Of a DNA stretch of 64,000 bases, positions 1 to 64,000 are shown piece by piece (within the stretch, counting starts at the first letter, position 1; each line of letters starts with the position of its first letter). Position numbers and translations under genes: made by a program. The notes under the pieces were generated by a model. That model had not been told where the DNA came from. It did no database searches and saw nothing but the letters and a program-made list of their open reading frames with translations. Where the stretch lies: contig CBDANF010000003.1 in NCBI GenBank assembly GCA_965197475.1, positions 2,464,001-2,528,000 on the forward strand. The letters run 5' to 3'. Source of the stretch: Candidatus Poribacteria bacterium (lineage in GTDB: Bacteria > Poribacteria > WGA-4E > WGA-3G).

Positions 1-1953
1 GCCTCCGCCGCAATAGGGATGACTTACATGTCCAGAGAGGGTATTCAAATGCTGTCTGAGACTCATATCAAATAGTTCCACCAAACTGTTGTGTCCATCT
101 ACCATAGCGATTATCTTTCCATCTGGAGAAAAACCTCCCAAACTTGTAGCACCCGAATATCCGATGAGTTTTCTGATATGTTGACCTGTTTTACCATCCC
201 ATAGATACACACCGTCGTCCCAACTTTCTTCATAAATGCCAGTAACGATAGTATTTACATCAGGTGAAAAGTATACTCCGTCAATATATCCCGTAATTCC
301 AGTCAGTATTTTTAGGAGTTGTCCAGTTTTCACATCCCATATTTGTACTGTATTTTCTGAACTCTGGGTAACGATTTTTGTACCATCGGTTGAATAATCT
401 ACTCCGTAGAGTTTACCCTTAATCCCAGTCAGTGTACTGAGCAGTTGTCCCGTGTTGGCATTCCACAGTCGGGCACTATTGTCCGAACTCCAACTTGCAA
501 TCGTTTTACCATCAGGTGAATAGTATACCTGAACAATATCGTGTCTGTGCCTTGAAAACGTATTGAGGAGTTCTCCTGTGCCCACATCCCATAAACATGC
601 CATACCCCACGTACACTTGGCAGTGAAAGTTTTTCCATTCGGTGAAAAACGAAAGGTGTTAACACTCCCCTTTAGTCCATTGAGCTTATATTGTTTCAGT
701 GGCTGCCCAGTGCTGCTGGCATCCCACAACCGCATAGTTTCGTCATAGCTCCAGCTTGCAATGGTTTTCCCATCTGGAGTATAGGAAACGTTACCGACGC
801 TTTCCATATATCCATCAAGCGTTTTGAGGAGTTCTCCTGTGATTGCATCCCACAGACGCACCGTCTTGTCCGAACCCTTGCTAAGGAGCGTAATTCCATC
901 TGGAGAAAAGGAAACGGTATCAATACCACCTGTATGTCCAGAGAGTTTTATCAATTCCTGTCCCGTGGTAGCAGACCATTGGCGTATCGTGCCATCAGAC
1001 CCAGCGGCAGCGATAACTTTTCCATTTGGCGAAAAACATAGACAGGACGCGCTACCTCCTGTATGTCCGACAAGACTTTTCAGATGTTGTCCAGTTTCGA
1101 CATCCCAGAGATGTACCTTACCATCCGATGAACCCCCGGCAGCGATAATATTTCCATCTGGAAAAAAAGAAAGGGTTAGGACTTTTCCCTTATGTCCGAT
1201 CAATGTTTTCAGAAACTCCCCTGTGCTGGTATCCCATAGACGTACCGTGTCGTCGCTACTTCCGGTAGCGAGAATTACTCCATCGGGAGAAAAACATATA
1301 CTGTCAACACTACGTTCATGTGCGGTGAAAGTATTTAGAAGCTGCCCTGTTCCGGCATCCCAGAGGCACACGGTGCCATCCGACCAACCATTAACGATAG
1401 TCTTTCCGTCGGGCGAAAAAGAAACAATTTCAACTTTATCCTTATCCCCAGCAAGGGTTTCCAAGAACTGTCCGGTTTCGACATCCCAAAGATGTACGGA
1501 GGAGTTATTGTCTTCCCAAGTTACCACTGTTCTTCCATTCGGTGAGAAGCACAATCTTTTGAAATGCCTGTCTTGTATAGACAGGGTTTTCAGATACTTT
1601 AATGTAATAGCATCCCACAAAAACACTTTTCCATCCTGATCTTCAGTAGCGATAGTTTTTCCATCAGGAGAAAAGCGGACGCTGTTGATAGCATACGCAT
1701 ATTTCGTTGGATCAATGAGTTGGTTTAGTTCTTTGCCAGTGATCGAATCGTAAACCAAAACTCCAACTGAAGTCGCCACGGCAAACCGAGTGCCATCTGG
1801 AAAATGAGCCACCTCCCTTAATATCCCTTTACCGATGCGGAGTTTTGCACCTTCTGGCAAATTTGATTTTGTGGCATCTTGTGCAGATGAATTTGGGAGA
1901 AACAATATGATAAGCAAGGATATGGTTATGATAAATTTGCTCACTGATTTCAT
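1..1953 (-). CDS. Secreted WD40-repeat protein (3' end runs off window)
   Basis: Manual translation: MKSVSKFIITISLLIILFLPNSSAQ signal peptide, LPEGAKLRIGKG, then more than 10 'FSPDG...LWD..TG..L..L.GH' repeats; AAGGAG RBS 9 nt upstream. Not in ORF track because there is no stop inside the window. Confidence 0.9.
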   Translation of the reverse strand, partial: MKSVSKFIITISLLIILFLPNSSAQDATKSNLPEGAKLRIGKGILREVAHFPDGTRFAVATSVGVLVYDSITGKELNQLIDPTKYAYAINSVRFSPDGKTIATEDQDGKVFLWDAITLKYLKTLSIQDRHFKRLCFSPNGRTVVTWEDNNSSVHLWDVETGQFLETLAGDKDKVEIVSFSPDGKTIVNGWSDGTVCLWDAGTGQLLNTFTAHERSVDSICFSPDGVILATGSSDDTVRLWDTSTGEFLKTLIGHKGKVLTLSFFPDGNIIAAGGSSDGKVHLWDVETGQHLKSLVGHTGGSASCLCFSPNGKVIAAAGSDGTIRQWSATTGQELIKLSGHTGGIDTVSFSPDGITLLSKGSDKTVRLWDAITGELLKTLDGYMESVGNVSYTPDGKTIASWSYDETMRLWDASSTGQPLKQYKLNGLKGSVNTFRFSPNGKTFTAKCTWGMACLWDVGTGELLNTFSRHRHDIVQVYYSPDGKTIASWSSDNSARLWNANTGQLLSTLTGIKGKLYGVDYSTDGTKIVTQSSENTVQIWDVKTGQLLKILTGITGYIDGVYFSPDVNTIVTGIYEESWDDGVYLWDGKTGQHIRKLIGYSGATSLGGFSPDGKIIAMVDGHNSLVELFDMSLRQHLNTLSGHVSHPYCGGG

Positions 1954-2010
1954 CTTTCTCATCTCCTTTTAACGAATTGCGGTAGATATTATATATAACG
2001 GTAAACTGTT

Positions 2011-2038
2011 GATAGGCGCGCTTACAAAGCGCGCCTAC
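2011..2038. repeat. REP-like palindrome (TAGGCGCGCTT-ACA-AAGCGCGCCTA)
   Basis: Perfect hairpin; degenerate relatives near 8688, 33205 and 37675. Confidence 0.6.
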
Positions 2039-2066
2039 AATGTAACATCAAAATGTGGAAATACAT

Positions 2067-2225
2067 TATAGTAAAATCTGTAATTATCTGGACACTGCTG
2101 TAGCGTCCACTTTCAGTTTGCGCAAGGACGACACAAACTAAAAGTTTGTGCTACAAAATATGCGGTAGGAACTGTTTCCCAACTGGACCGATAACAATGT
2201 CCAAGTAATTCTAAAATCTACTATA
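2067..2225. mobile_element. 159-bp IS630-type MITE, copy 1
   Basis: TA-flanked TIRs TAGTAAAATCTGTAATTA / TAATTCTAAAATCTACTA; identical to 12774-12932; end matches the IS630 end at 16467. Confidence 0.85.
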
Positions 2226-2264
2226 ATATGGTATCATTCTTGAAAAAGAACGACAGACAAGTAT

Positions 2265-4886
2265 TTAACGTTTCTCGACTTGGAAGTTGGCATCCAGTGC
2301 CTTTTCAACGCGAACTTGTGATTCTTCAAGGTGTGCAACACTGTAATCATCCAACTTATCCTTGGAATTTTGAAGCAGGTTCTTTAGACGATTGTTGATT
2401 TGTCCGAGATGGAGACGTGCAAGGGACCTTGCATCTTCTGGTGTGCCACTATCCGCGTCAAGCACAAGTTTAATAAGCTGCTTCAGATGTTCACGTTGCA
2501 ATCCACGTCGGAAACTGGATATAAATGCATCTGAATTCGTCCACTGCTTTTCCCCAGCATTCTTATCAAGTTCAACCCAAACAGCGTCCGTTATCCCCGT
2601 AAAGAGTTCTGGCAATGTAAACACATCCTCATTGTCAGAAAACTTGAGTTCTGTGTCTTGGACACGCGCAAGAACATTTGGATCAAGCAATCGACCCAAA
2701 ATTTGGCTTTGGTTTCGCAGAATAACGTCATGAATCGGGTAATCCAATCGAGACGAATTCCCACTACTTGCACCCCAATCGCTCCATTGAGTAATCGCAA
2801 TACTGTTCAGCAGCTTAGGTGGAAAATCGAATGTTTTATCTGAGAGTGCATGTTCTTTGATAAATGTCAGTGCTTCACGCTGCTTCTTCGCTGGAACAGG
2901 CACATAAGGTAAACGCCCATTTTTATCCCCACGATGGTCGCGATGGTGATATTGTCCACCGATGAAACGAGTCGCAAGGAACATAGAACGACTATATTGA
3001 CCCAGTAGCGACCTGAATGCCCGCCGGACGCGTTGGTAACCCATTCCATCTTGTGTGACTTTGTCTGCAATCTCGTCCCATAGTCCAGCAACAATCTCTC
3101 GACGTTGTTTAGCAAATTCAAGCGGATCCGCACCAAGGTCCCAACGATTGACTAACGGATCAAGGTCGCGATATTGATACATGGAAGCATCACCATCAGT
3201 GCCATATCTAAGTTCCGGGGCTGCTACACGTGATGCGATTTTCTGCAACTCCGATAATTCTGCTTCTGGCTTACTCCCACCGATCTGTTTATAGGCGTAT
3301 TCAACCACCCAATAGTCCCAGGGACCGATTGTTGTCGTATAATAATCTCCCTGTTTTTTTCCTTCAGGCGCGATGTTTACCGCATCATATTCCATCACGG
3401 AACCGTGGAGTGCTTTACCAACCTTCTTGTTTATGTCGTCAAGTGAAAATATCGTACTCGCTTTAAAGTTGTGTCGTAATCCCAATGTGTGACCGACTTC
3501 GTGCATAATCAATGCTTTGAGTGCTTGACCGATAAACTCCTCTGGAAGTTCTCCATCGTCAATTATGCCACGTGCTTGTAGAACGCTTGCCATGAAACCC
3601 ATTTGACGTGCAAGCCCAGTCGCCATTTGACAGTTATGCCGTGATGAATGATCAATCGGATGGTTGCGCTCATGTTCTAATTCCTCAAAGAAAGTGGTAT
3701 ACTCGCGCTGCCAAGATCTGATCCAACTTTCACCGACAAGGATATCTGCATCCAGAATCTGTCCTGTCAGCGGATTCACGCGAGAGGGACCAATTGCGAA
3801 GGATGCACCAACAACCCAACGAATCGTATTATACCGGGCGTCCTCAGGATCCCAATCCTCATGATCTTGTTGAATCCGTGCTTCAATAGCATCAACAAAA
3901 CCTGCTTTTTCAAAAGCCTTATTCCATTCCAGAATACCCTGACGTACGTATGGACGAAAACGATGTGGAACGGTTTTCTCTATGTAAAATATAATTGGAT
4001 CCTTCGGAGGAGAAAGTTTTGCATTTTTGTCAGCCTTCTCCAAGTGCCAACGATTGACAAAACGGATGTATGGCTCATCACTGGTTTGAAGTGAAAAGTC
4101 TTTCACTGTCGTCATGAAATGTCCCATACGATCATCAGCCAAACGGGGTTGATAGTTGTTTGATGGTAGTTCTGCAAGACTGTAGTGCACTGATAATTGG
4201 ATACCACGACTATCCGGAATTGTTTCACGATTGCCACTTGCAGAATAAACTGCATCGACTCTCAACTCAACGTTTTTGGGAAACGTTTTAATGGCTCCCC
4301 ATGTGCTGCGCCCTTTGTCAAAACGAGCACCACCACCTATCTGACCCGACAAAGGTGGCAGGTCTGACATAAATACGGGTGAAATATTTACTAACAAACT
4401 CTTACGTTGTGGATGGACACTTTCAAGTTTGAGGGCAAAAAGTACAGAGTCACGATATCCCAAGTCTACCGCTTCTGCTATTGGAGTTCCTTTATTAGCA
4501 CGAAAACGAACATTTTTACGGACAAGATGTACCTTATCACCAACACGCCGCCACTCAAGCAACCACTCATCCATGGTCATACCTGAAAGAAGGTATCCGG
4601 TTCCAATGCCCCGCGCGATGCTAATCATGCATAGAAAAGGCTTGTCCAATTGCGATGGTTGTATTTCACAATAGAGGTTTTCTTTTTTCTGATATAGCTT
4701 GAAAAAACCTTGATAACTTTTACTGTCTTCAATAACTTTATTAAAATCCTCATACTCTTTTTTCTGTTTTGCGGGTGTTGCCTGTGTAGCAGGCTTTGCC
4801 ACTTTTTTCTCTTCTTGTGCAATTATCGGCAGACAAAAACCGCTTATAAAAATAATACAGATCCAAAAAGTGAATAGGCGTTGCAT
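2265..4886 (-). CDS. Secreted zinc-dependent metalloprotease (EcxA/DUF5117-DUF4953 type)
   Basis: Signal peptide, HEVGHTLGLRHNF metzincin motif, GSVMEY Met-turn. Confidence 0.9.
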   Translation of the reverse strand: MQRLFTFWICIIFISGFCLPIIAQEEKKVAKPATQATPAKQKKEYEDFNKVIEDSKSYQGFFKLYQKKENLYCEIQPSQLDKPFLCMISIARGIGTGYLLSGMTMDEWLLEWRRVGDKVHLVRKNVRFRANKGTPIAEAVDLGYRDSVLFALKLESVHPQRKSLLVNISPVFMSDLPPLSGQIGGGARFDKGRSTWGAIKTFPKNVELRVDAVYSASGNRETIPDSRGIQLSVHYSLAELPSNNYQPRLADDRMGHFMTTVKDFSLQTSDEPYIRFVNRWHLEKADKNAKLSPPKDPIIFYIEKTVPHRFRPYVRQGILEWNKAFEKAGFVDAIEARIQQDHEDWDPEDARYNTIRWVVGASFAIGPSRVNPLTGQILDADILVGESWIRSWQREYTTFFEELEHERNHPIDHSSRHNCQMATGLARQMGFMASVLQARGIIDDGELPEEFIGQALKALIMHEVGHTLGLRHNFKASTIFSLDDINKKVGKALHGSVMEYDAVNIAPEGKKQGDYYTTTIGPWDYWVVEYAYKQIGGSKPEAELSELQKIASRVAAPELRYGTDGDASMYQYRDLDPLVNRWDLGADPLEFAKQRREIVAGLWDEIADKVTQDGMGYQRVRRAFRSLLGQYSRSMFLATRFIGGQYHHRDHRGDKNGRLPYVPVPAKKQREALTFIKEHALSDKTFDFPPKLLNSIAITQWSDWGASSGNSSRLDYPIHDVILRNQSQILGRLLDPNVLARVQDTELKFSDNEDVFTLPELFTGITDAVWVELDKNAGEKQWTNSDAFISSFRRGLQREHLKQLIKLVLDADSGTPEDARSLARLHLGQINNRLKNLLQNSKDKLDDYSVAHLEESQVRVEKALDANFQVEKR

Positions 4887-5141
4887 TTAGTTTTCTCCTT
4901 ATTTTAGCTGCAATAACTTATGTGTTTGCGACAATTAACCGCGGACTCAATTACATGTATCATAATAACCCGATGGAGTTGAACCCGCGAATGCCATTAG
5001 TACGTTCAGCGTTGATTTGATAAATCCCACGAACGAGTTTTGCTATGTGTCGCAGTCCAATGAAGACGGGATGAGATGTCGTGTTTTTTTGGGTTGATCG
5101 GAAACCTGTAGTTGCCCTTACGTGATTTATTTTCATAGACT

Positions 5142-5281
5142 TAGGTCATTTAGTTTTAGGTTTTCAGAATGCCACATTAGGACTTAGCGCGCTATAATTC
5201 GCGTAAATCGGGGTTACAAACCCCTCCCACAAGAATAATTCACGCTGAATTTCAAGAAACAACGGAAACTAAATAGCCCTG
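5142..5281. mobile_element. MITE with CAGGGCTATTTAGTTT-type TIRs and 9-bp TSD TCATAGACT
   Basis: TSD at 5133-5141 and 5282-5290; imperfect TIRs TAGGTCATTTAGTTT / AAACTAAATAGCCCTG (ISAs1-like ends, inferred). Confidence 0.7.
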
Positions 5282-5542
5282 TCATAGACTTGAAAAAGGC
5301 ATCAATTTTACAGAAAAGTGGTATAATGTTCATGGAGAACTTCTTTTGATAATGGGTTTAGGTTAACTCATTACATCAATGGATTTCTCTTTATACCATG
5401 CTCTTATCAAACTCACTTTATTATAACATATAACTACCTTTTTTGCGATACAAAATCTGAAACTGATAGGAGATTTTGTTTTATTATAATTTATCTTCAA
5501 CTTGATGCTCGGTACGACAAGTGTATAGTACCGAATGAACTT

Positions 5543-6220
5543 TCAGTCTATATTGTTCGTAAAATACTTACACACACTTTGTAAATTGCAAGCTTGACAT
5601 TCCGGCGTTTTCTGGCATACTCTTGCCCCATGCCGAACAATCAGGGCGTGATATTCGTTGAACAGATCCACATCGTGGGGAAGGTTGTCCATAAAGAACG
5701 CACGAAGTCTCGCGTAGTGATAGTTCCCTTCAACCCATCCCAATCGGCTCAGAAGTCTGTAGGTATAAGTATCAACGACGAAACTCGGTTTTTCTGCAGC
5801 GTAGAGAATAATAGAATCGGCTGTTTCGGGACCGACACCGTAAATAGAGAGCAGCTCTTCACGTAATTCGGGGACACCTTGCATAAACATTGTCTGCATC
5901 GGGCGTTCAACGATATGTTCAACAAAGGCACGCACCTTCTTTGCTTTCATCCGAAAATATCCAGAAGGTCTGAGAAGTTTTTCCAACTCATCTTGGCTAA
6001 TCGCGTGTATCTGTTTTGGCGTAAATGCGTCTGCAGTTTTGAGATTGTCTATTGCTTTAACGACATTCCGCCACGCAGTGGCTTGTGTCAAGATAGCACC
6101 AAGTGCTACTTCAAAGGGTGTATCTGCTGGCCACCATCTAAGGGTGCCGTGTTGTGTTCGGAGTTGATGATATAGGTCAAGCAGTTTTTTATTCAGATTT
6201 TTTTCAAAAATAATTCGCAT
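5543..6220 (-). CDS. Endonuclease III-related HhH-GPD DNA glycosylase
   Basis: GAILTQ, YGVGPETADSIILYA HhH motif, VVDTY, C-terminal CQKTPECQACNLQSVC Fe-S motif. Confidence 0.9.
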   Translation of the reverse strand: MRIIFEKNLNKKLLDLYHQLRTQHGTLRWWPADTPFEVALGAILTQATAWRNVVKAIDNLKTADAFTPKQIHAISQDELEKLLRPSGYFRMKAKKVRAFVEHIVERPMQTMFMQGVPELREELLSIYGVGPETADSIILYAAEKPSFVVDTYTYRLLSRLGWVEGNYHYARLRAFFMDNLPHDVDLFNEYHALIVRHGARVCQKTPECQACNLQSVCKYFTNNID

Positions 6221-6267
6221 ATCGGTATAATTTATATAATTCCCAATTTAGACAGCGAGGAAATGAA

Positions 6268-7155
6268 ATGAACATCAGTTTTAGTACCAGTGTCGGCGGT
6301 GGTGCGTGGAGTTTTGCTGAATGCGCCGCATGGGCAAAAACCTACGATTTTGACGCAATCCGCCCAAACGCTAACGGCCTTTTTGAACCGAACCAGATTA
6401 TACAATCAGGTGGCGAAGATGTCAAGGAAATTTTGTCTTCCACAGACATCTATGTTGCAGCTTTAACAGCACATTCTAACCTTTTGGACGATGATTCAGA
6501 AATACGAGAAAATGCTCGCGATATGTTGATGCAAGCAATTGAAGCAGCGCATATACTTCAAATTCCAATAGTAGTTACTTACGCTGGAAGTCCTGTTAGT
6601 TGGCATTTTTACGGGCAGTTTTCCTCTGAACCCGGTAACCCTGGGGATCGCTCCGTAGAACTCGTCCAACGATTCAAACTGATGTGGACACCCATTGTCC
6701 AATTTGCTGAAGATAGAGGTGTAAGACTTGCTTTAGATTGTGCAGTTCGCATGGGCAATATTGCTTGTAATCCAGAAATGTGGGAAGGTATCCTTGATGC
6801 GATGCCTTCGGATGCTCTGGGATTATCTTGCGACCCATCACACTGGCTATGGATGGGGATTTTGCCTGCCGAAGACGCTATTCGTATGTTTAGCGGGAAA
6901 TGGTATTATGCCGATGTTAAGGATTGCGAAATTAGTCCACGCATGCTTTTCAGACAAGGTATTATCGGTAACTGGTGGTGGCAGTATCGGGTGCCGGGAC
7001 GAGGACAATTAAATTGGGGCACGATAATCGGTGCGTTGCAGGAATCTGGATACGATTATGTTCTTTGCGTCGAAAACGAAGATCGTGGTGCACCGGGGCT
7101 AGAAGGTTTCGCTATCGGTTGTAAACATCTCCGCCAATTCCTGGCAAATTCTTGA
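6268..7155 (+). CDS. Sugar phosphate isomerase/epimerase (xylose-isomerase-like TIM barrel)
   Basis: DPSH, VKD, RVPGRGQLNW and VENED motifs. Confidence 0.85.
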   Translation: MNISFSTSVGGGAWSFAECAAWAKTYDFDAIRPNANGLFEPNQIIQSGGEDVKEILSSTDIYVAALTAHSNLLDDDSEIRENARDMLMQAIEAAHILQIPIVVTYAGSPVSWHFYGQFSSEPGNPGDRSVELVQRFKLMWTPIVQFAEDRGVRLALDCAVRMGNIACNPEMWEGILDAMPSDALGLSCDPSHWLWMGILPAEDAIRMFSGKWYYADVKDCEISPRMLFRQGIIGNWWWQYRVPGRGQLNWGTIIGALQESGYDYVLCVENEDRGAPGLEGFAIGCKHLRQFLANS

Positions 7156-7255
7156 TTGTTGCATACAAAACATGTGCCAAGTGTTAGAAATTCAATGTCA
7201 CATAACTCAATACGTTCCTTGAAATTGATTTCGGTTTGTGGTAGTTTATTGGTAA

Positions 7256-8317
7256 ATGATGAAACAATTGAATCCTAAATCACACAGAATCGTTATTCTT
7301 GCTGAAGGATCGTTCGGTGTACTTGAATCGAAAACCGCCACGGTTTTGGTGCGTTACCTTCCTGACAACGTTGTCGCTGTCATTGATAGTACGAAAGCGG
7401 GAAAATATGTCAATGAAGTCATCGAAATTGGCGAAGGAATTCCGATCATCAGCAATCTGGTAGAGGCGATGCGGTTTCAACCGACGATGTTGGCTATCGG
7501 TATTGCACCACCGGGGGGCGAGTTGCCGGGTGCTTGGCTCGGGATTCTCCATGAAGCAATCGGTAGTGGATTACACATCATGAGTGGTCTTCACCATTTT
7601 TTGAGTGATGACGTTGAGCTTGCAGCATTAGCAGGGACAAACAATGTTGTGCTGTGGGATGCACGAAAGCCATCAGATAATCTGCCTGTGGCAACATGTA
7701 AAGCTGCAGATGTAGATGCAACGGTTATTCTTACCGTCGGGTCGGATTGCCGCGTCGGGAAAATGCTATCCGGTATTGAGCTTACTTATGCAGCGCGGGA
7801 AAGGGGATTCAACGCTGAGTTTTGTCCGACTGGACAGAACGGCATTATGGTATGGGGGTGGGGCATCGCGATTGACGCTGTCGTCTCAGACTTCACCGCT
7901 GGTGCGGTGGAGCAGATTGTGCTTGAAGGTGCAAAAAACCACGACCTTTTAATCGTTGAGGGACAAGGATCATTGGTTCATCCAGGATATTCCGGCGTAA
8001 CATTAAGCCTACTCCATGGAAGTCTACCGGATGCGATGATATTTTGTCATCAACCCTCGCGGGAAAAGGTTGCGAGGTATACAGTGCCGCTACCCTCTTT
8101 AACCGAGATGATAGCACAGTATGAGATACTAACTGCACCTATAAAACCGGCTAAGGTCGTTGGATTGGCATTGAATTGTTTTGATTTATCTGAAAAGGAA
8201 GCGCATGCGGCAATTGCTGCTGCAGAGGCAGAAACAGGGTTGCCTGCTACAGACATAGTGCGGTTTGGCACAGAAATATTGGTTGATGCTATTCAGAAGG
8301 TGCATGAAGGTAACTAA
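7256..8317 (+). CDS. DUF1611 family protein (DgcN-like)
   Basis: SKTAT, GIAPPGG, GSDCRVGK P-loop, TGQNG, EGQGSL.HP.YSGV motifs. Confidence 0.85.
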   Translation: MMKQLNPKSHRIVILAEGSFGVLESKTATVLVRYLPDNVVAVIDSTKAGKYVNEVIEIGEGIPIISNLVEAMRFQPTMLAIGIAPPGGELPGAWLGILHEAIGSGLHIMSGLHHFLSDDVELAALAGTNNVVLWDARKPSDNLPVATCKAADVDATVILTVGSDCRVGKMLSGIELTYAARERGFNAEFCPTGQNGIMVWGWGIAIDAVVSDFTAGAVEQIVLEGAKNHDLLIVEGQGSLVHPGYSGVTLSLLHGSLPDAMIFCHQPSREKVARYTVPLPSLTEMIAQYEILTAPIKPAKVVGLALNCFDLSEKEAHAAIAAAEAETGLPATDIVRFGTEILVDAIQKVHEGN

Positions 8318-8360
8318 CGATGCTGTTTAACAAAGATGATTAGGGAGGAGACAATCTTAA

Positions 8361-8618
8361 ATGGTTACTCATAAATGGTTGGTAGAAACCGAAAATCCTC
8401 ATACTGTTCAAGTTAATCATTGGGACACGTCGTGGTTTTCTGGCAAGGTTCATATTTATGTTGACGACGAATTAATCTACGAAAGACATCTCAAATTATT
8501 TGACTACTCGCCGTTAGAGCATCGTTTCAAACTTGACGGGTTACCCTATATCATCCGAATTTTATACCGGACATGGCATTATGAATATGAACTGTGGGTT
8601 GATGGAAAACTGCAGTAG
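8361..8618 (+). CDS. Small beta-rich hypothetical protein (FAIM-like)
   Basis: Strong RBS GGAGGAG; H.V...H...SGK..I.VD...YEL.VDGK pattern. Confidence 0.65.
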   Translation: MVTHKWLVETENPHTVQVNHWDTSWFSGKVHIYVDDELIYERHLKLFDYSPLEHRFKLDGLPYIIRILYRTWHYEYELWVDGKLQ

Positions 8619-8817
8619 TTTAACCAATTGGGTAGAGCATCATAGATACTTCGTTGAGATGGTGGTTTCAAGCGCATACAACAGAAAAGCGCGTTTACAA
8701 ACGCGTCGACTGGAATAGGTTTTTGATTAAGTTCTGACATATTGTCGTAGGTCTTAGACTATATAATAATTCGCAATAAGTAGTTTTGGACTTGCAACAA
8801 GCCATTGAATTTTTCAC

Positions 8818-8847
8818 TTGACTCTCTTTTCTCCCACATGTTATACT
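8818..8847 (+). promoter_or_regulatory. Sigma70-type promoter for IS1595 cargo transcript
   Basis: TTGACT-N18-TATACT with extended -10 TG. Confidence 0.7.
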
Positions 8848-8851
8848 ATCC

Positions 8852-8930
8852 TAACGTTGTTGGTAGGGAATCTCATCTGTCTCGCTTGAGGCAGTCCCTA
8901 CCAAACCGAATGAGATCGGGAACAACGTTA
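8852..8930 (+). ncRNA. Putative pseudoknotted leader RNA
   Basis: P1 TAACGTTGTT/AACAACGTTA, P2 GGTAGGGA/TCCCTACC, P3 CTGTCTC/GAGGCAG, pseudoknot ATCTCAT/ATGAGAT; begins at the predicted TSS. Confidence 0.6.
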
Positions 8931-8990
8931 AGGTTAAACAACGTGATCCTATAAACAAAACACGTACAACCCTTACCATAAGGGAATATC

Positions 8991-9227
8991 ATGGTACTTT
9001 TAGTGTGGCCACTTCTTGTATTTGCTTACTATAAGCAAAAATACACGTTGAAAAACTGGCTTTTGTTTTTCGCTATCATTGGATCTATAGTCACTGTTCT
9101 CGGTGCTCGAGAATACGCATTAGTAGCATTGGTAGCCCAAATTGTCGGCATACCTATTATTTTTCTGTCGGCAAGATTCACCGCTTGGTGTATCAAACGG
9201 TATGTAAACCGAAAGAAAACAGACTAA
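8991..9227 (+). CDS. Small hydrophobic membrane protein (IS cargo)
   Basis: 78 aa, about 3 hydrophobic segments, basic C-terminal tail; RBS AAGGGA. Confidence 0.65.
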   Translation: MVLLVWPLLVFAYYKQKYTLKNWLLFFAIIGSIVTVLGAREYALVALVAQIVGIPIIFLSARFTAWCIKRYVNRKKTD

Positions 9228-9275
9228 CCCAACAACGAGGTGCCCCTGTCCCCTCTAACTCACAAAGGAACTATC

Positions 9276-9611
9276 ATGTTAATCATATTTCCAAAACCTG
9301 AACAAATCACTGGATTTTGTCCATTAGCCGTAAATCTTAATATTTATGATGAAATTGTGATCATCAAGAACAACGAATCAAACTTGTTCAATCTGACTCT
9401 GTTGAAACATGTAGACGCTCATGGATCGAACCAATCAACTTTTCTCTACAATTTGGGCATCTTCCAATCCGAGTCAGATTGCTATACATTGTTCCAAAAT
9501 ATTCTCGAAGCTTTGAATTCGGATCAAAAGACATTCGAGCTTCCGCCATCTGTGCTGCAAGCACCGCCTGAACCCGCGGATCATGCAAAGAAACGCCCTG
9601 GGTACCTTTAG
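9276..9611 (+). CDS. Hypothetical protein (IS cargo)
   Basis: ORF with RBS AAGGAA before MLIIFPK; converges on the transposase stop. Confidence 0.6.
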   Translation: MLIIFPKPEQITGFCPLAVNLNIYDEIVIIKNNESNLFNLTLLKHVDAHGSNQSTFLYNLGIFQSESDCYTLFQNILEALNSDQKTFELPPSVLQAPPEPADHAKKRPGYL

Positions 9612-9617
9612 TTTCAC

Positions 9618-10502
9618 TCATCTCATACTCTCATTAACAAACTTATCAAAGATGCTGTCAATGCTCCTATAGTTATACTTGTAGCACGCCTCTGCGACAT
9701 ACAGGGGCGTATATTCAGTCCAATAGTGGTGATGTGAACCATACCAAGCGCGTTTGAGAAGCGACCAAAACCCCTCAATCGTGTTTGTGTGGACATCACC
9801 GTCAACAAATTGCTCTTGATGATTGATGATATGATGCTTCATATCTCTACCGAGTGCGAGATAAGCATTATATTCATCGGTCATCAACTCCGAATCCTGA
9901 ACTTTCACGGCTCTTCGGATAAAGTCTAAAATAGTCCGTCCTGTCAAATCCCTTGCAAGTTGTGCTACAACTTTCCCACCGCGTTGGACAGCCCCGATGA
10001 TTGCGTCTTTATCAGTGCCACGACCACGCTTGGCAGGCTCCGCATCTGCTTTCTTGTTCGGCTTGCGAGGTTTACCCCCGATGTAAGTTTCATCAGCCTC
10101 TATGATGCCTTGTAATAGCACGTTGCTACCTTTCTTTGCCATTTCAGCACGGATACGAGTCATTATAAACCATGCAGTTTTCTGATTCAAGTCTAAATCA
10201 CGACTCAACTGGTAACTGGATAACGACTTCTTCGCATTCACAATCAACGAGATCGCCAAAAACCACTTCTGAAGTGCTATCTTTGTCCCGTGAAACACCG
10301 TGCCACACGTCACCTTGAAAGTAGCAGTGCAATCATGGCATTGCCAGCGTCCGATGCGTCCCAATTCCGTCTCTGTCCGTTCCGCAACGTTTAGACTATC
10401 ACAATGCGGACATCTTGGTTCACCACGCCACCGAATATATTCCAAATGCTCAATACATGCTTCTTGGTCAGGAAAACGCTCCATTACCTTCAATAAATCC
10501 AT
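9618..10502 (-). CDS. IS1595-family DDE transposase, copy 1
   Basis: Zn ribbon CPHC..C..C, IEADETYIGG, MTDEY, HTNTIEGFWSLLKR. Confidence 0.95.
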   Translation of the reverse strand: MDLLKVMERFPDQEACIEHLEYIRWRGEPRCPHCDSLNVAERTETELGRIGRWQCHDCTATFKVTCGTVFHGTKIALQKWFLAISLIVNAKKSLSSYQLSRDLDLNQKTAWFIMTRIRAEMAKKGSNVLLQGIIEADETYIGGKPRKPNKKADAEPAKRGRGTDKDAIIGAVQRGGKVVAQLARDLTGRTILDFIRRAVKVQDSELMTDEYNAYLALGRDMKHHIINHQEQFVDGDVHTNTIEGFWSLLKRAWYGSHHHYWTEYTPLYVAEACYKYNYRSIDSIFDKFVNESMR

Positions 10503-10729
10503 CAGATACTCCTTGAAATAGGAGTTGCTTTTTCTGACGGATTTCTGATATAATACCAGATAAGATTAGAACCGTCAAAAAGCAACTCGCTTTTTGTGTT
10601 CATTTAGGGGGCTACCAACCCCCTACTTTCTTATCTATATTGTATCATAGTTGCACAATTAAAACAAGTGGAAATGTAGTCTACATCTGTGTTTGTAGCG
10701 ATTTTTACATGTTTGTTGCAAGTCCAAAA

Positions 10730-10987
10730 CTACTTATTGCGTTTCACTTTTAGCCTTACATACAGAGAGTTTTGTAGAACTCGCCCTTGTAAAACTTGAT
10801 ACAAATTTTCGCGTAGTGATTCAGAAACCTTTTGACACGGACAATGAGAGGTTGGAATTTGCTCTTGACATGATCGATGCTCTGAAAGATGGAAAGCCAA
10901 CTTTTGAACTTCCACAGCATTTTCCCTCAAATCCTGATGACAAAAAGAACAAGATTGATAAGGCATACCTTTAGTTGTGTCCATCAC
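10730..10987 (-). pseudogene. Cys/His-rich cargo ORF of IS1595 copy 2, truncated by the copy 1 TIR
   Basis: Overlaps the transposase-2 stop; runs into the TIR at 10741. Confidence 0.45.
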
Positions 10988-11865
10988 CGCATACTTTCAT
11001 TAACAAACTTATCAAAGATACTGTCAATGCTCCTATAGTTGTACTTATAGCACGCCTCTGCTACATACAGGGGCGTATATTCAGTCCAGTAGTGGTGATG
11101 ACTTCCATACCAAGCTCGTTTGAGTAGACTCCAAAACCCCTCAATTGTGTTTGTGTGGACATCACCCTCAACAAATTGCGTTTGATGATCTATGATATGG
11201 TGTTTCATCTCCTTGCCGATAGCGAGATACGCCTTATACTCATCGGTCATCAACTCCGAATCCTCAACTTTGACGACTCTTCGGATAAAGTCTAAAATAG
11301 TCCGTCCTGTCAAATCTTTAGCGAGTTGTGCTACAACTTTCCCGCCCCGCTGTACTGCCCCGATAATAGCGTCTTTCTCTGTTCCACGTCCACGCTTGGC
11401 AGGCACGTGGTCTTCCTTCTTATTAGGCTTACGAGGTTTACCCCCGATGTAAGTTTCATCTGCCTCTATGATGCCTTGTAGTAGCACGTTACCTTTCTTT
11501 GCCATTTCAGCACGGATACGAGTCATGATATACCATGCTGTCTTTTGATTCAAGTCTAAATCGCGCGCAAGTTGATGACTTGACAAACTTTTCTTCGCAT
11601 TCGTTATCAACGAAATAGCCAAAAACCACTTCTGTAACGCTATCTTTGTCCCGTGAAACACCGACCTGCACGTCACCTTGAAACTCACTTGGCACTCGTG
11701 GCAGTTCCAACGACCGATACGACCGATTTCTGTTTCTGTCCGTTCTCCTATATGATCGCTTTCACAATGCGGACACACAGGTTTACCTCGCCACCGAATC
11801 TTCTCTAAATGCGAAATACAACTCTCTTGATCGGGAAAACGCTCCATCACCTTCAACAAATCCAT
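10984..11865 (-). CDS. IS1595-family DDE transposase, copy 2
   Basis: Same motifs as copy 1 and closely related; single remaining TIR at about 12062-12084. Confidence 0.95.
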   Translation of the reverse strand: MDLLKVMERFPDQESCISHLEKIRWRGKPVCPHCESDHIGERTETEIGRIGRWNCHECQVSFKVTCRSVFHGTKIALQKWFLAISLITNAKKSLSSHQLARDLDLNQKTAWYIMTRIRAEMAKKGNVLLQGIIEADETYIGGKPRKPNKKEDHVPAKRGRGTEKDAIIGAVQRGGKVVAQLAKDLTGRTILDFIRRVVKVEDSELMTDEYKAYLAIGKEMKHHIIDHQTQFVEGDVHTNTIEGFWSLLKRAWYGSHHHYWTEYTPLYVAEACYKYNYRSIDSIFDKFVNESMR

Positions 11866-12072
11866 CAGATAACTCCTTGAAATAGGAGTTGCTTTTTCTG
11901 ACGGATTTCTGATATAATACCAGATAAGATTAGAACCGTCAAAAAGCAACTCGCTTTTTGTGTTCATTTAGGGGGCTACCAACCCCCTATTTTCTTATCT
12001 ATATTATACCATATAAACCCAGTGGACACAAGGCTTTATAGCGATTTTTTAAAATTTTTCTCAAGTTCAAAA

Positions 12073-12597
12073 CTACTCATTGCGTTTCTTTTTACCACTA
12101 TAATAACCCTTTTGAGTTTGTGGGTCTTTGGGGCGTCGTATCGGGCGTTCGGTGCTATCATGAAAAAAATGTTCTCCTTCTTGATTTTGAGTTGATACTT
12201 TTGATGGAGCACATATAGGTGCGGGGTCTGTTTCCCGAGATGGCAACTCTCCAAGTTCTGCTAATGCTTTGTTCAATATCGATAAAAGCAAGTGAATCCA
12301 TCTATTAGCAAGAGGTTGAGACATGCCAAAGAGCGCACCGAATAGCACTTGTTTCGGTGCTTCACGAAGGTAAATCAGTATAAATAGCAACATATCTTCA
12401 GGTGTATCAAAACGACTATTTTTATACGGTTTATATCTCCGTTTTTTGCGCGGTTTTCCTGCAAGGGTATGTGTTTGAACATACTCTAAAAAACATTTAG
12501 TAAAATAAGGTGATAGTTCAGTCCAATCTTCTAAGGTATATCCGGTGAGGGACAGGAGCGTATCAGGTTTGTCCCTTAGTTCTTGAAAACTTATCAT
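12073..12597 (-). pseudogene. IS5/ISL2-like transposase, N-terminal half
   Basis: HTH_Tnp_4-like SLTGYT...LLFILIYLR; DSTERPIRRP..Q..YYSGKKKR, cut by the IS1595 TIR. Confidence 0.85.
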
Positions 12598-12689
12598 GAG
12601 TTAGCCTCCTATTGTCCGATTGTAATAAGTATAATAGAGACTAACCAAACGGACAACTAATTAGTTATAATGTCTATTATACACCTCAC

Positions 12690-12756
12690 CTATAGGAGCG
12701 ATCTCCTGATCGCGACCAAACGCAGTAATAGTCGGGAACAGGAGTTCCCTCCTACC
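12690..12756. repeat. GTAG-type REP doublet (TAGGAGCGATCTCC...GGAGTTCCCTCCTAC)
   Basis: Close relative at 54672-54735. Confidence 0.6.
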
Positions 12757-12773
12757 GTTCAATAATATTGAAT

Positions 12774-12932
12774 TATAGTAAAATCTGTAATTATCTGGAC
12801 ACTGCTGTAGCGTCCACTTTCAGTTTGCGCAAGGACGACACAAACTAAAAGTTTGTGCTACAAAATATGCGGTAGGAACTGTTTCCCAACTGGACCGATA
12901 ACAATGTCCAAGTAATTCTAAAATCTACTATA
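12774..12932. mobile_element. 159-bp IS630-type MITE, copy 2
   Basis: Identical to 2067-2225. Confidence 0.85.
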
Positions 12933-13292
12933 ATATAAGATTTAATTGATACACATTTCGCCCCGCGGGCTAATAGGGGTTGTTCACCAGCGTTTCTATA
13001 AACATTTCGCCCCGTTGGGTCTGCCTTTGCTGCACCTATAATAGTTTTTCTGTGGGTTACAACTTTGCACAAAACTCGTAGAAAAATAGAAAGGACTTGA
13101 GAACACAACATGAAACAGACAGAAATTGTCCAAACTTTAGTAACTATAAGGGAATTGATCGATTTTCAATAGGTAGCAAATTGAGTTATAATTCTAAAGT
13201 GCTCTGCCTTGCTACAGTAGATTCGTCAATTCACGCTGAAATCTATCCTTACGGATATCCGTTCCCTCCTATTATCCTGTTGTTAACCTTCT

Positions 13293-13315
13293 GTATAGTT
13301 ATAGTATAATATTGA
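13293..13315 (+). promoter_or_regulatory. Possible Zur-like operator overlapping a TATAAT -10
   Basis: GTATAGTTATAGTATAATATTGA resembles proteobacterial Zur consensus GAAATGTTATANTATAACATTTC; lies upstream of a His-rich outer-membrane gene. Confidence 0.35.
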
Positions 13316-13344
13316 AAACTGCTAATTGTTCTGAGGTGGACACT

Positions 13345-14516
13345 ATGCAAAAATTATTTCTCAAAATTATTAAACCGCAGGCCTTTATTGGGTGCTTTAT
13401 ATTACTCATATTAACCGGTATTTCACTTGTTTCTGCTGACGAGGAACACGGTGAATCAACCCGCCCCGACAGCTACGGACCAATCGGTGTAATGGGGGAG
13501 CAGGTGAGTTGATGCTTTCATATTGTTTTATGGGTATGGGTATGAATGGACTCCGAGATGGGGCTGATCCTATTTCAACCGAAGAAGCCCTCAAAACTTA
13601 TGCTATGGTTCCGACCGTAATGCAGATGCAAATGCGCATGTTCGGTGCGATGTTTGCGCCTCACGATATTGTCACGTTCATGGCGATGACAAGTTATCGG
13701 AGTAATTTCATGGAAATGAAAGGCGCACATGCTCACGCTACTGGAGGACATGACCATGCTGTAGGAAATCACGAGATCGAGAGCGGCGGACTTGGCGACC
13801 TCAGGCTTTCTGCACTGATTCCTTTACTCAATAGATCAAATTTAGTCCTACTTCTTAAAGCGGGTGTCTCTATCCCGGTAGGTTCTATTCCTGTAGAAGG
13901 CACACACGGTGGAACGGAGGAGGTAGTTCTTCCGTATCCGATGCAATTGGGTTCCGGTTCTTTTGAACTGATGCCTGGTGCAACCGCTGCGACAACACAG
14001 GGCAATTGGTCGTTTGGTTTGCAGGCGAATGCTGCAATTCCTCTCAATGAAAACAATCGAGGTTATAAATTGGGAACTTCTATTGGCACTACGGTTTGGG
14101 GCACACGCAAGCTCAATGACTGGCTCAGTGTTTCTATCCGTGGATCGTTTAAAAATTGGGGCAATATTTCTGGTCAAGATGCGGCATTCGCCCCAAAAGA
14201 CGAGATGGAATCGACAGAAGATCATCATGATACTGAGGAGCATGGAACCCAGGATGCTCATCATGCAGCACCGATGGAGACAACCGATGTTTATTATATC
14301 GCGCCAACGATGGACCCAAATCTTCGCGGCGGCACGCGCGGCAGTTTGTCAGCAGGTGTGAACTTCATCGTTCCTGACAGAGTCGGTGGTGTTTTGGCGG
14401 GGCAGCGGCTTGCTGTTGAGTTACAGATGCCGGTCTATGAGAATCTTGACGGACCACAGATGGGATTGGATTGGACTATTGTTGCTGGTTGGCAATACGC
14501 TTTTGCGTTATGGTAG
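13345..14516 (+). pseudogene. His/Met-rich outer-membrane beta-barrel 'transporter' (MetA-pathway family), frameshifted near 13500
   Basis: Signal peptide + RPD..PIGVMG in one frame; (GEL)MLSY..M.M, SGGLGD, PYPMQLGSGS and C-terminal GWQYAF in another. Confidence 0.75.
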
Positions 14517-14772
14517 AGCGGTTGTTGACTTTCGGCAGCTGGCTATTGGCTGTTGGTTATAACGTGCTGCTTACCAATTTTTTGGATGATCGGACTACTG
14601 CTTGGGTCTTAGGTTATTTCCAAGAGGATGCCGCAGCGTTCGGTGCTTAAATCTGTGCAGGTTAGACCGGGCGGTGGTTCTCGAATCGGTTGCGGTGTGA
14701 TTGGATTGATAGAGTAAAAGTTAACTCTTTTATAGAAGTGAACTCCTTAGTGGCGATTTCTAACTGCAGCTA

Positions 14773-15270
14773 TTACTGTGCCTCGCCTGCCTCCCGTAAC
14801 ACAAAATCAATCAGCGAGTCGCTCATACGCATTCCGTTATTTCGCAATGCCATTAAAAGAGGCTTAATTGCATCAATCAAGCCTTCTTCCTTTGCCTCCA
14901 GCAAAATACCCGCCGTTCCCTTCACAATGAGTCCGACTCTTTTAGCCTCCTGCCGTGCCTTCTTCTCATCTATAATCACAAAAGAAGCCTTGTGCTCATT
15001 AGCAAGAGCCAAGACCTCGGCTTCACCGTCATCAAGCCCTTCATAAACCGCTGCGTTTTGCGGATCCGTTAAATCAACAGTTTTAATCCACGGAGCATCA
15101 TTGAGTGCTTGTTGACGAACTTCTTTTTTCGTTCGGAGAAATTCCCTTTCAACTTCTCGTGGTATCCATACTTCTGTATAGAGATCCCGAAACAGAGAAA
15201 GAAGGTTTAGTCCCCAGAGCGAAACGAGGGGACTATTATTACTGATGATTGGCTTTACGGGCATTCTCAA
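14773..15270 (-). CDS. DUF3368 PIN-domain protein (COG2405, toxin-like)
   Basis: ISNNSPL, IPREV..E, LDDGEAE, IIDEKKAR, GTAGILL. Confidence 0.9.
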   Translation of the reverse strand: MRMPVKPIISNNSPLVSLWGLNLLSLFRDLYTEVWIPREVEREFLRTKKEVRQQALNDAPWIKTVDLTDPQNAAVYEGLDDGEAEVLALANEHKASFVIIDEKKARQEAKRVGLIVKGTAGILLEAKEEGLIDAIKPLLMALRNNGMRMSDSLIDFVLREAGEAQ

Positions 15271-15898
15271 GCTCCTCTTTCAGATCTTCAGCTGTACCAA
15301 AAAGAGAAAGCTCATAATCCCCCATCAGATACCAAAATTTTTCGCGCGACACACCGGCAAGTCGTGCAGCGAGTCCACTGCTCAGTTCTTCATTTTCATA
15401 ATATTTCATCGCCAACGCTATACGCGCATCTTTATCAATTTCAAAAGACTCTGGATTCGAAGCCAGCAGATGTAAGATGTCTTCCGGCAACTTAACCCCT
15501 ATTTCCTTCTCAAATGCGGCGATACTTCCGTGTGTGTTATGAAATGCATCGGCAATATCCACACCTTGGAGTATAGCAACAGTGAGGTCTCTTTTCGCTT
15601 CTTCCCACTGTTTTGCGCGCAAGTATGCCTCACCCCGTGTATAATAGGATTCGGCAAACTTTGGCTTCAGGACAAGCATTTGGGTGTAGTCTGCAATAGC
15701 CTTGTTCAACTCGCCTTTGTCACGATACACATTACCGCGATAGTGGTGTGCATCGGCATAATCGGGGTTGAGTTTTATGGCTTTGGTATAATCAGCGATA
15801 GCAAGTTCCAACTCACCTTTTTTGCTGTGAGTTAACCCGCGATTGAAATACGTCTTGGCGAGTTTTTGATTGTGTTCTCTTGTCATTTTCTTCTCCAC
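15239..15898 (-). CDS. TPR protein fused to UPF0175 (COG2886) antitoxin-like domain
   Basis: Three TPRs (YFNRG..AIADYTKAI.LNPDYA); C-terminal LAMKYYE...SSGLAARLAGVSR..F. Confidence 0.85.
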   Translation of the reverse strand: MEKKMTREHNQKLAKTYFNRGLTHSKKGELELAIADYTKAIKLNPDYADAHHYRGNVYRDKGELNKAIADYTQMLVLKPKFAESYYTRGEAYLRAKQWEEAKRDLTVAILQGVDIADAFHNTHGSIAAFEKEIGVKLPEDILHLLASNPESFEIDKDARIALAMKYYENEELSSGLAARLAGVSREKFWYLMGDYELSLFGTAEDLKEELENARKANHQ

Positions 15899-15920
15899 GA
15901 TGTGGATGACTTAAGGGTAA

Positions 15921-16142
15921 TCATAGCATGTCCGGTGAACAGATTTCAACCGATTTATTGGTATGAAGGGCGAGATACTCGCTTACTTCAAAATTCATTC
16001 GATCAATCTCAGCAAAAAAGCCGCCCGCGGATAACTCATAATTCTTAGGATTGGTTTCGACTTGCGTAAGTTTTTCGACTTGTTTTTCAAAGCGTTTAAT
16101 GCGATCCAGCGTTGCCTCAAACTCTTGATTGTTCCGAATCAT
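15921..16142 (-). CDS. Small helical hypothetical protein
   Basis: MIRNNQEFEATLDRI...EIDRM..EV.EYL; RBS GAGGTG. Confidence 0.65.
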   Translation of the reverse strand: MIRNNQEFEATLDRIKRFEKQVEKLTQVETNPKNYELSAGGFFAEIDRMNFEVSEYLALHTNKSVEICSPDML

Positions 16143-16198
16143 TGTGACCCACCTCAATTCTACCGTATTTGATGCTTGCATTGTGTATTGCTTGGAAT

Positions 16199-16464
16199 TT
16201 ATATAGTTTCCGGATCCTCTACTTGATCAAGTGTTTCAGAAAGTGGGCCAACACGCATTTTGAGTTTCTTCGCTAATCCTTTATCACCCCGGATTAAGTT
16301 AATAACTATGCTTTCATAATCTGTTTTGTTTTGACATTTGAGAGATTTAGCGATTGTTTCAAGAGCACAACTATCATCCACTGGATAACGAGCTACCAGC
16401 TTGTCAAGGTTCCCATCTTCAATAAGTTTATTGAAACGATTAAGTTCATCAGTGAAAGGTGAAT
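16199..16464 (-). pseudogene. 3' remnant of a gene truncated by IS630
   Basis: Open frame NSPFTDELNRF...LVARYPV...ETI* starts exactly at the IS630 TA junction; no start codon. Confidence 0.6.
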
Positions 16465-16466
16465 TA

Positions 16467-17199
16467 TAGTAAAACCTGTAATTACTTATACACTTTTATA
16501 ATATCATCAATAGAGGTCTCAGCGTTGTATTGACGTATTCGCTTGATGTTAGCGAAATCTTTCTCAATCGGATTCAACTCCGGTGAATACGGCGGTAAAA
16601 ACAACAAACTCGCACCGCATTCCCGGATCAATGCTTCTGTTTGTGAACCTTTGTGGAAAGAGGCATTATCCATAATCACAACGTGGCTGTCGTCAAGCAA
16701 AGGACATAACATCTCCGAAAGCCATGCGTTGAAGGCAACCGCATCGCAACTACCTTCGAAAAGCACAGGCACTGTGAAACATCCATCAAGACGTGCCGCA
16801 ATCAAGGTTGTGGTGGTATACCGATGACTTGGCACTTTATCTTCAACACGGACACCTTTCGGGCATAAGCATACCGACGGAAATCGGTTTCGGTGAAACC
16901 ACTTTCGTCAAGATAAACCGGTTTTTTGCCATGCTCGTGTGTCTCTTGTTGAAGTGCCGAGAGATACTCTTGGCGTTTTACCGGACACTGTTCTTTGTAG
17001 GTCGTGGTCTTTTTTTTCGCGTGATATTGAGTTTTGCCAAGGCATAAAAGATGCCGTTTGTTGAAACACCGAAGTGTTTGGCACGTTCGGCGAGTGTGCT
17101 ATCGGGAAAATCGGCAACATGTTGTTGAAGCGCATCATAATCAATGTGTCGGGGCCCTTTGGGACCCGGCTTCTCATAGGCAAAGGGGTCTTCTGCTTC
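16467..17199 (-). mobile_element. IS630-family element A (inactive, 5' end lost)
   Basis: HTH ORF ..DSTLAERAKHFGVS..ITRKK, A-run frameshift, YLDESG, MDNASFH, LPPYSPELNPIE; extra 1-nt deletion near 16862; TIR TAGTAAAACCTGTAATTA. Confidence 0.9.
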
Positions 17200-17201
17200 T
17201 A

Positions 17202-18356
17202 ATACCATTTCTGAATAATTATATTCCATTTGCGACTTTCGTGAAATATTTAAAATTTGTGATTTGAGCAATAGCTGCCTTCGTATACTTTCTCAAGATT
17301 TGTGTGATTTTGTCCTGCATTTCCTCTATTGACCCCAATGTGTGCTGAAACAATTTGGCTTTGATGTCTTGCCAGAGTCTTTCGATCGGGTTCAACTCTG
17401 GACTATAAGGGGGTAGAAAAATCAAGGCGATGTTGTCAGGAAGTTGTAGCGATTTCGCCTGATGAAAACGACCATTATCAAGCACAAGGACATTTAGCGT
17501 CTTTGGAAAAGTCTTTGCTAACTCATCAATGAATACTTGGAAACAGACACCATTGAGCCAGGGCATTTCAAGGAAGAAACTTTCTCCTGTTATCGGTTCC
17601 ACAGCTCCGTATAGATAAAGGCTCTGGTAAGTGTGATCAACATTGGCAATCGGTTTAACACCGCGTAAGGTGGGATGCCGAGACGACACAGGCAAAAGAC
17701 CACACCTTGACTCGTCTTGGCAAAAAAGTCGGACGCTTTGAAAAGAAGATGCCTTCTCCGAAATCACCTCCTCAACTTTGGTAGCGAAGTTAGCAACGAA
17801 CGCATCACACGCTACATCGTTTTTTTATGACTTTTGCGAGGCACTTTGAGTTTCGCATTCCATTTATACCGAACTAACGCATGAACTGTTTTATAGTGCA
17901 TTTGGACACCGAAGGTTTCTTCAATATAATCTGTTATCTGTTGATAACTGGAAAAACCTTCTGGTTTTTGAAGTTCCGCTCGCAGCAGCTCTTGTTGTTC
18001 TTTGGATAACCGAGGGGGACGCCCCGGGGAATAATCACGATCCAAAAGCGCATCAAGTCCTTCAGTCTCATAAGTCGCTATCCAGTGTCCAATCGTTTTT
18101 CGGCTGACACCTAACCTCTCAGCGACTTGCTTGCGAGTTATTGCTTGACCACTACGAAATAGGTAAAGGGCTGTCAATCTTTGCTTTTGATAACCTACTG
18201 ATGTCTTTCTCAACAGCCTTTTCAACTCTGAAACACTTTCTGTAATCTCTGGAGGCTTTATGTGCATTGGTATCAATCCTATGATTTGTATAATTGGAAA
18301 AAGTATAGCAGAAATTGAAAACTTTTAAAAGGATAAATATATACAAGAAATGGTAT
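17202..18356 (-). mobile_element. IS630-family element B (two ORFs 17812-18276 and 17219-17767, probable -1 frameshift)
   Basis: TA-flanked TIR ATACCATTTCT/AGAAATGGTAT; QDESR, LDNGRFH, LPPYSPELNPIERLW; A7 slippery site at about 17820. Confidence 0.92.
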
Positions 18357-18927
18357 TACTTTCCTCTTAGCGGGAGTTGTAATTGTTTCAAACATAAAAG
18401 CAATCCCGCAGAATGAGACGCAAAAATCCGACGAATCTAAAAATGAAAATCCACGGAAACTCACTCAAAATGCAGGATTAGCATCATTTGTCCCACTTAC
18501 ACAAAGCGGTTATAAATTAGCAATCCGTTTTGCAGCTCGTGAAGATTTAAGAAAGAAACTTGCACCACTTTTCTTAAACGAATTGCGAAACATAAAAGAC
18601 GTTATACTTGTCGAAAATGATAGAGAAGCTGAGCTGATAATTCCTATTACGGCAGTATGGATCCAAAACGAGGATGAAGATAAAACGAAATTAATTATTA
18701 CACTCTGCGCTAATTTTCTCAAACCACTTGATATTGATAGGATTAAACCGAATATCATTCCGGAAAGGTGGGAGGAAACTAACAAACTTCTACAAGACAC
18801 CTTTGTGATGGTAACTACAGCAGTTTACACGTCTTCGATTAAGAAACTTCCGGAGTTAGTGAAAGAAATTGTGAGCGTAATGGATAGGGAAATTTTGGAA
18901 GTTGATAGAAAAAGGCGGCGCAAATAA
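18355..18927 (+). pseudogene. Secreted hypothetical protein lacking its 5' end
   Basis: Frame of ORF 18583-18927 is open back to the IS junction and begins with half a signal peptide (ITFLLAGVVIVSNIKA). Confidence 0.55.
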
Positions 18928-18959
18928 ATGGGCATTACTGGGACTCGTCCAAATTGGGC

Positions 18960-21900
18960 TTAAAGTTCCGCGCTTACTGTCATCTCCAACCGATGTTCAG
19001 GTTTGCGCTGTTTCGTTGAGAGTAAACGGTAATTAAGCCGAAACAGCAAGTCAGTAAATTTGCGTAACCTATAATCTGCTGTGGCGCGAACTTCATGGCT
19101 GATGCCTTCGTAAAAGTAGTATTGTGCAAAAGGGACACCGCCATCGCTTTTGCCGTAGCCGAGTTTATGGTTAATATCAATGCGCCCCTTGCCGAAAATA
19201 CTATATGTGATACGATTTTCAAATGAGAAGGTGCGCGTCTTTGCTTCAGACTCTTCAGCAAATTGTTCTATATCAGTTGTGCGGTTGTATCCGCCGATAC
19301 CGCTCCATCGTATAGCGCGACTCAGTTCATACTGAAGTTTCAATTCTGTCGTCTGCTCAAATTGGCGTAGGTCGGAGATAGGGGTCGGAGAAAATAAATC
19401 GGAGTTGGAAACCCCTCCCACTTCTATTCCATTGGAATCGCCTTCCACTTCTTCAGGGAAGTTGAGTTGACTATATTTTTCTTTTTCTTGACGTTGTTCC
19501 CAGCTTGCCCCCACTGCGAACCGTTGCGTTGGATTTACGGAAAAAGCGATATCCCACGTTCGGTAATTCCGATGCCGTTCTTGTGTGTTAATCCGTCGGT
19601 TGAGTGTGCGTCTAGTCCGAAGATTGACTTCAAAACTAAACTGAGGTGAAGGGGAAAATTCAACGCGATGATGTTGGTTGACTCGGCCGAAAAGGGTTTG
19701 TGAACCTTGTAGGCTTTGGAGCAGATAGAGAGAAATAGCGTCTTCCGCTTCCTGTTCCTCTGTCAACCATAGGCGCGTCTGGACTCTGAGTGCATTTAAG
19801 AACCACGTGAATGGAGACCTTTGACTTTCGGCTTTTGGCTTTCGGTTGTCGGCAGGAGTACCTGGGGCGGGATGAGTTTGCCTCTCAAATCCTCTTGTGG
19901 ACGCATCGCGTTGATTTCGGGTGCGTCGAGCGAAGAACTGACGTGGTTGGATCCGAAGTCGGAATGCAGCGTCAACTGCTGTTGTCGGCTTATCTCCTAC
20001 ATTCTGGTAGATTTTGATGTACGTCCCTTCCTCTGGGTCTTCCACATAGCGCAAGTCATCTAATCTGACATAATACCCTTCACCCGGTTGGATTCTATGT
20101 CCCGTAAGCGGATGAATATCGGTATAGATTTCACGACGTTGGGTTGTCAGTTTTTTATCCAATTCATAGGTAACTTCAGCATCAATCGCACGACTGAACG
20201 GCGTTAATTGGATTGTCATATTCGCCAACTGTGTTGTTGTATCTATGCCGATTTCCGAATGCGCTTTCACCATACGGCGTGCAAGGTTCGTCTTCATATT
20301 CACCCACTGCCCTTGCCATGAAAAGAGACCCACTTTCCATGTCCGCGCTGTGGTAGACCGCATCCAATCAGAGATCCCTAAACTTTTGCCATCAAGCGTC
20401 AATAACGGTTCTTTAGCGAAAGCCTGTTCCAGCTCGTAACTTGTATGAACGGATACCCATTTGAAATCAACCAAATTGACGCGTCCAGAAGTCCGGTTAC
20501 GTCTGCGATTGCGCGCAGCGGTGTAATCATCAATTGCAGCGAACCGATCAAAAGTACCGACAAATTCAAATGGAGAGAGAAGATAGGATAGACTCCCCTC
20601 TTGCCTTGATTTTCGGAAATTTTCTTGGACATTCTCGGTCTCCTCGTTCGGTTCTATAAGGGATGTGCTGCGATAGTCATTCCAGCGAAGATTCGGCAAC
20701 TTTTCTAAAAAAGGTGTTTTGTCTGTCGGTTTGCGTGAAAGATCGTTTTCAGTAGGATTCGGTCTCCGTATGTCGCCAATTTGATATTGCGAGGATGGTC
20801 GGAATAAATTTTCCGTTTGCGGGGATGTAGCAGGAAAAACGGAACTTCTACTTGGACTCGGCGTGAAATTCGCACCCCAATTGAAATTATTACGGCGTGT
20901 TGTTGGTCCCTCAACCGCAGCCTCAATCGTTCTACCCGCACCCACATCAAATTGTAGCCATCTATAAGGAAGCAATTTGATGTCGAGATTTAACGTTTGC
21001 TCATCGGATGCTCGCGAGATGGAACTCGGATCAAGCAGAAACGCGTCCTCAAACCTTTCCGTCGCGTATTGTGTCCCATAGCGGTCGCGGGTGCGATTGC
21101 TACGTGATGCCCCAACAGGCAAAAAATCCGCGTCCATTGTTCGGACATCAAGATTTCCTATCAGTTTCGGACGCAGCCTGTTAGACCATGTTGGAATGTC
21201 CCATCCTGTGTTACCGATTAGTTTCCAAGCCTGGCTTACCTCCTTTCTGTCCACGGTTGAATAAGTATTCTTATCTAACGCACTAAAAGCGAGTTCTCCA
21301 TTAAGCCATGTTTGTTCGGCAAAATTTAGACGACTCTCTAATCCCCACACCGTATGTTTCTGCGGTGGCGTGAGGAGAAATCCATCTCCATCTGGGTCCA
21401 GGGTATTTTGGCGGAGTGCATCCAGATCGTCGTCATCAAAAAGGACCAAAGCCTGTTCCGGGTCGCCCAAATCTGCTTCCACAGCGTAAGAAGCACCGAG
21501 CGACAACCATTCCCCCGGCAAAATGAAAACGTTGTTGATCCCGTAAAGATTCTGTTGATACGCGCGGTCTTCCGGAATATATTCAAAGTCAACGCGGATA
21601 ACGTCGTTGCTTGTTATCAGATGCTTGCTGTTGAACTCAATAATTGGATCGCCGTATTCACGGATGATGTAATCGTTGTTTTCACCGCGCCGCATCTTCT
21701 CACCGTTCAGCCAAACAATCTCACTCCCTGCTTTGACGATAACGAACTGGTTATTCACATCAAGCCGATATTCACTGCGCCCCTCTTGCCCACGAATTAC
21801 CTTGCTGGTAGATTGCCCCTTTGGCAGTGCGCTCGGAATGAGATGGAATTTACTTCTCTTAAAATCACCTTCAACCTTGACACCCTCGAGAGCACGCGGA

Positions 21901-22754
21901 AAAAAGATAAATTCGGACGGACCTAAGGATGCATCAAAATCGCCTAAAGTGCCTATTACGTTCGGATGCATGATGCGAATGAGTTTCTGATTGATGTCCT
22001 GAATATCCTCGGTCATCCCTTCCGGCTGAATAGGCAAATCTTGGTCAGAGAGCATTGCCAACACCTCAATGTTATCTGAGACGTTCCCTCTGACATTGAT
22101 ACGGAACTCCTGATTTTGTGACAATGCGCGACCGCTGCCGACAGAAATGCCGAACGTCCGACTGCCAGAATACTCTAACTGCGATGGTGATGTTGAAGAA
22201 GGTGCACGGGGGACTGCAGGAACAGTTATCGGTCGGCTTTCCAAATCGGGTGATACATCTGATTCTGACTCATCGTCAAGTGATGTTCCGAAAAGGTCAC
22301 GCTTATATATCTTCTGGAGAGCGAATGGGATTGAACGGTAGGTAATCGTCCATATTACATTTTTCTGTGGGACAACTGATTTATCAAAGGTAATTTTGCC
22401 TGATACGTAATCAATCTGGTAATCTTTTCTGTTAACGAGTATCTGTCCGTTATTACCTGTTATCTTTTCACTGTTCAGAAAAATAGGCGGGTATTTAATT
22501 GTCCATTCCGTTTTTCCTGCTTCCAATTGGAAATTTTCTGACTTCTCAATAACAGAAAAAGTGGGTAGTTTAAGGGGAGGATTCTGCTTTTGCAGTTCAG
22601 TTTGTGCTTCAACAGGCTTAAAATACAAAATGAGAAGAGAACAGAAAAAAAATGGAAGTATGGAAAGTAGGATTTTTGTGTGCCTTGCCATCCTTCTACC
22701 TTTCCATTTTTGAGCCCTTCCATTCTCGTTTTTCTTATTCTGCTTTTTTCGCAT
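18960..22754 (-). CDS. Large exported/outer-membrane protein of unknown function
   Basis: 1264 aa; signal-like segment, DYQIDY.SG.ITF, LSDQDLPIQPEG, GSEIVWLNG, many amphipathic beta strands. Confidence 0.75.
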   Translation of the reverse strand: MRKKQNKKNENGRAQKWKGRRMARHTKILLSILPFFFCSLLILYFKPVEAQTELQKQNPPLKLPTFSVIEKSENFQLEAGKTEWTIKYPPIFLNSEKITGNNGQILVNRKDYQIDYVSGKITFDKSVVPQKNVIWTITYRSIPFALQKIYKRDLFGTSLDDESESDVSPDLESRPITVPAVPRAPSSTSPSQLEYSGSRTFGISVGSGRALSQNQEFRINVRGNVSDNIEVLAMLSDQDLPIQPEGMTEDIQDINQKLIRIMHPNVIGTLGDFDASLGPSEFIFFPRALEGVKVEGDFKRSKFHLIPSALPKGQSTSKVIRGQEGRSEYRLDVNNQFVIVKAGSEIVWLNGEKMRRGENNDYIIREYGDPIIEFNSKHLITSNDVIRVDFEYIPEDRAYQQNLYGINNVFILPGEWLSLGASYAVEADLGDPEQALVLFDDDDLDALRQNTLDPDGDGFLLTPPQKHTVWGLESRLNFAEQTWLNGELAFSALDKNTYSTVDRKEVSQAWKLIGNTGWDIPTWSNRLRPKLIGNLDVRTMDADFLPVGASRSNRTRDRYGTQYATERFEDAFLLDPSSISRASDEQTLNLDIKLLPYRWLQFDVGAGRTIEAAVEGPTTRRNNFNWGANFTPSPSRSSVFPATSPQTENLFRPSSQYQIGDIRRPNPTENDLSRKPTDKTPFLEKLPNLRWNDYRSTSLIEPNEETENVQENFRKSRQEGSLSYLLSPFEFVGTFDRFAAIDDYTAARNRRRNRTSGRVNLVDFKWVSVHTSYELEQAFAKEPLLTLDGKSLGISDWMRSTTARTWKVGLFSWQGQWVNMKTNLARRMVKAHSEIGIDTTTQLANMTIQLTPFSRAIDAEVTYELDKKLTTQRREIYTDIHPLTGHRIQPGEGYYVRLDDLRYVEDPEEGTYIKIYQNVGDKPTTAVDAAFRLRIQPRQFFARRTRNQRDASTRGFERQTHPAPGTPADNRKPKAESQRSPFTWFLNALRVQTRLWLTEEQEAEDAISLYLLQSLQGSQTLFGRVNQHHRVEFSPSPQFSFEVNLRTRRTLNRRINTQERHRNYRTWDIAFSVNPTQRFAVGASWEQRQEKEKYSQLNFPEEVEGDSNGIEVGGVSNSDLFSPTPISDLRQFEQTTELKLQYELSRAIRWSGIGGYNRTTDIEQFAEESEAKTRTFSFENRITYSIFGKGRIDINHKLGYGKSDGGVPFAQYYFYEGISHEVRATADYRLRKFTDLLFRLNYRLLSTKQRKPEHRLEMTVSAEL

Positions 22755-23898
22755 TTGATGTCGAATTTGCTTTGAATATCACATGAAAAACTTTAATATC
22801 TCCCGCATCCGTGTCGCTCACAAAGACCCGTCCCTTCTCTGAAACAGCAATTCCGCAAGGATTCAACAACGACTTCATACTGAATTCTAAAATCGCTTTA
22901 CCTTCTGGTGTAAAAACCTGAATCCGTTGATTTCCACTGTCGGTGACGTAAAGATAGTTCCAAGCATCAAGTGCGAGTCTTTTCGGTTCACGAAACTGCC
23001 CGATCGCACTGCCTTCCTCACCCCACGTTTGGATAGGATTCCCACTGAAATCGTAACTCTTAATGCTATTATTACCCGTGTCTACAGCGTACACAGTTCC
23101 GTGCGGGTTAACAACAAGGTCGGTTGGATTCCAAAACTGTTCTCGACTGCTACCGAAACTCCCGATTGCGATAATAGGCGCGAGGTTTCTATTGAATTGG
23201 ACCCAGCGATGATTGAGTGTATCAACTACATACACATCTCCCTTCCGACCGATACCGATACCCTCAGGTGCCTCAAACTGAAAATCTTCTGGAGTGGTCG
23301 TAAGCGGGTAAAAAATTCTGTTCACCAGATTGCAATACTGGATTCGGTTATTGCCTGTGTCTGCAACATAGAGAGTGTCTAAACTGAGTGCCACGTCATT
23401 TGGGAAATCAAACTCACCTTCACGCCATCCGTAGCTCCCGAATTCAGCAATGAAATGCCCATTCCTGTCAATAACTTGTACCCGGTTGTTGCCCGCATCC
23501 GCCACGTATAGCTGTCCATAGGCATCAACAACCAACCCCATAGGCATCAGAAATTCGCCAGCACCTTGCCCCGCTCTACCGATTGTTTTTACATAGTTTA
23601 CACCTAATATAGGAGGGGCTTCGCGTGCTCGGATTGAAGGGACGATGTCTACATTGGGAGGTGTCGGAGGGCGCAGCGTTCCTGGACCATCCGGTTCAGG
23701 CACAGCACAACTTATATAGCAAAGGAGAGAAAACCAGATGAGAATATACCCACAGCAAGCTAACTTTATTGAAGCATTTTTGATAAAAAAACATAAGGAA
23801 TTTAGGAATCTATCCTCTGAATCCCTTATTGGCAGACTGAATTTGACATTACTGTCGCTGCACTTTAAATTTGAAAACAAACGTTGTTTGCTGATCAT
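22735..23898 (-). CDS. NHL-repeat beta-propeller lipoprotein
   Basis: Repeated GEF..P.G..VD..G..YVAD.GNNR.Q; true start uncertain. Confidence 0.85.
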   Translation of the reverse strand: MISKQRLFSNLKCSDSNVKFSLPIRDSEDRFLNSLCFFIKNASIKLACCGYILIWFSLLCYISCAVPEPDGPGTLRPPTPPNVDIVPSIRAREAPPILGVNYVKTIGRAGQGAGEFLMPMGLVVDAYGQLYVADAGNNRVQVIDRNGHFIAEFGSYGWREGEFDFPNDVALSLDTLYVADTGNNRIQYCNLVNRIFYPLTTTPEDFQFEAPEGIGIGRKGDVYVVDTLNHRWVQFNRNLAPIIAIGSFGSSREQFWNPTDLVVNPHGTVYAVDTGNNSIKSYDFSGNPIQTWGEEGSAIGQFREPKRLALDAWNYLYVTDSGNQRIQVFTPEGKAILEFSMKSLLNPCGIAVSEKGRVFVSDTDAGDIKVFHVIFKANSTSNAKKAE

Positions 23899-24526
23899 TG
23901 AATTCGCTCGTCACACCGGGAACAATAATACGTAGATTCGTAGACCTTGCACTGCGTTTTGGAAAATAGAGATAGAATCGCGTAAGGTTTTTAGGCATAA
24001 TGTTCGTCTTTTTTAAATCTTCAGTCGGTAGAACAGCAGCATCTCCTTGAATTCGAATAGTCTTGTCGTATCGGAAAACATCTGCTACGAACTCAGGAGG
24101 TAACTTCGGCTTAAAATTCCTTGATAAATGGAGTGCTTGCTGCGCCTTATCTAACTGTTTTATAATGTTCCCTGAGTGGTCAAGCATCTTACAATCTTCT
24201 CTTTTAAAACTGATCCAGTGATCTGTTCGGTTGTAAATAAGGATTCCAAACGCATTTACATTTTTCACATCGTGGAGCGGAACCGCCATTGCAACAATGC
24301 CATTTTCCACATAAATAACGGTACCGGTTTGCGGTGTGATTGTTGCATCCGGATCAAAAACCGGAACTATTATCTCTGGATGGAATAAGTCATTGGCAAC
24401 ATCCCCTATCTTTGCACATCCGACCAAAGATACAGACAGAGCGAACATCACCAAAATCTGACAAGTACGCGTCCAAATCAAAGATACATTTTGTGTGGTA
24501 TTTGTCGAATTACGGAAAAACTTCAT
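23849..24526 (-). CDS. Hypothetical lipoprotein
   Basis: RBS AAGGAGG; lipobox LVGC. Confidence 0.7.
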   Translation of the reverse strand: MKFFRNSTNTTQNVSLIWTRTCQILVMFALSVSLVGCAKIGDVANDLFHPEIIVPVFDPDATITPQTGTVIYVENGIVAMAVPLHDVKNVNAFGILIYNRTDHWISFKREDCKMLDHSGNIIKQLDKAQQALHLSRNFKPKLPPEFVADVFRYDKTIRIQGDAAVLPTEDLKKTNIMPKNLTRFYLYFPKRSARSTNLRIIVPGVTSEFNDQQTTFVFKFKVQRQ

Positions 24527-24554
24527 TAAAACGTGCCTCCTCCTTTGTCGGTTA

Positions 24555-25523
24555 TTAGTTATTGTATGCCAACATTGCTGCACCGACGAGTCCAGCTTCG
24601 TTCCCCAAATTCGCTGGCACAATTTCCATTTCTCTGGGGATGTCCATTGCTCGTTTGGTGAATTCCTCACGAATATGTTGGAAGAGTAGATTTTCCCCTG
24701 CCGCTGCGATTCCACCGCCGATGATAGCAATTTGAGGGTTAAGAATATGCGCTATAGATGTCAATGCTATACTAATATATCTTCCTGTCTCTGAAAAAAT
24801 ATCACGTGCCAGTTCATCTCCTGCGGTGGCTGCTTCTGCGATCTGTTTCGGTGTCAATCCTTCAGGATTCAAACAAGTTTTCTTGCCACTTGCTATCTGC
24901 TGTAGCGTCCGTTCTACAATATGCCTTGCACCTGCGTAAGCCTCAAGACAACCGTGATTACCACATCCGCACTTACGACCATTCGGTTGCACAACCGTGT
25001 GTCCCAATTCGCCTGCTGTATTCCAGCTACCGTGGTAGACTTTTCTGTCTATGACAACACCGCCACCGACACCTGTGCCGAGTGTGAGCCCCACAACGTT
25101 CTGATACCCAACGCCAGCACCGTGATGTAGTTCACCTAATACCATCACATTAACATCGTTATCAATATAGAGCGGGATGTCTAAATTGCCAAGTTCGGCA
25201 GTGACATAATCGAGTAGCGGAATATCGCTCCATCCTGGAAAGTTTGGTGAAAAGTGGATAATACCACTCCCGGCGATGATGAGTCCGGGTGCTCCCAAGC
25301 CGATACCGGTAATCCTCTTTTCGCTTTCTTCATGCTGATGTGTTTCTATGTTTGCAGCCTTAATAACCTGCTTGATCATCTGAGCGATGCGTGCTGCTAT
25401 CGCCTTTGCGCCTTCATTCACGCGAGTGGCAACGACCTTGCGGCACGAAAGTGTTCCATCTGAAGCCAACAATCCTGCTTTAATATCTGTTCCACCCAGA
25501 TCAATTCCTATACTGTATTTCAT
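24555..25523 (-). CDS. ROK-family sugar kinase (glucokinase-like)
   Basis: GIDLGGT, DNDVN, LGTGVGGG, AGELGH, CGCGNHGCLE. Confidence 0.92.
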   Translation of the reverse strand: MKYSIGIDLGGTDIKAGLLASDGTLSCRKVVATRVNEGAKAIAARIAQMIKQVIKAANIETHQHEESEKRITGIGLGAPGLIIAGSGIIHFSPNFPGWSDIPLLDYVTAELGNLDIPLYIDNDVNVMVLGELHHGAGVGYQNVVGLTLGTGVGGGVVIDRKVYHGSWNTAGELGHTVVQPNGRKCGCGNHGCLEAYAGARHIVERTLQQIASGKKTCLNPEGLTPKQIAEAATAGDELARDIFSETGRYISIALTSIAHILNPQIAIIGGGIAAAGENLLFQHIREEFTKRAMDIPREMEIVPANLGNEAGLVGAAMLAYNN

Positions 25524-25590
25524 TTTAAGTGGCTGTCGGTATTCCGAAATCATTTATCCCAGCTGCAGATTGCTGACTGCCAATAGCCTC

Positions 25591-26841
25591 CTAACTCTGA
25601 GAATTCCATTTGATACGTGCGCCGTCACCAACGTTACATACATAGATGTCGGGTTCAATGCCGGTACGTCGTGTATATTCTTTCATCACCTTGTCCCGAA
25701 ACGCCTCTACAGCATCTTGATAGACTAAATTTACCGTACATCCGCCGAACCCAGCCCCTGTCATCCGTGCACCGATGACACCGTCAATACTCTGCGCGAT
25801 CTCTGTTAACACGTTTAACTCATCGCAACTGACTTCATAAGCGTCACGTAAGCCAGCGTGTGAAGCATTCATGAGTGTGCCAAAAGTACTAATGTCTTTT
25901 GCTTTGAGTGCAGACACAGCACTTTGCACCCGCGTGTTTTCCTCAATGACATATCCACACCTTTTTTGTGTAATCTGGGGTAATTCTGCTTCATATTTTT
26001 TGAAATCTTCTAACGTCACATCACGAAGTGAAGTGACAGAAGGCAACCATTGCTGAAGAATCTCAACACCTTTTTCACATTCAGCACGCCGTTTGTTATA
26101 CTCAGAGGAAGCAAGCTCACGTTTGACGTTGGTGTTACAAATTACGATCAGAATATCCGTTAAGTTGAGCAGCACCTGCTTGTATTCAAGAGAACGACAA
26201 TCTAAAAACAGAGCGTGATTAGCCTTACCTAATAGCGAGATTGTTGGGTCCATGATACCACAGTTGACACCAACAAATTCATTTTCTGCCCGTTGACACA
26301 ACGCGGCTAATTCCGTAGGCGGGAGTTCAATCAATTCAATCTTACTATCAGAATTAATGCTTGTGTGTGCTAACTCTAAGCCGCACACACCCAAAAAAGC
26401 GAGTGATGAGGCGACTTCAAGCGCAGCAGAAGAACTAAGTCCTGCACCGATCGGGACATTTCCAGTAATTACTGCAGACATGCCCTGTAGTGTGTGTCCA
26501 ATCTTCTGTAAAATCTGTTCTTGTAACAAGTGTGCGACACCTTTCAGATAATTACTCCAAGCAGGCATTTCAGAATCATCAGGTGTATCCAAACTGAAGA
26601 TGCATTCATCATTCATATCTAAGGCGTGAAGGTGCACTTGGCGGTCAGAACGTTTGCTGGCAGCGATGTGGATGTATTTATCAATAGCCACAGGAAACAC
26701 ATAACCGTCATTGTAATCTGTATGCTCACCGATGAGGTTAACCCTTCCTGGTGCAGATACGATGAACTCTGGCGGATGACCGAAACGTTCTTTAAATTCT
26801 TGTTCCAATCTATTGTTTAAAATAGATTCTTCCTGTCTCAT
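25591..26841 (-). CDS. galK: Galactokinase
   Basis: APGRVNLIGEHTDYNDG, PIGAGLSSSAA, GARMTGAGFGG. Confidence 0.96.
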   Translation of the reverse strand: MRQEESILNNRLEQEFKERFGHPPEFIVSAPGRVNLIGEHTDYNDGYVFPVAIDKYIHIAASKRSDRQVHLHALDMNDECIFSLDTPDDSEMPAWSNYLKGVAHLLQEQILQKIGHTLQGMSAVITGNVPIGAGLSSSAALEVASSLAFLGVCGLELAHTSINSDSKIELIELPPTELAALCQRAENEFVGVNCGIMDPTISLLGKANHALFLDCRSLEYKQVLLNLTDILIVICNTNVKRELASSEYNKRRAECEKGVEILQQWLPSVTSLRDVTLEDFKKYEAELPQITQKRCGYVIEENTRVQSAVSALKAKDISTFGTLMNASHAGLRDAYEVSCDELNVLTEIAQSIDGVIGARMTGAGFGGCTVNLVYQDAVEAFRDKVMKEYTRRTGIEPDIYVCNVGDGARIKWNSQS

Positions 26842-26903
26842 TCGATTCCCTCAATTGATAAACCTTAGTTGTCTGTTGGACTCTATGATGTTCCCGAATA
26901 TGC

Positions 26904-27674
26904 TCAATCAATTGTTGAGGCAGGAGCGAAAAACTTCAACAATCGTGCTAACACTTCGTGCAACTCTGGACGTGGAATATAGCAGTCCACACTGATATCC
27001 GGGATGTTTAGATTTGAATCACGATTCTTTTCAGGCAGGAGTTGTTCTTCAGGTGCATGTAATGCTGGTTGCGGATGGAATCGAGGTGTATTTTCCGATA
27101 GTGATGTACACTCTGCTATAACTATTTCACCCACGGGCAAACGTGATGTAAGCTGTCCGTTCTCTGTTTCGGTCAAAACTGTCAGGTGTGGAAGTGATTC
27201 CTGTGCTAATTGCTCCAATTGTAGAAGAATCGGTACAATATCAGTAAAGGATATTTCTGCTTCAATCGGACTCGCGGTAAAAACAGAAAGCAGTGGAATT
27301 GATTTCTTCAACGCACACGCAATTGCCTCAGAAAACACAGTCAACTGCCGCTGTTCCATCGTAGCATCAGGATGCAAAACAAACAGACTAACGGGGTGCC
27401 CTGCGATGTTTTCCTCTGTAGCGAGGACATCGTTTGTAATCACACTTTGGCTGCTACTCTCATTTGAAAGGGCATCTGCAGCATCAAGAGAGTCAATACC
27501 CATAAGGAGGTTTAGCCGATTTTCAATTGACAAAGGAAAAAGTTCCTTGCACTTTGGACAGATAAAACCATTCCGTTCTAACTCTCCCCGAAAAGACACC
27601 TCACTACAGTGTGTGCATTTATGCCACAAACTGACGCTTTCCTCATCAATTTCAGTGCTTCGTGTGGTTTCCAT
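26904..27674 (-). CDS. Degenerate AccD-like protein (Zn finger retained)
   Basis: LWHKCTHC...ICPKC N-terminus typical of AccD; GGS and SGGARMQEG motifs absent. Confidence 0.65.
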   Translation of the reverse strand: METTRSTEIDEESVSLWHKCTHCSEVSFRGELERNGFICPKCKELFPLSIENRLNLLMGIDSLDAADALSNESSSQSVITNDVLATEENIAGHPVSLFVLHPDATMEQRQLTVFSEAIACALKKSIPLLSVFTASPIEAEISFTDIVPILLQLEQLAQESLPHLTVLTETENGQLTSRLPVGEIVIAECTSLSENTPRFHPQPALHAPEEQLLPEKNRDSNLNIPDISVDCYIPRPELHEVLARLLKFFAPASTID

Positions 27675-27746
27675 ATTCTGACCTATTAGGTTCGTTGACC
27701 TGCAATTTATGCGCGTAAAACATAAATTTAGTAAGAAGGAGGAACG

Positions 27747-28091
27747 TTACAGAAAACTTGCTATTGCCTCTGCTTCTGTATCGTAGCGGTCAAATATTGT
27801 CACAAGTTTAGCCATAATGATGAGACTTCTGATGTTCCCGCCGATATTGAGGAGCACGGCTCTGCCATTATTGCGTCGGATAGAGGCATAGGCAGCAACA
27901 ATTACACCCAACCCGGAACTATCCATCATCTGGACCCGTTCCATATTTAAGATCATGAACACCGGTTCATCGCCCGTCGCCCGAATTTGGTCATCAATGA
28001 TGTTTTTCAGGGCAATTGTATTAGGACCAACGAGGTTACCCTCAATATCTAAAATTGTAACGCTCCCTTTATGCCGTAGGTTGACTTGCAT
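27747..28091 (-). CDS. STAS anti-sigma-factor antagonist
   Basis: MDSSGLG phospho-Ser motif. Confidence 0.9.
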   Translation of the reverse strand: MQVNLRHKGSVTILDIEGNLVGPNTIALKNIIDDQIRATGDEPVFMILNMERVQMMDSSGLGVIVAAYASIRRNNGRAVLLNIGGNIRSLIIMAKLVTIFDRYDTEAEAIASFL

Positions 28092-28206
28092 AAAAATTCC
28101 TTCCTCTTAAATAAATGATTGCCTTCCTGAAAGCACAACACAGTCGAGGTGCTGCCTCTGGACCCGTTTCTATGAATGTAGCACTAATCTTGGCTATCTG
28201 AAGGCA

Positions 28207-28635
28207 CTACGAATTTGGATTTTGCTTATATTTAACCATTTTGACAATGGTGCCCCTAGCCTCGTACACGACTTCATCCATGCAGGTTTCCATTAGGAAA
28301 AGCCCTCGACCACTACTTTTCAGCAGATTCTCCGGTTCAAGCGGATTTGCAACATCTTCGCGCTGAAACCCAGGTCCTTCATCAGTTACAACAATCGTAA
28401 GTTTTTCATCGTCAATAAGAAACTCAAATGTCGCTGTCTTATTAGAGTCTTCTTTATTGCCGTGCTTGATTGCGTTTGTCCCTGCTTCAATGACAGCGAG
28501 GTTTACATGTTCTTGTGCTTCTTCATCAAATTTCATCTCTCTCATAATGTCGCTGATAACAGTGTCAAGTAGATAAATCAACTGCATTGTACTTGGGAGA
28601 GAAAGGAAAATTCTCCATTGAGTTTTCTCGCCCAC
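28207..28635 (-). CDS. Anti-sigma factor Ser kinase (RsbW-like)
   Basis: EAGTNAIKHG, DEGPGF, GRGLFLM...MDEV. Confidence 0.9.
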   Translation of the reverse strand: MGEKTQWRIFLSLPSTMQLIYLLDTVISDIMREMKFDEEAQEHVNLAVIEAGTNAIKHGNKEDSNKTATFEFLIDDEKLTIVVTDEGPGFQREDVANPLEPENLLKSSGRGLFLMETCMDEVVYEARGTIVKMVKYKQNPNS

Positions 28636-28740
28636 GTGTTCGGCTCCTTCCTTACGAATGCAAAATGTCCGCGCGAATCATTCAAATGGTTGCACTAATC
28701 AACGCCGAATGTACTTATGGCATTCGGCGCAATTCTATTA

Positions 28741-29997
28741 TTACGTTGGATTTGTGTTAGCATCAGTGCGTTTGATTACAACTACGGCGCGGTCATCTTT
28801 GAGTTGTGTTGTTCCGCTAAATTCCGTCAAGTCCGTTTGAAGGACATCACAAAGCGATTCCGCGGATAACGTTAGGTTTTTTGAGAAGCAATCAATCAAA
28901 CGTTCTTCACCGTAAAAGTCATTTGGTTTTCGCCCCTCTGTTTCGGTCACACCATCGGTATAAAGTAAAAGGACATCTCCAGGAGATAATAGGCAGGTAT
29001 CAGAGGAAAAAGTTGCGATATCAAACGCTCCTATCAACATACCACCGGTTTCAAGCAACTCAACCTGATGTTGGCTCTTTTCGGCTTGTTCGGCATCTCC
29101 TGAACCTGTTTTGAAATGGATTGGTGGACAGTGTCCGCCGTTGGAATAAGTAAACTTCCCTGTGTCTATTTCTAATATACCGTATACCATTGTGGCAAAT
29201 TGTTCAAGGTCAGTGTTGTGGAAAAGTAAGGTATTAATTCGTTTTAAAACCGTCGCGGGACAATTTGCCTCATTACTTAGCAAACGTGAAGCGGTCTGAA
29301 TCATCACCATCAAAAGCGCAGCCGGAATTCCATGTCCTTTAACATCTCCCAATACAATACTGAGCCGTGTGTCGCTAAGTGGGATAAAATCGTAAAAGTC
29401 ACCGGAAACAGATGTTGAACTTCGAAACGTCGTGGCGAAGTCAAACCCATTAAAAACCGGTGGTTTCTCTGGAAGCAGCTTCAGTTGAATTTCTGCGGCT
29501 GCTTGGAGATGCGACCCGAGTTCAGCCACACCAGCTTCAGTGAAACTTTCACCCATTGCATTTATTAAGGGATTGATGTATTTGACCGGACGCGTTCGCC
29601 CCAAAACGGCATTAATCCGAGCAGTCACCTCTCGTAAATCAAAAGGCTTTGTAATATAGTCGTCTCCACCAATTTCTAACCCGCGTAATTTGTCCTCAGT
29701 TTGTGTTTTTGCTGTCAACCATAGGACAGGAATAGCACGCGTGTCTGTATCTTCCTTCAACTTTTTTATAACTTGTAAACCGTCCATCTGCGGCATCATG
29801 ACATCAAGTAAAATGAGGTCCGGTTGTTCTGCTTTGGCACTTTGGATCCCCTTCATACCATCACTGGCGGTAACGACATTGAATCCATCTGAAGCCAAAC
29901 TCATTTTGAGTAGGGCAAGGATATCAGTATCGTCATCAATTACTAAGATGGTTTCAGTTGATGGTGTAGGTTCAGGCAGTAAAATTGTTTCTGACAT
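28741..29997 (-). CDS. Response regulator-PP2C phosphatase (RsbU/SpoIIE-like)
   Basis: REC domain (LLDVMMP, KPF) + SGDFYD, GDVKGHG, YTDGVTE, DDR. Confidence 0.92.
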   Translation of the reverse strand: MSETILLPEPTPSTETILVIDDDTDILALLKMSLASDGFNVVTASDGMKGIQSAKAEQPDLILLDVMMPQMDGLQVIKKLKEDTDTRAIPVLWLTAKTQTEDKLRGLEIGGDDYITKPFDLREVTARINAVLGRTRPVKYINPLINAMGESFTEAGVAELGSHLQAAAEIQLKLLPEKPPVFNGFDFATTFRSSTSVSGDFYDFIPLSDTRLSIVLGDVKGHGIPAALLMVMIQTASRLLSNEANCPATVLKRINTLLFHNTDLEQFATMVYGILEIDTGKFTYSNGGHCPPIHFKTGSGDAEQAEKSQHQVELLETGGMLIGAFDIATFSSDTCLLSPGDVLLLYTDGVTETEGRKPNDFYGEERLIDCFSKNLTLSAESLCDVLQTDLTEFSGTTQLKDDRAVVVIKRTDANTNPT

Positions 29998-30082
29998 ATC
30001 TTTAGCCTCAGTTTTCTATTGAGAGATACTTGGTTAGCAAAACCTTAACTTATAATTTCGTCGGTGTAGAGAACAAAGTTTC

Positions 30083-32581
30083 TTATGATAAAAACGGAAT
30101 CCAGAATTGAAAGTTGCACCCCTTTTCATTTTCACCTACATCTACCCAGATTTTACCCTTATGCGCTTCAACGAATCCACGCGCGATTGAAAGCCCTAAA
30201 CCGGTGCCACCTTGTTCCCGCGTTTGAACATTCCCGAGTTGTCGAAACTTATCAAAGACGTTTTCGCGATCTTGAGCAGGGATACCAGGTCCTGTGTCTA
30301 TCACTTCAACATGGATGCCATCGTTTTTGTCTGTATCGGTAGTCCTATCTTCTAACGGATAATTCTTGCGCGCCAGTTGGACCTTTACTTCGCCGTTTGA
30401 TGGCGTGAATTTAATGGCGTTTCCAATTAGATTGGTGAAAATCTGACCGAGGTGTTCGGTGTCTCCGGTTAGATCGGATAAATCAGGTTGAACACTCAAA
30501 TCTAATTTGATTGTCTTTTCGTCGGCTTGTGGTTTGAGTTCCTCAAGTCGTTGTTGAGCGATTTCAGCAACGTTTACCGGTTCAAGTTTCATTACAATAC
30601 GTCCCGCTTCAATACGCGAGATATCGAGCAAATCATTAATCATCATGGCGAGCCGCTTCGACTGGCGATGTGCGCGTGTTAAACTCTGTTGTTGAACTTC
30701 GTTAAGAGGTCCTGCCTTTCCATCAAGTATCAGTGAGATAAATCCGATGATCGAAGTCAACGGGGTACGCAATTCGTGAGAGACAAGTGCCACAAAATCT
30801 GATTTCATCTTGTCTATCTCATGTTCACGCGTTATATCGTCAAAAACATAGACCATTCCCGCAATACCCACATTTTCATCAGGCAATTCGTCGCCCTTGG
30901 TAGTTGTCTCAATCGAAGAAAACTGACTTGAAACTACACGGAGGATACGATTTTCACCCTCTTGGTCTAAGTTGATCTCAACTGTAGCCCGAGCCTCTTT
31001 CCCATGGGCATTCGCCAAAACAGTTAAGTCTGTGGTGCGTATCAACTCAGTGAAACGATTTGGGAACTGTGCATCCTCACTAAAGTTAAGTAGGTGCTTT
31101 GCGGCAGGGTTAAAGTAAAGGATGTGATCGTTCGTATCAACAACAAGAAGCCCTTCAGCAAGGCAATCAACGATAGTTGTCATCTGTTGTTCGGCAGTGA
31201 TGAGTTTTTCAACAGCGATTTTCAGATTACGGTGCATGTCGTTGAATTCTTGCGCCAACATTCCGACTTCGTTCTTGGTGTCCACAGAAATAAGTTCGGA
31301 TTCCTCATTTTGGTACCATTGCATATTTGCTATCTGTTTTCGGACTTGGTCGGACTCTTCTTGGATAACCTCTTTTGCTTCTTGCCCGATGCGTTTCGCT
31401 GCTTGTGCAAGCTGCATGACCGGTTGGGAAATCTGCTTTGCCACAGCGTAAGCGACTGGCACAACAATAATACACGATAGTATGGTAACCCACAAGACAT
31501 ACTGATTTAGTTTAGCCACGCCTGCATAGGCTTGTGAACTTGGATAAGAAACAAAAACAATCCAATTGGTGAAATTATGCTCATCTTTCCAAAGTTTTAG
31601 TCTTGATCGTTGTGTCCTCGCCCATCCATAAACGCGGGATTCATTGTTACGATCTGCTTCGCCTGCGGCTTCATAGCCGTAGTAATCTCCTTTTTCCTTC
31701 TTTGCCTCAACAATTGCCCTTGTTGCGGCATGTTCCATATACATCTTATCATCTATGTTATACCCGCTTCCTTCTGAAGCAGCAATAATTTTTCCAGATT
31801 GAGTTGTCAGAATTGTATGGGTTTTTTCCATTTCTGGTTGTGTTTCCACTATATTCGAAAGTTCGCGTGTTTCCACTATATTCGAAAGTTCACGTAAAAC
31901 GAGAACAACCCTGAGTATACCAACAATATTGTTTTCAGTTTCTGAAGAAGGTCTTTGATTTCTCATGCGGATTGGGAATGCCACTAAAAGAGAATGCACA
32001 CCGCGCGCAGCATCATAGGTGACATCCTCGGCGTACTCATAACCCAATTTGTTGTTTTCAGTTTTTAGCCACCAATCTTGGTTTTTAACCTGATGAGGGG
32101 GCTTTTCTTTCGGATCGAATCTCGGATCGAAATCTAATTTCGGTTTATTTGAACGAATGACATACCCGTCAGCATTTGTGATAGTTACCTCACTTCCACT
32201 TCTATAGCCGCGTCTTCTATAACCGCCAGCATGAGTCTCTAACAATCGAATACTACTATCTAATTCGCTCCATGCTTTAAAAAAACCATCAAGATTTTCG
32301 TTAACTTTGTTAGTAATAATAATTTTTTGAATATTAGGCAGTTCCGTACGGATTTTTCGTATCTTGTCAGAAATAGCGCGATCTACTCGGAAAAGTTTTT
32401 CTTGTGCAAGTAAAGCCAAACCTTCGCCAACACTGCTTTTCAAAGCGTTTCCTCCTAACACTTTGATAGTCAATGAAACAACTAATAACGGCGTGAGCGA
32501 AACAAGCAGAAACAGAACAACCTGTTGACCACGCAGTCCCATCTTAAACCAAAAACGCATCACAGGTTTTTTGTCCTTCAT
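30083..32581 (-). CDS. Membrane sensor histidine kinase (extracellular sensor-HAMP-PAS-HisKA-HATPase)
   Basis: Two TM segments, SHELRTPL, NLIGNAIKFT, DTGPGI, GTGLGL. Confidence 0.93.
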   Translation of the reverse strand: MKDKKPVMRFWFKMGLRGQQVVLFLLVSLTPLLVVSLTIKVLGGNALKSSVGEGLALLAQEKLFRVDRAISDKIRKIRTELPNIQKIIITNKVNENLDGFFKAWSELDSSIRLLETHAGGYRRRGYRSGSEVTITNADGYVIRSNKPKLDFDPRFDPKEKPPHQVKNQDWWLKTENNKLGYEYAEDVTYDAARGVHSLLVAFPIRMRNQRPSSETENNIVGILRVVLVLRELSNIVETRELSNIVETQPEMEKTHTILTTQSGKIIAASEGSGYNIDDKMYMEHAATRAIVEAKKEKGDYYGYEAAGEADRNNESRVYGWARTQRSRLKLWKDEHNFTNWIVFVSYPSSQAYAGVAKLNQYVLWVTILSCIIVVPVAYAVAKQISQPVMQLAQAAKRIGQEAKEVIQEESDQVRKQIANMQWYQNEESELISVDTKNEVGMLAQEFNDMHRNLKIAVEKLITAEQQMTTIVDCLAEGLLVVDTNDHILYFNPAAKHLLNFSEDAQFPNRFTELIRTTDLTVLANAHGKEARATVEINLDQEGENRILRVVSSQFSSIETTTKGDELPDENVGIAGMVYVFDDITREHEIDKMKSDFVALVSHELRTPLTSIIGFISLILDGKAGPLNEVQQQSLTRAHRQSKRLAMMINDLLDISRIEAGRIVMKLEPVNVAEIAQQRLEELKPQADEKTIKLDLSVQPDLSDLTGDTEHLGQIFTNLIGNAIKFTPSNGEVKVQLARKNYPLEDRTTDTDKNDGIHVEVIDTGPGIPAQDRENVFDKFRQLGNVQTREQGGTGLGLSIARGFVEAHKGKIWVDVGENEKGCNFQFWIPFLS

Positions 32582-32666
32582 TTCTGCTCTCCTGTAGAGG
32601 AAGGCTTCTTCACGTTTGTTCAGAAACTCATGCCGCATTAGCGAGTACTATGTTGAATCCCCCAAC

Positions 32667-33002
32667 TTACGAAAAAGCGTTGCGCGCGGCCTCCTCAGTC
32701 TCGTATACCTCTAAAATTGACGTAAGACGTGTAACTTCCAATATGCTGCTGACGGCTTTTTGCGGATTCAGCAGCACCAATTTTCCACCCGATCTTTGCA
32801 AAACTTGTAGTGTCACAATTATGACACCAAGTGCAGTGCTGTCAAGGAGTGGGACGTTCTTTAAATCAATAATCAGTTTATTGTTCCCATTTTGCAGTTG
32901 CTGTTCTATCTCCTCACTGAACTGTATAACTGTATTGCCAATAATTTTTCCCTCAACGTGGACAACTGCAGTATTTTGAGCGTCTGTTGTAATATCAAAC
33001 AT
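32667..33002 (-). CDS. STAS anti-sigma-factor antagonist (second)
   Basis: LDSTALG motif; GGAG RBS. Confidence 0.88.
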   Translation of the reverse strand: MFDITTDAQNTAVVHVEGKIIGNTVIQFSEEIEQQLQNGNNKLIIDLKNVPLLDSTALGVIIVTLQVLQRSGGKLVLLNPQKAVSSILEVTRLTSILEVYETEEAARNAFS

Positions 33003-33046
33003 TCCATAAATCTCCTTCCCTGGTGAGCTGCTATTGCCAAACAAAT

Positions 33047-33255
33047 TATAGTAAAGCTTGTAATTCAGGACTTACGCAGCTGGTTCACAAGTTCCCTTGA
33101 TAAGGGGGATTTAGGGGGTTAAAATACCGAAATAACGACTTTTTAAGTCCAATATTTCCTTTTTTTACTCAATTTGCGTAAGTTCTGTAATTATTGAGAC
33201 ACCGTTGATAGCGCGCCTACAAGCGAGTGTCTACTTATCTCTATACTTTACTATA
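33047..33255. mobile_element. IS630-A-type MITE containing a nested MITE (33066-33187, TSD TAATT)
   Basis: Outer ends TATAGTAAAG/CTTTACTATA; inner TIR CAGGACTTACGCA/TGCGTAAGTTCTG with 5-bp duplication. Confidence 0.75.
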
Positions 33256-33305
33256 AATCATCACATAACGCAACTACAGACAAGAACCGTAAGTTGCCTG
33301 AATTC

Positions 33306-33980
33306 TTAACTCCCTGTATCAACACGACTTATAACAATGTAGTTGCGATTAAGTTGTGCAATACGGCTTGTGTGCACCCTTTCAATTTTTGCACCAAGTT
33401 GATGCAGTGCTTTCTCGCTTTGGAGAATCTCCTTATCTTTCTCATTGGATTTATAGGCTATCCATCTACCGGTAGCGTTAAGCAACGGCAAACAATATGT
33501 TGCTGACTTTGTCAGCGCGGCAACATAACGTGTCAAGACCCAATCGTAAGTATTTACAAACGCATCGCTTTCAGCACAAATTTCAGCACGTTTCGCGAAA
33601 ACCTGAATTGATGTATCAAATCCTAATTGAGAAATCAGATATTTGAGAAATGCAACCTTCTTATGAGAGGCTTCAACAAGCGTGAGACGAATATCGGGGA
33701 TATAGATTTTAAGCACAACTCCCGGAAAACCGGCACCGGTCCCAACGTCAATAACGGTGTGTCCTGCCTCAATAGTCCAATGTTCAAGGACACTTACGGA
33801 ATCAAGGAAATGTTTGTAGATCACCTCTGTGTCGTCACGAAGTGCCGTTAGGTTAATATGCGTGTTCCACCGTTTCAATTCCGAGTGATACACGGTCAAC
33901 TGTTCAATCTGCGTTGATGTCAGTGGAAATCCGTAACGGTTGAAAACTTGTTTAAGTAAATGGCGAAATTGTGTCTCCAT
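33306..33980 (-). CDS. rsmG: 16S rRNA m7G527 methyltransferase
   Basis: WN..INLTA, KHFLDS, DVGTGAGFPG; downstream of mnmG. Confidence 0.95.
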   Translation of the reverse strand: METQFRHLLKQVFNRYGFPLTSTQIEQLTVYHSELKRWNTHINLTALRDDTEVIYKHFLDSVSVLEHWTIEAGHTVIDVGTGAGFPGVVLKIYIPDIRLTLVEASHKKVAFLKYLISQLGFDTSIQVFAKRAEICAESDAFVNTYDWVLTRYVAALTKSATYCLPLLNATGRWIAYKSNEKDKEILQSEKALHQLGAKIERVHTSRIAQLNRNYIVISRVDTGS

Positions 33981-34035
33981 GTTTTTAGCAATGACTATTC
34001 TAATTCAAAGTCGCAGAAACCTCCCGAGTGTTGCG

Positions 34036-35910
34036 TTATCGGTTTTGCTGATGCAGCATGACCATTAAAATTGAGATGTCCGCGGGGGAAACGCCAGGAA
34101 GCCGCGACGCTTGCCCTATAGAAGCAGGACGAATTTTTTCGAGTTTCTCACGTGCTTCCGTTTTCAACCCGCGTACATCCACATAGTGGAACGTATCCGG
34201 TATGCGGAGGTTCTCCAATTTTTTGAACTGATGAATCTGTCGTTGTTGCCGTTGGATATAACCATCGTATTTAATTTGGATTTCGACCTGTTCTGTAACC
34301 GCAGATGGCAGATCTTTTGATGATGGTGCCAGACACGCTATGTGTTCATAACAGAGTTCAGGACGTTTGAGCAGGTCTGCCAACAACGTAGGCTGCTTCA
34401 ACGCCCCAGTTTTGACGATATTTGTCAACCTATCAACGGTCATTGCGTTGGGTATTAGACGCGTTTCACCCAACCGCTTAAGTTCTGACTGAATAAATGA
34501 CGCTTTCTGTTGGAATCTGTTGTATGTGTCATCATCAACAAGTCCAATCTGTCTACCGATTTCGGTGAGGCGCAGATCGGCATTATCCTCTCGTAAAGCT
34601 AACCTATATTCCGCACGCGATGTGAACATGCGGTAGGGTTCACGGATGTCCAACGTAACCAAATCGTCAATGAGAACGGCTATGTAGGCTTGGGACCTGT
34701 CAAGGATGAGGGATTCTTCACCTTTTACCTTCAACGCGGCATTGATTCCCGCCATCAATCCTTGCGCTGCGGCTTCCTCATAACCGGTAGTGCCGTTAAG
34801 TTGCCCTGCGAAATAGAGCCCAGGAACCCCTTTTGTCTCAAGTGTCGGTTGGAGTTGGGTAGCAGGTGCAAAGTCATATTCGACAGCGTATCCAAAGCGC
34901 ATAATCTCTGCGTTCTCTAATCCTTTGATACTATGCACCATGTCCACCTGCACATCTTCAGGCAAGCTTGCAGAAATGCCGTTGAGGTATATCTCATCGG
35001 TATCTAAACCTTCCGGTTCAACAAAGACCTGATGTTTCGTTTTTTCGGCAAAACGGACAACTTTATCTTCAATTGAGGGACAATAACGGGGTCCGATGCC
35101 GACGATGCGACCACTGTACATCGCGGAACGGTGAAGGTTTTTTCGGATAACGTCATGTGTTTTTTCATTGGTATAGGTAAGGTAACACGGTACTTGCGGC
35201 TGCGTAATACGTTCAGTAGAAAATGAGAACGGAAGCGGATCTTCATCACCCGGTTGAATTTCCATCTGGTTAATGTCAATGGTGTGTGCATTCACACGAG
35301 GTGGTGTGCCCGTTTTGAGCCTGCCAATCTCAAAGCCAAGGTTCAGAAAACTTTCAGAGAGTTTTTCGGCAGAGGATTCGCCTGCCCTGCCAGCACTATA
35401 CGACACATCTCCGATATGAATTAACCCTCTCAAAAAAGTGCCTGTTGTTAGAATCACAGCATTTCCAAAATAAGCAGTCTGTGTTTGGCTTTTAATCCCA
35501 ACGCACCGTCCATTTTCGGTAAGCAATTCTTCCACTAATACTTGTTTGATGTCAAGCCGTTCTTGCCTTTCCAACACACGCTTCATCTCATCTTGGTAAG
35601 CCTTTTTGTCTGCCTGTGCGCGGCTTGATCGTACCGCCGGCCCCTTTTTGGTATTCAAGCGGCGGAATTGGATGCCGGTCTTATCAATGTTTTTTGCCAT
35701 CTCCCCGCCGAGCGCGTCTATCTCCTTCACGAGATGCCCTTTGGCGAGTCCACCGATAGCAGGATTGCAAGACATCTTTGCAATAGTATCCAGATTGATG
35801 GTGACGATGAGTGTTTCACAACCCATGCGCGCAGCGGCAAGCGCAGCTTCACATCCAGCATGGCCTGCTCCTACAACAATAACATCGTAATTTTTGTGAT
35901 ATGTATTCAT
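34036..35910 (-). CDS. mnmG: tRNA uridine-5-carboxymethylaminomethyl modification enzyme
   Basis: GAGHAGCEAA, MSCNPAIGG, GPRYCPSIEDK, GTTGYEEAAAQG. Confidence 0.98.
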   Translation of the reverse strand: MNTYHKNYDVIVVGAGHAGCEAALAAARMGCETLIVTINLDTIAKMSCNPAIGGLAKGHLVKEIDALGGEMAKNIDKTGIQFRRLNTKKGPAVRSSRAQADKKAYQDEMKRVLERQERLDIKQVLVEELLTENGRCVGIKSQTQTAYFGNAVILTTGTFLRGLIHIGDVSYSAGRAGESSAEKLSESFLNLGFEIGRLKTGTPPRVNAHTIDINQMEIQPGDEDPLPFSFSTERITQPQVPCYLTYTNEKTHDVIRKNLHRSAMYSGRIVGIGPRYCPSIEDKVVRFAEKTKHQVFVEPEGLDTDEIYLNGISASLPEDVQVDMVHSIKGLENAEIMRFGYAVEYDFAPATQLQPTLETKGVPGLYFAGQLNGTTGYEEAAAQGLMAGINAALKVKGEESLILDRSQAYIAVLIDDLVTLDIREPYRMFTSRAEYRLALREDNADLRLTEIGRQIGLVDDDTYNRFQQKASFIQSELKRLGETRLIPNAMTVDRLTNIVKTGALKQPTLLADLLKRPELCYEHIACLAPSSKDLPSAVTEQVEIQIKYDGYIQRQQRQIHQFKKLENLRIPDTFHYVDVRGLKTEAREKLEKIRPASIGQASRLPGVSPADISILMVMLHQQNR

Positions 35911-35967
35911 CTTTCGTAGAATTTTTATGATATGGGTATCCTACTGATTCCGGTCCATTTGAAAACT

Positions 35968-36396
35968 TTAATTCCCTTCAGGTTCCGGGTCAGCGATACT
36001 CACAAAGTAATTCGGTTCCGCGTGCTCAACACCAGGAACAGTAACCAATTCCTCTATAATCGGCAAAACATCAAAGTCACCTATATATATAACTTCAGCA
36101 CGAATAAAATCAAATATATCCGTTACCTCTGGTTTGTACCCTTTTTCGGCAAGAAACTTTTTCACAGCAGGTATAGGTGAAGTGTGTTGTGCCCAAGTTG
36201 CTTCATCGTACTGTACTAATATGACACCGCATTCATACTCACTATCCTGTTGACAAGGTTCGCCAGATGCCGGGCCTTCAGTAATCGGTTCAGGTAAAAC
36301 TTTGTCAATAGGAGATGGTTCAGGTTCCATCTGTTTCTCACACCCGATAAGAATCCCAATGCTGAGTATAACTATAAAAAGTGTAAAAAATCTCAT
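35968..36396 (-). CDS. Lipoprotein with subtilase-propeptide-like C-terminal domain
   Basis: Lipobox LIGC; ...PGVEHAEPNY. Confidence 0.65.
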   Translation of the reverse strand: MRFFTLFIVILSIGILIGCEKQMEPEPSPIDKVLPEPITEGPASGEPCQQDSEYECGVILVQYDEATWAQHTSPIPAVKKFLAEKGYKPEVTDIFDFIRAEVIYIGDFDVLPIIEELVTVPGVEHAEPNYFVSIADPEPEGN

Positions 36397-37346
36397 TTTT
36401 TACCTCCTAGTCCTTTATAAATAATGTTAAGAACAAGTGTGCCCACAATCTCCAAACTTTTCGGACTACATTTGTCCACTGTATCTTCAAGCGTATGCCA
36501 GTGCGGATAATCAAAATCAATAATATTAACCATCGGTATGCCAGCTTTGATTAACGGAACATGGTCATCCATGACTGCGGGACCTAATTTGCGTTGAAAT
36601 GGGGCTAAACCGAGGTTTTCCGCCTGCTTCCAGATGGCATCCGCAAATTCGCGGTTTGCCACCCAAGAGTATCGTTCTATTGGTATCTGTAAATCCTTAT
36701 CGCCGATCATATCCAAAAGAATGCCGTAGTCGGGTTCCCATTTTCCCATGTTTTTTGCGAAGTAGCGGGACCCCATGAACATTTGGTCGGTTGTTTTTCC
36801 ATAATCCTCGCCATCAAACAAAATAATAATAATTCGTTTCGGTGGTGGTGTTTCCTTTAATATCCTTGCGATTTCAAGTAAAACTGCCACACCTGAGGCA
36901 CCATCATTCGCTCCAACAATAGGCTCACGCTGATTTTCCTGATTCGGGTCTTTATCAGCACAAGGGCGCGTGTCCCAATGTGCTGCGAGAAGAAGTGTTT
37001 CACTATGACTACTGCCGAATTCAGCGATGATGTTGTTCATGTGCAGCGTTTTGCGTTGCGGTGGAACAGTATTCGTATCTACATCATAAGTGTAGGGTTG
37101 AAGCGTCACAGTATCAGCATATTTCTTGAGTTCGGTGAAAAGATAGTCCCTTGTTTTCCGATGTGCTTCTGAATCCGGAGGGCGCGGTCCGAATTCACAC
37201 TGCTTTTTCAATATTTCAAAGGCACGGTTGCTGTCAAAGGACAAAAATGCTTTTCGCGATGGTGAGTTCGTTGGCTCCGCACACGCCCAAGTGAATATTC
37301 CACAACATAGGGCTAAAACGAGAACGATCAATTGTATGATTTTCAT
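36393..37346 (-). CDS. M28 peptidase / glutaminyl cyclase family
   Basis: AHWDTRP, GANDGASG, FDGED, LLDMIG, DDH, WHT..D. Confidence 0.9.
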   Translation of the reverse strand: MKIIQLIVLVLALCCGIFTWACAEPTNSPSRKAFLSFDSNRAFEILKKQCEFGPRPPDSEAHRKTRDYLFTELKKYADTVTLQPYTYDVDTNTVPPQRKTLHMNNIIAEFGSSHSETLLLAAHWDTRPCADKDPNQENQREPIVGANDGASGVAVLLEIARILKETPPPKRIIIILFDGEDYGKTTDQMFMGSRYFAKNMGKWEPDYGILLDMIGDKDLQIPIERYSWVANREFADAIWKQAENLGLAPFQRKLGPAVMDDHVPLIKAGIPMVNIIDFDYPHWHTLEDTVDKCSPKSLEIVGTLVLNIIYKGLGGKK

Positions 37347-37494
37347 TGACAGCACGCCTATTATTATTATTAAAAGTAAATATGGAAATCAGAGAGATCA
37401 ATTTAAAATTGAATACTTTCAATCTATCTCACCTGACTTCCTATTTTAACAGATTTGTTTTATATTGTAAAGCCTATTATTGCCTAAAGACTAC

Positions 37495-37643
37495 AGCCTA
37501 TCTCATAAATCGTTAAACACGGTTCCGTTCAGAGAATCCAACTTCATCGTAGGGGCGGGTCTCTGTGCCTGCCCGTTGTTTCCGTTCTCAAGACATGGCG
37601 AGGCACAGAGACCTCGCCCTACAAATGATTTATGAGATACGCC
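37495..37643. mobile_element. MITE (TIR GCCTATCTCATAAATC / GATTTATGAGATACGC) enclosing REP doublet 37549-37622
   Basis: Inner GTAGGGGCGGGTCTCTGTGCCTGCC ... GGCGAGGCACAGAGACCTCGCCCTAC inverted pair. Confidence 0.7.
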
Positions 37644-37755
37644 CTATACACTGCGCCTACTTTAGTATAATGTAAGAGGCGCGTGAATTGCGCGACTACA
37701 ACGCTACAATGCTAAAAATAGATGTATTGGTCTTTAGATTTACTATAAGGTATGC

Positions 37756-38355
37756 TTACACTGCGCGCCTACCTTCTAAAGCTTTCGCGAGGGTCACTTG
37801 GTCAATATATTCTAAATCTCCTCCAATAGGAATACCGTAGGCGATTCGGGTGACGCTTACCTGAAACTGTTCAAGTTGCTGCGTAAGGTAAAGTGCTGTT
37901 GCCTGTCCTTCTGTGTCCCAGTTGGTAGCGAGGATAACCTCTTTGACAGTGCCATTGTGGACTCGGTTAAAGAGAGTCTTTATTCGTAGAGAATCTGGAC
38001 CGACCCCATCTAATGGTGACAAAACGCCTCCGAGAACATGATAAAGCCCTTTATAGCTTTCAGTTCGTTCAATCGCCCATAGATCGTCGGGTTGTTCAAC
38101 AACACAGATTTCCTGTTGGTCGCGCCTCGGATTTGAGCATATCTGACACGGGTTAATGTCGGTGATAGTACCACATATCTTGCAATCTGACAAGTTTTTT
38201 TTAACTTCCAAGATTGCTTCTGCGATTTGGTTGGTCTCCATGTCCGGTAGTGTTAGCATAAAAAAAGCTAAACGTTGCGCGGTTTTGGGACCAACTGTCG
38301 GAAGTTTTTGGAGCTGCATGATGAGCCTCTCCAACGGTTGCGGGTAGCCTTGCAT
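37756..38355 (-). CDS. recR: Recombination mediator RecR
   Basis: LPTVGPKTAQRLA, C4 Zn finger, YHVLGG.LSP, Toprim domain. Confidence 0.97.
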   Translation of the reverse strand: MQGYPQPLERLIMQLQKLPTVGPKTAQRLAFFMLTLPDMETNQIAEAILEVKKNLSDCKICGTITDINPCQICSNPRRDQQEICVVEQPDDLWAIERTESYKGLYHVLGGVLSPLDGVGPDSLRIKTLFNRVHNGTVKEVILATNWDTEGQATALYLTQQLEQFQVSVTRIAYGIPIGGDLEYIDQVTLAKALEGRRAV

Positions 38356-38425
38356 GTTTTCGCCTACTGCTTCGGTTGAATATTGCGACAGATCTTAGAG
38401 AAAATTATTGTTCATCAATCCGTTG

Positions 38426-38734
38426 TTACGGTAGCCCCGGAATCTTGAGACCGCCGGTTAGTTTGCTCATCTCTTCAGACATCAATTCTTGCGATTGTTG
38501 CAACGCCTCGTTCACAGCGGCGACGACTAAATCTTCAAGCATTTCAGTGTCATCTGGGTCAACAACTTCCGGTGTAATGTGGAGTGAAACAAGTTCCTGT
38601 TGCCCATTGACAATGGCAGTGACCATGCCGCCTCCGACGGTTGCCTCGACAGTCTGGTTTGCGAGTTCTTCTCGGATTTCGAGCATACGTTTCTGCATCT
38701 GCTGCGCCTGTTTCATCAAATCATTCATTTTCAT
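38426..38734 (-). CDS. ybaB: YbaB/EbfC nucleoid-associated protein
   Basis: MKQAQQMQ, GGGMV, EMLEDLVVAAVNEA; located between dnaX and recR. Confidence 0.95.
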   Translation of the reverse strand: MKMNDLMKQAQQMQKRMLEIREELANQTVEATVGGGMVTAIVNGQQELVSLHITPEVVDPDDTEMLEDLVVAAVNEALQQSQELMSEEMSKLTGGLKIPGLP

Positions 38735-38779
38735 AATAGCAAATGGTTCCGATTCTCAAAAGAGAAATGGAATATCTCC

Positions 38780-40540
38780 TTATCGGGTTTCTAAAATTCT
38801 TGCGTCAAATATATCAAGCACGGGTCTGATTTGTTCATCTTCTTCGGCTTGGATTCTACGCATCATAGGTGTTGTTTTTACTTCTTCTTCAGACAATTCA
38901 GTGGCTTCATCCGTTTGTGGTGCCACTTTTTCTTTAACAAGTTCAATCTGAACCGGTTTTCCGAGGACATCATTAAAAATCCTATTGATGTTTTGTTTTG
39001 CCTCATTATCAGCTAAAGAAAAACTTGCTTGAGGACAATTGATTTTTATCCGATCTTCTCCATCTGCAGTTGGCACCGCATTCTCAAACAACCCAAGGGC
39101 TAATATACGTGGAAGTCGCTGTTTCACCTCTTCCCAAATGGTAGGTAATTCATCTAAACTACGAACTGCTATTTGATCAGACTGATCCATATTTGAAACT
39201 GGTTCACTCTTTTCTGGATCCTGTTTTGGAGGCGTTTGAGGTGGGGGTTCTGATTCAAGTGAAGAGCGAATAGGGTTTTCTACTTCAAATGTCGGTTGGC
39301 GTGTTTTACTTTTGTGGATATCGGAAAGCGTGGATTGTGAAGTGGTCTCTGGTTCCGCTTCGGAACTACCAATTTTTTGTTCTATGGCAATCAGTTTGTT
39401 GACAATTTCGTCAAGTTGAATACCTTCTCTAATAGCGTTAATCTGAATTAACGCACTCTCAAGCTGCAATTGGACATAACCGTATTCTTTGATTTCGCGA
39501 TTGGTGTGCATCAGGATTTTTATGATCCGAGACAACCGATCTACTGAAATTTGTTCTGCTTTTTCCTTGAGTGCTGAAAGTTCAGATTTTGGACTCTGGA
39601 TAAGTTCCTCAAGTTGGTTATCAATAGCGAGGAGCCGCAGGTCACGGAAATAGGCGATGAGTTGGTGGAGGCATTGTGCCAAATCCATGCCTTGTTTGGA
39701 TAGTTTGTTTAATGTCGCAAGAGCCGCAGCAAGGTTCCGCGCTGTGATCGCCTCCGTAAGTTCGTGAAGAAGGAAACTTGAACCGAGCCCAAGTGTCTCT
39801 TCAACATTCGATAGTGTCAACTCTTTCCCAGCGGATGAGACCAAGCGTTCAAGAAGATTTTCTGCATCACGGAGACACCCCTCGGATTGACGGGCGATGA
39901 GCGAAAGCACTTCACTCTCTGCGGAAATATCTTCATCATCGGCTATAAGTTGTAAGCGAGAAATTATTTGATCGGGGATGAGATTCCGAAAATCAAAGTC
40001 TTGGCAACGGGATATGATAGTCTTCGGAATTTGCGAATGTTCAGTAGTCGCCATGATGAAAATCACATGCGGCGGCGGTTCCTCAAGTGTTTTGAGTAAC
40101 GCGTTGAACCCTTCTGAGGTGAGCATGTGAACTTCATCTATGATGTAGATTTTATACTTATAAGCTGCAGGGGAGAGTTTGACGTTCTCACGAAGATCAC
40201 GAATCGTGTCAATTCCACGGTTGGAAGCGGCATCCATTTCTCTGACATCAAAAGATGAACCTTGTGTAATTGAATCACAAGCTTCACATTGATTGCACGG
40301 TTCTCCAGTAATTACTGAACCTACCTCGGTTTCTTGTGTGGGATTCAGGCAGTTGACAGCTTTGGCAAGAAGACGTGCGACTGTTGTTTTACCGGTGCCT
40401 CTTGGACCCCAAAAAAGATACGCGTGACCGAGACGCTCAGACCGAATTTGGTTCTGTAGCGTGGTTGTCACGTGCGCCTGTCCAACAACATCGCGGAAGC
40501 ACTGAGGGCGCCATTTCTGTGCAAAAACTTCATAAGACAT
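38780..40540 (-). CDS. dnaX: DNA polymerase III gamma/tau
   Basis: KWRP, GPRGTGKTT, IIDEVHML, NALLKTLEEPP, SRC. Confidence 0.97.
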   Translation of the reverse strand: MSYEVFAQKWRPQCFRDVVGQAHVTTTLQNQIRSERLGHAYLFWGPRGTGKTTVARLLAKAVNCLNPTQETEVGSVITGEPCNQCEACDSITQGSSFDVREMDAASNRGIDTIRDLRENVKLSPAAYKYKIYIIDEVHMLTSEGFNALLKTLEEPPPHVIFIMATTEHSQIPKTIISRCQDFDFRNLIPDQIISRLQLIADDEDISAESEVLSLIARQSEGCLRDAENLLERLVSSAGKELTLSNVEETLGLGSSFLLHELTEAITARNLAAALATLNKLSKQGMDLAQCLHQLIAYFRDLRLLAIDNQLEELIQSPKSELSALKEKAEQISVDRLSRIIKILMHTNREIKEYGYVQLQLESALIQINAIREGIQLDEIVNKLIAIEQKIGSSEAEPETTSQSTLSDIHKSKTRQPTFEVENPIRSSLESEPPPQTPPKQDPEKSEPVSNMDQSDQIAVRSLDELPTIWEEVKQRLPRILALGLFENAVPTADGEDRIKINCPQASFSLADNEAKQNINRIFNDVLGKPVQIELVKEKVAPQTDEATELSEEEVKTTPMMRRIQAEEDEQIRPVLDIFDARILETR

Positions 40541-40683
40541 GCTTAATAACCTTAGACAGGCAAATATAGAACCTTATATTTACTACGCGTAGATAGCAAG
40601 ACGATGTGCAAACTCAAAAGCACACCTTTGAAATTGGCAGGTGATGTGTAGCATTGAAACACCACATACATTAAAATATAAAT

Positions 40684-40953
40684 GGCTATGCACCCAGAGT
40701 TGACAAGCCTTTCCGGGCGTTGCCCATGTCGTTGGCTCAAGCCAGGCTACCTTGCGTCACACGAGAAAACTTATCTGCCGCTGCTTCTTTCCAGACCTGA
40801 CGGGGTTCAACAAGCTCTCGTTGCTCAAGACCTAGCTATCAACGCTACGTGCATGGGACAGTCCCCACAAAGACAGGCCGCATACTGGGAATTCCGTTCT
40901 GCTATAGCGGATTGCAGATACAGGGCACCGCTACCTCCCCACCTAGCATAGCC
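40684..40953 (-). ncRNA. ffs: SRP RNA, large (Alu-domain-containing) bacterial type
   Basis: 5' GGCTATGCTAGGTGGGGAGGTAGCGGTGCCCTGTA.CTGCAATCCGCT; domain IV TCAGGTCTGGAAAGAAGCAGC; paired ends; upstream of dnaX. Confidence 0.93.
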
Positions 40954-41041
40954 AAGCCGTTAAAGTTGTTCATCAAATGTGAAATATGCTGGTCGGGATA
41001 CGATCAGTTGCCGCGTAAAAAACCGACCTTACTCCTAAAAA

Positions 41042-41133
41042 TGGCGGAGAGAGTGGGATTCGAACCCACGGTACTGCAAAACAGCACACATGATTTCCAG
41101 TCATGCCAGTTCAACCAACTCCTGCATCTCTCC
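41042..41133 (-). tRNA. tRNA-Ser(GGA)
   Basis: Cloverleaf, anticodon stem CATGA/TCATG, long variable arm, encoded CCA. Confidence 0.95.
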
Positions 41134-41151
41134 GATAAGTATAGTAAAAAG

Positions 41152-41224
41152 TGGAGCAGACGGGATTCGAACCCGTGACCTCATCCGTGCGAGGGATGCG
41201 CTCTCCCAACTGAGCTACTGCCCC
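41152..41224 (-). tRNA. tRNA-Ala(CGC)
   Basis: G3-U70, anticodon stem CATCC/GGATG; CCA not encoded. Confidence 0.95.
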
Positions 41225-41291
41225 AAGAAAATCATAAAAAGTTAAAAGTGTAGCAAGCACCCGGAGCGTCACATAATATTCAATCAAAAAA

Positions 41292-41376
41292 CGGAGAGAG
41301 TGGGATTCGAACCCACGGTGACTTGCGCCACAACAGTTTTCGAGACTGTCCAGTTCAACCGCTCCTGCATCTCTCC
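41292..41376 (-). tRNA. tRNA-Ser(CGA)
   Basis: Anticodon stem ACAGT/ACTGT, long variable arm. Confidence 0.95.
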
Positions 41377-41495
41377 CTATTGTGTATGGTTATCGGTTTT
41401 TAGTAATCATTGATGTGCGCGATTGTTCTCGTAATGGTATGTTCTTTTAGTTGTAATAATGTTGTTAGATTAGTCCTTCTCTGTAAATTTTGGAT

Positions 41496-41849
41496 TTATA
41501 ATCTTGGTGGTTCTCCATATCTGTTTTTATAGGGGGACCCTCTAAAAAATCCGCACACGATAAGCAGGTATAAACTACCAACACAAGGAACAAGTCCCCA
41601 TAAAATATTCAACCCAGATCGGTCTGTGTCATGTAAACGTTTGATAACTATAACTATATCAGTATAAATAGTTATAAGACCGGGCGATACGAAAAGAATA
41701 GCTAAAACAGAATCTGGATCATCAGGGTCTCTTCCTACTGCAGTATAAATAAAAGCTACAAGAATATAAAAGAGAATAACCCCTATGGCATACATCCAAT
41801 ACTGAAAACGATTAATTCTACCCTTAAAAGAGAAAAGAAAACTTAACAT
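41496..41849 (-). CDS. DUF805 membrane protein
   Basis: FSFKGRINR..YW, KRLHDTDRSG, NRYG..P. Confidence 0.9.
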   Translation of the reverse strand: MLSFLFSFKGRINRFQYWMYAIGVILFYILVAFIYTAVGRDPDDPDSVLAILFVSPGLITIYTDIVIVIKRLHDTDRSGLNILWGLVPCVGSLYLLIVCGFFRGSPYKNRYGEPPRL

Positions 41850-41979
41850 TTCATTTCCAAATAATATTCTTATTTGAATTTTCGTTGTGCTTTTTGTTCT
41901 TCGCGTTCCTTGCATTCATACCCAACCAACTAACAAATCCTACCACTCTCTATACACAATACAGCCAAGAATAACATCA

Positions 41980-42492
41980 TTAACGACGGTTCTTAAAAAA
42001 TGATTTCAATAATGCGCTACTCTCTTCTGAACAGACACCGCTTACCAATTCCACTTGGTGATTCAATCGCTCGTCTCGAACAATATTATAGAGTGTTCCA
42101 GCTGCGCCTGCTTTTGGATCAACGGTAGCATAAACAACCTTCGGAATACGCGCCAGAACTATTGCCCCAGCACACATTGGGCACGGTTCCAAAGTTACAT
42201 ATAAGGTTGTATTCGTCAAACGCCAGTTGCCAAGTTTTTGCGATGCTTCTTGTATCACCAGCATTTCGGCGTGTGCAATTGGATTTCCAGATTGTTCCCG
42301 TATATTATAGGCAGCAGCTACACAAGTATTGTCTTTAACAATTATAGCACCAACAGGCACTTCGTCCTTTTCCCCTGCTTGTCGCGCTAATTCGAGTGCT
42401 TGCTTCATCCAGAAAACATCACTGTCCAAAATTTGACCAATAGGGACAGTATTTGAAACCGCTTTTAATTTTTCTGACTCTTGAGTGCTCAC
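41980..42492 (-). CDS. tadA: tRNA adenosine(34) deaminase
   Basis: EVPVGA, AHAE, TLEPCPMCAGA, FF..RR. Confidence 0.95.
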   Translation of the reverse strand: MSTQESEKLKAVSNTVPIGQILDSDVFWMKQALELARQAGEKDEVPVGAIIVKDNTCVAAAYNIREQSGNPIAHAEMLVIQEASQKLGNWRLTNTTLYVTLEPCPMCAGAIVLARIPKVVYATVDPKAGAAGTLYNIVRDERLNHQVELVSGVCSEESSALLKSFFKNRR

Positions 42493-42515
42493 AAGACATG
42501 CCCCAAGATTCTAAA

Positions 42516-42589
42516 AGCGCCTGAGAGGATTCGAACCCCCGGCCTTCTGATCCGTAGTCAGATGCTCTAATCCACTGAGCTACAGGCGC
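42516..42589 (-). tRNA. tRNA-Arg(ACG)
   Basis: Anticodon stem TCTGA/TCAGA with loop CTACGGA. Confidence 0.95.
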
Positions 42590-42727
42590 ATCTTTCACCA
42601 ACACATGGCGATCAAAATATGATTTAGTTAGGTTTTACTACGTTCAACTCAACCGACAAACTTAACACACGTTATACAGCACACAACACCGATTCAGATG
42701 GTGTGTAGGTGATTATAAGTTGAAAAA

Positions 42728-42812
42728 CGGAGAGGGTGGGATTCGAACCCACGATGGCTTTCGCCATAACTGCTTAGCAGGCAGTCCAGTTCAACCACTC
42801 CTGCACCTCTCC
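42728..42812 (-). tRNA. tRNA-Ser(GCT)
   Basis: Anticodon stem ACTGC/GCAGT, long variable arm. Confidence 0.95.
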
Positions 42813-42824
42813 AGACTTTAAATT

Positions 42825-42912
42825 TGGCGGTGGGAGTAGGATTCGAACCCACGGTGACTTGCGCCACAACGGTTTTCAAGACCGCCGCTTTCGTCCACTC
42901 AGCCATCCCACC
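42825..42912 (-). tRNA. tRNA-Ser(TGA)
   Basis: Anticodon stem GCGGT/ACCGT, encoded CCA. Confidence 0.95.
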
Positions 42913-42935
42913 ATTTTTGATAATTAACCGATTTA

Positions 42936-42964
42936 ATTATAACACATATTAGACCTTTTGTCAA
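42936..42964 (-). promoter_or_regulatory. Consensus sigma70 promoter of the tRNA operon
   Basis: TTGACA-N17-TATAAT on the minus strand. Confidence 0.85.
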
Positions 42965-43100
42965 GCGAATTCGTTGGGCGGGCAGAGGTTTAATTTTCTG
43001 GTAGGAGCAAGCATTGAATCGCAACATTCCACTGTGAATTAACGCCAATTAGAGGATGCGCAAAATTTAGAGGATGCGCAAAATATTTCCGTGTATGCGT

Positions 43101-46100
43101 CTACGACAGCGTATAGATGCCCCATTGAACTCTTGTAATTTCACCTGTATCTACAAGATGGCTGAGCTCATTTTTTATTGCTTTTGGATGTCCCTCAATG
43201 GCTTCAATAAGTTCTGCAGTTCTTTTCTCGCCATCAGCAAGGAGAGATAAGATTTGGTCTCGGAAGGGAATACGAAGAGGTTTTCCTCCTCTGAGTTTCT
43301 GTAAAACTCGGTTTGCTTGTCTTGAGGAGCATCCAAGGATATGCTCCACTTTTTCTCTACTGGATTCGACAGTTAGATTGTCACGTTCTGTTTCAAAACG
43401 TTCGCGTATCGCAATCATTTCAGGAAGTTTGTCAAGTCCACCGGCAACTTCAAAATCTTCCCAGTCAAAAAGAAGTGTCTCAGGTCTGTCAATGATTTGG
43501 GGCAGTGCCAAACTTGAGATTAATACAACTTTCTTATTCGGCAACTTGTCCAACTTCGCACGCTGTACAACCCGCGAGAGTATGGATATAACACTCTGTT
43601 CATAAACACTCCGAACGCGTGCATCTGTATAATGACTGGATTCTGTATCTTCATCATAGGTGAGGGGTTCTTTGTCGTTTCCAAACAAAACCTGTGCTCG
43701 CTGCCAAATGAGTTTTTGTTTCTGTGTCGGTGTGCCGATTATCCAGACAACATGTGCCTCTTCAAAAGCGTCACTCAATCCTTCCATCTTTTTAAAATCC
43801 GCCACAAAACAAACGTTTTTCATTTTTGCGAGATCCACTAACCGTGAGGCAACTGATTTATAGGTGATAATCGCATGCTTAATGTTCGGGTCTTTCTCAA
43901 TCTCAGCCCGGATACCGAGCAAAAACCGCTGACCCGTTTTAGACATGCCGATGAGGTCCCAGTTGCTGTTGTAATCTAAAATCGCTTTGCGTGGATAGAT
44001 TCCTGTCCGTATCTGAAAAACTTTGTTTCCTGCGACCCAATCAGTTAGTTCGGTGCGGCGCACTTCAATTTTCTTATCCGGAAACGCTCTGCGAAGATGT
44101 TGATCAGAGAGGTTTGCTGACATTAACAACAGACGTTTGACGTTAGGATGCAGTACCGGCGGCACCCAGAACTTTAGCACTTTGCCGGTCCACCGTATTG
44201 GTGCATCCGCATCCCGCGTGTAATGTGCGAAGAAACTTTCAAGTTGATGCCAAAACGTCCAGTCTGGATTCGGACAGATTATCGGTAATTTCTGAATGTC
44301 TTTGACGTTCTTTATGGCGAAGATACCTAATTCGATGGCTTTGGACATCGGCATATAAATTTTCAGGTCTTCGTTAAGTGCAAGTGACGGCAGTGAAAAA
44401 ATGGGTAGGCCTTTTGCCGTGAGTTTTTCTGCAGCGTTATTGTCAAGAGGAGTGTAAGCAGACGCGCCTCCTTCAAACTCAACGGTAAAACGTGCTAATT
44501 GCTTTCCGGTGTCAGGATCAATAAACTCACGCGTGATAATTTTACCCCGTACATTGACGAGACACATCTGTTGAATGAGGCTGTCTTGCTGCCATTCAAA
44601 TGCACGCATCACTGCGCGAATCCGCTTGACCGCATCCGCATGAGGTTTGTCTTTGATTTCTACTGCATGGAGTAAAGCTTTGGCAAAGTTTCCCAAGGCA
44701 CCTCCTTGCCAGTTGACACTCCATTCTTCCAATATCTTTTTCGATAGTTTACATTCCGGAAACAGTTCGTACGCGTGTATTCTATCAATGACACAAAGCC
44801 TTTCCGTCTCATCCATCTGCCTGAGGATTTCTTCTGCCATTTCCGCGTGTTGTGGGTCGAAAAAAAGTTGGGGGAGTGCTAATATCTGGGTCTTGGCGAG
44901 TTGTAATGAGGAGGGTTGCGCCAAGAATCCACGCTGCTGACATTGTGTATAGACGGGGCACTGTGGACAAATGCTTTCACGCGCATCACCGCCCTTTTCT
45001 TCAAGCGCATCACATCGCTCCGGATCCTCACAGACATTACCCAATTGAAACGGGGTTACCATGCGAACGTCAATAGGTATCTTTTTCACCTGCTCCCACA
45101 GGTACATCCGAGGTTTTCAGCGTTTGGACAATGGAAAATTTCGGTTTTGATAGCGGTTTTCTAATTTTTCTGCTAATTTGTAGGTTGGCACGTTTAAGCA
45201 GGTTGCACTACCTTTACTGACATTGGATACGGCTTCATAATGTTTCTCTGAGTCTGTTTCCGCAATTAGTCCGAGAATACGATCAGTTTGATCGAAAATA
45301 TTCTGTATCCGAACACCATTCTTTTCGAGTGTCTCATAAACCTTTTCTGTCTGTTCTGACTTGTGCAACATAGGAGAAGGGCGTTTTATCGCCAATGGAC
45401 TAAGTTTTCCTTTTCGGACTGTGAGCATCTTTTTGGATATAGGCATACCGGCAAGAGGTATCAGAGAAACAATCCCCGTATCGTCCCATATATCCGTTAT
45501 TGGTGTGGACATCATGGGCAGCCCTATATCGGGTGCCGATGCGCGTAACCACACCTTGTTCTCGTTTTCCCACAACGATATGTAGGTACCTCCAACATTA
45601 CTGTTGGGTGCTCTCCATCGGTGAGAGTCGTTATCTTGCAGGATATAAGAAAAACCCCGCTTTACAAGCGTCTCTTTTGCGAGATCAAGGTTATACGAAC
45701 CCAGAGAGAAGGGTACTTCGCGGACAATTTGTTCCTGTTTTATTTTTTCGGGGGCGGGTTCATGAAGTACAGCGCGTAGGGCATCAATAGGCGCAAAGAC
45801 GACCTCTTTAGCAATGACGGGCGGATCTAACAGATTTCCAAGCAGAATTTCATTGCGCGCATCCCACTGATTGTGTCCCTCCTTACCAAAAACTTTAAGA
45901 TATACATCTCGTTTGTGTGGACTTTTTGGAGTGGGTACGTGCTTGTAGATATAAGATTTCATCTCCTCGTCATTTGGGTGGAGGTAATCCGGTATTCTGC
46001 AAGAAAAACGCAACCCTCCAGCTTTTGACATCGTCAAAAGTGGATTCGGAACAGCGTCAATGAGTGCCTCTATGCATGTAAGAATAGCATCAGGAGCGAC

Positions 46101-46526
46101 ACATAAGGCTTGATATGTAAAATTGAAGTCGTGCCACTGGGCACCGTCAAGTTCGGAGGGGATACCGGTATATATCTGAATTCCCCATGATGCGCGCCAT
46201 CGTCTCATTCCCCAATCTTGTATTCCCTGCCGTTTCAAAAAGCGTTCACCTCCCAAAGTTCGCGGGCCACGATCATTCTCAGGAGCCTGACCTATGGGCA
46301 TGAAGGAGATGTTTGCTTGTTCTAAGTCAGCAAGCAGCATAGGGTTTCTGTACGCACAATAGACTGTAAGATGATAAGGATAACCCTTATTGTACAGCGC
46401 AGGTGTTACTACTGTTTTCCGCTGCCGAAGCGGTTTTTCGTGCCGTTCATGGCAACGTTGAATAAGGTATTGCAAGGTATTCATAGCTAAAAAAAAGATT
46501 GGTATGAAAACGAAGATGTTTAACAA
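43101..46526 (-). pseudogene. Large (about 1140 codon) primase/helicase-like protein interrupted by one in-frame TGA (45117-45119)
   Basis: Both ORFs share one frame (..LSKR*KPRMYLW..); 5-Cys cluster; C-terminal winged-HTH-like tail; primase/helicase label is tentative. Confidence 0.55.
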
Positions 46527-46741
46527 ACGACAACTTTACAACATAGTATAACATAGAATCAGGACACGGTTAACTATAATTATATTATAATACTTCTTTT
46601 TAATCAAGTTTTTTCTTCTTTTTAATCAAGTTTTTTTGTTTTGACAAGAAGATTGGCTGACCCCTGAGATTCGAAAAATTGATAAAAGTCATAGAATTGC
46701 GCGTTTTCAAGCCAATTAAATATTTTTTTTGGCAGATTTAC

Positions 46742-46771
46742 TTGACTTGTGTGGTTAAGTTGTGGTATAAT
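46742..46771 (+). promoter_or_regulatory. Sigma70-type promoter
   Basis: TTGACT-N18-TATAAT with extended -10 TG. Confidence 0.65.
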
Positions 46772-47004
46772 TAACTGTATTGAGACATATTTATAATATT
46801 TATATATAAATAAATGGAAATGTCATAATATGGCTTTGGGTAAAGATAATTTTCAATTTAGGTTTGAAACTTAGGAATCTCTAATCTGTTAGATATTCTG
46901 TGTCTGTTCGCTGCTGGATTTGAATAGACAAGTTATTCGAACATTTCGTGTGCATAATCAACCGTGGCGCGATAAATCAAAAATCATAATGGGAGGATTG
47001 GAAA

Positions 47005-48219
47005 TTGAAAAGTTTTTACATACTATTTCTTGTTTTATTTGCAGTCATAAGTCTTGGTGGATGTAATGAAATGGTTCAAGTTGCGAAACCACTCATTCAA
47101 GACGAAGTTGACCTTGAAAGAGAAGGCGATAATTACACTACACCTTTTGATATGCTGTCCTATGATTTGAGCGCGACATTCATACGAGGAGAGGAGGCAT
47201 TTCAAAAAGTGTTTTTAGTCGAAGATGGGCTAGGTCCAATTTTTAATAATACCAGTTGTGTAGGTTGCCACCCTGGAAATGGCAGAGGCACACCAGATTT
47301 AGCACTCATACGATTTAGCAGGGGACATGATCTTATCCTTGATATGGGTGGACCACAGTTCCAAGATAAAGTTATCCCGGGTATGCCTTATGAAATGCTT
47401 CCTGAGGGTGTTGATAAATCAACACGACTCCCACCACCTGTTTTTGGAGTGGGACTGATAGAAAATATTCCAGTTGAAACGATTTTGTTCTATGCTGATG
47501 AGTTTGATGCTAATGGCGATGGTATTTCTGGAAGGCCTCATTGGGTAATTCCACCCGAATTTGTTCCAGCTACCGAGGTTGGTGGTGGATCGGGAGAACA
47601 ACTTGGCAGATTTGGGCGAAAAGCATCAGTTTCGTCATTAGTCCAGCAGACTGCAACAGCTTTTCAACAAGACATGGGTGTTACCAGCGGTTTCATACAA
47701 GAGGAAACCGTCAATACTGGTGACACAGTTCCTGATCCGGAGGTTGATAGTTCAACCGTCATGGACATCGTAGTTTTCATGCGGTTGCTTTCGCCACCAC
47801 CACGTGGTGTAATAACAGAAGAAGTTAGACAGGGAGAGAAACTTTTTGACACAATTCAGTGTGCTACTTGTCACGTCCCAACGATGCAGACAGGACCGTC
47901 CCCTATCCCCGCTTTGAACAAGGTAGATGCTCACATCTACTCTAACTTTCTTTTGCACGATATGGGTGAGGAATTAGCGGACAACCGTCCAGATGGTTCT
48001 GCAACCGGAAGAGAATGGCGGACTGCACCGCTTTGGGGAACTCGCTTGGTAGCGAAATTCCTTGGCGGCACCCCGTTTTACCTTCATGATGGGCGCGCCA
48101 CTACTCTTGAAGGCGCAATTCGAGCGCATGGCGGTGAGGCTCAGAATGCAAAGGAAGCATTTTTCAACCTGTCTGAGACAGAACAGCAAACTGTTATTGC
48201 CTTTCTTGAATCGCTTTAG
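47005..48219 (+). CDS. Di-heme oxidoreductase (DHOR) family lipoprotein
   Basis: Lipobox LGGC; CVGCH and CATCH heme motifs; D.NGDGISGR, LLHDMG, WRTAPLWG, YLHDGRA. Confidence 0.92.
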   Translation: MKSFYILFLVLFAVISLGGCNEMVQVAKPLIQDEVDLEREGDNYTTPFDMLSYDLSATFIRGEEAFQKVFLVEDGLGPIFNNTSCVGCHPGNGRGTPDLALIRFSRGHDLILDMGGPQFQDKVIPGMPYEMLPEGVDKSTRLPPPVFGVGLIENIPVETILFYADEFDANGDGISGRPHWVIPPEFVPATEVGGGSGEQLGRFGRKASVSSLVQQTATAFQQDMGVTSGFIQEETVNTGDTVPDPEVDSSTVMDIVVFMRLLSPPPRGVITEEVRQGEKLFDTIQCATCHVPTMQTGPSPIPALNKVDAHIYSNFLLHDMGEELADNRPDGSATGREWRTAPLWGTRLVAKFLGGTPFYLHDGRATTLEGAIRAHGGEAQNAKEAFFNLSETEQQTVIAFLESL

Positions 48220-48504
48220 GAATGTAGAGCAGGGCCAAGACCATTTTAGATTCTGTGTTAAATGACGATATTACAAAGACGTAAACACCTCGCCCTGGGG
48301 AGAGGCGATGAATGCCAACGCGCATACTGCGTTGATTGGCATACTAATAATGTCCCCTGAATAACCAATTCATTAGAGTTGTTATTCCTCCTAGCGGGGG
48401 AGAAATCCCCCGCGCTAACAAGAAGTGGGTTTTGTCTGAACGAATCAACGCTGAATATTATATGTGAATTCGGCGTTGATTCAAGAAGCGAATGTTATAG
48501 CAGC

Positions 48505-49419
48505 TTATAATGGTAAACGGGTTTGGTCGGTATACTGTCTGATCCGTTCGTGCGCCAGATCAATATATTTTTTTTCAATATCGTAGCCGATATAATGCCG
48601 ATCCGATTTCAGAGCACTCAGACAAGTTGTGCCACTTCCACAAAATGGGTCCAAGACGACATCCCCTACGAAAGTGTAGAGTTGAATTAAGCGATGTGGT
48701 AGCTCTTCAGGAAATGGAGCAGGATGGCCGATGCGTTTGGCTGAAACAGAGAGGAATGTCCAGACGCTTTTTGTCCATGCCAAGAAATCTTCTTTGCGAA
48801 TAGAATTCTCTTTGTCGTTGTGTTTCCGAGAAAAGGAATCTTTTGAGAAAACGAGGATATATTCGTGAACATCTCTCAACACAGGGTTCGCTGCTGATAA
48901 CCAACTTCCCCATGCCGTAGAACTTCCCGCACTTGCGGCTTTATCCCAGATGATCTCACCGCGCATGTAGTAGCCTATTTCCAACATATCTTCTATGATG
49001 TGACTGTGCAACGGGATATACGGTTTCCTTCCTAAATTGGCAATATTAATGCATGCCCTTCCACCGGTTACTAATTTTTTATAGGTTTCGGCAAACACGG
49101 TGCGGAGAAGTTCTCTATATTCGTCTAACGACAGATCGTCGTCGTACTCCTTTTTCGCATTGTAGGGCGGTGAGGTAACCATCAGATGGATGCTGCCATC
49201 TGGAATTTCGGACATCTGTTCGCTGGAGGCACAATAGAGACGGTCAAGGTTTTCAGTCGGAATTGGGTTGTCTACCCACGTTTCGGGTTCAGGAGGCTCT
49301 TGGTTTGCATAGAGTTTACCCTTATAAAATTCAGTGGAGTCGTGATTGATTCTTCCGGGTGTTCCGAATGCGCTTGTCTGGGTGCCTTGCTTTTGAGATT
49401 CCGAGTTCGTTCTTCTCAT
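48505..49419 (-). CDS. Orphan N4-cytosine/N6-adenine DNA methyltransferase (beta class)
   Basis: TSPPY precedes HPAPFP and DPFCGSGTT; no adjacent endonuclease. Confidence 0.92.
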   Translation of the reverse strand: MRRTNSESQKQGTQTSAFGTPGRINHDSTEFYKGKLYANQEPPEPETWVDNPIPTENLDRLYCASSEQMSEIPDGSIHLMVTSPPYNAKKEYDDDLSLDEYRELLRTVFAETYKKLVTGGRACINIANLGRKPYIPLHSHIIEDMLEIGYYMRGEIIWDKAASAGSSTAWGSWLSAANPVLRDVHEYILVFSKDSFSRKHNDKENSIRKEDFLAWTKSVWTFLSVSAKRIGHPAPFPEELPHRLIQLYTFVGDVVLDPFCGSGTTCLSALKSDRHYIGYDIEKKYIDLAHERIRQYTDQTRLPL

Positions 49420-49433
49420 ATCTTCTATCCACC

Positions 49434-50630
49434 TCAATACCGATCTGGATACCAAAAAATTATATCGCGTTTCGGAAACAACGTTCCTAAAAATGCAGAA
49501 ACCGAAGCATCCGAATTGACCTGTTCCCAGCCTATTTCACCAAACAGCAGTTGCCAAAAATTTTCTTCATTCATTCCCAAACTGACTGCATCCGAAGTAT
49601 CATCCACAATTTGAATCGTGTCGTTACCGTTGTAACGCAACACTGCCTGTTGGTTGTTGACAATCGGAAATTTTACTGCGATTTGTGGAAACGATTCCTC
49701 GGAAGCAGCAATCTGCGATTCCCACTCCACCACGAGCCGCCGCAGAAGCACGGGTAAACGGACGGCATAGAGCATCATTGCTGTATCTGTGATTGAATTT
49801 AGCTCTCTGTTGGACGTTGTTATGAGGCATTGGACAAACGGATGTTGGGGTGAAAACATGCCCTTTATCTCTTCAACCTGATTTGCTTCACACGCTTGCA
49901 AAAGGTGGCAGACAAGCGCGTCCAAAACATCTGGATTATCGGGTAGGTGTCCTACTTCACGCACCTTCGCACACTTTCCGTCAATCTCATAGTTGAGGTA
50001 TCCACAGATATTCCCATTGCAATGAGCAACAACGGTTGGAAGAATGCCACGGATACGCGAGGGTTCCATATCCCAATAAGCGCGCGTGCGAGAAACGGTT
50101 CCACTCTGTTGCGCGTTCGCTGTGTCGTGTATTGATGCCACAGCATCTAAATCGGTTTCTGCGTTGAAAGCCCTAATCTGCAAGTCTGATGGTTTTTCAG
50201 TTGTTGCCGAGTTATATTTTATCTGGAAACCGTGTAGCGGAAAGGATGTCCATCCGAATTTGCGGTAAAATTCCTCCGGAATGATGGTAAACAACACCCC
50301 AACGTCATACCCCGTTGTCTGCAGATACCCGATTGTGTGTTGCATGAGTGCAGATGCATAACCCACTCCACGATATTTTGGATGGGTGCAGACACCACCG
50401 ATACCACCCATCGTCACAAGGGACGCACCGACCCTTAACCGACGTTCCCAAACGCGCAAGGTCGAAACAACCCGATCATTCACGACAACGACTCGGGTCT
50501 GCGAAAGTCTATAACTGCTATCCCCTCGGACGTACTGCCAATAGCGTTCATGCTGGTTCGGATTGAACGCCATGCAGTTGAGTTCAACGACCTGTTCTAA
50601 TTCTGATTCCTGTGCTGCTCTTATTTCCAT
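49434..50630 (-). CDS. Eis-like GNAT acetyltransferase
   Basis: GIGGVCTHPKYRGVGYA, FYRKFGW; tandem GNAT length. Confidence 0.85.
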   Translation of the reverse strand: MEIRAAQESELEQVVELNCMAFNPNQHERYWQYVRGDSSYRLSQTRVVVVNDRVVSTLRVWERRLRVGASLVTMGGIGGVCTHPKYRGVGYASALMQHTIGYLQTTGYDVGVLFTIIPEEFYRKFGWTSFPLHGFQIKYNSATTEKPSDLQIRAFNAETDLDAVASIHDTANAQQSGTVSRTRAYWDMEPSRIRGILPTVVAHCNGNICGYLNYEIDGKCAKVREVGHLPDNPDVLDALVCHLLQACEANQVEEIKGMFSPQHPFVQCLITTSNRELNSITDTAMMLYAVRLPVLLRRLVVEWESQIAASEESFPQIAVKFPIVNNQQAVLRYNGNDTIQIVDDTSDAVSLGMNEENFWQLLFGEIGWEQVNSDASVSAFLGTLFPKRDIIFWYPDRY

Positions 50631-50650
50631 TCCTTTGTCCTAACGCCAGT

Positions 50651-51715
50651 TTATCGCATTGAGAAGATAACCCCTAACGCCTCATTTGGGGTTTGAATCA
50701 ATTTTTCACATCCGTCTGCGGCTTGATCAATTGGCACAATATCTGTAATCAACGGTTGTACCTTGATTTTACCCTCAGACATTAACCGCAGTGCTAATTC
50801 TAAATTGCGCTGTGTTAGCCACGGAACAAACACAGGCGGGTAATCTGCACCGTGTTCATAATCCTCATCGTGGTAGCCGGGGCCGGTACGCGCCGCGCTG
50901 ATAACATCAACATTGCCAAGTCCTGCTGCAAAGCCGTGGGTAATGCTGGCACCACCAACGATGACAATCCGTCCCATTTTGTGCGTATCCGGTGCTGTTT
51001 TCAGCATCGCGCGGATCTGTTGAAATGCACTCGTTGCATCTCCGCCGAACGCTATTATCCCACAATCCATGCCATAGCCACGTGTAAATTCCTTCGCAAT
51101 CGGAATCGGATCCGTTTCAGAGACATTTATAGTGCGGTGTATCCCTGCCCCACTCTCTAAACAAACGTCAGCAATTCTGATTCGTAACGGCAGGCGGTCT
51201 AAACCGATAACATAAGCACCCGCTATTTTGGCAATTTGGGACGCGAATTGTCCTACGATGCCTAATCCTGCAACCACAACGTTTTCACCAATGCAGATAC
51301 GTCCGCGTTGCACCGCGTGCAGTGCTGTCGCCGCGAGGTGGATAGACGCAGCTTCTTCATATTTGACGTTATCAGGGATTTTAGCACATAGGTTATGCGG
51401 CACACAAGCATACGTGGCATGTAGTGCATAGCCACCTCCCATGCCTGCCACCCTGTCACCAATCTCAAATTCGTCACAATCTCCCGCTTTGCCGATAACG
51501 ACCCCAGCGTTGGTATATCCGAACGAACGTTGCTGCGTTTCGGAACCCGGATTCTCCCGCCTCTGTTTGATACCACCAAGTTCTGTCCCCGGACTAACCA
51601 TTGAGGAGTGAACTTCAATCAGCAGTTGCCCAGGTTTCGGTGTGGGTGTTTCCTGTTCTTCTGTCAAGATACGTCCTGCTTCATTCCTCATCACAACTTT
51701 TCTTGTTTTACTCAT
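50651..51715 (-). CDS. MDR-family (zinc-binding-type) alcohol dehydrogenase
   Basis: SPGTE, GYTNAG, GLGIVGQ Rossmann motif. Confidence 0.85.
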   Translation of the reverse strand: MSKTRKVVMRNEAGRILTEEQETPTPKPGQLLIEVHSSMVSPGTELGGIKQRRENPGSETQQRSFGYTNAGVVIGKAGDCDEFEIGDRVAGMGGGYALHATYACVPHNLCAKIPDNVKYEEAASIHLAATALHAVQRGRICIGENVVVAGLGIVGQFASQIAKIAGAYVIGLDRLPLRIRIADVCLESGAGIHRTINVSETDPIPIAKEFTRGYGMDCGIIAFGGDATSAFQQIRAMLKTAPDTHKMGRIVIVGGASITHGFAAGLGNVDVISAARTGPGYHDEDYEHGADYPPVFVPWLTQRNLELALRLMSEGKIKVQPLITDIVPIDQAADGCEKLIQTPNEALGVIFSMR

Positions 51716-51915
51716 TTTGTTCCTTCATATTGATTTTTACAAACACGACTTCCCTATCTTGTAGTCGGAGTTTTTAACTCCGACTGTATTTTATTCTATT
51801 TTCCATTTGTTGTCAAATCAAGTATAGACATAAAAAATTATTTTTATGTCGGAATTCTCCCCAAATCTACGTGATTATTAATGAAGGCAACAATAGATTT
51901 TCTTGGGGGAGGGAA

Positions 51916-52660
51916 ATGGATGGTGATGCACTGCATCGTTGGTTTTTAGAGACAGGCAGCGAAGAAGCATTAAATTTGCTTATGCAGAAGTACTATAAAC
52001 CAATTTACGATCACGTTTTCGCGATCTTGAGAAATCATCACGATGCCGATGAAATCACGAATGAAACCTTCCGAAAAGCCTTCAAAGAGAGGGAAAAGAT
52101 CCAGTATCCTGATAAACTTGTCGGATGGTTATATACCACCGCGAAACATGCGGCGATTGACCGCTTAAGAGCCAGGCAGCGAGAAGTCAACCGTATGCCA
52201 GAATTAGTCTCTCTTGATAATTTGGATGGTGAAAGAAAAGCTGCAGCTGCGTCAATACTTGCGGCACTGCAAGCAGAACAGACTGAGACGGACCAATATC
52301 TGTTGACAGGTCTCCTGCGACTTCTCTCTGAAAAGGATCGTGAGGTTGTCCAATACCTATTAGATGACCTAAAGCCGAAGCAGATCGCTGAAGCGATAGG
52401 TTCCACAGCCGAGGCAGTTCAGAAAAGGTGGGAACGGATACTCAAGTGGTTACGCCCGATTGCTCATCAGTTAGACGAACTGCTTGATAATCTTCCATCT
52501 CAAGAACAGAAGGTTATGGAACGGTATTTAGACAATCAACCTCTTGAATATAATAGGTGAAAAATTAGGTATCTCCCCGACTGATATTGAAGTATGTGTG
52601 AAACGTGTAGTAAAGCAGTGGAAAGAATTACTAAATAAAACGCCACGAAACGGAGGATAA
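51916..52660 (+). pseudogene. ECF sigma factor with a second region-4-like HTH, frameshifted near 52551
   Basis: Region 2 (DADEIT.ETF, WLY..AK...ID), region 4 (LSEKDRE..IAEAIG); shifted frame continues IGEKLGISPTDIE..VKR. Confidence 0.75.
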
Positions 52661-52661
52661 T

Positions 52662-53447
52662 ATGCTTCGCGACATCTGGACAAATAAATGGTTTATCGGT
52701 GGCTTCGGTTTTCTGATTGTTTTCGCGGTGCTGTGCCACTTCTGGTACCAACACGATATAGCATCATTCCAAAAACAGCTATCGGTTAATGATGATATTA
52801 TCCTTCAAGTGTCTCAAAAGGCACAGAAAGCGTCTCAAAAGGCACAGAACCCTGACAAAACAATGGAACAGGCAGATGTCCTGTTGGAAGAATCCTTTGA
52901 ATTCGTGGAAAATATGTCTGAATCTGTTTGGGATACGTCGGTTCCCACAGAGGAGACAACAGAAAAAACCGACACGTTTGCGGAAAACACAGACTTAACT
53001 ACGGATGCTCGGACCTCTCCCTTTGGATTTGGTCCGTACCCTGAAGTTCCCACCGATTTTCCGTTTAGGGAACAACTTTGGGATAACGTCACGCCAGAGC
53101 ATGAGTTGTTAGACCGGGTTCGTGTTAAGTTATGGAAACAGGGCACACAAACTACAGGTGCCATGTTTGATAGTAGTAATGGTCTCATTTATCTATCTAT
53201 TCCTGGTGTCCTTTACGTGCAATGGCATTACGTTGAAGAAGGACCTCCTGAGTACGTAGGGCGACGGTATGCCACACGAGTCATGGGTAACCCAGATACT
53301 ACTGAAAAGTGGAAATCTTCATACCTAACTGATTATATGTTTGAACGCACAGACGTAAACAATAACGTTGAGGCATCAGATATAATGGTTTATGAATACC
53401 CAGATAGGGGTATAGACCCCTACAAATTCCTCGATTTACCGAGGTAA
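52662..53447 (+). CDS. Membrane-anchored hypothetical protein (SPFGFGPYPEVP.DFP motif)
   Basis: N-terminal TM, low-complexity linker, GGAGGA RBS. Confidence 0.75.
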   Translation: MLRDIWTNKWFIGGFGFLIVFAVLCHFWYQHDIASFQKQLSVNDDIILQVSQKAQKASQKAQNPDKTMEQADVLLEESFEFVENMSESVWDTSVPTEETTEKTDTFAENTDLTTDARTSPFGFGPYPEVPTDFPFREQLWDNVTPEHELLDRVRVKLWKQGTQTTGAMFDSSNGLIYLSIPGVLYVQWHYVEEGPPEYVGRRYATRVMGNPDTTEKWKSSYLTDYMFERTDVNNNVEASDIMVYEYPDRGIDPYKFLDLPR

Positions 53448-53457
53448 GGAGAATATA

Positions 53458-54633
53458 ATGAAACTGAATCGTGTTCTTTTACTAATTTTCTTTTCATGCA
53501 CAATCCTTTTCGTTGGTGTGGTTAGTGATATTTCAGCAGCTTCGGATTCTGACGTTCCCTATGAGGCTATCGCAGAAGCCGAACGTTTTGATAATAACAG
53601 TCCAATTCTGCAAAACGGATCTCCTATCAATATGTTGGTGGATTTCCCATTAGTACATGTCCGTTTGCATGCGCGTGCTTTATGTAGTTCTCCTGATGGA
53701 AGAAACGGTGCTTACTCACTAGTGTATACAGTACCCAATGTAAATTGGATACTTATGCAGAGTCATTTTCATAAGCCTGGTCATCTAATCCATGGGAAGT
53801 TTGATTATGACAGAACCATACTACGTTTTTACGAACACAACCCAGCCTTCGTTGTCGCAGCTGCTTATGGAAATACTGGTGGAACTGTATCTGGAAGCCA
53901 ACCTACCAGCAGATCTCATTCAGCGGCTATTGGTGATGGGGTGCCAGCGTGGGTCCCTCCTCCTCCTTCAACCATCATCACCCAACCAGATCCCGATCCA
54001 TCCGATCCTGACAGTGACACAGATAGTGATGGTCCGTGTCAGTCGCCTGGGTTATATCCTGTCAATGGTTTGTATACCGCTACGGCAGGAGAGACAAAGG
54101 AGTCTTGCCTTGTGGCCCCCGATCCCTATTACGCTGTGGCTTTGTACGTAAAGAATCCTGGAGATACAAGTCAATACGGAACACGTGTAACTGAAATAAA
54201 CGGTGATTGTATCACCTCAACGGCAACACTGAGTTACACTTTTCCCAGCAATGCCTCTGGCGATTATCTTATCACTGCCGTTGTGGACCCGTGTGGGCAT
54301 GGTCACTATGAATACAGTTACACCGTGTCCGTCACACTCCCACCCGGCATATATCCGACCGATACAGGACCAGCGGGTGCTACTCCTGGTACGCCTTACG
54401 AGTTAAAAGTTATCACCGATGAAAGTTACTACTGGATCAACTGGTATGTAAAGCGGGCAGATGAAGCAGGACTTGGAACTAAGGTAGAATCCAACTCCGG
54501 TGGCACTTCCACCGAGGCGACAATGAGTCATACCTATAATGTTATAGGCGACTATGTCATAACAGCAGTTATTTGGCGCGGTTCAGATATGTCACGTTAT
54601 GAGGAAACCTATAATCTTAGGTGTGATTCTTAA
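53458..54633 (+). CDS. Secreted protein with Pro/Asp linker and two Ig-like repeats
   Basis: Signal peptide; repeated PG.YP...YY....YVK......GT...AT.S.T...GDY.ITAV unit. Confidence 0.75.
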   Translation: MKLNRVLLLIFFSCTILFVGVVSDISAASDSDVPYEAIAEAERFDNNSPILQNGSPINMLVDFPLVHVRLHARALCSSPDGRNGAYSLVYTVPNVNWILMQSHFHKPGHLIHGKFDYDRTILRFYEHNPAFVVAAAYGNTGGTVSGSQPTSRSHSAAIGDGVPAWVPPPPSTIITQPDPDPSDPDSDTDSDGPCQSPGLYPVNGLYTATAGETKESCLVAPDPYYAVALYVKNPGDTSQYGTRVTEINGDCITSTATLSYTFPSNASGDYLITAVVDPCGHGHYEYSYTVSVTLPPGIYPTDTGPAGATPGTPYELKVITDESYYWINWYVKRADEAGLGTKVESNSGGTSTEATMSHTYNVIGDYVITAVIWRGSDMSRYEETYNLRCDS

Positions 54634-54635
54634 AT

Positions 54636-54807
54636 TATGGTGAATTATTGAAATAATTATACACTTTCCCTGTAGGAGCGATCTCCGAATCGCGACTTAA
54701 CTTAATGATAGTTGGGAATCGGAGTTCCCTCCCGCTGAATGCCAAAAAGCGCATTCAGCGTTGATTCACAGAATAATAATGCGTAAATCATTCAATAATC
54801 TACCATA
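54636..54807. mobile_element. MITE (TIR TATGGTGAATTATTGAA / TTCAATAATCTACCATA) enclosing a REP doublet
   Basis: TA-ended inverted repeats; interior similar to 12690-12756. Confidence 0.65.
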
Positions 54808-54947
54808 CATCGGTGAGTTGTATTCACAAATCCAAACAAATCGGTAGGTAAAATCTTTGTTTTACCTACCGTCCCTTTGTAAATATATTGTTCCTAACGA
54901 GCATTGCGTAAAGTATTTTCCTGCTGCCGTAGGCATTATGACATCTT

Positions 54948-55194
54948 ATACCATTTCTATATGATAATAGGACATTATTCCGTCCGTCGGGTAGAAGCGA
55001 TAGCGAAACCCAACATGCACGAGGTGATATAAACTACGTGTCCAAATCAACGCTGAATGCGCTTTTGGCATTCAATCGGGTAGAGTGGACGAAACCCGAC
55101 ACGTATGATTGATGGAGGTTTTCCATGTCGGGTTTCGCTGACGCTCTACCTGACCTACAGTTTATTATGACAATTTGTCAATTAGAAATGGTAT
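54948..55194. mobile_element. MITE with IS630-B ends enclosing REP palindromes
   Basis: ATACCATTTCT/AGAAATGGTAT ends identical to element 17202-18356; inner GGTAGAG..GAAACCCGAC / GTCGGGTTTC..CTCTACC. Confidence 0.75.
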
Positions 55195-55226
55195 TATGAT
55201 GTAATCCGAGATTCAGACAGGACAAT

Positions 55227-55255
55227 TGACATTTAATCCAACACATGGTAGAATA
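55227..55255 (+). promoter_or_regulatory. Sigma70-type promoter for the WD40 pair
   Basis: TTGACA-N17-TAGAAT with extended -10 TG. Confidence 0.65.
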
Positions 55256-55340
55256 AACGCAACATTAAAACGATTTTATATTTGCCCACGGCTTTCTACC
55301 CAGATAAGTGGTGGGAACAGCACAAAAGGAGTACAAACCG

Positions 55341-56627
55341 ATGAAAAACACGTTGTGTTCAATTTTGACAGCACTGTTGATAGTACTCATATTTACACCT
55401 AACAGTTTCACCCAAGATTCACTGCAAGAGGATATAGAGGACTTAATTGAATCAGTACGAAAGGAGTTAGAGGATGCAATACAAGAGAGTTTACGTGATG
55501 ACGAGAAAACGGGCAAGGTCAACAAACTTGTTTATTCTACCGACGATATAAATTTTTCCCACGATGGCAAACGCCTCGCGTTAGCGGGGAACTACGGCAT
55601 TTTGATCTACGACATTCAGAGAAGTCGCAAAAACGTTCAGGTAAGTTACAAACCTATCAAATTGAGGGAACATCAGGGGAGAGGGTGGCGGGTAGCGTTT
55701 AGTCCGGATGGTAAGCTACTCGCAAGTGCAAATGCTACAGGTTTGCTTTATATATGGGATGCGAAAACGGAAAAACTCCTTCGGACAATCGAAGAAGAGC
55801 CAAAATATTCATCTTTCTGGTGTATGGCGTTTAGTCCGGATGGCAGGATGATCGTTACCGGGGGGAATAGGGTTATCACTACGGATCCTTGGAGAAGTGA
55901 GGGCATAGTGCGTTTGTGGGATACACAGACGGGAGAACACATCCGAACACTCACAGGGCATAAGCGTCATGTCCATAGCGTGGCGTTTAGTCCGGACGGC
56001 AGGACTATCGCGACGGGTGGTAGCATAGCTTTCGCTAAGGATGGCAGTACGATAGATGGCGTAGTGCGTTTGTGGGACACACGGATGGGAGAACACATCC
56101 GAACACTCACAGGGCATAGAGGTATTATCAATTCCGTGGCGTTTAGTCCGGACGGAACGCTACTCGCAAGTGGCGGTATTGACAAACCCGTCCGCTTATG
56201 GGATGTGAAAACGGGGCAACAAATCCGAACACTCGGAGAGGGTGGTCCAGGGTATTCTGCGGGTCCGAGAGATCTGGAAGGAGGAGGATTTATAGGTTCT
56301 TTCGGTCCGGTTGATTGCGTAGCGTTTAGTTCAGATGGCAGGACTCTCGCAAGTTCCAATTCTGTAGGTGTTTGGCTATGGGATGTAAAACGGGGACGAC
56401 TCCTCCGAAGATTCAGAGACCAAAACTCAGGCGGTGGTCCTACTGTAGTGGCGTTTAGTCCAGATAGCAGGACTCTCGCAGTCTGTAGAAGTTATGAACT
56501 TGAGCAAATAGTTCCCAAAAGCAATGGCGTTACAATTCCTAAAGAAATAGAACTGTGGGATGCGGAAACGGGAAAACATCTCCATAGGATCAAGTTAGAA
56601 AGGTACAGACTCGAAACTTACCCATGA
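55341..56627 (+). CDS. Secreted WD40-repeat protein
   Basis: Signal peptide, about 7 VAFSPDG...LWD repeats; AAGGAG RBS. Confidence 0.92.
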   Translation: MKNTLCSILTALLIVLIFTPNSFTQDSLQEDIEDLIESVRKELEDAIQESLRDDEKTGKVNKLVYSTDDINFSHDGKRLALAGNYGILIYDIQRSRKNVQVSYKPIKLREHQGRGWRVAFSPDGKLLASANATGLLYIWDAKTEKLLRTIEEEPKYSSFWCMAFSPDGRMIVTGGNRVITTDPWRSEGIVRLWDTQTGEHIRTLTGHKRHVHSVAFSPDGRTIATGGSIAFAKDGSTIDGVVRLWDTRMGEHIRTLTGHRGIINSVAFSPDGTLLASGGIDKPVRLWDVKTGQQIRTLGEGGPGYSAGPRDLEGGGFIGSFGPVDCVAFSSDGRTLASSNSVGVWLWDVKRGRLLRRFRDQNSGGGPTVVAFSPDSRTLAVCRSYELEQIVPKSNGVTIPKEIELWDAETGKHLHRIKLERYRLETYP

Positions 56628-57802
56628 AAAATAGATTGTTTTCAATTTTGATAGCACTGTTGATAGTATTTACATTTACATTTAACAACCTCGCCCAAGA
56701 TTTACTACGAGAGGCATTAGAGAATGCAAAACGAGAGAATTTACGTGATGGCGAGAAAATGCGCAAGAGCGGCAGCAAGCACTACATCAATGATATGAAA
56801 TATTCCCCTGATGGCACACGTCTCGTGATGGCGGGGAGCTTCGGTATTTTGCTCTACGATGTTCAGAGAAGTGGCAAAAATATTCAGAAAGTTGATAACC
56901 CTGTCAAATTGGCAGGACATCAGGAGAGAGGCTGGCGGGTAGCGTTTAGTCCGGATGGCAAGATACTCACAACTCTCGGTGGTATGGGATCTTTTCGTTT
57001 GTGGGATGCGAAAACGGGACAACACATCCGAACACTCAAAAGGGATCCAGGGACATCGAACTCGTGTGTGGTGTTTAGTCCGGGTGGCAGGATGATCGTT
57101 ACCGGGGGGAACAGGTTTGTCACTAAGGATGGTAAGAGAATGGAGGGCATAGTGCGTTTGTGGGACACACACACGGGACAACACATCCGAACACTCATAG
57201 GGCATAAGCGTCATGTCCAGAGCGTGGCGTTTAGTCCGGACAGCAGGACTATCGCGACAGGTGGTACAGGTAGCATAACTGGCGCTAAGGATGGCAGTAC
57301 GATAGATGGCGTAGTGCGTTTGTGGGACACACACACGGGAGAACACATCCGAACACTCACAGGGCATAGAGGTATTATCAATTCCGTGGCGTTTAGTCCG
57401 GACGGAACGCTGCTCGCAAGTGGCGGTTATGACAAACCCGTCCGCTTATGGGATGTGAAAACGGGGCAACAAATCCGAACACTTGAAGAGGGTGGTGGGA
57501 GGTATTCTATGGGGCCGAGGGATCGGGGAGGAACGCGAAGCCCTATGGGTCCGGTCGATTGCGTTGCGTTTAGTCCAGATGGCAGGACTCTCGCAAGTTC
57601 CAATCATTTGGGCGTTCGTCTATGGGATGTGAAGACGGGACGACTCCTCCGAAAATTCAGAGAACGGAACGGTGGTCATGGCATTACTTTGGTAGTGTAT
57701 AGTCCGGATGGTAGGACGATCGCAGCTTGTGCTAGCAATGAAGTCGATCTGTGGGATGCGGAAACGGGACAACTCCTCCAAAGACTCAAAATGCCCGATT
57801 AA
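56624..57802 (+). CDS. Secreted WD40-repeat protein (tandem paralog)
   Basis: ATGA overlap with upstream gene; long near-identical DNA blocks shared with it. Confidence 0.92.
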   Translation: MKNRLFSILIALLIVFTFTFNNLAQDLLREALENAKRENLRDGEKMRKSGSKHYINDMKYSPDGTRLVMAGSFGILLYDVQRSGKNIQKVDNPVKLAGHQERGWRVAFSPDGKILTTLGGMGSFRLWDAKTGQHIRTLKRDPGTSNSCVVFSPGGRMIVTGGNRFVTKDGKRMEGIVRLWDTHTGQHIRTLIGHKRHVQSVAFSPDSRTIATGGTGSITGAKDGSTIDGVVRLWDTHTGEHIRTLTGHRGIINSVAFSPDGTLLASGGYDKPVRLWDVKTGQQIRTLEEGGGRYSMGPRDRGGTRSPMGPVDCVAFSPDGRTLASSNHLGVRLWDVKTGRLLRKFRERNGGHGITLVVYSPDGRTIAACASNEVDLWDAETGQLLQRLKMPD

Positions 57803-58020
57803 CGGATTTATCCTATTTTCCAATCTATAGGCGCGGTTTCTAACCACATCTATGATTGGAATCAAGTTAACTTGGTGTAATACCATATTAACTTGATCTT
57901 TCTCGGTAGGCGTGCTTTGTCCGCGCGCTGTCTGCCCAGAAAAATAAGACTAATCCTGTTAATTTGGTGTAAGTGTTAATTGATGGGAAAGTATACCCGA
58001 AAAACATTAGATAGATTGTA

Positions 58021-60060
58021 ATGCCAAACAGATTTGTCCGTAGCATCGCGTCTCTATTTCTTCTCGGAAGCATTCTGCTGCTTTGCTGTTGGATCCGCGT
58101 TCAAGGCACCGAACGGATCCCGCAAGGGCAATTCACTGAAAATGATGCCTACTTCTACTATTGGCAAGCCACCCTAATTTCAGAACAGGGACATCTACCG
58201 GGGCGCGATATGCACCGGTGGTTGCCGCTCGGTAGAGATTTAGGGCAGACGCTCAATGTTTATCCCTATGCCCTCGCTTATACACACAAAGTCGTCTCCA
58301 CAGTTTTTCCGAACGTCACGCTTTACCACGTTATCCTTTACATGCCTATCTTATGTTTTGGCATTGGACTCGGCGCGCTCTGTCTCTTTCTTTATCACAC
58401 TTACGGACTTCTCTTTTCAAGTATAGTAGGCGTACTTCTGGCGATACTTCCGGGTAGTATAGAGCGCAGCACAGCCGGATTTGGAGACAGAGACGCATGG
58501 TGTCTAATGGTAGGCGTTCTTACTGTCGTAACGTATCTTTTCTCCTTGCAGGTACAAGATAAACGTTTCCGACTTTTGTGGACGATTATCAGCGGTTTTA
58601 TTACCTTCTTAGGAGGCATGAGTTGGGAGGGTTTCGGTGTTTTTCTCAGCGTTATTTTTGTTGTGGAACTCTGGCGTTTTCTCACCAATGAAAAAGAAGA
58701 AGACCTCTTGTACTATCTGTTTTGGATGCTCACCTTTGTGCCGATGCTCTGGCTTGCCTCACCCGCCTATCGCAGTGGTTACGGTTTTTCACAACACATT
58801 GCTGTCTTTGTACTTGTACCGCCAGTGGTAATCCTACTACTCCGCAGCTGCCGACATCTTTTCTTGAACCATACCCCTTTTGCTGAAAAACTCCGTCCAC
58901 ATGGGCGTTCGCTTGCACTCGGCTTAACGCTCTTGAGTCTTACACTTGCAAGTCGGCTATGTTCTGACACAGCTTAGCACGTTCGCGAGTACTACCGTGC
59001 CGTTGAGTGATAACAGCTTGATGCAAGCAATGACAGAGTTGAGATCCCCGCCTTACCGGTATTGGGTCGCTATGGCAGCGTCTTTATTATAGGGAGTCTC
59101 GGTTTCGTTCTCATTCCCCTCCATCTCTGGAAGAAACAAGGATTTCTCTTATCAATACCTATTGCGCTCTTTACAGTCTTTTCCTTTTTCCGGCAACAAG
59201 GTGATAACCTCTGGGGGGAACCCTTTGGTAACGTCCTTTTTGGAATTGCTCTCGCGGGGTGTGTGGTCACCCTCATCGGAATCGCATGGCGGCGCAAGAC
59301 TCAAGCCCCATCAGAACTCGTTTTTATTGCTTTCACTGCATGGTTTATTGTCTGGGTTGCGCTCTCTCGTGATGCGAAACGCTACGACTTTTTCATCGGT
59401 TTAGCCCTCGCCTTCGGGACCGCAGCCTTGATATTATTGATTGCACAGACACTCAGTGAGAGATTGAGAAGTTCTGTATATGTCAGTGACAGATTTCGAA
59501 AAGACTTTGAAGCGAACACACTAAAAACAGGAATCGCCATCATACTCCTCATAACAATAATGTGGCTGCCAACAAAAATCGCACATACGCATCGGACGTT
59601 ATATGCAGCGAAAGAGATGCGAAACCCACTACCCGGAAACAACCGTGTCAATGCAGCATTCCAATGGATGAAAAAATATCTTGTTCCCAAAGCAAAAGAG
59701 ACCCCTATTGTTGCTGCACATTGGGGGTACGGTAGCCAACTCAACGTTCTCGCCGGTGTTAGAACCATCACGGACCAGGATACCTACATACCACATTGGG
59801 TACATCTCTATTACAAGCATGTCCACAACACAACGGCGGAACGGGAAGCACTCAGCTACCTAAAAACACACGGTGCAACGCATATTATGCTCACCGGAAA
59901 AGATCCGAGAAAATCTTTTCTCCGCAGACAGTTAAGCGATGCATTTGTCCCTATTTATCCATTCGCCACAAAATTTGAAAAATCGGGGGTGAAAATATGG
60001 AAGATTCACTATCCGGGTAACATTCAGCCAGATCCGAAATACCGAGTGACCAAGTTTTAA
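58021..60060 (+). pseudogene. STT3/AglB-like oligosaccharyltransferase, two frameshifts (about 58951 and 59065)
   Basis: ENDAYFY, RSTAGFGDRD, many TM segments, AHWGYG..L.....TITD (WWDYG-like); middle segment is read in a third frame. Confidence 0.75.
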
Positions 60061-60085
60061 AATAGACACGTTTAGGTATATATAC

Positions 60086-60700
60086 ATGCTTGCAAACACC
60101 ATAACCTTCAGCCGCCTCTTTTTAACCTTCGTTGTTATTGCTTTGTTTAAACGGCATCCATTCCTAAATATCGCATGCATCACAACAATCGCTATTATCT
60201 TCGTCCTTGATGCTGTTGATGGCATCGTTGCACGTAAACGAAACGAGACATCTGAGTTCGGTGCTGCTTTTGACATAATCGCAGATAGAATTATTGAAAA
60301 CGTCTTCTGGATTTATTTTACAGTGGCAGGCCATATACTTGTGTGGATACCGATCGTTATCATAACAAGAGGTATTTTAACAGACACGCTGCAACGTTAT
60401 AGCACGCCACCAAAAAGCAAGTTTACACACACCCTCATTCGTTCATATATCAGTCGCGGCACTTACGGGGTACTAAAGATGCTTACCTTTCTTTATTTTT
60501 CATGGATGCATCTATATACCTCTGAAAATCCCATCATGAAACAAGTAGGACTCATACTTGCCACTGTTACCGTTGCAATATGCTTAATTAGAAGCATTCC
60601 TATACTTATTGCGGCATGGGAGGACATCAAACCCTCCGAAAGTCCTACAAACACATTCAGCGTTGATTTAGCGAAAAAAAGCGAAACAAAACACCCCTGA
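60086..60700 (+). CDS. CDP-alcohol phosphatidyltransferase family protein
   Basis: ANTIT.SR; DAVDGIVARKRNETSEFGAAFDIIADR signature. Confidence 0.92.
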   Translation: MLANTITFSRLFLTFVVIALFKRHPFLNIACITTIAIIFVLDAVDGIVARKRNETSEFGAAFDIIADRIIENVFWIYFTVAGHILVWIPIVIITRGILTDTLQRYSTPPKSKFTHTLIRSYISRGTYGVLKMLTFLYFSWMHLYTSENPIMKQVGLILATVTVAICLIRSIPILIAAWEDIKPSESPTNTFSVDLAKKSETKHP

Positions 60701-60707
60701 AATTACA

Positions 60708-60905
60708 CTAAATTCCATCAGGGATAACGTTATACTCAAACCAACACCGCGTACCATCGGTTTTTAGCGTAATCGCACCGCGTTGATCCGTTCGTAGCTG
60801 CACACAATTACGTTCCCGATACCGTGCCACCACATCCGCATGCGGGAATTGATACCGATTCCCTTTGCCGAGAGAAAAGATAGCATAACGCGGCTGCACA
60901 GCATC
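60708..60905 (-). pseudogene. 3' remnant of a ComEC/Rec2-like metallo-beta-lactamase domain
   Basis: DAVQPRYAIFSLGKGNRYQFPH..V..RY......RTD..GAITLKTDG. Confidence 0.75.
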
Positions 60906-62485
60906 GTTCCTGCCGATTTTGAAAAAGCAAAGCAGACAGTGTTACCAGATGCTATTTCCTCAGTTGAAGAGGTGACGACCGACCTTGTGAGTTACCTCCA
61001 AGGTATGACTATCTTTGGTCACCCTCGCACACAACAAAATGTAATTGCGCCGACAACAATTCCGAGTCTAATAGGAGTACTCCTTGCTTCTCTACATAAT
61101 CCTAACCTTTGTTGGGATGAATCCAGTCGATTAGTAGCGTTGGCAGAAGTTGAAGTCGTTGCCATGACATCAAAATTGATCGGATACGATCCGGAACAGT
61201 CAGGTGGTGTGTTTACCTTTGGTGGAACCGGAACGACACTCTACGGAGTGAAAATCGGGTTAGAAAAAGCATGTCCGGAAACGATGCATAAAGGTACACC
61301 AGAAGATGCAGTCGTTTTCGTGTCAGATGCAGGACATTACTGTGCTGCGAATATTACGGGTTGGCTCGGAATAGGCACAAACAATCTGATTACTATTCCG
61401 ACAACTGTTGAAAACGAAATTGACCTTGAATTACTTGAGCAAGAGTTGCAAAAAGCACTCACGAATGGAAAAAAGATTGCCTGTATTATTGCTACATTGG
61501 GTACTACCGATGCATTCGGTTTGGACAATTTACTGCAAATCGTTGCTTTGCGAGAAACCCTTGTTGATGAATTTGAACTTGACTATCAACCGCATATCCA
61601 CGCTGACGCTGTCATCGGATGGGCATGGTTTGTGTTCAATAACTACGATTTTGAGGAGAACCTTTTAGGATTTCGTCCGCGCACCATCCGCGCTTTAGCA
61701 GGTGCCTGCAGAAGGATACAACACCTTTCCCTTGCAGATTCTGTCGGCATTGACTTCCACAAAACTGGCTTCGCGCCTTATATTTCCAGCCTCATACTAG
61801 TCAAAAATCAAGCTGATCTGGATATGTTGAAAAGGTCTCCTGAACAGATGCCCTATCTCTATCACTTTGGACAGTATCGTCCCGGAATGTTCACGCTTGA
61901 AACCTCAAGAGCTGGTACAGGAACTCTTGCTGCCCTTGCTAATCTACGATTGTTCGGGGAAGAAGGGTTGCGCGCTATTCTTGGACACATCGTTGAAATG
62001 ACGCAACTTCTACGAGAACATCTGGGAGGACACGAAGGCACAACCGTCCTGAATCGGGGAAATTTCGGGACTGTTACACTTTTCCGTGCTTATCCAGTCG
62101 GTGTAGATACATTTGAAATCAAACGGCAGGAATTTGAAGATGCTGCTAATCGGGACATTTTAATTGCACACAACGTTTACAATCGCGAAATCTTCCAATA
62201 CGTGAATTCTGAGGCGATGGAAGGTCGGGGTGTTTTCATCTCCACAACAGACTGCTACCGTAAAACCGCTTATGGAGAGCCAATTGTCGCCTTAAAATCG
62301 TTGGCTCATGTAAAGAATGAGTGCTAATGAAAAAGTTTAACCCGCTTGGTCATTGTCTTCATTAAAAACAACCGCACACATTCTTTACATGAGCGAAATC
62401 GTTTATCCTATCCCCGTTTGTTGATGAAGAAGATGTGAAAACAGTGGTTGCGAAGGTATTGGAAGCGAGGGAAGCAATTAGTTGA
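60906..62485 (+). pseudogene. Group II PLP-dependent decarboxylase; 5' end probably lost, MITE inserted near 3' end
   Basis: FGGTG, TLGTTD, IHADA, DS...DFHK; removing the MITE restores ALKSFILSPFVDE...EAIS*. Confidence 0.85.
62303..62395. mobile_element. 93-bp MITE with 8-bp TSD AAATCGTT
   Basis: TIR GCTCATGTAAAGAATG / CATTCTTTACATGAGC; TSD at 62295-62302 and 62396-62403. Confidence 0.92.
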
Positions 62486-62507
62486 AGTGTTGCAATATAC
62501 ACTTCAA
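62482..62507. terminator. Hairpin between the convergent decarboxylase and tmRNA-like gene
   Basis: TTGAAGTGT-N8-ACACTTCAA perfect 9-bp stem; no U-tract. Confidence 0.55.
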
Positions 62508-62589
62508 TGGAGGTGGTGGGAATTGAACCCACTTCCGGAGGAATTTGAAAGCGACCATGCTTTCGCCTCCGTCGAATCCATTCACCCCC
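62508..62589 (-). ncRNA. Minimal tmRNA-like RNA (tRNA-like domain only)
   Basis: GGGGGTG/CACCTCC-A acceptor with G3-U70; AATGGATTCGAC D-loop; CGGAGG/CCTCCG helix 2a; GTGGG-TTCAATT-CCCAC T-arm; no tag ORF. Confidence 0.75.
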
Positions 62590-62608
62590 GTGTACAAATA
62601 TAAATATA

Positions 62609-62638
62609 AGGATACCATATTCGCACCCACAATATCAA
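62609..62638 (-). promoter_or_regulatory. Sigma70-type promoter of the tmRNA-like gene
   Basis: TTGATA-N18-TATCCT with extended -10 TG, 19 nt upstream of G1. Confidence 0.55.
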
Positions 62639-62736
62639 GTGAATAGCTCTGGTCAGACACCAATTTGTTGACTTTGCTAAGTGTCTGTGATAACCTATGT
62701 TTATAATAATCAGATTGGAAGGAATAGTTATAGTTA

Positions 62737-63774
62737 ATGGAACATTGGATTGAACAACTTATTGGTGGATTACCCAACGTAGTCCTTTTTCTAATTATTG
62801 CGGTGATGCTTTATACACTCGGCAAAGGCGCAGACTGGCTTGTTGATGAAGCGGTTGTGCTTTCAACCCGATGGGGTTTAGGGAAAGCGATTATCGGTGC
62901 TACGATTGTGAGTATTGGGACAACAACACCTGAGGCTGCGGTCTCCGTGCTGTCTGCAGTACAAGGAAAACCGGGACTTGCACTCGGAAACGCAGTCGGT
63001 TCGATTATATGTGACACTGGACTTATTTTAGGATTAGCATCGCTGATTGCACCGTTATCGTTCAACCGTCAGTTAGCATCGCGCTTGTCCAATGTTCAGG
63101 TGAGTGCTGGTATTCTCTTGGTATTAGCATGTATTCCGTGGTCTTCCCCTATGGAAGTCTTTAAACAAGGTGGCGTACTTCCACAATTTATAGGATTCAT
63201 CTTTGTTGTACTGTTAGGGTTGTATATCTGGCAGTCTATCCGATGGGCAGGTTCAACAACACCCGATCCTGAAGACGAAGAGAAGGCAGAATCAGGTGGA
63301 TCAAGTACTTCCCTTACACTTCTGAAACTCATCGGGTCAATCGCAATCGTCGTAATTTCTGCCCAAATTCTCATTCCGACTGTAAGTATTCTTGCTACAA
63401 GATTTAAGGTGCCAGAATCAATTATTTCGTTAACATTGGTAGCATTCGGCACTTCACTCCCAGAACTTGTAACAGCAATTACAGCAGTTAGGCGTGGGCA
63501 TGGTGAGTTAGCGGTCGGTAACATCATCGGTGCGGATATTCTGAACGTGCTTTTTGTGGCAGGGGTTTCTGCAGCAGCGACAAGAGGTGGGTTAGTAGCA
63601 GACGCACATTTTTTCCTATTCGCTTTCCCCGCAATGTTGTTTATCTTAATAGTTTTCCGATACGGTATTTTCGTTTCAGGTAGCCAGTTAAAACGTCCTT
63701 TTGGGGTTGTTTTAGTCGCAGTCTGGCTTGTAGTACAAATCCTCAGTGGTGTTTTGGGAATAGGGGTGCGTTAG
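62737..63774 (+). CDS. Sodium/calcium antiporter (CaCA, YrbG-like)
   Basis: Alpha repeats GTTTPE..GNAVGS and GTSLPE..GNIIGA. Confidence 0.92.
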   Translation: MEHWIEQLIGGLPNVVLFLIIAVMLYTLGKGADWLVDEAVVLSTRWGLGKAIIGATIVSIGTTTPEAAVSVLSAVQGKPGLALGNAVGSIICDTGLILGLASLIAPLSFNRQLASRLSNVQVSAGILLVLACIPWSSPMEVFKQGGVLPQFIGFIFVVLLGLYIWQSIRWAGSTTPDPEDEEKAESGGSSTSLTLLKLIGSIAIVVISAQILIPTVSILATRFKVPESIISLTLVAFGTSLPELVTAITAVRRGHGELAVGNIIGADILNVLFVAGVSAAATRGGLVADAHFFLFAFPAMLFILIVFRYGIFVSGSQLKRPFGVVLVAVWLVVQILSGVLGIGVR

Positions 63775-63824
63775 AAACTTAAGACGATTTAGATTTGACA
63801 GAAATTGGTTTGTGATTAGCCTTA

Positions 63825-64000
63825 TTAAAATGGAGGTGCGGTCAAACGCACAAACGAGCGCGACACCTCATCCAACTCATCCCGAACAGTCGTATCCAAT
63901 TCCCAACCAACACCACCAAGGGTATCATCCAGTTGTTCAATCGTATCACTTCCACTGATAGCGACGGTGACTTCGGGATGTGATACCACCCAAGCCACTG
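63825..64000 (-). CDS. Aldo/keto reductase, C-terminal part
   Basis: Manual translation VAWVVSHPEVTVAISGSDTIEQLDDTLGGVGWEL...ELDEVS. Confidence 0.8.
   Translation of the reverse strand, partial: VAWVVSHPEVTVAISGSDTIEQLDDTLGGVGWELDTTVRDELDEVSRSFVRLTAPPF

Follow-up and report, generated by a model that had tools for sequence, protein, structure and literature searches.

A pseudoknotted leader RNA ahead of tnpB and other selfish genes in sponge-symbiont Poribacteria, with a candidate decoy-closed translation gate

What might a compact, pseudoknotted RNA do at the very beginning of a transcript inside an insertion sequence, and which gene does it serve? The question is raised by a locus in a 64,000-nucleotide stretch of a Candidatus Poribacteria genome (assembly GCA_965197475.1, contig CBDANF010000003.1, positions 2,464,001 to 2,528,000 of the forward strand), which is called the window here and whose numbering is used throughout. 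A preliminary description, made from the letters of the window, had pointed to a pseudoknotted, switch-like leader RNA at a promoter within an IS1595 element, had read it as the gate of a small hydrophobic protein encoded just downstream, and had likened it to translational riboswitches, type I toxin leaders, and the phage P1 c4 and P4 CI systems.

The motif is 77 nt long (8853-8929, plus strand). Its closing helix, P1, joins 8853-8861 (AACGTTGTT) to 8921-8929 (AACAACGTT), giving 10 bp when T8852-A8930 is counted. P2 joins 8862-8869 (GGTAGGGA) to 8895-8902 (TCCCTACC), and P3 joins 8877-8883 (CTGTCTC) to 8888-8894 (GAGGCAG), with one G-U pair and the loop GCTT. A fourth hairpin, P4 (8906-8909, CCGA, with 8916-8919, TCGG), was absent from the preliminary description, all of whose other elements, namely P1, P2, P3, the pseudoknot, a second AACAACGT, and a hairpin over the ribosome-binding site (RBS), were found in the sequence. 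The pseudoknot pairs 8870-8876 (ATCTCAT), the J2/3 bulge between P2 and P3, with 8910-8916 (ATGAGAT). This 3' strand is the loop of P4, so that P1, P2-P3, and P4 meet in a compact three-way junction with a loop-to-bulge contact, the P4 loop locking onto the P2/P3 bulge. RNAfold recovered P1, P2, P3, P4, and the RBS hairpin in the segment 8850-9000, with a minimum free energy (MFE) of -48.6 kcal/mol compared with -30.5 ± 3.6 kcal/mol in 200 shuffles (z = -5.0; none of the 200 was as low).

A sigma-70-type promoter lies directly ahead on the same strand (8818-8847), with TTGACT at 8818-8823, an 18-nt spacer, and TG-TATACT at 8842-8847. It scored 10 of 12 matches in a promoter scan and leaves a gap of 5 to 6 nt before the motif begins at 8853; from this geometry we infer a transcription start site (TSS) at about 8853-8855. 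Of 85 distinct homologous contexts, 78 have a promoter that matches at 9 or more of 12 positions and whose -10 box ends 7 to 9 nt ahead of the P1 core, a spacing that places the beginning of P1 no more than a few nucleotides from the predicted TSS. The claim of a pseudoknotted RNA at a promoter in an IS1595 element is thus borne out by the promoter match, by the fold z score, and by the transposase domains described below. No U-tract terminator was seen by eye after P1 in 33 contexts. We infer that the leader and its own strong promoter form one unit, and that the motif acts in cis rather than as a stand-alone RNA. Sponge metatranscriptome data (four runs from one study) gave contigs over 8650-10850 that span the IS flanks and genes of both strands.

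The element that carries the motif, here called A, is 1,970 bp long (8772-10741, plus strand) and has six 100% identical genomic copies with these ends. Its 29-bp left terminal inverted repeat (IRL, 8772-8800) is 100% complementary to the right repeat (IRR, 10713-10741). An 8-bp AT-rich target duplication, AAACTAAA, was found at one copy, and other copies have exchanged flanks, which shows inversions through IS-IS recombination. The transposase (294 amino acids; 9618-10502, minus strand) carries the domains DDE_Tnp_IS1595 (PF12762, 1.6e-36) and Zn_ribbon_IS1595 (PF12760, 1.4e-9), so that element A has the DDE transposase with a zinc ribbon, the inverted repeats, the identical copies, and the target duplication of an IS1595 element. 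From left to right, the order is IRL, promoter, leader RNA, ORF1, ORF2, minus-strand transposase, and IRR. ORF1 (8991-9227, plus strand) encodes 78 amino acids with three hydrophobic stretches and belongs to the variable cargo of this IS variant; ORF2 (9276-9611, plus strand; 111 amino acids) is conserved beside the transposase 3' end in sister IS. Neither ORF belongs to a family in Pfam, NCBIfam, or PADLOC. The leader-driven operon ORF1-ORF2 is convergent with the transposase gene, and its transcript would run antisense into it. A truncated sister IS, B, adjoins element A on the right (10742-12084), and a fragment homologous to ORF2 lies at 10816-10974.

Four sister IS1595 elements in the same genome, B, C1, D, and E, have the same RNA architecture at the same site behind the same type of promoter, and the variants differ in the cargo ORFs that separate the RNA from the conserved ORF2. 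Compensatory changes among the five variants occur in P1, P2, P3, P4, and the pseudoknot, whose strands read ATCTCAT/ATGAGAT in A, TTTCTAT/ATAGAAA in B, ATGTTAC/GTAACAT in C1, ATGTTAG/CTAACAT in D, and CTGTTAG/CTAACAG in E. B and E also depart from the other variants in most of P2. A MAFFT alignment of all five variants misplaced these two; covariance model R1, run with filters off, scored variant B at 24.6 bits (E value, 1.9e-4) and variant E at 16.2 bits (E value, 0.029), and the improved model R2 at default filters listed neither. The probable homology of B and E is read from their position and from a direct comparison of the sequences. Two other IS families were seen in the genome: a minimal one, H, has neither cargo nor leader, and another, G, has a different, long-hairpin leader.

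Beyond this genome, a first covariance model built from variants A, C1, and D gave matches in 92 of 151 related genomes, and R2 gave matches in 98 of 151 genomes sampled across the phylum. By genus, the R2 matches fell in 32 of 38 genomes of g1, 47 of 56 of g5, 16 of 20 of g11, the single genome of g3, and one of two of g4, and there was no match in genomes sampled from 17 other genera. A strict pattern run over one genome per GTDB species found 72 stretches, 69 of them in metagenome-assembled genomes (MAGs) of Poribacteria and 3 in entries titled "uncultured bacterium." Among the genomes searched, the motif is apparently restricted to two families of Poribacteria. The strict pattern also matched seven IMG/VR and four metagenome stretches.

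The test of covariation among homologs that the preliminary description had pointed to came out in favor of the fold. Across 99 matches, which make 78 distinct rows, pairing holds in 98.3% of cells with the pseudoknot counted. Among the 78 distinct rows, 25 of 32 pairs covary in the sense of changing on both sides, 4 of the 6 pseudoknot pairs among them, in sets that are biased toward copies caught by our own model or pattern and in which related copies are not independent; none of 500 shuffles scored as high, and no slid register came close. The more divergent g11 lineage, with P2 GUGGGAGA/UCUCCCAC, is 95.5% paired, and 26 of its 31 pairs covary. U-G pairs are frequent, which makes only the plus strand compatible with the fold. 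Judged from this comparison across copies, the structure exceeds chance by a wide margin. Neither length nor sequence is constant in the junction strands J2/4 and J4/1, and few unpaired nucleotides are conserved.

Is this RNA already known under another name? The preliminary description recognized no named family here, and the covariance-model search agrees. With Rfam 15, the whole window at the gathering threshold yielded only the signal recognition particle (SRP) RNA, tRNAs, and tmRNA, with nothing at the motif; the segment 8600-9700, searched at E values up to 10, gave chance matches alone, all with E values above 4; and 18 plus 19 further motif-bearing loci (38 stretches in all) gave 0 matches. 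A "Poribacteria-1 RNA motif" is said to be listed by Weinberg et al. 2017, and its name implies a structured RNA candidate from Poribacteria. The word is absent from the main text of that article, the part that was searched, and a full-text literature search for it gave no match. The Rfam entries RF03024, RF03016, and RF03008, which were considered as candidates, are Rothia-sucC, RT-12, and malK-II. Since none of the 38 stretches matches Rfam 15, Poribacteria-1, if it is in Rfam, is a different RNA; if it is outside Rfam, it may be the same RNA. Unless it is the Poribacteria-1 RNA, we class the motif as a new RNA family, a putative cis-acting translational leader of distinctive decoy-closed, pseudoknotted design.

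The genes behind the motif speak against a leader dedicated to the 78-residue ORF, as had been proposed. Among 74 distinct contexts, a set biased by the search pattern and the model, 38 have TnpB-like genes downstream, 7 have GIY-YIG genes, 3 have N6/N4 DNA methylases, and the rest are mostly singletons; Pfam confirms the families. Of 150 other genomes, only 4 had an ORF1 homologue, and in 3 of these 4 the motif is missing upstream. The motif is a general leader of unrelated mobile or selfish genes in sponge-symbiont Poribacteria, tnpB foremost.

What most of these leaders share, beyond the promoter and the fold, is a second partner for the 5' strand of P1. We call the 5'-terminal strand X (8854-8861 in the window), its adjacent partner, the 3' strand of P1, X'1, and the second copy of that 3' strand X'2. 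In the window, X'2 (AACAACGTG) occupies 8937-8945 (plus strand), and the second AACAACGT seen in the preliminary description is 8937-8944. An X'2 that gives at least 7 contiguous base pairs with X, 2 to 32 nt after P1, was present in 64 of 72 distinct copies, covering 21 distinct X cores; with X taken from unrelated copies as a control, the figure was 12%. This retention makes the term "switch-like," applied earlier to the alternative P1 partner, a fair one. In several copies X'2 is the better complement of X. Folding energies favored P1 over the alternative helix, P1', in the window copy (-49.4 and -45.3 kcal/mol, respectively), and the median of P1' minus P1 was +1.6 kcal/mol, in nearest-neighbor energies that omit the pseudoknot and tertiary contacts, which should favor P1.

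The position of X'2 relative to the gene differs among the contexts. A long ORF opens no more than 90 nt away in 32 contexts. In 24 of these, from g1 and g5 tnpB genes, the in-frame ATG lies inside X'2, and in the other 8, which are non-tnpB contexts and include GIY-YIG genes, X'2 lies 25 to 36 nt upstream of the start. Shine-Dalgarno sequences of the GGAG/AGGA type were seen in the X'1-X'2 linker of tnpB rows inspected by eye and were left uncounted. In g11, X'2 (AGAAAGAC-like) begins 13 to 17 nt ahead of the ATG in 12 of 14 contexts and is complementary to the 16S rRNA 3' tail CCUCCUUUCU, taken from this genome. The competing pairing thus overlaps the initiation site in tnpB contexts and does not do so in IS1595 contexts, the window included, or in GIY-YIG contexts.

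The reading that we prefer, with a chance that we would put at about even, is that the leader is a cis-acting, two-state translation gate. Transcription would start inside P1 or a few nucleotides from it, and X would then either close the domain with the adjacent X'1, as P1, or pair with the downstream copy X'2, as P1'. X would be an anti-initiation-site strand, X'2 the real initiation site, and X'1 a decoy with which the folded domain is closed; in tnpB contexts, X'2 would be the translation-initiation region, at the start codon in g1 and g5 and at the Shine-Dalgarno position in g11. With the pseudoknotted domain folded, X would be kept by the decoy and the ribosome site would be free, and with X paired to X'2 the ribosome site would be masked. 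In this way the leader would set, or conditionally switch, the translation of the downstream selfish gene, and the paired 5' end probably protects the mRNA as well. In the window, the same cassette would drive the cargo operon ORF1-ORF2; X'2 lies 47 nt ahead of ORF1 there, which makes the window copy the place where the gate logic is weakest.

The strongest competitor of the two-state gate is a passive role, in which the domain would stabilize or insulate the 5' terminus, with the triphosphate end paired and resistant to nucleases and the ribosome site shielded from the sequence upstream, and in which X'2 would be a backup or a relic and nothing would switch. The location of the domain at the predicted TSS in those 78 of 85 contexts fits this, as do an architecture kept while J2/4 and J4/1 vary, the different P2 of variants B and E, the service to unrelated genes, and the distance of X'2 from the start in IS1595 and GIY-YIG contexts. 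Such a role leaves unexplained, however, that X'2 tracks X through 21 X sequences and that in two tnpB lineages it falls on the start codon or the Shine-Dalgarno position, and a plain hairpin would suffice for 5'-end protection. We regard it as somewhat unlikely.

The core at the P2/pseudoknot/P3 junction is conserved (GAGA-A-U ... G-UCUC), and the C-G pair closing P3 and the first and fifth pseudoknot pairs are invariant in two lineages; the gate model leaves this core unexplained, and it could be a putative ligand or protein site. In one extension of the gate, which we consider unlikely, the pseudoknotted junction would be a putative sensor, and the motif a riboswitch-like class for mobile elements in which TnpB and the other selfish gene products are translated only once a signal stabilizes the decoy helix; candidate signals are a small molecule, a host protein, or the concentration of the element's own RNA. 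The pseudoknot strands are mutually complementary and variant specific, so that leaders of the same family could kiss in trans, a possible means of family-specific copy-number sensing. A true riboswitch or protein-responsive sensor, with a putative ligand, ion, or protein bound at the junction that stabilizes P1 and frees the ribosome site, is in our estimate quite improbable. The aptamer-like three-way junction, its long-range tertiary contact, and a competing helix that resembles an expression platform all agree with a sensor of this kind, and so does the conserved core. Yet very few unpaired nucleotides are conserved, the junction strands are variable, no invariant pocket is seen, the downstream genes have no metabolic theme, and variants B and E replace most of the P2 sequence. 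Of the marks of a riboswitch, the motif has the conserved, covarying domain and lacks both a pocket of many invariant unpaired nucleotides and a coherent gene theme; a competing helix over the ribosome site is seen in tnpB contexts and is absent from IS1595 and GIY-YIG contexts.

Could the motif be a processing signal in the shape of a tRNA, or an independent small RNA? An RNase P- or RNase Z-type cut after P1 would release an RNA of about 80 nt, to act in trans or as a decoy. The topology, with P1 stacked on P4 in our own reading, resembles an acceptor and T arm with an elbow contact. Tandem arrays of complete units, one of three and one of two, with an 84-nt period and 11-nt linkers, were also found behind an IS1595-type end and one promoter, with no obvious ORF within a few hundred bases after them; these recall tRNA- or sRNA-like arrays and suggest that the domain may be functional in its own right. 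Against such a signal or small RNA, ARAGORN found no tRNA gene at 8700-9100, the Rfam tRNA model was silent at E values up to 10, ordinary contexts show neither a CCA-like tail nor a terminator after P1, and X'2 would be left without a role. We consider this reading very unlikely.

The preliminary proposal itself, a specific gate of the 78-residue, toxin-like ORF by exchange between the P2 5' strand and an anti-RBS strand, or else antisense control of the type I toxin or c4/CI kind, is now hardly credible. The RBS hairpin (CCCTTA-CCA-TAAGGG, 8970-8984, plus strand) is indeed present in the MFE structure, where its 3' arm pairs the ORF1 Shine-Dalgarno sequence AAGGGA, 6 nt ahead of the ATG at 8991, and CCCTTACCA and TGGTAGGG can form a helix that contains a single bulge. 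The alternative fold, however, has an energy of -33.1 kcal/mol versus -49.4 kcal/mol, a cost of about 16 kcal/mol, and the exchange has no comparative support: the hairpin occurs only in this IS variant, and in the closest ORF1 homologue (68% identical) it is missing and the motif is truncated. The type I toxin proposal fares no better, given the lack of a toxin or other family match for ORF1 in Pfam, NCBIfam, and PADLOC, a promoter scan that showed no antisense promoter over the 5' region of ORF1, ORF1 homologues that stand without the motif, and a motif that serves many other genes. As for c4/CI-like control, the pseudoknot loops have no target copy, since no third copy of a pseudoknot strand is conserved in the five IS variants; the one extra ATCTCAT in A (window position 9620), with none in B, C1, D, or E, was put down to chance. 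Finally, a new self-cleaving ribozyme in the 5' untranslated region of selfish genes, a candidate suggested by the usual setting of twister, pistol, and hatchet as small pseudoknotted RNAs near mobile genes, is scarcely to be believed, because no Rfam 15 ribozyme model (twister, pistol, hatchet, hammerhead, or hepatitis delta virus) matched, few unpaired nucleotides are conserved, and a motif at the TSS would have little to cleave off.

How does the putative gate compare with systems that are understood? The adenine "add" riboswitch is a translational riboswitch of the ON type, a three-way junction with a distal tertiary contact. The likeness to riboswitches of this type lies in a closing P1 that competes with a pairing that masks the ribosome site, and in a long-range loop contact that stabilizes the fold. 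Unlike them, the motif has no conserved ligand pocket, known ligand, metabolic gene theme, or Rfam match, and its competitor is a duplicated ribosome-site decoy and not an anti-anti-Shine-Dalgarno chain. Structures in cis also limit the translation of transposases, by fold-back inhibition in IS10 and by a stem-loop in the 5' untranslated region of IS200 tnpA. As in those leaders, the initiation region would be hidden by the mobile element's own mRNA leader; the motif differs in being a 75-nt pseudoknotted domain with a decoy, and in its downstream genes, which are tnpB, cargo, GIY-YIG, and methylase genes and not a gene for a DDE transposase; in the window, the transposase gene is on the opposite strand.

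With P1 c4 and P4 CI, the motif shares a structured leader RNA and complementary repeats downstream near the ribosome site. Once RNase P has processed the c4/CI RNAs, however, their hairpin loops act on separate target repeats, whereas the loops of the motif pair with each other, and the duplicated part of the motif is the complement of the P1 5' strand; the Rfam C4 model was silent. The omega RNAs of TnpB and IscB, HEARO, and IS605-orfB-I and -II are likewise structured RNAs beside tnpB, the gene family in 38 of our 74 distinct contexts. In contrast to these, the motif is upstream, is about 75 nt long, has no guide segment, stands before unrelated genes too, and has no Rfam match.

The motif would add to the structured RNAs a well-supported class from a phylum that is uncultured and confined to sponges, and the backing for its pseudoknot comes from covariation alone. 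If the two-state gate is true, tnpB genes would gain their first reported control element at the leader level, to judge from a full-text literature search that turned up nothing relevant. The design, in which a copy of the gene's ribosome site closes a domain coupled to a promoter, is directly testable, promoter-leader cassettes can be common to unrelated selfish genes, and the leader may explain how the symbionts hold very many IS copies that are expressed yet bounded. A conserved leader peptide opening in X'2 of the IS1595-type leaders was considered and set aside, the frames running from 3 to about 25 codons and being unconserved. An ATG or GTG often lies inside X'2 of these leaders.

ORF2, the second gene of the cargo operon in the IS1595-family element A (window 9276 to 9611), encodes a protein of 111 aa with a C-terminal F-E-L-P motif and has been kept beside the 3' end of the transposase gene in several IS1595 variants; a fragment of an ORF2 homologue also lies at window 10816 to 10974. 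No family for it was found in Pfam, NCBIfam, or PADLOC, and it may be an unrecognized IS1595 accessory protein. Immediately upstream of ORF2 is a conserved element of 27 to 35 nt (window 9233 to 9259; also loci L007 to L011) with a hairpin like CAACGAGGGGAC-TCT-GTCCCCTCTAAC, found again at 91 to 94% identity upstream of ORF2 homologues in other IS variants. A single RNA-library contig, in which 8794 is fused to 9233 and 9259 to 10742, has the appearance of a MITE-like derivative. Just past the transposase start, the + strand has a strong hairpin resembling a terminator (window 10605 to 10625), and the leader-driven transcript could therefore read through the whole transposase gene in antisense.

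A second conserved stretch, GCTTGA...GTGCATAACGCA...ATGCAC...TCAAGC, is situated 3' of the leader at L019 (about 175 to 270 of the sister element B), L007, and L043 to L045; it is apparently structured, and it is followed by a small, very basic ORF of about 42 to 56 aa (MAKKATGTRVRDAK...-like). In the more distant IS1595 family G (G000:C3:1329712-1330700), the equivalent place is occupied by another leader type, which forms a long, irregular hairpin; its 5' strand, GACCAAAC, occurs again downstream. The layout thus mirrors that of X'/X'2 in the pseudoknotted leader, where it is the partner of the 5' P1 strand that has a second copy downstream. Complete leader units also form tandem arrays with an 84-nt period, three units at L071 (G052:C28:260060-260299) and two at L072. 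Both arrays are preceded by an IS1595-type end and promoter, and no obvious ORF was seen in the few hundred bases 3' of them.

Element A is inserted, at an 8-bp junction, within a copy of element B (about 2296 bp when full length; about 10 copies) that is truncated here to window 10742 to 12084. The missing left part adjoins a different A copy, at G000:C3:2588040-2589011, and thus the two A copies have recombined and inverted about 115 kb. Window 12079 to 12500 holds the start of a further repeat family, which has more than 25 genomic copies at 97 to 100% identity.

Elsewhere (window 40686 to 42912 and 62505 to 62589), there are a large (Alu-domain) SRP RNA, which adjoins a cluster of six tRNA genes, and a tmRNA match. 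In the Rfam scan of the window, the tmRNA match is just 85 nt long yet covers model positions 1 to 374, and this tmRNA may therefore be split or permuted.

What the first reader, a model, noticed from the sequence alone, without database searches (positions are those of the whole stretch)
62482..62638. Stand-alone 82-nt 'mini-tmRNA': tRNA-like domain only, with its own promoter and terminator hairpin
Seen: the minus strand reads GGGGGTG AATGGATTCGA CGGAGG C GAAAGC ATGGTC GCTTTC AAATT CCTCCG GAA GTGGG TTCAATT CCCAC CACCTCC A. It has a 7-bp acceptor with G3-U70 and A73, a stemless GGATTCGAC D-loop, helix 2a, a 3-nt linker and an intact T-arm. Helix 2 is capped by a 6-bp hairpin where pseudoknots and the tag ORF would normally be. 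A sigma70-like promoter precedes it and a 9-bp hairpin follows. Known: these are the AlaRS, EF-Tu and SmpB determinants of tmRNA; cellular bacterial tmRNAs are about 350 nt with an mRNA-like domain, and tagless forms are known mainly from jakobid/oomycete mitochondria. Inference: both ends and every stem are intact inside an otherwise decaying region, so it may be a maintained RNA. It could rescue ribosomes by template-free Ala addition, act as an SmpB decoy, or donate Ala non-ribosomally.
Basis: partly seen in the sequence, partly recalled or inferred. Interest (0 to 1): 0.9.

Follow-up and report, generated by a model that had tools for sequence, protein, structure and literature searches.

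The report
Conserved tag-less mini-tmRNA in Poribacteria
A sponge-symbiont bacterium keeps, next to its normal ribosome-rescue RNA, a second 82-base copy that has only the tRNA-like part; this kind of RNA is already known from a phage and from organelles, but here it is a conserved chromosomal gene.

Summary
Window 62508-62589 (-) is an 82-nt tmRNA tRNA-like domain (TLD) with a capped helix 2. It scores 66 bits on Rfam RF00023 (cut-off 47) and its MFE fold equals the proposed structure.

It is not a collapse or a relic:
- 22 of 40 species genomes of one Candidatus Poribacteria genus carry the same 82-85-nt gene.
- It usually sits at the same site, convergent to a PLP-decarboxylase gene.
- A TTGATA-N18-TGnTATCCT promoter is conserved upstream.
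- 6 base pairs show compensatory change, and G3-U70/A73 never vary.
- Identity is 92%, against 59% at neighbouring third codon positions.
- Two genomes without it hold decayed remnants at that site.

The genome also has one smpB next to a full-length ssrA.

The kind is known: TLD-only tmRNA occurs in mycobacteriophage DS6A, mitochondria and plastids, and a similar molecule inhibits tmRNA in E. coli. A pattern scan found it in at least 120 viral contigs and about 25 other bacterial genomes.

Most likely it is an alanylatable, SmpB-binding competitor of tmRNA that dampens tagging. Tag-free rescue is the main rival. The function was not tested.

The 9-bp downstream hairpin is not conserved. The "decaying region" is one MITE insertion.

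The parts
62508..62589 (-). 82-nt TLD-only tmRNA paralogue (mini-tmRNA), from G1 at 62589 to the discriminator A73 at 62508. CCA is not encoded.
   Evidence: Sequence; RF00023 at 66 bits; own model R1 at 103.2 bits; MFE fold.
62583..62589 (-). Acceptor stem 5' strand, GGGGGUG. It pairs with 62509-62515 and includes G3-U70.
   Evidence: All 7 pairs never vary in 14 distinct sequences. G3-U70 is present in 22 of 22 distinct sequences.
62572..62582 (-). Stemless D-loop analogue, AAUGGAUUCGA. This is the SmpB-contact region of a tmRNA.
   Evidence: GGAUUCGAC is invariant in 15 of 15 aligned copies apart from one 1-nt insertion. The review PMC3985003 states that the deformed D arm contacts SmpB (passage).
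62536..62571 (-). Helix 2a (62566-62571 pairs with 62536-62541) capped by a 6-bp hairpin (62547-62564) whose loop is AUGGUC.
   Evidence: Three pairs of helix 2a and two of the cap hairpin show changes on both sides. The loop core UGGU is invariant.
62516..62532 (-). T arm: GUGGG UUCAAUU CCCAC.
   Evidence: 100% of cells are paired, and one pair shows a U-A to C-G change.
62609..62638 (-). Sigma-70-type promoter: TTGATA, 18 nt, TG-n-TATCCT. The -10 box ends 19 nt before G1.
   Evidence: Consensus scan. The motif is conserved in about 20 of 23 related loci.
62482..62507 (-). 9-bp hairpin directly after A73. It has no T-run, is lineage-specific and overlaps the stop codon of the convergent gene.
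   Evidence: -9.9 kcal/mol in the window and in L089 only; the other 20 loci give -0.1 to -6.1. Not called by the terminator scan.
60840..62485 (+). Convergent PLP-dependent decarboxylase gene, the conserved neighbour. Its frame is broken in this genome by a repeat element, and its original stop TGA lies at 62483-62485.
   Evidence: Pfam PF00282; three-frame reading and synteny.
62295..62395 (.). MITE-like repeat of about 100 nt with terminal inverted repeats, inserted in the 3' end of the decarboxylase gene.
   Evidence: One contig of a related strain skips 62295-62395 (table 5). The genome holds 26 copies.
62737..63774 (+). Divergent Na+/Ca2+ exchanger gene, the conserved upstream neighbour.
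   Evidence: Pfam PF01699. Adjacent in 11 of 14 distinct relatives.

Best explanation
This is a functional small-RNA gene: a paralogue of ssrA that keeps only the tRNA-like domain plus a short capped helix 2.

Inferred life cycle:
1. It is transcribed from its own sigma-70-type promoter with a short leader.
2. It is trimmed like a tRNA by RNase P and a 3' nuclease, and receives CCA.
3. AlaRS charges it with alanine through G3-U70 and A73.
4. The cell's single SmpB binds its D-loop analogue and helix 2a.

Because it has no resume codon, tag frame or stop codon, it cannot complete trans-translation. It therefore competes with full-length tmRNA for SmpB, EF-Tu and stalled ribosomes, and so lowers or tunes tagging.

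Shown here: the gene, its structure, its conservation under purifying selection, its chromosomal synteny, and its co-existence with one smpB-ssrA pair.
Inferred: transcription, processing, alanylation, SmpB binding and competition.
For: Family and fold:
- RF00023 scores 66 bits, above the 47-bit cut-off.
- The fold equals the proposed structure, z = -3.05.

Conservation:
- Present at 82-85 nt in 22 of 40 genomes of the genus.
- Among 112 other genomes of the order it occurs in one, G091, as two copies.
- 98.9% of 547 pair cells form standard pairs. Six pairs changed on both sides. No shuffle of 500 reached the observed covariation score, and the slid registers pair at 43-69%. The MAFFT alignment gives the same picture.
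- Mean pairwise identity is 91.8%. The adjacent gene shows 59.2% at third codon positions and 92.3% at first plus second. The mini exceeds the third-position value in 91 of 91 pairs.
- Decayed remnants lie at the syntenic site in 2 of 4 examined genomes that lack an intact copy.
- The promoter is conserved in about 20 of 23 loci.
- Synteny with the decarboxylase gene holds in 12 of 14 distinct relatives.

Partners: one smpB sits directly upstream of a full-length ssrA whose tag is ADQELALAA.

Precedent:
- Phage DS6A has a TLD-only tmRNA. A similar molecule, chargeable or not, strongly inhibits tmRNA in E. coli, perhaps by titrating SmpB (PMC4131195 and PMC11915505, passages; the primary paper, Mao 2009, is not held).
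- A laboratory TLD made of the 5' 25 and 3' 34 residues joined by a tetraloop co-crystallises with SmpB (PMC3985003, passage).

Class level: 84 of 86 unique viral copies and 20 of 20 poribacterial copies keep U70 and A73. Neither position was part of the search pattern.
Against: - No direct evidence of transcription. The only RNA-library contigs over the gene are of low depth, and one also carries the promoter region, so they may be DNA or read-through.
- Alanylation, SmpB binding and any effect on tagging were not tested, and cannot be with these tools.
- 18 of 40 genomes of the genus lack an intact copy, so it is dispensable.
- Why a cell would keep an inhibitor of its own rescue system is unexplained.
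- The linker before the T stem reads GGAA or GGAU. The resident ssrA and most viral copies read GGAC, which might alter SmpB or ribosome contacts.
- Near-universal retention of AlaRS identity fits a role on the ribosome, which would include the tag-free rescue rival, at least as well as a pure SmpB sponge.
Confidence: 0.5

Rival explanations
1. Tag-free ribosome rescuer. Ala-mini-tmRNA with SmpB and EF-Tu enters the empty A site of a stalled ribosome and accepts the nascent chain. The chain, extended by one Ala, is then freed by drop-off plus peptidyl-tRNA hydrolase or by a codon-independent release factor. The ribosome is recycled and the protein is not marked for proteolysis.
For: - All determinants needed to reach the peptidyl-transferase centre are kept and invariant: G3-U70, A73, the T loop and the D-loop analogue.
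- U70 and A73 are retained in 84 of 86 unique viral copies, which suggests that charging matters.
- Organellar TLD-only tmRNAs co-occur with SmpB and are thought to help with incomplete mRNAs (PMC11915505, passage).
- In phages the copies often sit inside tRNA gene arrays. In 7 of 60 scanned loci a tRNA lies within about 20 nt, as expected for a part of the translation toolkit.
Against: - No release route is evident. Only one RF-1-domain gene (a 394-aa frame) was found in the genome with PF00472, so no ArfB-type factor was seen with this query.
- The review PMC3985003 states that forms lacking the tag sequence argue against bacterial-type trans-translation (passage).
- The only reported experiment on a similar molecule found inhibition, not rescue.
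Confidence: 0.27
2. A tRNA-like RNA with a role outside ribosome rescue. Candidates are a dedicated alanine donor for a non-ribosomal transferase, a ligand or decoy for another tRNA-binding protein, or a target site for integrating elements.
For: - AlaRS needs only the acceptor stem, and an RNA without an anticodon arm stays out of normal decoding.
- The cap loop core UGGU is invariant although no known tmRNA role is assigned to it, hinting at an extra partner.
- The same genomes hold a second family of tmRNA-acceptor-bearing tRNA-like genes.
Against: - The SmpB-contacting D-loop analogue GGAUUCGAC is invariant. An alanine donor or an att site would not need it.
- The neighbours are convergent or divergent and encode no aminoacyl-transferase or integrase.
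- Sequence breaks next to the gene in three relatives are small insertions, not islands.
Confidence: 0.1
3. A non-functional relic: an ssrA duplicate that suffered an internal deletion and is drifting, or an assembly collapse of a full-length gene.
For: - 18 of 40 genomes of the genus lack it.
- MAG assemblies can carry deletions. The tmRNA database authors rejected internally deleted forms in older MAGs (PMC11915505, methods passage).
Against: - The same length is seen in 22 species, several of them single-contig genomes, and in a contig of an independent run that spans the whole gene (record 14).
- Stems are kept through compensatory changes.
- It evolves as slowly as first and second codon positions.
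- Real relics at the same site look quite different, with a broken T arm and a lost 5' acceptor strand.
Confidence: 0.03

Closest known systems
TLD-only tmRNA of mycobacteriophage DS6A (tmRNA Website entry 'TLD only'; Hudson et al. 2014, PMC4131195; Mao et al. 2009, not held)
   Same: [quoted passage not shown] A similar molecule inhibits tmRNA in E. coli (passages). My scans show the same architecture in at least 120 viral contigs.
   Different: The poribacterial gene is chromosomal and sits at a conserved site between housekeeping-type genes in 12 of 14 distinct relatives. It has its own conserved promoter. A poribacterial-type pattern found no viral copy. Its cap is a 6-bp GAAAGC/GCUUUC hairpin with a UGGU loop, whereas most viral copies have a short CCGCAYGCGG-type cap. 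Its linker reads GGAA or GGAU rather than GGAC.
Mitochondrial tmRNA of jakobids and oomycetes (Rfam RF02544) and ~65-bp plastid forms of Mallomonadaceae
   Same: These are TLD only, with no tag frame and no pseudoknots, and they co-occur with SmpB (PMC11915505 and PMC3985003, passages).
   Different: Those are the only tmRNA of a reduced organelle genome and are often permuted. Here a canonical 357-nt ssrA with tag ADQELALAA is also present in a 5.7-Mb genome.
Canonical bacterial tmRNA (ssrA, Rfam RF00023)
   Same: The acceptor stem (GGGGGUG/CACCUCC plus A73) and the first bases of helix 2a (GACGGAGG) are identical to the resident ssrA. The T arm and D-loop analogue are homologous. The score exceeds the family cut-off.
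   Different: About 270 nt are missing: the resume codon, the tag frame, the stop codon and all pseudoknots.
Laboratory TLD constructs used for SmpB co-crystals (T. thermophilus, PDB 2CZJ, as described in PMC3985003)
   Same: The 5' and 3' ends of tmRNA are joined through a shortened helix 2 closed by a loop (passage). This is the same design as the natural RNA.
   Different: Those constructs are artificial and 59 nt plus a tetraloop. Here the RNA is a natural gene with a longer, sequence-conserved cap.

Membership tests
tmRNA (Rfam RF00023), full functional definition | Covariance-model score at or above the curated cut-off | tested here: met
   66 bits against a cut-off of 47, E = 1.7e-23, model positions 1-374. 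Scans of short sub-stretches did not reproduce it.
tmRNA (Rfam RF00023), full functional definition | tRNA-like domain: 7-bp acceptor with G3-U70, discriminator A73, T arm and stemless D-loop analogue | tested here: met
   Sequence and fold. These features are invariant or kept by covariation in 22 distinct copies.
tmRNA (Rfam RF00023), full functional definition | mRNA-like domain with resume codon, tag reading frame and stop codon | tested here: not met
   Only 30 nt lie between the two strands of helix 2a. ARAGORN finds no tmRNA or tag here, although it finds the tag of the resident ssrA.
tmRNA (Rfam RF00023), full functional definition | Pseudoknots PK1-PK4 | tested here: not met
   The model's middle is deleted in the match. 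The fold shows a single 6-bp hairpin in that place.
tmRNA (Rfam RF00023), full functional definition | Alanylation by AlaRS, binding of SmpB and EF-Tu | not testable with these tools
   Only the sequence determinants can be seen. The complex predictor takes proteins, not RNA.
TLD-only (CDS-less) tmRNA, as in phage DS6A and organelles | tmRNA-type TLD with a short closed helix 2 and nothing else | tested here: met
   The same architecture is seen in 84 of 86 unique viral pattern hits.
TLD-only (CDS-less) tmRNA, as in phage DS6A and organelles | SmpB encoded by the same system | tested here: met
   One smpB at G000:C3:700823-701236, 184.6 bits on PF01668.
TLD-only (CDS-less) tmRNA, as in phage DS6A and organelles | Carried by a phage or prophage (DS6A type) | tested here: not met
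   The locus is chromosomal and conserved, flanked by decarboxylase and Na/Ca-exchanger genes. A poribacterial-type pattern gave 0 viral contigs.
TLD-only (CDS-less) tmRNA, as in phage DS6A and organelles | Sole tmRNA of its genome (organelle type) | tested here: not met
   A full-length ssrA scoring 177.8 bits is present in the same genome.
TLD-only (CDS-less) tmRNA, as in phage DS6A and organelles | Inhibits trans-translation by full-length tmRNA | not testable with these tools
   Reported for a similar molecule in E. coli (passages). Not tested for this RNA.
tRNA (Rfam RF00005), tRNA-Ala | Anticodon arm and D arm of a cloverleaf | tested here: not met
   ARAGORN makes no tRNA call. The tmRNA model was the best clan match. 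The fold has no anticodon arm.
Mitochondrial tmRNA (Rfam RF02544) | Best match within the tRNA/tmRNA clan | tested here: inconclusive
   Lower-scoring overlapping clan matches were left out of the output, so its score was not seen.

The most novel reading that the evidence does not exclude
Poribacteria, and independently Nostoc, may have domesticated a TLD-only tmRNA as a host-encoded switch. It would either turn tagging off or provide a second, tag-free mode of ribosome rescue. If so, it is the visible tip of a large unrecognised class of alanine-identity TLD-only tmRNAs in phages and bacteria. ARAGORN-based tmRNA pipelines cannot see this class. In Poribacteria, the tmRNA acceptor and T arm may further have been re-used to build a family of anticodon-arm-bearing tRNA-like genes.
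Probability: 0.3. Interest if true: 0.8.

Novelty: new variant of a known kind. Interest (0 to 1): 0.6.

Why it matters
Trans-translation is nearly universal in bacteria and is a drug target. No cell-encoded RNA that competes with tmRNA has been described in the texts I could search. The known TLD-only forms are either a phage gene or the sole tmRNA of an organelle.

A chromosomal copy held under purifying selection beside an intact smpB-ssrA pair would mean that some bacteria regulate or bypass tagging with a tmRNA mimic.

The side result matters for annotation. The tmRNA database lists 9 'standard, no CDS' sequences and 79 phage sequences (PMC11915505, passage).

The hypothesis is directly testable by expressing an 82-nt RNA.

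Tried and rejected
Expression. One run search and one read-laying run used four metatranscriptome runs kept as contigs (X14, X16, X17, X19). A 211-nt contig of X16 lies over 62396-591 and a 351-nt contig of X14 over 62564-918, each at depth of about 5. The X16 contig runs on into promoter-like sequence. Contigs cannot show ends, strand or level, and DNA can be present in such libraries. I therefore count this neither for nor against expression. It does show the short form in an independent assembly.

Rfam on sub-stretches. An E-value scan of a 401-base stretch around the gene gave only a truncated 26-bit alignment. A gathering scan of a 221-base stretch gave nothing. I could not print the 66-bit alignment.

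Origin. I considered a tree of mini-tmRNAs against resident ssrA TLDs and viral copies, but dropped it because about 60 alignable positions give no power. The identical acceptor and GACGGAGG start of helix 2a only suggest descent from the poribacterial ssrA.

ArfB. PF00472 found a single 394-aa frame in G000. This is 'not found with this query', not proof of absence.

smpB in three MAGs. The three MAGs whose only RF00023 hit was the mini (G008, G013, G019) showed neither smpB nor ssrA. They are 81-95% complete, so the adjacent pair is probably unassembled. I do not read this as the mini being a sole tmRNA.

Integration-site idea. Sequence changes right after the gene in three relatives turned out to be small insertions, with the decarboxylase gene still nearby in two.

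Literature. 'mini-tmRNA' gave 0 papers. 'Poribacteria' with 'tmRNA' gave 6 papers, none with either term in its title or abstract and none opened. Mao et al. 2009 is not held, so its result is cited second-hand.

The complex predictor was not used because it takes no RNA. The three large protein-search tools were not needed.
Full report
**What is there**

- Rfam's tmRNA model RF00023 matches 62505-62589 end to end with its middle deleted: 66 bits, cut-off 47, E = 1.7e-23. The whole-genome scan gives the same.
- ARAGORN calls nothing there.
- The minimum-energy fold is exactly the proposed one: 7-bp acceptor with G3-U70, stemless D-loop analogue, 6-bp helix 2a, 6-bp cap hairpin, 5-bp T arm and A73. 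Energy is -35.1 kcal/mol, z = -3.05, and 2 of 200 shuffles fold as well.
- Scans of short sub-stretches did not reproduce the 66-bit alignment.

**It is a second gene, not the cell's tmRNA**

The window lies in a 5.7-Mb, 3-contig genome (G000; completeness 92.7%, contamination 7.0%). That genome has a full-length ssrA at C3:701268-701624 scoring 177.8 bits. ARAGORN reads its tag as ADQELALAA. A single smpB lies directly upstream (PF01668, 184.6 bits). Record titles of matching public contigs name the relatives as Candidatus Poribacteria MAGs.

**Conservation**

Distribution:
- With RF00023, 15 of 25 genomes of the genus among 41 searched have an 85-88-nt hit of 64-70 bits. None of the 16 genomes from three other families does.
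- I aligned 15 copies and built model R1.
- R1 finds an 82-85-nt copy at 95 bits or more in 22 of 40 genomes of the genus.
- Among 112 other genomes of the order it finds one, G091, with two copies, plus one weak hit of 32.7 bits.

Structure on the MAFFT alignment (14 distinct rows):
- 99.4% of 347 pair cells are standard pairs.
- 5 pairs changed on both sides.
- No shuffle of 500 reaches the covariation score.
- Slid registers pair at 42-70%.

Structure on a model-fitted alignment of 26 copies (22 distinct), which leans towards the model:
- 98.9% of 547 cells are paired.
- 6 pairs show compensatory change: 3 in helix 2a, 2 in the cap hairpin and 1 in the T stem.
- G3-U70 is present in 22 of 22.

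The acceptor stem never varies, so it says nothing either way about pairing. It does show constraint.

Rate of change:
- Mean pairwise identity of the RNA is 91.8% over 14 loci (91 pairs).
- The adjacent decarboxylase gene shows 59.2% at third codon positions and 92.3% at first plus second positions.
- The RNA exceeds the third-position value in 91 of 91 pairs. These sequences are kin, so this is a comparison, not a test statistic.

**Locus**

Among 14 distinct relatives fetched with 2.5-kb flanks:
- 12 have the PLP-decarboxylase gene (PF00282) convergent to the RNA. Its aligned part ends about 100 nt from the RNA's 3' end.
- 11 have the Na/Ca-exchanger gene (PF01699) divergent on the other side.
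- In all 25 loci examined, some of them the same genome reached by two routes, 21 hold the decarboxylase gene.

I looked at five genomes of the genus without an intact copy:
- One (G001) has no decarboxylase match.
- Among the other four, G021 and G005 carry recognisable but broken remnants at the expected place and orientation. The T arm is mutated and the 5' acceptor strand is lost (R1 19.9 bits in L253).
- G004 and G009 show nothing.

So the gene predates much of the genus. It decays when not needed and is kept intact elsewhere.

**Promoter and 3' end**

- TTGATA, 18 nt, TG-n-TATCCT lies at 62638-62609. Within this stretch that is no more than chance.
- The same motif, with its -10 box ending 9-19 nt before G1, is found by script in 17 of 23 related loci and by eye in 3 more. 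It is absent in L067, L097, L099 and L050.
- The 9-bp hairpin at 62482-62507 is real but has no T-run. It overlaps the stop codon of the convergent gene and occurs only in the window and in L089. The other 20 loci fold at -0.1 to -6.1 kcal/mol.
- CCA is not encoded. The same is true of the resident ssrA and of 4 of the 6 tRNA genes in the window, so this is ordinary here.

**The 'decaying region'**

The neighbours are 76-97% identical in protein to those of relatives. The decarboxylase frame breaks at 62327 and its last ~30 codons continue in another frame up to TGA at 62483-62485.

The cause is a ~100-nt element at 62295-62395. A contig of a related strain skips exactly this piece (table 5), and G000 holds 26 copies of it.

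The STT3-like gene is in two frames (58021-58977 and 59062-60060). I did not follow this up.

**What is known**

The 2025 tmRNA database paper (PMC11915505; abstract, outline and passages read) says the following:
- It lists 9 unique 'standard, no CDS' sequences.
- It names mitochondria, two ~65-bp plastid genes, Nasuia, one uncultured group and phage DS6A as lacking a tag frame.
- It says the DS6A-like form inhibits endogenous tmRNA in E. coli.
- Its main pipeline used ARAGORN and BLASTN hits and rejected large internal deletions in MAGs. Such a pipeline would not pick up forms like this one.

Hudson et al. 2014 (PMC4131195, passages) label DS6A 'TLD only'. They say a similar molecule, chargeable or not, strongly inhibits tmRNA, perhaps by titrating SmpB. 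The primary paper, Mao et al. 2009, is not held.

Reviews (PMC3022190 and PMC3985003, passages) state three points:
- SmpB binds the TLD and its deformed D arm.
- G3-U70 is the AlaRS determinant.
- A 5' 25 plus 3' 34-residue TLD closed by a tetraloop co-crystallises with SmpB.

I recall, without a call, that Ala-TLD with SmpB and EF-Tu supports GTP hydrolysis and peptidyl transfer in vitro.

**A wider class**

I scanned with the pattern GGGG-N5-9-GGNTTCGAC-N20-50-GGGTTCRANTCCC. It cannot match a full-length tmRNA.
- One genome for each of 185,579 species gave 55 stretches: 21 titled Poribacteria and 34 others. My own rough estimate for uniform composition is about 1 by chance.
- Of 86 unique viral sequences, 84 have an acceptor of at least 6 bp, U70, A73 and a 5-bp T stem. 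None of these features was in the pattern. The figures are 25 of 32 unique non-poribacterial genome hits and 20 of 20 poribacterial ones.
- I gave 60 of the 120 viral loci to ARAGORN. Twenty hold a tRNA call (one of these overlaps the mini itself), and in 7 a tRNA lies within about 20 nt. ARAGORN made one tmRNA call, a 324-nt gene in L168 that spans the mini there; it called no other mini as a tmRNA.
- I searched five of the other genomes with RF00023. Nostoc, Christensenella, Mycobacterium and Streptomyces also hold a full-length ssrA. Microvirga shows none above the cut-off with this model; from memory, alphaproteobacteria use the permuted gene form.
- The Streptomyces copy lies beside a recombinase gene and a terminase small-subunit gene. 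The Nostoc copy is syntenic in three species, beside aldehyde-dehydrogenase and VWA genes.
- A poribacterial-type pattern found 0 viral contigs and 3 metagenome contigs.

**Reading**

The RNA keeps every element a tmRNA needs to be processed, charged with alanine, bound by SmpB and delivered by EF-Tu. It lacks everything needed to resume and end translation.

With one SmpB in the cell it must compete with tmRNA if it is made. The one experiment in print on such a molecule found inhibition. I therefore put a competitor or modulator of tagging first (0.5) and tag-free rescue second (0.27).
- For rescue: the near-universal retention of the AlaRS determinants across the class.
- Against rescue: I found no ArfB-type factor with PF00472.

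Another tRNA-like role gets 0.1 and a relic or artefact 0.03. Transcription, charging and SmpB binding are all inferred. The RNA-library contigs over the gene do not settle expression.

**Verdict**

This is a real, selected, chromosomal TLD-only tmRNA paralogue. It is a new variant of a known kind. Interest is 0.6, mainly because a host-encoded tmRNA mimic is unexpected and easy to test, and because the class appears far larger than the databases show.

Noticed in passing
G000:C3:2722700-2722767 (= L003:1504-1571, -); also L239-L251 in relatives: A second family of 66-75-nt tRNA-like genes occurs in these Poribacteria.
- The acceptor (GGGGGUG/CACCUCC or GGGGGAG/CUCCUCC, G3-U70, A73) and the T arm match the resident ssrA.
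- The D arm is reduced.
- A 5-bp stem carries a 7-nt loop [C/G]UUNNCA in which the two N vary: GA, GU, AG, CU, GC, AC, AU.
- Each copy has an upstream TATAAT. It is bracketed by a 14-16-bp leader/trailer inverted repeat that co-varies between copies and is followed by a T-run.
- The best Rfam match is tmRNA at 31-47 bits, not tRNA. ARAGORN calls only a few.
- One MAG has five or six in a 750-nt array.
Alanine identity combined with non-alanine anticodon-like loops is unexplained.
   Followed up: partly
window 62295-62395: A MITE-like repeat of about 95-100 nt with terminal inverted repeats has 26 copies in G000. This copy interrupts the 3' end of the PLP-decarboxylase gene. One contig of a related strain lacks it.
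   Followed up: yes
L119-L238 (IMG/VR contigs): At least 120 viral contigs carry TLD-only tmRNA-like genes. Of 86 unique sequences, 84 are well formed. Most have a short cap of the type AAAGCCGCAYGCGG, and they are often embedded in tRNA gene arrays. ARAGORN called only one as a tmRNA, as part of a 324-nt call in L168.
   Followed up: partly
L068, L077, L092 (three Nostoc species): A TLD-only tmRNA-like gene sits at a locus that is syntenic at 92-95% nucleotide identity across three Nostoc species. It lies beside aldehyde-dehydrogenase and VWA-domain genes, and a full-length ssrA is present elsewhere in the one genome checked. This is a second lineage with a chromosomal copy.
   Followed up: partly
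L097:6313-6395 and L099:7836-7918 (G091, another family of the order): The only genome outside the genus with the poribacterial-type mini-tmRNA has two copies (100.8 and 97.2 bits). Their T loop is UUCGAUU and their cap stem carries compensatory changes. One copy lies 1.9 kb from a decarboxylase homologue. The second has a C at position 1 that breaks the first acceptor pair.
   Followed up: partly
window 58021-60060: An STT3-like (PF02516) membrane protein is read in two consecutive frames (318 aa and 332 aa). Whether this is a split gene, a frameshift or two genes was not checked.
   Followed up: no
window 40686-42912: A large-type SRP RNA (184.9 bits) lies next to a cluster of six tRNA genes (four Ser, Ala-CGC, Arg-ACG). 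Most are followed directly by T-runs, and only 2 of the 6 encode CCA.
   Followed up: no
G008, G013, G019 (whole genomes): Three MAGs of the genus (81-95% complete) show the mini-tmRNA but neither smpB nor a full-length ssrA. The adjacent smpB-ssrA pair is probably unassembled, but this was not resolved.
   Followed up: partly
G000 whole genome: PF00472 (RF-1 domain) gave a single match, a 394-aa frame on C2. A second release factor and any ArfB-type protein were not found with this query.
   Followed up: no
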